Part shown: positions 1 to 15,919 of the stretch, in pieces
Layout: each line of letters begins with the position of its first letter
Numbering within the stretch: position 1 is the first letter of the stretch
Assembly: GCA_029856365.1 (NCBI GenBank)
Contig: JAHQWW010000084.1
Coordinates: 1 to 15,919 of the forward strand
From: Candidatus Hodarchaeota archaeon
Lineage (GTDB): Archaea; Asgardarchaeota; Heimdallarchaeia; Hodarchaeales; Hodarchaeaceae
Length of the DNA: 15,919 bases
Reading direction: 5' to 3'
The notes under the pieces: model-generated
The model's database searches: none
What the model was told of the DNA's origin: nothing
Seen by the model: only the letters and a program-made list of their open reading frames with translations
Translations under genes and position numbers: made by a program

Positions 1-3000
1 AGTGTTCGGGCAACAGTTGTTGTCCAAGTAAAATTCGAACTATCTACTGCATCAATAGAGTACCAATAGTCAGTAGCATCCCCTGAAAGTGTTACTGTTA
101 TGGTACTCATTGTATAAGTTGTTGCCATTAGTGAGTCAATATTCACTGTTGGTGGAGTCGTATCAAGGGTGAAGGTGACAGTTGTAAGTGCTTCGTTCCC
201 AACAGAGTCATTACCATGTGCATGTAGAATATAGGTACCATCGGAGAGTGTTCGCTCAACGAGTGCTGTCCAAGGGATATAAGAGTTATCAATCCCCAAA
301 ATATAGTACCAATAGTTATCTGCATCTCCTGTAAGCATAATAGTTATTGTACTTTTCGTGTAGGTTATTGCTATTGGTGAATCGATATTTACTGTTGGGG
401 GCGTGGTATCGATTGTGAATGTGACAATAATATGCTGTTCATTGCCAACCGTGTCATTTCCATAAGCATGTATTGTGAAAGAACCATCTATCATAGTACA
501 GTCATCATTCTCAGTCCAAGTAATGTTCGAGCTGTCAACATTTTGGATATAATACCAGTAGTGGTCTGCGTCTCCCGAAAGTGTTACAGTTATTGTACTA
601 GTCGTGTAAATAGTCGTAGTTGGTGAATCGATATTTACTATTGGAGGTGTGGTATCGATTGTGAAGGTGACTGTGACATGTTGCTCGTTTCCTACCGTAT
701 CATTCCCGTAAGCGTGTAAAGAGTACGTATTATCGCTTAAAGTTCGATCTATAGAAGTTATCCAAGTTTTATTGTTTGAATCTATTCCCTGGATGTAATA
801 CCAATAGTGTACCGCATCCCCTGAAAGGGTTACAGTTATTGTACTGGTTGGATACGTTATTGCTGCGGGTGAATCTATGTTTACTGTTGGTGGTGTTGTA
901 TCAATTGTAAATATCACTGTTACATGTTGTTCATTACCCACTGAATCATTACCATACGCATGTAGTGTGTAAGTCCCATCGGAGAGTATTCTTTCAAGGC
1001 TTGTGGTCCAGGTATTGTTTGAACTATCTATGGTTTCAATAGAATACCAATAGTCAATAGCATCGCCTGAAATTGTAACAGATATAGTTTTGGTTGGATA
1101 AGTAGTCGCTATTGGAGAATCTATATTCACTGTTGGGGGTGTGGTATCGATTGTAAAGGTGACTGTGACATTATGTTCGTTTCCTACCGAATCATTTCCG
1201 TAAGCATGCAGTGTGTAAGTGTTGTCACTTAATGTTCGGTCTACAGAAGCTGTCCAAGTAAAATTGTTTGTGTCTGCTCCCTGAATATAGTACCAATAAT
1301 TATCAGCATCACCAGAAAGTGTGACAGGTATTGTACTGGTTGGATAGGTTATCGCTACTGGGGAATCAATGTTCACCGTTGGTGGAATAGTATCGATGGT
1401 AAATATCACTAAAGTGTGGGCTACATTCCCTACAGAATCATTACCAAAAGCATGCAATGTGTAAGTCTCATCACTTAGTATTCTACCCACATTCATCGTC
1501 CATGTACTATTAGAATCATCAATTCCCTGAATGTAATACCAATAGTGTATAGCGTCTCCCGAAATTGTGATAGTTATAGTACTAGTTCCATAAGTTGTAG
1601 TGGTTGGTGAATCGATGTTCACCGTTGGTGGAGTAGTATCAATGGTAAACGTAGCTGTTACATGCTGTTCATTGCCAACCGTGTCATTTCCATAGGCATG
1701 TAAAATGAAAGATCCATCTACTAAAGTACGATCTTCATTCGCGATCCAAGTAATGTTTGAACTGTCAACACTTTGGATGTAATACCAGTAGTGGTCTGCA
1801 TCTCCCGAGAATGATACAATTATTTTACTGGTTGCATAGATTATAGCTGTTGGTGAATCAATAATGATAGTCGGGGGAGTAGTATCTATTATGAACATTA
1901 CTATTACATGTTGTTCATTTCCAACAGAATCATTTCCATATCCATGCAGTGTGTAGGTACCATCTAGTAAGGTTCGGTCAATATTCGATGTCCAAGTAGT
2001 ATTGGAACTGTCAACTCCCTGAATGTAATACCAGTAGTTAGCTGCATCACCAGATAGTATAATAGTTATTGTTGAGGTAATATAGGTTATGGCTGTTGGC
2101 GAGTCAATATTTACCATTGGAGGGGTCGTATCAATTGCGAATGTCACTAACTCATGTTGTTCATTACCAACAGAATCATTCCCATAGGCATGTAGTCTAT
2201 AGATTCCATCTGATAGTGTTCTATCCTCGTTTGTGATCCAAGATCTATTCTTGGAGTCTACTCCTTGAATGTAGTACCAGTAGTGGTCTGGGTCTCCCGA
2301 GAGTGTAACGGTGATTGTACTTGTTGCATATGTTTCAGGCATTGGTGAGTCAATAATCACTGTTGGTGGGGTGGTATCAATTATGAATGCTACTGACACA
2401 TGTTGTTCATTACCCACTGAATCATTACCGTAAGCATGCAGTGTGTGGGTTCCATCGGGGATTGTTCGGTCAAAGTTTGCTGTCCAGGTGACGTTGGAGT
2501 CATCTATCCCCTGAATATGATACCAGTAGTTGTCTGCATCACCTGAGAGTGTTACGGTTATTGTACTGGTTACATAAGTTGTCGTGATTGGTGAATCGAT
2601 ATTCACTGTTGGTGGGGTGGTATCAATGGTAAAGGTAGCTGTTACATGTTGTTTATTTCCAATTGTGTCGTTTCCGTATGCATGTAAAGTGTAAGATCCG
2701 TCTACCAATGTACGGTCATCATTTGCAGTCCATGTAATGTTTGAACTATCAACATTCTGGATATAATACCAGTAGTGATCAGCATTTCCTGAGAGTGAGA
2801 CAATTATTGTACTAGTTGGATAAGCTGTAGCTGTTGGCGAATCGATATTCACTGTTGGAGGGGTGGTATCGATCGTAAAGGTGACTGACACATGTTGTTC
2901 ATTACCCACTGAATCATTACCGTAAGCATGCAGTGCGTGGGTTCCATCGGGGAGTGTTCGGTTAATGTTTGCTGTCCAAGTGATGTTGGAGTCATCAATC

Positions 3001-3596
3001 CCTTGAATATAATACCAGTAGTGCGTTGCGTCACCTGAAAGTGTCACAGTTATTGTACTTGTCGGATAGGTTATGACTGTTGGCGATCCAACATTAACTG
3101 TCGGTGGGGTTGTATCAATTGTGAAAGTCACTGACTCATGTTGTTTATTGTCAACTGAGTCATTACCATACGCATGTAACGTATATATGCCATCTGGTAG
3201 TGTTCTATCATCATTAGTAATCCAAGTAATATTGTTACTATCAATTCCTTGAATATAATACCAATAGTTAATTGCATCACCAGAGAGAATGATTGTTATA
3301 GTATTTGTGATATAAGTCATAGCTGTTGGTGAATTGATATTTACTGTTGGAGGTGTGGTATCAATAGTAAAGCTTACAGATCTATGTGTTTCATATTCAC
3401 TAGTATCATTCCCATATGCGTGTAGTGTATATGTGCCATCTGAAAGTGTTCGGCTAACGCTTGTGGTCCATGTGATGTTAGAACTATCCACATATTCAAT
3501 ATTATACCAATAATGAGACGCATTTCCAGATAAAGTGACTGTAATAGAATTAGTTGTGTAGATTGTATCTTTGGGTGAGTCAATCTTCAATATTGG
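1..3596 (-). repeat. Intragenic tandem array of 246-bp (82-aa) Ig-like domains: 14 complete units plus a partial 15th
   Basis: The YWY-encoding motif recurs at 61, 307, 553, 799, 1045, 1291, 1537, 1783, 2029, 2275, 2521, 2767, 3013, 3259 and 3505, an exact 246-bp spacing. Consensus is PTVNIDSPxxxTYxTSTITVTLSGDAxxYWYYIQGxDSSNxTWTxxxDRTLxDGTYTLHAYGNDSVGNEQHVxVTFTIDTTP. The DG.YTL.A...D..GN and IDTTPP motifs are typical of prokaryotic Ig-like (Big) domains. Confidence 0.95.
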
Positions 3597-5981
3597 ACCT
3601 TCTAGAGGTCTTGATGTAGAAGTTAAATTGAATGTTCCAGAACCAACATTTGTAAATGATGTTTTTACCACTAAATAATAAGTTCCACTCTTTTCTGGTG
3701 TATAAATGATTTTTTCATCTGTTCCAGGTTCAAAATTGGTTGTCTTCGCAGCTATTACAGGTTCTCCAAATTGGTTTGGGTCTGGTTCATATAAAAAAAG
3801 ATCAAAATCCGCTCCATCTGGAACAGCTATTTCAAAGCTATAATTTGTCCCTATAGCCAATGCTACATTTTGTACCCAAACCTTTCGTTTTCCTAATTCC
3901 GAAGATAGTGTGCCATTTGTCAATGTTCCAACACTATAAGTATTTTCGATGGCTTCAATAGCTGCATAAATATTTAACCTTCCATAACCCTCTACAGGAT
4001 CCTTCCCCCCTCTATCATCCGAATATATTTCGTTGGCAGTCATAAGGATCAATTGTTTTATTTTAAATGGATTAGCAGCTGATCCATAACCCTCTTTCCA
4101 AAAATCATACCCACCAATTGCTTGAATTAATAAAGCTAATGATCCAGAGACAAATGGACAAGACATCGATGTTCCTTGAATATTAGTGAAATCATTAGCA
4201 ATTTTATCGCTCCACGCAAAAGTTTTCGAGTCTGCATCATTACTATCAACTTGAAGGATGCCTCCCTGAACGTTTTCACCGCCAGGAGCAGCAATGTCTG
4301 GTTTTGTTGTATTAGAAACTTCACCTGGCCCTTCCGAAGAATAGGTTGTGATCTTGTCATAATCATCTGAAGCTGCGACAGTTATTACTCCATCAACTTG
4401 TCCAGGACTAAAAATTGAATTCGATCCCTGACCATAATTACCTGCAGATAATACTACTGTTACTCCAGAATTTACAAGAGCAGCTGCAGCAGAGTCGACT
4501 GACATGACTGTTTCACGAAAACTAAATGATCCAGACGCGATAGCGATATGATATGTCTCTTTATTATTTTTAATCCAGTTAAAAGCCTCGATTACTTCAA
4601 CTGACGTGCCATCGCCAGTTTTATCAAATATTTTTACTCCTACTAATTTCACATTTGGCGCTACACCTGTAAAACGGCTATGATTATCAAGTGGATCCGG
4701 ATATGGATACTTATTCACACCTGCAATATCTAATATTCCTCCGCTCAATCCCCAACTAACACCAAGCACCACTTTCCAATATCCAAAAGCATTTTCTGAA
4801 TAAACTGCATGATTCACGGTCATATTCGAGTTGCCTGATGTATCACTTGCGATCTCAGTTCCATTTGGAGCATATAACTCGAGATATGTCCCTTTTGCAT
4901 TTCTTTCACCTTGCCAAATATAATTGATGTCTATTATACCTGTTCGATTTACCCAGATTATATAAAAGAAAGAACCTGATTTTCCAAACTCTTCATGACT
5001 GTAACTCCATGTAGATACTATTCTCCCATCGTCATAACTGTCATTGTCTTCATTTGCAGCAACTATTCCTGCTACATGAGAACCATGGCCGATATAATCA
5101 TCTGGTGTCGCAGAACCATCAGTAGTTGCGTCATACCATCCAATAATCTTTTTTGACCAATCCTGATCTTCATATCCAGGTGAGAAAGCTTGATGTGAAT
5201 CATCGATACCGGTGTCAAGAATTGCCACCGCAAAATTAGGATCACCCGTATAATTCAACTCATCCCATACATGTGTTCGTACCATTGCTAAATGAGTAGA
5301 TACATCTGAATTTCTAATAGCGGGTAAATTCTCTTCTATTAATTCAATATTTGACCCAACTTGTTTAGATAACTCTTTTACTTTTGAACTGTCGATTTCT
5401 CCACTAAAACCATACACTATATCAGTAGGATCATCCCATATATGACGAATTACCCCTCCTAATTTCTCAAATAATGTCAAATCATCTTTAAACATGATAG
5501 TTTTTGTTGTAATAATTATGGATACGATCGGATTATTTTCAGAGCTTTTTCTTATGATCTTTTCTTCTAAACTGTCAGAAATGTGATTGGCATTCTTGTC
5601 TAACTGGTTAATTTGTTTATTTCTCATTTTTTCAATGTCAATAAGATTTTTCCGTTGCTCATCTTTGAATATTGATAAACTTGGTGAAGCTGATCGAATT
5701 TCAGGATTTGCTGATGCTTCGGAAGAAAAAGTAGGAATGGACACTAAATTTTCTTTTTTAGATGTGGATAAATTCTTTTCATTTTCTAGTTGGATTATAT
5801 ATCTATGAGTTTTATCTTTTTCTTTAGAAACAGCACCATTCACAGGATTAGCATAAATAGAGATAGTAAGAAGACCTATTAATATAGTAACAGTAATTAT
5901 GGATAGTAATTGCTCTTTTATGGCATAATATGTCGCTAAATTGTGATTATAGTAACTAGAATAGATAGTTCTAGTGGACAA
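1..5981 (-). CDS. Giant secreted S8 (subtilisin-family) serine protease with propeptide, PPC-like domains and a long Ig-like tandem-repeat stalk; 3' end runs off the window
   Basis: Manual translation gives one open frame from TTG at 5981 (two in-frame TGA immediately upstream) to the left edge, ~1993 codons. It is absent from the ORF track, presumably because no stop lies in the window. It has a hydrophobic signal/anchor (LLSIITVTILIGLLTISIYA) and an I9-like propeptide (LGGVIRHIWD..VYGFSGEI..IELIEEN). Catalytic motifs: AILDTG (Asp 5214-5216), GHGSHVAG (His 5085-5087), SAGN (oxyanion Asn 4437-4439), KPDIAAPG and QGTSMSCP (Ser 4167-4169). These are followed by EGYGRLN, a PPC-like domain (ADFDLFLY...SGTYYLVV, ~3620-3900) and the repeats. 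Confidence 0.95.
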   Translation of the reverse strand, partial: MSTRTIYSSYYNHNLATYYAIKEQLLSIITVTILIGLLTISIYANPVNGAVSKEKDKTHRYIIQLENEKNLSTSKKENLVSIPTFSSEASANPEIRSASPSLSIFKDEQRKNLIDIEKMRNKQINQLDKNANHISDSLEEKIIRKSSENNPIVSIIITTKTIMFKDDLTLFEKLGGVIRHIWDDPTDIVYGFSGEIDSSKVKELSKQVGSNIELIEENLPAIRNSDVSTHLAMVRTHVWDELNYTGDPNFAVAILDTGIDDSHQAFSPGYEDQDWSKKIIGWYDATTDGSATPDDYIGHGSHVAGIVAANEDNDSYDDGRIVSTWSYSHEEFGKSGSFFYIIWVNRTGIIDINYIWQGERNAKGTYLELYAPNGTEIASDTSGNSNMTVNHAVYSENAFGYWKVVLGVSWGLSGGILDIAGVNKYPYPDPLDNHSRFTGVAPNVKLVGVKIFDKTGDGTSVEVIEAFNWIKNNKETYHIAIASGSFSFRETVMSVDSAAAALVNSGVTVVLSAGNYGQGSNSIFSPGQVDGVITVAASDDYDKITTYSSEGPGEVSNTTKPDIAAPGGENVQGGILQVDSNDADSKTFAWSDKIANDFTNIQGTSMSCPFVSGSLALLIQAIGGYDFWKEGYGSAANPFKIKQLILMTANEIYSDDRGGKDPVEGYGRLNIYAAIEAIENTYSVGTLTNGTLSSELGKRKVWVQNVALAIGTNYSFEIAVPDGADFDLFLYEPDPNQFGEPVIAAKTTNFEPGTDEKIIYTPEKSGTYYLVVKTSFTNVGSGTFNLTSTSRPLEGPILKIDSPKDTIYTTNSITVTLSGNASHYWYNIEYVDSSNITWTTSVSRTLSDGTYTLHAYGNDTSEYETHRSVSFTIDTTPPTVNINSPTAMTYITNTITIILSGDAINYWYYIQGIDSNNITWITNDDRTLPDGIYTLHAYGNDSVDNKQHESVTFTIDTTPPTVNVGSPTVITYPTSTITVTLSGDATHYWYYIQGIDDSNITWTANINRTLPDGTHALHAYGNDSVGNEQHVSVTFTIDTTPPTVNIDSPTATAYPTSTIIVSLSGNADHYWYYIQNVDSSNITWTANDDRTLVDGSYTLHAYGNDTIGNKQHVTATFTIDTTPPTVNIDSPITTTYVTSTITVTLSGDADNYWYHIQGIDDSNVTWTANFDRTIPDGTHTLHAYGNDSVGNEQHVSVAFIIDTTPPTVIIDSPMPETYATSTITVTLSGDPDHYWYYIQGVDSKNRSWITNEDRTLSDGIYRLHAYGNDSVGNEQHELVTFAIDTTPPMVNIDSPTAITYITSTITIILSGDAANYWYYIQGVDSSNTTWTSNIDRTLLDGTYTLHGYGNDSVGNEQHVIVMFIIDTTPPTIIIDSPTAIIYATSKIIVSFSGDADHYWYYIQSVDSSNITWIANEDRTLVDGSFILHAYGNDTVGNEQHVTATFTIDTTPPTVNIDSPTTTTYGTSTITITISGDAIHYWYYIQGIDDSNSTWTMNVGRILSDETYTLHAFGNDSVGNVAHTLVIFTIDTIPPTVNIDSPVAITYPTSTIPVTLSGDADNYWYYIQGADTNNFTWTASVDRTLSDNTYTLHAYGNDSVGNEHNVTVTFTIDTTPPTVNIDSPIATTYPTKTISVTISGDAIDYWYSIETIDSSNNTWTTSLERILSDGTYTLHAYGNDSVGNEQHVTVIFTIDTTPPTVNIDSPAAITYPTSTITVTLSGDAVHYWYYIQGIDSNNKTWITSIDRTLSDNTYSLHAYGNDTVGNEQHVTVTFTIDTTPPIVNIDSPTTTIYTTSTITVTLSGDADHYWYYIQNVDSSNITWTENDDCTMIDGSFTIHAYGNDTVGNEQHIIVTFTIDTTPPTVNIDSPIAITYTKSTITIMLTGDADNYWYYILGIDNSYIPWTALVERTLSDGTYILHAHGNDSVGNEALTTVTFTLDTTPPTVNIDSLMATTYTMSTITVTLSGDATDYWYSIDAVDSSNFTWTTTVART

Positions 5982-5984
5982 TCA

Positions 5985-5993
5985 TCACGCCTC
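5985..5993 (-). promoter_or_regulatory. Putative Shine-Dalgarno-like element of the S8 protease gene
   Basis: GAGGCGTGA lies on the minus strand just upstream of TTG 5981 and resembles the archaeal GGAGGTGA consensus. Confidence 0.45.
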
Positions 5994-6449
5994 AAATTCA
6001 CCTAGTAGTACAATTAGTGTTATAACACACTTATATCCTATCCGCAGTAAAAAATTATATCTGGATTGTTTCTACTCTCTAAGAAATTAACATTATTAAA
6101 CTTATTATTTTCAGGTGCAAGTACGCGCATCTATTTTTCATAATGGGAGAGTTTCTTCAGATTTACCTCTTTTTAATCCTTATTTTGGATTTCTTGGGCA
6201 ACAATCATCGTAGCTTGTATTCTAGTCTCATTATGGCTCTTGATGAGGTTTATTAAAGTGTAAAAGATTTATGTCGGGTCTGAATGCTTTAATTTCTATG
6301 AAATAGCATTTTTTTATTGGAAGACGTTTTAATTTGCAGGTATGATTTGAAAACAAGAGTAAGAATACTTAGTATCATAAAATATTATCTACAGTAAATA
6401 AAAGGTTGAGGTACTATTTTATTAGTACTACATTTGATTAAATTTATAA

Positions 6450-6608
6450 ATGAAGAAAATTTTAATAATCAATGAAAAGAAAATGACAAATGAATCGAAC
6501 ATTCAGTCTGAGAAAGAGATCACAGATATCATTGAAATATTAGCATTTCTAAATTATGACGGTACAATAAGTTTATATAACGTGGATCTCGCAGAGGCGA
6601 TTCAATAA
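6450..6608 (+). CDS. Possible small hypothetical protein (52 aa; alternative start 6483 gives 41 aa)
   Basis: Translation is MKKILIINEKKMTNESNIQSEKEITDIIEILAFLNYDGTISLYNVDLAEAIQ*, below the ORF-track cutoff. It is preceded by TTTATAAA and followed by a hairpin. No recognisable domain. Confidence 0.35.
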   Translation: MKKILIINEKKMTNESNIQSEKEITDIIEILAFLNYDGTISLYNVDLAEAIQ

Positions 6609-6631
6609 CTAGTAAGATCAATTTTAGCGGT

Positions 6632-6669
6632 AGGAGGGAAGCCTGTTTTAAGGGATCACCTTCCCTCCT
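6632..6669. other. Stem-loop (inverted repeat); possible terminator or RNA element
   Basis: AGGAGGGAAG (6632-6641) is the perfect reverse complement of CTTCCCTCCT (6660-6669), with an 18-nt loop. It is GC-rich within an AT-rich spacer. Confidence 0.55.
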
Positions 6670-6863
6670 TATAAAATGAAATATCTATCTGAATTTTGAA
6701 GTTGGTTTTATACATACACCTCTGCTTGTTCTTATAAATGTGGATGAACAGGATCCTTTAAATCTTAAACTTATTTGGGATAATTTCTTTAGTTCACCTT
6801 ATTAATTCCAAGTTTGGTATCTAAGAGTAGTTTCATGCATTAATAATACTAAGATGATTAGAA

Positions 6864-7190
6864 ATGCTGGTTAATGAAAAAGAAGAAAAAAAACTTTTTC
6901 AAATTTCTGATGACATATCTGGCGAACTTGAACCCTATAATAATCCTTCTCAGTTGTTGAAGGAAGATTCTGTCTATGTTCTGTTGGATAATACTCTTAA
7001 GAAAATTTTTTTATGGATTGGACAATCAGCAGAGGTTCGTTCAAGATTTATTGCAGCTAATGCAGCTCAAAAATTGCAAAGAATCAAGGGTTTAACACAT
7101 CGAGTAATCACCATTGACCAAGGTGAAGAATCATTAGAATTTATCAAAGAGATTTCTCCAATGGTTCTCCCAGAGCAATTTCGTAAATAA
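6864..7190 (+). CDS. Single-domain gelsolin-like protein (Asgard ProGel-type candidate actin regulator)
   Basis: The 108-aa product carries gelsolin-repeat hallmarks: L.EDSVYVLLD, KIFLWIG, a long helix (EVRSRFIAANAAQKL) and the closing VITIDQGEESLEF motif. Confidence 0.88.
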   Translation: MLVNEKEEKKLFQISDDISGELEPYNNPSQLLKEDSVYVLLDNTLKKIFLWIGQSAEVRSRFIAANAAQKLQRIKGLTHRVITIDQGEESLEFIKEISPMVLPEQFRK

Positions 7191-7261
7191 TTCGTAATCT
7201 GAATTAAGTCGATGTCACCATTTTGGACTAATATTGACTTATGGCTTTTTATTCCCAAATC

Positions 7262-7942
7262 TCATATCAATGCATCAAAAAAAGTTATCGGACGTCCAGT
7301 TGGACTTCTTTTTTCTGAATATTGAACTGCAAACCCCTTTGTAATTAATCGTTGTAAACTATCATAAATTGTGCTACGTGGGACATTGGTTAATTGAACT
7401 AGTTCAGGCCGAGAAAGGGGGCCATATGCTTTCAAAACTTCGAATAGAATAAGATCCAAGTCATGAGTTAATGGTAGTCTCTCTTGAGTCTTCATTGAGT
7501 CTTTTTTGTTCGCTGTTGAATGTATTAATAGAATTTTAAGAAGTAGAGAATCATACTTAATCTCTAAAGATGCAAGTTTCTCCAGAGATTCTTTTTGAAT
7601 CATTGTAATGATTTTTGAAATAGGTGTTGTTTCTGGTAGTCCGAGAAGTTCACGTAGAGCTGTGATTTCATTATAAAGTTGATTCAGTTGGGTGAAATCT
7701 AGGGAGGAGATGTTTAATGATTTCCGAATCTCCTCTAGTTTTTGATAGAAGTGATAATGCTGTTTAATTGGGTATAATGATGGGAGTTCTAATTCATTTT
7801 GCATTTTTTTAAGGAGGAACCACGTTTTTTTTACTTCTTTTTTAGAAGCATTACTTTTTAGGCTTAATAGTCTTTGCAGCTCTTTTAGATTCTTGTTTTT
7901 TAGGGATTCCGTCTTTGAAGAAAAACTGCTATTATAAGTCAA
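7262..7942 (-). CDS. TrmB-like winged-HTH transcriptional regulator with C-terminal HTH and N-terminal helical repeats
   Basis: The C-terminal LFEVLKAYGPLSRPELVQLTNVPRSTIYDSLQRLITKGFA...GRP matches the TrmB DNA-binding pattern (VPRSxIYDxLxxL.xKG). No TrmB sugar-binding domain is present. TTG start. Confidence 0.85.
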   Translation of the reverse strand: MTYNSSFSSKTESLKNKNLKELQRLLSLKSNASKKEVKKTWFLLKKMQNELELPSLYPIKQHYHFYQKLEEIRKSLNISSLDFTQLNQLYNEITALRELLGLPETTPISKIITMIQKESLEKLASLEIKYDSLLLKILLIHSTANKKDSMKTQERLPLTHDLDLILFEVLKAYGPLSRPELVQLTNVPRSTIYDSLQRLITKGFAVQYSEKRSPTGRPITFFDALI

Positions 7943-8279
7943 GTCTTACCATCAACTATAAATTAAAGTGGCTGTTTACATTAAATTTAAGTATTGTCCT
8001 TAATTGAAACAGATTTTCGTACTCATCTTTCAATAGAAAATACCAATTAATAAAATGAAAAGTCCTATAAAAATGACAGAATTCAAAAAAAACTGACACT
8101 TTTGATTGTGTGGAATTCAATTAACACTTCTATTGATGAATAGAAGAACTAAGCATGAAGCGATAGATTCCGACAAAAATCTGTTAACTAATGTATTCAC
8201 TTTGAATTCTGTCTTTGAAGATTCAGAGTTCTCCTCTAACTCTATTGATAATAAAAAATTCTGATAATTCTTTGTAGAA

Positions 8280-9365
8280 TTATTCTTCATCTTCTGGTTG
8301 ATATTCAAAAATAAGTGGTGGCTTTTTTGCCTCGATCCCTTCTTTTAACAATAACTGTTCGTTATGCACTGAATCTTTATCTCCTAATTTAGTTCCTTCA
8401 TGAAAACACCAAAGAGCATAACTTTTGTATTCAAGAAGATCATCTTCCAGTACTGCTTCTTTAATATGTTTTTTATAATATATATTTCCAAGATTAAACC
8501 AAGCTTTGATATATTTTGGATTCGCTTCGAGTGATTTTTGAGTATAATCGATTGCTTTATTCAAATCGCCAATTTTATAATAAACACTGCCTAATTCTGA
8601 CCACGCTGATTCCTTATCAGGAGCTAACTCCAACCCCTTAGTATATGACTTGACTGCGTTAATTAAATCATCTTCTAATCCCTGGTTATAGTATAGATTG
8701 CCAAGAGCAAACCATAATTCAGAATGTTCTGATAAGGTGTTTAATGCTCTTTCATAAGTTAAAATTCCGTTCCTAATTTCCCCTAAGTCGCGATAAACAA
8801 TTCCTAGATTTATCCATGCCTTTAAATGTAATGGATCAGTTTCTAAAGCCTTTTCGTAACATATAATGGCTTCTTTGAACATACCTCCATTATAATATAG
8901 GATACCAAGGTTATAATGTGCAGAGGTATACTTTGGATCAAGTTTGAGGGTTTTTTGATAAGCCCCTATTGCTTTTTTTACGTCTGTATTTTCATAAAAC
9001 CTAGCCAAATTGTACCAATTTGGTGCATAATCAGGTTTCAGTTCAATTGCTCTAAAAAAAGCATCTTTAGCTTTATTTAATTGTCCCAATTCTAAAAATA
9101 CATTTCCTAGATTTAACCAGATTGATGCAGCTTGTGGATTTTTCTCTAACACATTTTTATAGTATTTTAAGGCTTCTTCCCATTCTTTTTGGGCATAATA
9201 ACAATTACCCAACCCAAATTGTGCATCAATGTAGTTTGGGTCGATCGTTAAAGCATAAATAAAGTTCTCTATAGCGGTATTAATGTCTCCTTTCCGATAA
9301 TTGGTGGTTCCTAGATCAGTCCACTCTTTCTCGGTTGTAGGTCTACTTGATGATTCATTATTCAT
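8280..9365 (-). CDS. Tetratricopeptide-repeat protein (~9 TPRs)
   Basis: 34-aa repeats with W..LG..Y...G....A...Y..AL...P consensus span almost the whole length, ending in a short acidic tail. No catalytic domain is visible. Confidence 0.93.
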   Translation of the reverse strand: MNNESSSRPTTEKEWTDLGTTNYRKGDINTAIENFIYALTIDPNYIDAQFGLGNCYYAQKEWEEALKYYKNVLEKNPQAASIWLNLGNVFLELGQLNKAKDAFFRAIELKPDYAPNWYNLARFYENTDVKKAIGAYQKTLKLDPKYTSAHYNLGILYYNGGMFKEAIICYEKALETDPLHLKAWINLGIVYRDLGEIRNGILTYERALNTLSEHSELWFALGNLYYNQGLEDDLINAVKSYTKGLELAPDKESAWSELGSVYYKIGDLNKAIDYTQKSLEANPKYIKAWFNLGNIYYKKHIKEAVLEDDLLEYKSYALWCFHEGTKLGDKDSVHNEQLLLKEGIEAKKPPLIFEYQPEDEE

Positions 9366-9848
9366 ACTTAGAATCCCTGTTAATTATTGAAAGTCTTCAG
9401 CATTTTTATTGCTTATTTTTTCCTTTTTATAATTTAATGTTCATAAATACAATTATCGTATCATTGATATATTAAATTCGGTATTAATTTGAAGATTCGA
9501 ATTCAATTATTTAAATAAATTAATTTTGTCGGATTTTATCTTTGATCTTGGAATAAATCAACAAAATTCTCAAAATTCCTTTCTTTTTGGTTCAAATTAT
9601 GTTAAAAAGGGTTAATTTTTCTTCATGCTTTTTTTTTACAATTCTTTTATTTTGTCGGTAATATGATGAAATTAATCCTAAGAGGAAGCTTACTCCGTCT
9701 AATATTGGAGTATTCCATTTATCTGCTGATTAATTTTCCAGAAAGATTTTTCAATGATTCTCCACTATAAAAAATTGGTTGCAAAGATTAACCTCATATT
9801 TATGTCAGGTAATTTTGTGAGAATTTAAGATATTAATACCATGTATTA

Positions 9849-12512
9849 TTGAAAAGACCGAAATTTTCTTCAACTGGTGAATTAATGCGAGCCCGTATCC
9901 AACTTCGGAATCGAAGTTATATTTGGGAAGCAATTAAACAACATCCCCGTACCGTCGCTCTAATTGTTACATCGATGATTACACTTCCTCTTTTTGCATT
10001 CACATCTTTACCTCCAGTTGAAGTTACTGAAGAAATTCTCCAAAATACGGTGGAAGAAATTCAAATTCCAGTTGAAGTCCCTGTTAATGTTTCAGTTGAG
10101 ATTCCTATAGAAATTAATCAAACTATTGAAGAGGAGGTTAATAAAACAATTGAAGTGGAGGTAAATATTACAAAAGAAGTGGTGGTTAATACCACAATTG
10201 GAGTCAATATTACAGAAGGAGGTAGTATTTTTCTCGAATCACAGCCGTTACCGCCACTTATCAACATGGATATCGTTTTTTGTATCGATACTTCAGGTAG
10301 TATGGATGCAAATCGGATGCCACTAGCAAAAGCCGCTATTCGTAACACCTTGAATTTGATAAATCAATCGTACTGGGCGAATTTATCAAATGATCAAGTG
10401 TCTTTAGTATCATTTGATTTTGTTAGTGATGGAGATTGGACGACCGATGCGACACTTCATACTCCGTTAGATTATGTGAGTAACCAGACACATCTGTCGT
10501 ATCTTTTGAGTGAGGTGGAGACTTTAAGTGGTAGTGGGGGAACCAACGCATGGGCTGGGTTGAACGTCTCATTGGATGCTTTATTCAATACACAACGTAA
10601 TTCATCAGTTTTAAAAACCATTCTCTTTCTTACGGATGGGAAACATAATTCAGGCCCTTGGGGCACGGAGGTCGATGCGGGAAACTATACTGGCTTCATG
10701 CAACTGCCTTCAAATCGAGCACCCGCTTCAGCCAGTCCGATTGTAGTAGCAAGGAACAATAGTGTCAAGATTTACTCAATTGGTTTGTTTGAAGGAGCCA
10801 CATATGATTTTGATGAGTTATTTTTAAGAAATATCTCGTTGGATGAAAATTATGGAACCGCTGGCGACTTTTTTGTAGGGAATGATACGTTATCCTTATC
10901 TGAGGGCTTTTTAATGGCCCGTGATCATGCATCTGGCTGGGTGACTGTGAATAGCTCGGAAGTGGTCCTCCAAGACACTGGTGCACTCCAAATGTTTACC
11001 TTTAATGTTACAAAAGATATTAGAAGGCTTAAATGGGATTTAAATTGGAATAATCCTTCTGTTGACTTTAATTTGACAATTATTGACCCCAATGGGACTT
11101 TTATCGATATTTCTACCAATATCACTAAAAATATTATTCCCATTACACTCCAAAAACCGAAATCTATCATCTTCGATTTCCCAATGCTTGGATTTTGGCG
11201 GTTTAACATATCCTGGCAAAATATCACAAGCCCAGGAGACCTCATTAAGGGGAGACTCTCCTCTTACAATCCCCCAATCTTCATTGAATCTATTACGCAA
11301 TTTAATTCAACAACTTTCAATACTACTCTAGAATCCTTTCCTCTAAGCCCAAAATTATTGACGCAGGATACTACACAACCATTTCTGGATATTATTTCAT
11401 ATAGACTAAGTGATTCGGATGATGGTGTCTTTAGTAATCAATCAGTGTATTTTTTGGTGAATGTAACCAATAAAAATCCTTGGTTTACCTATAATAATAT
11501 TACTCCTTATGTACTTGCTAATTTCACTGCTTTCAATGTTAGTTATACATGGGATCCTTCAGTTGTTAACATCTTAATAACGAACGAATCAATCTCATTT
11601 CTCTTCAATCTCACCTTCCTTGAACCTACCCTTCTTCAGGGTGATATCTTTTTTAAAGTAAACTGTTCTGAGGGATATTATGATGCTATAGCCCAATCAG
11701 TTACTCTAGATTATCGGATTACAACACAAAATATTACTGTGGAAAGCCATCTTGAAAATCAAACTATAACTGTTTTTGAAAATCGTACTGTTTTAGTTAC
11801 AGAAAATCGAACTATTATTACAATCGTAAACTCTACTAGCTATGAGCTTAGAACCCAAATTACTCTTGTTCCTAGTACAACTAATGTTTTGAAATATACT
11901 TATGACCGCCAAATGTTTGATACTCTTAAATGGATAGGATTTTTCGCAACACTAGCTCTGTTAATGTCGTTTTTAGCGGTCTATATCATGTCTCAAGCAC
12001 ATCATCTGAAAGATATTGCTTATAAATTCAGAGGGCGTTTTTTCCAAGATCAATCTGCCTTGGAATTGGCCTTACGACAGGAAGGGATTACAATTGCTCC
12101 CGCAGACCTTAGTTCAGTAATGATGGAAGCGGATGATTTAGATCAGCTTGGAGAGAGTATCTTTAATTTAACAGGAAAGCATCTATCTCCAGAAGAGTTG
12201 ATTAGAATAGCATCTGGAACCAATATGGATAGGATTGCCGAAAGGATAAGTTATGTTACTGGTATGTCTAGGGATGAGATTATCTCTCATCTGAGAGATG
12301 CTCCAAGCATTGAAGTACTAATACAACGATTAGATTTAGATAGCGAACGATTTCTAGATATTATCGCTCGTGATGAGGATGTATTAAACTTTCAAAAAAG
12401 AATTTCTAACTTAATGACCCCAACAGCACGTGTAATATCCAGAATCCGAATCTATGACGATTTAAATGTTGACCACTTCAGATCTCGCTTAAGAGAAAAA
12501 TTCCATTCATAA
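9849..12512 (+). CDS. Two-TM membrane glycoprotein with extracellular von Willebrand factor A (MIDAS) domain, beta-sandwich domains and a helical cytoplasmic tail
   Basis: TM1 is VALIVTSMITLPLFAFTSL. The VWA domain has DIVFCIDTSGS (DxSxS at 10287-10301), GGTN and ILFLTDG. It is followed by a PPC-like domain (LNWNNPSVDFNLTIIDPNG...GFWRFNI), a further Ig-like region, TM2 (WIGFFATLALLMSFLAVYIM, ~11931-11990) and many N-x-S/T sequons. The start may instead be ATG 9885, which is preceded by GGTGA. Confidence 0.9.
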   Translation: MKRPKFSSTGELMRARIQLRNRSYIWEAIKQHPRTVALIVTSMITLPLFAFTSLPPVEVTEEILQNTVEEIQIPVEVPVNVSVEIPIEINQTIEEEVNKTIEVEVNITKEVVVNTTIGVNITEGGSIFLESQPLPPLINMDIVFCIDTSGSMDANRMPLAKAAIRNTLNLINQSYWANLSNDQVSLVSFDFVSDGDWTTDATLHTPLDYVSNQTHLSYLLSEVETLSGSGGTNAWAGLNVSLDALFNTQRNSSVLKTILFLTDGKHNSGPWGTEVDAGNYTGFMQLPSNRAPASASPIVVARNNSVKIYSIGLFEGATYDFDELFLRNISLDENYGTAGDFFVGNDTLSLSEGFLMARDHASGWVTVNSSEVVLQDTGALQMFTFNVTKDIRRLKWDLNWNNPSVDFNLTIIDPNGTFIDISTNITKNIIPITLQKPKSIIFDFPMLGFWRFNISWQNITSPGDLIKGRLSSYNPPIFIESITQFNSTTFNTTLESFPLSPKLLTQDTTQPFLDIISYRLSDSDDGVFSNQSVYFLVNVTNKNPWFTYNNITPYVLANFTAFNVSYTWDPSVVNILITNESISFLFNLTFLEPTLLQGDIFFKVNCSEGYYDAIAQSVTLDYRITTQNITVESHLENQTITVFENRTVLVTENRTIITIVNSTSYELRTQITLVPSTTNVLKYTYDRQMFDTLKWIGFFATLALLMSFLAVYIMSQAHHLKDIAYKFRGRFFQDQSALELALRQEGITIAPADLSSVMMEADDLDQLGESIFNLTGKHLSPEELIRIASGTNMDRIAERISYVTGMSRDEIISHLRDAPSIEVLIQRLDLDSERFLDIIARDEDVLNFQKRISNLMTPTARVISRIRIYDDLNVDHFRSRLREKFHS

Positions 12513-12532
12513 TGATTGGTAGTTTGGCAAGG

Positions 12533-13459
12533 TTAAAAGCTATAGATCCGGTCTTTTAGGTGTTGATATTGATTATCGGTGACCTCTCGGATAATTGACT
12601 CTGTAAAATCACGGATCATTCCTTCAGCTGTAGATTGGAAATCTTTTGCACACTTCATTTTCCCAAAAAGAGAATCAATTGTTGGAATTTGGTATTGGCT
12701 GGTTATTGTTATAAATTGTAGATCTTCTCTAATTTTTCCATATGTTTTTATTGAGAAATCATTAGCGATTCTTTCAAGCCATTTATTCGAGAGGACTTTC
12801 TCAGAGACTTGGTTGAATATCACTCCATTAAGAGACAATTTAGGATTAGCAATCGAATTATAATCTGATAGGAACACTAAAAGACTCTCTACCTCCTTTG
12901 ATAATTCCTCATATTTTTCCTTGCTGCAATCTACTACTCCAACAATAATGTTTGAATTAAGTAAAGCAGGGATGATTGAATTATTTTTTTCTCTAACTTC
13001 AATTACTGGTAAATCATAAAAGATATAACGAGTACCTGCTTTTTCTAATAGCAAAGAAATATCCCATAATATCTTTGTTAGATCAAGAGTTTCTGTTTTT
13101 GTTAAAAAACTGGTCATACCACGAGGAAAGAGAGGAATCATAAAAAATAGAGGTTCATTAGTATCTTTATGAACAAATTTAGAGGGAAAACTGCATTTTG
13201 ACCAATCTGGTTCTGTTGAGGATCTCATCTCTTCTATTAATGAGGTTAATTCCCCCATTCTCATTAGAATCTTGTCGGAAGCGAAAAATAACAAAGTTGA
13301 ATACATGTTTGAAAAATCAAATATACAAGCAATTGGGAAGTCAAACTGCTTTTCTTGATCTTCTTTTATCCTATTCTTAACAATTTCATAACCAATTGAA
13401 GCCATTACAGGAGTTTGACTAGCAGTAGTCCCAGTTGAAATAAATGACACCCTGAACAT
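12533..13459 (-). CDS. MinD/ParA-family (SIMIBI) fold protein with degenerate Walker A; probable pseudo-ATPase
   Basis: Motif order follows MinD/ParA: RVSFIS-TGTTASQT-helix (P-loop position), ACIFDFS (cf. VLLIDAD), RYIFYDLP (cf. YDYILIDTP), ALLNSNIIVGVVD, LNGVIFNQV (cf. GVVLNRV) and YGKIRED (cf. LG.IP.D). Confidence 0.72.
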   Translation of the reverse strand: MFRVSFISTGTTASQTPVMASIGYEIVKNRIKEDQEKQFDFPIACIFDFSNMYSTLLFFASDKILMRMGELTSLIEEMRSSTEPDWSKCSFPSKFVHKDTNEPLFFMIPLFPRGMTSFLTKTETLDLTKILWDISLLLEKAGTRYIFYDLPVIEVREKNNSIIPALLNSNIIVGVVDCSKEKYEELSKEVESLLVFLSDYNSIANPKLSLNGVIFNQVSEKVLSNKWLERIANDFSIKTYGKIREDLQFITITSQYQIPTIDSLFGKMKCAKDFQSTAEGMIRDFTESIIREVTDNQYQHLKDRIYSF

Positions 13460-13635
13460 TACATTTCTTTCCAGACAGTTAATTTAATAACTTTGATAAA
13501 TCTGATCTAAAAATATTATCTGTTCAATACTTATAATCTTATAGTTACCTTTTAATAATTATTGAATAAGCTCCATAATGATATTAATTACCCCATTTAA
13601 TAATAATAAAAATAGAAAATAGAGAATTTAATAGA

Positions 13636-13773
13636 ATGGTTAAAATGGTTAAATGTCCAAAGTGTAAAAATGAGCTAGTATATATCGGCCCAGATCAAGA
13701 TGATAAACAAGAATTATGTTTTTGTTACTGGTGTGAAACTTGTCAACAACACTATTGGAACTATCCAAACTAA
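13636..13773 (+). CDS. Small C4 zinc-ribbon protein (45 aa; alternative start 13645)
   Basis: Translation is MVKMVKCPKCKNELVYIGPDQDDKQELCFCYWCETCQQHYWNYPN*. It has two CxxC knuckles (CPKC, WCETC), sits in an intergenic gap and is followed by T-runs. Confidence 0.7.
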   Translation: MVKMVKCPKCKNELVYIGPDQDDKQELCFCYWCETCQQHYWNYPN

Positions 13774-13833
13774 TTTTTCAAGATTTAAACTTTTTTAGAA
13801 AGTTAATAAGCTTTAGCGGATTTAATAATCCTT

Positions 13834-15492
13834 TCATTCAATTATTCTCTCGGTTTTCTCCCCAATTTTATAGATTTGACTATTTTTCTTCTTTTTCTGT
13901 AAATCTGTAAGGATATTTTCCACATGGTTTTGATGAGGCCAGTTAGGAGGTGCAGCAAGTAAGGCAAAACGAAAAGCTTGTTCTGCCTCATTTAGACGCC
14001 ATAGTTTGCATAAAACAGCACCTAAGTTGGCATAAGCAAGGTGATTATTTGGATTATGTTTTAGAACCTCATTAAATACTTCCTCTGCTTCTCTCAATCG
14101 ATTCTCCTCGGCCAACAGTTCTCCCAAACGGAGTTGAATATTCATCTGAGTGGGGTTATGCTTTAATGCTGTTTGATAGGCTTCTTCTGCCTTCTTAAGA
14201 CGATGTTGCCTATGTAGAAGAACTCCCAGATTATGCCAAGCTTTTTCATTTGTTGAATCATATTTCAGCGCATTTCGATAAGCCCCTTCTGCTTCAAATA
14301 TACGCCCTTGGTTTTCTAATAAATAACCTAGATTATACCATGCATCGGTATGGTTATGTTTTAATTGGATTGCAGTGTGATAAGATTGCTCTGCTTCCGT
14401 CAAATGTCCTTTTTCAGTAAGAAGATTCCCTAAGTTATACCATGTACTAGCTTGACTAGTCTCATATTTCAGAGAAATGCGATAAGCATTTTCTGCCTGT
14501 TTTAAGTACCCGCGTCTATGTAACAAACTTCCCATATTATTCCAAGCGTTTGAATGATAATGATCATACTCTAATGCTTTTTGATAGGCTTCCTCTGCTT
14601 CGACTAAACGGTTTTGATTTTCATATGATATTCCAAGGTTCCACCAAGCATCTGCATTAGCGGATTCATTGTTTAGGGCAGCTTGACATGCCTTTTCTGC
14701 TTCAATAGATTGTTTTTGATCATTTAATACTCTACTCAGATTTACCCATGTATTAGTTTGAGAGGGGTCATATTTTAGGGATGTTTGATAAGCCTTTTTT
14801 GCTTCTCCGAGCTGTTCCTGTTCCCTAAGTATATCTCCTAGTTTTGACCATATTTCAGCATTCTTTGGTTCGAGTTTGACTGCTATCTGATAAGCTTCTC
14901 TTAGATGGCCTTGATTCAATAAGACATTCTTCAAATTAGTCAAAGAATTTGTATGCTTTGGTTCATATTTTAATACCAATCGATAGGCTTTTACTGCTTC
15001 AGAAAATTGCTTCTTTTTTTCAAGTAAAACTCCTAAATTGTACCAGCTTTTTATATTGGTTGGTTTAGATTCTAGGGCTATTCGAAATGCTTCCTCTGCT
15101 TCTGTTAGACGATTCTGTTCAGTTAATAACACCCCTAGATTTGTCAGGACTGAGGCGTGTGTACGATCATGCAATAAAGCCGACCAAAATTCCTTTTCTG
15201 CTTCAGTAAAACGATTCTGTTTGTACAACAATTTTCCGAGATTATTCCGAACATCAACGTTACCAGGTTCATATCTAAGGGCTTTTCGGAAGGACCTCTC
15301 AGCTTCTATGAGTTTTTTTTGCTTATATAAACAAATTCCGAGATAAGACCATGCTTTAGTAAAAGCAGAATTGTGTTTCAGAGCTGTTCGATAAGCCTTC
15401 TCTGCCTCAGTCAAACGACCCTGTTTAAAATGAAATGTACCTCTTTTAAACCACTTATCCGCATCAAAAGGATCATCTTGAAGTAATTTCAT
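13834..15492 (-). CDS. Tetratricopeptide-repeat protein (15 TPRs plus capping helix)
   Basis: There are fifteen consecutive repeats with consensus AWxNLGxLLxxQxRLxEAExAYxxALxxxP. The sixth unit is 3 aa short. No other domain. Confidence 0.95.
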   Translation of the reverse strand: MKLLQDDPFDADKWFKRGTFHFKQGRLTEAEKAYRTALKHNSAFTKAWSYLGICLYKQKKLIEAERSFRKALRYEPGNVDVRNNLGKLLYKQNRFTEAEKEFWSALLHDRTHASVLTNLGVLLTEQNRLTEAEEAFRIALESKPTNIKSWYNLGVLLEKKKQFSEAVKAYRLVLKYEPKHTNSLTNLKNVLLNQGHLREAYQIAVKLEPKNAEIWSKLGDILREQEQLGEAKKAYQTSLKYDPSQTNTWVNLSRVLNDQKQSIEAEKACQAALNNESANADAWWNLGISYENQNRLVEAEEAYQKALEYDHYHSNAWNNMGSLLHRRGYLKQAENAYRISLKYETSQASTWYNLGNLLTEKGHLTEAEQSYHTAIQLKHNHTDAWYNLGYLLENQGRIFEAEGAYRNALKYDSTNEKAWHNLGVLLHRQHRLKKAEEAYQTALKHNPTQMNIQLRLGELLAEENRLREAEEVFNEVLKHNPNNHLAYANLGAVLCKLWRLNEAEQAFRFALLAAPPNWPHQNHVENILTDLQKKKKNSQIYKIGEKTERIIE

Positions 15493-15671
15493 TTTGAAAA
15501 TCGCTCAGATTCCCAGATATGAATACAAAATTCCCTATTAACATACTAGACTGTGAAAAGCTTTACTTCGATATATTTCAGTCCTTCACTCGAAAAAGTA
15601 ATAAGAAAAGTTAAGAATTTAAATATTTCAGGTTTATTAACTAAGTAGAAAGTTTTTGGTTTGAAGTATCT

Positions 15672-15919
15672 ATGACATGGAAACATACACTAGGAAAACC
15701 TGGTAATACATATATCATTAGTAAACATTGGGTGAAGAAGAACTTACCAAAATCAAAAAGATTACCAAAATCTTCATCCAAGACAATCTGTCCTGACTAT
15801 ATTTATAATATTGGGTATCACTATCTCCCTGATGATCCTACAAATCCCCAAGAATTATGGGTATGTTTGAAAACAGGGGATCTCTTCACGAAAACTGATG
15901 TATTAGCATGGCTTAAAGA
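15672..15919 (+). CDS. Hypothetical protein, truncated at the right edge
   Basis: The frame is open from ATG 15672 to the window end (MTWKHTLGKPGNTYIISKHWVKKNLP...QELWVCLKTGDLFTKTDVLAWLK) and is divergent from the TPR gene. No recognisable family. Confidence 0.55.
   Translation, partial: MTWKHTLGKPGNTYIISKHWVKKNLPKSKRLPKSSSKTICPDYIYNIGYHYLPDDPTNPQELWVCLKTGDLFTKTDVLAWLK

Follow-up and report, generated by a model that had tools for sequence, protein, structure and literature searches.

At positions 9849–12512 of the window (the whole 15,919-nt stretch analysed here, contig JAHQWW010000084.1 of a Candidatus Hodarchaeota archaeon) lies a gene for a VWA protein in which two long strand-like segments flank an adhesion-type head. 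The locus raises the question of whether these segments pair with each other into a stalk that carries the head away from the membrane, as a sequence-only reading had proposed, and what such a protein might do. Our translation of the plus-strand reading frame at 9849–12512 agrees with that reading and its extent stands, but the start codon at 9849 gives way to the ATG at 9885 (M13), which is probably the real start because homologues and an identical 875-aa database entry begin there. Residue numbers throughout are counted from 9849, not from this ATG. The features of the locus are as follows.

9885..12512 (+): whole gene, 875 aa from ATG 9885; the frame is open from TTG 9849 (887 aa), and homologues begin MRARIQL
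9885..9953 (+): cytoplasmic N-tail, aa 13–35; basic (+6/−1), with conserved YxWEAIKQHxRT
9954..10016 (+): TM1, aa 36–56; ends in the near-invariant TxPLFxFTSLPP and has the highest conservation in the protein (0.76)
10017..10205 (+): N-stalk (outgoing strand), aa 57–119, 63 aa; five sequons, four with period 8, and a sixth (N120) at the head border
10206..10868 (+): VWA domain with complete MIDAS (D147, S149, S151, T232, D263); Pfam PF00092, E 5e-13, invariant columns, Foldseek and VIA matches
10869..11306 (+): first beta-sandwich, aa 341–486; PPC-like motif LKWDLNW..DFNLTIIDPNG, AlphaFold2 strands with pLDDT 80–90
11307..11435 (+): variable disordered insert, aa 487–529; pLDDT about 26, absent from many homologues
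11436..11717 (+): second beta-sandwich, aa 530–623; ends in the near-invariant EGYYDA..LDYR
11718..11906 (+): C-stalk (returning strand), aa 624–686, 63 aa; rich in T, V and I, not amphipathic; five sequons, four with period 8
11907..11996 (+): TM2 helix, aa 687–716; hydrophobic core 694–716, invariant K694, W695, G697 and Y712
11997..12509 (+): cytoplasmic helical domain, aa 717–887; about 10 short helices, one sequon only
12533..13459 (−): convergent partner gene, 308 aa; ParA/MinD fold, both Walker A lysines replaced (STGTTASQT)

We consider it probable that the gene encodes a lineage-specific, single-copy surface receptor or adhesin whose head is borne on an in-register, antiparallel beta ribbon formed by the N- and C-terminal segments between the two TM helices. 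The chain would run from a cytoplasmic N-terminus through TM1 into an outward strand of roughly 63 residues and on into the VWA domain and two beta-sandwiches, returning through a second strand of roughly 63 residues and TM2 to a helical domain of 170 aa in the cytoplasm. Residue-by-residue pairing of the two strands would give a rigid ribbon that fixes the height of the head: if fully extended, about 20 nm here and about 9–27 nm family-wide. Given that the outgoing strand has a V/I face, self-association of ribbons is probable and would bury that face. Over evolution, equal numbers of residues would be gained or lost at equal height in both strands, often in 8-residue units with one N-glycosylation sequon. 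The head would most likely bind ligand through its metal site, and the adjacent pseudo-ATPase of ParA/MinD type would most likely dock on the tail, with a role in clustering, positioning or signalling.

The VWA domain matches PF00092 over aa 141–334 with 50 bits, against a Pfam gathering cut-off of 23.8. The MIDAS motif (DxSxS..T..D) previously read from the sequence is present in full, and D147-x-S149-x-S151, T232 and D263 are all invariant in 34 homologues. Structural matches to the head, found with Foldseek and VIA, include SpaC, PitA, ANTXR2, integrin beta-I and BatB, and a relative without stalks (P0052) provides a weak PPC lead that bears on the first beta-sandwich. The protein may be an adhesion receptor or a mechano-receptor.

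Of 399 Asgard genomes, 12 hold a member of the family, always as a single copy and always within one genus-level group; these are 12 of the 22 genomes of that group, no genome elsewhere in the phylum has the gene, and a closed genome has lost it. No paralogue of any part of the protein was found in its own genome. In an exhaustive search for fused, split or stand-alone forms, the short matches P0047–P0051 proved to be gene fragments or chimeric calls. We found no paper joining Hodarchaeales with VWA. The same structure could have another job: instead of an adhesin or receptor that faces outward, it would be a pillar or anchor whose VWA head grips the lattice on its underside and which sets the spacing between membrane and S-layer or glycocalyx. 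Archaeal membrane-to-S-layer spacings span a range that takes in stalk lengths of 9–27 nm, and the rigid control of stalk length would suit such a role. So would the regular S-layer-like lattice of a cultured Hodarchaeales strain, for which N-glycosylated S-layer proteins were predicted and confirmed by glycoproteomics (bioRxiv 10.1101/2025.02.26.640444); the accessible part of the supplements to this preprint does not mention a VWA protein. However, S-layer proteins are reported there to be conserved across many lineages, at odds with a gene held by 12 of 22 genomes of its own group and missing from a closed one, and a folded cytoplasmic domain with a dedicated partner suggests more than a passive anchor. 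We therefore judge a pillar function unlikely, though worth weighing.

The stalks consist of about 50% V, I and T in strict alternation. Sequon Asn residues lie at 80, 90, 98, 106, 114 and 120 in the N segment (aa 57–122; nt 10017–10214) and at 628, 637, 645, 653 and 661 in the C segment (aa 624–686), so the core period noted earlier is exactly 8 in both. The segments had also been described as nearly equal in length, and their strand-forming parts are 63 aa each, since AlphaFold2 begins the TM2 helix at aa 687. Shuffled sequences lead one to expect 0.9 sequons in the N-stalk and 1.7 in the C-stalk; six and five are present. We looked genome-wide, across 3610 ORFs of 120 aa or longer, for three successive sequons at a spacing of 8: both stalks of the VWA ORF have such a run, and the sole other instance is a single one in an unrelated ORF. 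At the DNA level, the octads of the N-stalk form 24-nt tandem repeats (10114–10204). This stalk is strictly amphipathic, with one parity 67% V/I-type and the other made up of E, N, T and P, and its Pro residues fall on the polar parity only (10% versus 0%), as suits a strand of which one edge is free. A lone 63-residue ribbon of two strands that exposed its V/I face would be physically unusual. One part of the sequence-only reading is not supported, namely that Glu on the outgoing strand is complemented by Arg on the returning one: the net charge is −12 in the N segment against −1 in the C segment, and a register scan with a crude score for hydrophobic and charge matches between the strands gave no peak at shifts from −9 to +9, the same result as the same-direction control.

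The way in which the two segments change in length argues for their pairing. The stalks of 36 homologues measure 27–71 aa, and N- and C-stalk lengths rise and fall together 1:1 (r 0.993, slope 1.02); phylogenetic independent contrasts on a tree computed without the stalk columns give the same relation (r 0.988, slope 1.03 over 35 contrasts). The C-stalk is longer than the N-stalk by 7 residues in 24 proteins and by 6 in 11, and the difference is −1 in one; C = N+6 or N+7 thus applies to 35 of the 36, and the sole exception, P0014 (51/50), is off by exactly 8. A metagenome scan produced three further loci only; stalk lengths in loci were measured by anchored alignment. The rule passed one out-of-sample check, in the metagenome member L021, with stalks of 83/90 and nearest relatives at 51/58 and 42/48. 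In homologues, then, the lengths of the two segments co-vary; independent variation, which would have counted against the pairing, is not what is seen. Counted in residues from the head, the indels between P0008 and P0010 lie at N 1–17 and C 4–22, those between P0015 and P0022 at N 2–15 and C 7–21, those between P0004 and P0001 at N 25–34 and C 33–40, and those between P0001 and P0015 at N 37–48 and C 40–53. In these aligned sequences, paired indels in the two stalks occupy matched heights below the head. Such lock-step lengths point to a stalk built of two protein strands and adjustable in length, a kind without previous description.

Heights would still match if the stalk were compact, each segment forming a beta-meander or solenoid of short 8-residue strands with N-x-T turns and the two packing together to a height of about 2–4 nm. 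In its favour, the period of 8 has V/I at alternate positions, polarity is higher at the x of N-x-T than at other odd positions, a V/I core would account for the hydrophobic face, and stalks mostly grow or shrink by multiples of 4 or 8. However, the 1:1 rule also holds in stalks without octads or sequons (27/33, 31/37) and in 4-residue steps, which indicates matching at the level of residues and not of units. Gly and Asp turn formers are missing, Pro stands midway in the would-be short strands, and the strands assigned by AlphaFold2 are continuous over 19–25 residues, unbroken every 8. A compact stalk of this sort is accordingly rather improbable.

The extended N:C ribbon that we prefer would be held between two membrane helices. 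Kyte–Doolittle peaks at aa 36–56 (TM1) and 694–716 (TM2) bear out the earlier claim that two TM helices flank the head. Between them (aa 55–695) lie 37 sequons against 11.1 expected, with one in the 171-aa tail, and the charge is +6/−1 before TM1 and 0/−6 after it. The N-terminus is inside, the head outside and the tail inside. The sequons are enriched and one-sided, and those of the stalk may carry glycans. Cleavage of TM1 as a signal peptide would leave a type I mature protein in which the N strand ends freely. A basic and then hydrophobic N-terminal stretch is the general layout of a signal peptide, but TM1, in which T45, P47 and P55 are invariant, surpasses every other region of the protein in conservation (0.76), and a conserved basic tail of 23 aa precedes it. 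Cleavage, the case that would have undone the two-anchor arrangement, is thus unlikely, to the point that we give it little credence, and TM1 is better read as an anchor.

AlphaFold2 assigns long strands to both segments, in line with the proposed pairing; the ladder is deduced from strand lengths and positions, at a low stalk pLDDT of 41–60. In the model of P0037, a short-stalk homologue, each side is one continuous 19-residue strand (43–61 and 577–595; pLDDT 41–60), and the two mirror each other, with residue sums of 638. Because every other strand in that model has 11 residues or fewer, these two can ladder only with each other. In the P0001 model, strands 59–83 and 90–114 mirror 660–684 and 631–655, respectively (sums 743 and 745; stalk pLDDT 41–60), and in the AlphaFold2 models the membrane-side offset of 7–9 residues equals the C−N rule. 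We infer that aa 57–119 and 624–686 may be in direct backbone contact, and the stalk, instead of belonging to an oligomer, may be a two-stranded monomeric rod that stands free to a height of about 20 nm. We found no solved precedent for such a ribbon and no description of a two-stranded beta-ribbon adhesin stalk in the literature.

The P0001 model, which splits each segment into two 25-residue strands (59–83/90–114 and 631–655/660–684), would also accommodate two self-hairpins, each segment being folded back on itself so that the head lies near the membrane with the hairpins alongside, perhaps as a four-stranded sheet. Such folding is very improbable: each P0037 segment is one unbroken strand, the would-be turns EIPIEI and IITI are not turn-like, and in sister pairs both segments have lost 14–17 residues, always from the arm next to the head, a change that would wreck a hairpin but merely drops rungs from an N:C ladder. 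Just as improbable are two independent, extended, glycan-stiffened and mucin-like linkers with no mutual contact, which the high sequon density and low AlphaFold2 confidence would suit. Flexible spacers need not agree to a single residue while their length varies three-fold, mucin-like linkers are S/T/P-rich and not about half V/I/T in strict alternation, and AlphaFold2 assigns laddered strands here.

With the paired ribbon as the preferred reading, relatives without stalks show which parts are specific to this family. P0052, an Asgard protein with TM–VWA–sandwich–TM architecture, is homologous over the whole head (28% identity, E 2e-42, aa 131–624), and this homology ends at the stalk borders. 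Likeness in the N-terminal TM comes from P0052, whereas L012 (genome G397) has a C-terminal TM followed by a cytoplasmic domain, both similar, and, as its convergent partner, a ParA/MinD-like gene in which the Walker A motif reads HGGAGEGQTT. In these relatives the TM-to-head linkers are about 25–30 aa, Pro-rich and non-repetitive; long, amphipathic, sequon-bearing and length-matched strands are specific to the family in the window.

The cytoplasmic domain has no match in Pfam (E up to 10), in the PDB by sequence or profile, or among ESM Atlas features, and the whole-model Foldseek and VIA lists are filled by VWA matches. The convergent partner gene adjoins the VWA gene in all 10 fetched loci that reach past the VWA gene 3′ end and is adjacent by coordinates in 11 of 11 genomes holding both. 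Searches with the partner against Pfam, NCBIfam and the PDB (by sequence and by profile) gave no match; its fold was revealed only by an Atlas lead and by profile–profile comparison with the ParA/MinD proteins of its own genome (hhalign probability 96.7%, E 4e-10, 239 columns). The partner is thus syntenic with the VWA gene and homologous in fold to ParA/MinD (SIMIBI) ATPases, from which it differs in matching no Pfam or NCBIfam model and in its Walker A motif: the deviant form KGGxGK[ST] with both lysines is absent, KGGxGKT being replaced by STGTTASQT, a change conserved in 10 orthologues. A Walker B-like Asp is kept.

If the ribbon reading is right, it represents a structural principle without solved precedent, an N:C antiparallel beta ladder that bears a head and is tuned by matched octad indels. 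A two-strand rod of 9–27 nm, built in 4- or 8-residue steps that often bring a glycan site, would also be a new and very economical spacer, of possible use in protein design, and C = N+6/7 is a quantitative prediction for every new homologue. The locus is, moreover, a concrete and testable candidate for the attachment of Asgard archaea to obligate syntrophic partners and surfaces. Its product is receptor-like and single-copy, the binding head is of integrin style, the cytoplasmic domain is folded, and a dedicated partner accompanies it in the cytoplasm, all in a group of close archaeal relatives of eukaryotes.

Among known systems, integrin I and beta-I proteins, Dictyostelium SibA (PMC9197732) and ANTXR1/2 (TEM8, CMG2) share an extracellular MIDAS VWA head followed by one or more beta-sandwiches, an anchor and a partner-coupled cytoplasmic domain. 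The VWA domain resembles the integrin and ANTXR types in structure (Foldseek E 1e-5 to 1e-6; VIA Z 18–20 to CMG2, TEM8 and ANTXR2), but there is no detectable sequence homology beyond it. Those receptors are single-pass type I proteins with stalks of folded domains, whereas the window protein has two TMs and a stalk made of flanking strands; it has no Pfam match to integrin, PSI, EGF or Anth domains, its tail lacks an NPx[YF] motif, and of the ANTXR architecture only the VWA domain is matched. An integrin-analogous module is conceivable, if speculative and on balance unlikely. In such a module the ribbon would be an adjustable, force-bearing ruler that carries the MIDAS head past the S-layer or glycocalyx, where it would hold on to syntrophic partner cells or surfaces, and ligand or tension would pass through the paired TMs and the tail to clustering or positioning by the pseudo-ATPase.

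The BatA/BatB proteins of Bacteroides and Leptospira also combine a MIDAS VWA domain with transmembrane helices (PMC3557215), and the BatB VWA domain is among the top structural matches (3ibs, Z 20.8). However, a beta-ribbon stalk and a cytoplasmic domain like this one are both missing from Bat proteins, Pfam finds no BatA_N or TPR domain in the window protein, and the window holds no bat operon context or MoxR gene. The neighbouring TPR genes are separate, lie on the opposite strand and are not conserved neighbours. The best full-model Foldseek matches are the Gram-positive pilus-tip adhesins SpaC, PitA and RrgA and the tip protein Mfa5 of type V pili, which likewise join a VWA adhesin head to beta-sandwiches, but at only 10–20% identity and on covalently polymerised pili instead of a membrane-anchored hairpin stalk. 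Fibrillar adhesins differ in that their stalks are repeated folded domains, not 63-aa strand-like tracts with an 8-aa period.

The closest parallels in stalk design are helical. A module sits atop two antiparallel segments in the cytoplasmic coiled-coil hairpins of MCPs, in SMC and Rad50 arms and in streptococcal antigen I/II, which pairs an alpha-helix with a polyproline helix, and both arms change by matched units (heptads in MCPs), as is textbook for coiled-coil hairpins. We know of no described case of such matched-arm evolution in beta strands. Whereas those stalks are alpha-helical or alpha/PPII, the stalk in the window has two beta arms with a 4- or 8-residue unit, and it is extracellular, rich in sequons and anchored in the membrane at both ends.

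The VWA gene and its convergent neighbour are arranged as follows.

9849–12512, forward strand: VWA gene, an ORF of 887 amino acids on translation
12533–13459, reverse strand: partner gene, an ORF of 308 amino acids, tail-to-tail with the VWA gene

Because homologues and an identical 875-amino-acid database entry begin at M13 of the VWA ORF, the true start is likely the ATG at 9885; residues are numbered here from 9849. Hydropathy places transmembrane (TM) segments at amino acids 36–56 and 694–716. The sole Pfam match is a VWA domain (141–334), and its metal-dependent site (MIDAS; D147, S149, S151, T232 and D263) does not vary across 34 homologues, bearing out the MIDAS head described in the sequence-only reading. 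Between the TM segments (amino acids 55–695) lie 37 N-x-S/T sequons, compared with 11.1 expected from shuffles, and the 171-residue C-terminal part holds one. The charge is +6/−1 ahead of TM1 and 0/−6 in the 24 residues after it. TM1 is the conservation peak of the protein (mean majority fraction 0.76 versus 0.61–0.69 elsewhere), with T45, P47 and P55 invariant and a conserved tail preceding it. Given this sequon sidedness, the flanking charges and TM1 conservation, the evidence fits the proposed hairpin with both termini cytoplasmic and TM1 retained as an anchor, and does not match a cleaved signal peptide. The cytoplasmic tail (717–887) is predicted to form about ten short helices (AlphaFold2, pLDDT 70–83) and has no known match in Pfam, in the PDB by sequence and profile, or among ESM Atlas features. 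A variable, sequon-bearing insert between two beta-sandwiches (amino acids 487–529; window 11307–11435, forward strand) is missing from many homologues and is predicted to be disordered (pLDDT ~26), and may serve as a variable loop or as a linker.

The outgoing segment after TM1 (N-stalk, 57–119) and the returning segment before TM2 (C-stalk, 624–686) are both 63 residues long, taking the TM2 helix to begin at residue 687 as in the AlphaFold2 model, and V, I and T make up ~50% of each. Sequon Asn residues stand at 90, 98, 106 and 114 in the N-stalk and at 637, 645, 653 and 661 in the C-stalk, a period of exactly 8, confirming the matched segments and their sequon spacing. Three sequons in a row at spacing 8 occur in the 4.2-Mb genome only in the VWA ORF, in both stalks, and once in an unrelated ORF. 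The N-stalk octads (8-residue units) correspond to 24-nt tandem DNA repeats at 10114–10204. Strict amphipathicity marks the N-stalk family-wide, with 67% V/I-type residues and no Pro on one parity, and 15% hydrophobic residues, 34% acidic, 14% Asn, 18% Ser/Thr and 10% Pro on the other. The C-stalk shows no amphipathicity.

Pairing of the two segments into one ribbon had been proposed, with the expectation that their lengths co-vary in homologues, and they do so 1:1. In 36 full-length homologues, measured from the invariant LPP to NITEG (N-stalk) and from LDYR to KWxG (C-stalk), lengths range over 27–71 and 33–78 residues, respectively (r = 0.993, slope 1.02). The C-stalk exceeds the N-stalk by 7 residues in 24 of the 36 and by 6 in 11; the sole exception (−1) is P0014, a homologue of 856 amino acids with stalks of 51/50, whose C-stalk is exactly one octad below prediction, a mismatch that could mark an intermediate awaiting compensation, a bulge or an error in assembly. 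Length changes are spread over many branches of a maximum-likelihood tree built with stalk columns excluded, and the correlation holds under phylogenetic independent contrasts (r = 0.988, slope 1.03). Twelve of 15 distinct N-stalk length states equal 3 modulo 4 (14 are odd), and length steps are therefore mostly 4 or 8. A two-stranded ladder alone would give a period of 2; the period of 4 could come from ribbon supertwist, oligomer symmetry or the mutational unit. A metagenomic locus obtained after the covariation analysis (SDBT01001384.1, gene 1501–4167) has the longest stalk observed, 83/90, whereas its nearest relatives (66–67% identity) measure 51/58 and 42/48; it confirms the length rule out of sample and marks an independent gain of 32 residues per side. 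Its N-stalk comprises seven IEVEVN[KR]T octads and its C-stalk three 16-residue super-repeats; because the repeats are near-perfect, they suggest a recent matched expansion.

The AlphaFold2 model of the full-length protein (34-sequence alignment, mean pLDDT 69) has a confident head (pLDDT 80–90) and long strands at 59–83 and 90–114 on the N side and at 631–655 and 660–684 on the C side. Their limits mirror one another (59 + 684 = 83 + 660 = 743; 90 + 655 = 114 + 631 = 745). In the model of P0037, a short-stalked homologue (27/33), a single unbroken strand runs on each side (43–61 and 577–595; 43 + 595 = 61 + 577 = 638) and all remaining strands have at most 11 residues; since DSSP needs a ladder and no other strand is longer than this, the two long strands could pair only with each other. 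In both models a membrane-side offset of 7–9 residues, equal to the length rule, is absorbed by an N-terminal extension of the TM2 helix. Stalk pLDDT is 41–60 in both, and pairing is deduced from strand positions. Judged by the criteria set with it, the ribbon-stalk interpretation is thus supported by matched lengths and mirrored strands, with direct strand contact inferred. The main structural rival, in which the octads build a compact meander or solenoid stalk, is disfavoured: the 1:1 rule also holds in octad-less stalks and with 4-residue steps, Pro would fall midway in the short strands, and the modelled strands are long and continuous.

Pairwise alignment of related proteins places missing stalk residues at matching heights beneath the head in both stalks in the four pairs aligned, as an antiparallel ladder losing rungs predicts.

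Positions of missing stalk residues, in residues counted from the head
P0008 versus P0010: N-stalk 1–17, C-stalk 4–22
P0015 versus P0022: N-stalk 2–15, C-stalk 7–21
P0004 versus P0001 (the window's protein): N-stalk 25–34, C-stalk 33–40
P0001 versus P0015: N-stalk 37–48, C-stalk 40–53

These heights are hard to reconcile with a separate hairpin in each segment, since it would not survive a deletion confined to one arm.

We propose, as the most likely mechanism, that the outgoing and returning strands zip into a single antiparallel ribbon that would set the height of the MIDAS head, at 0.33 nm per residue ~20 nm for the window's protein and ~9–27 nm family-wide. Because the outgoing strand has an exposed V/I face and a Pro-tolerant free edge, ribbons probably self-associate and so bury that face. 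Cultured Hodarchaeales have protrusions bearing surface filaments; one strain has a regular S-layer-like lattice, with N-glycosylated S-layer proteins that were predicted and then confirmed by glycoproteomics (bioRxiv 10.1101/2025.02.26.640444). Given this lattice and its glycoproteins, it is reasonable to read the stalk as tuned to lattice height. In the main functional rival, the protein serves as a pillar for the S-layer-like layer; the patchy distribution of its gene speaks against an essential role in the envelope. The gene is single-copy. Among 399 genomes of the phylum, 12 carry it, all in one genus-level group (12 of 22, the window's genome included), and a search of 1.8 billion representative proteins gave only 12 clusters with E < 1e-30.

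Ten fetched loci reach past the 3′ end of the VWA gene, and in all of them the partner follows tail-to-tail, with other neighbours varying; by coordinates the two adjoin in 11 of 11 genomes holding both. In the twelfth genome with the VWA gene, that gene lies at a contig end, so the contig does not extend over the partner position. A closed relative genome lacking the VWA gene has only a truncated partner. Profile–profile comparison matches the partner to the genome's own ParA/MinD/CbiA proteins (96.7% probability, E = 4e-10, 239 columns); the Walker A motif KGGxGKT aligns to STGTTASQT, with both lysines replaced, and the partner is likely a non-catalytic ParA/MinD derivative. The two genes look like one functional module. 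Genome G397 belongs to another Asgard family; its P0052-like VWA protein (L012, G397:C134, 1–882, forward strand; P0052 is described below) lacks the stalk, has a homologous cytoplasmic tail and is likewise convergent with a partner homologue (986–1951, reverse strand; N-terminus HGGAGEGQTT); the module therefore predates the long stalk.

The window has low GC (~30–40%), and close homologues of its genes are all from Hodarchaeales or Heimdall-type Asgard MAGs. A stand-alone single-domain gelsolin (6864–7190, forward strand; 108 amino acids, PF00626, E = 6e-7), which counts among the eukaryotic-signature proteins of Asgard archaea, is not conserved as a neighbour. A second long-stalked surface protein (3–5981, reverse strand; >1990 amino acids), in which a subtilase (Peptidase_S8) precedes at least 13 Big_13 Ig-like repeats, continues beyond the window edge. 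The locus is flanked by genes for a TrmB-type HTH protein and for two proteins with TPR repeats (7262–7942, 8280–9365 and 13834–15492, all reverse strand); of the TPR genes, the one upstream of the VWA gene is retained only in the closest relatives (L002 and L003).

The VWA domain resembles those of the pilus-tip adhesins SpaC, PitA, Mfa5 and RrgA, of ANTXR2/CMG2/TEM8, of integrin beta-I domains and of BatB (Foldseek and VIA, Z up to ~21). The alignment with P0052, a distant stalk-less Asgard relative, covers amino acids 131–624 (28% identity, E = 2e-42), stopping at the stalk borders; P0052's TM-to-head linkers are short, Pro-rich and free of repeats, unlike the long matched strands here. Because P0052 shares the head without the stalks, the two-TM VWA receptor is older and the window's family later elaborated it with the long strands. 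Functionally, the protein comes nearest to integrin, SibA and ANTXR-type VWA receptors, and membership of these families was rejected, the VWA domain being the only family feature present. In construction, the nearest analogues are the matched-arm helical hairpin stalks of chemoreceptors, SMC/Rad50 and antigen I/II. A literature search found no described beta-strand equivalent, and the long matched strands appear to be a new stalk principle on a VWA membrane receptor or adhesin.
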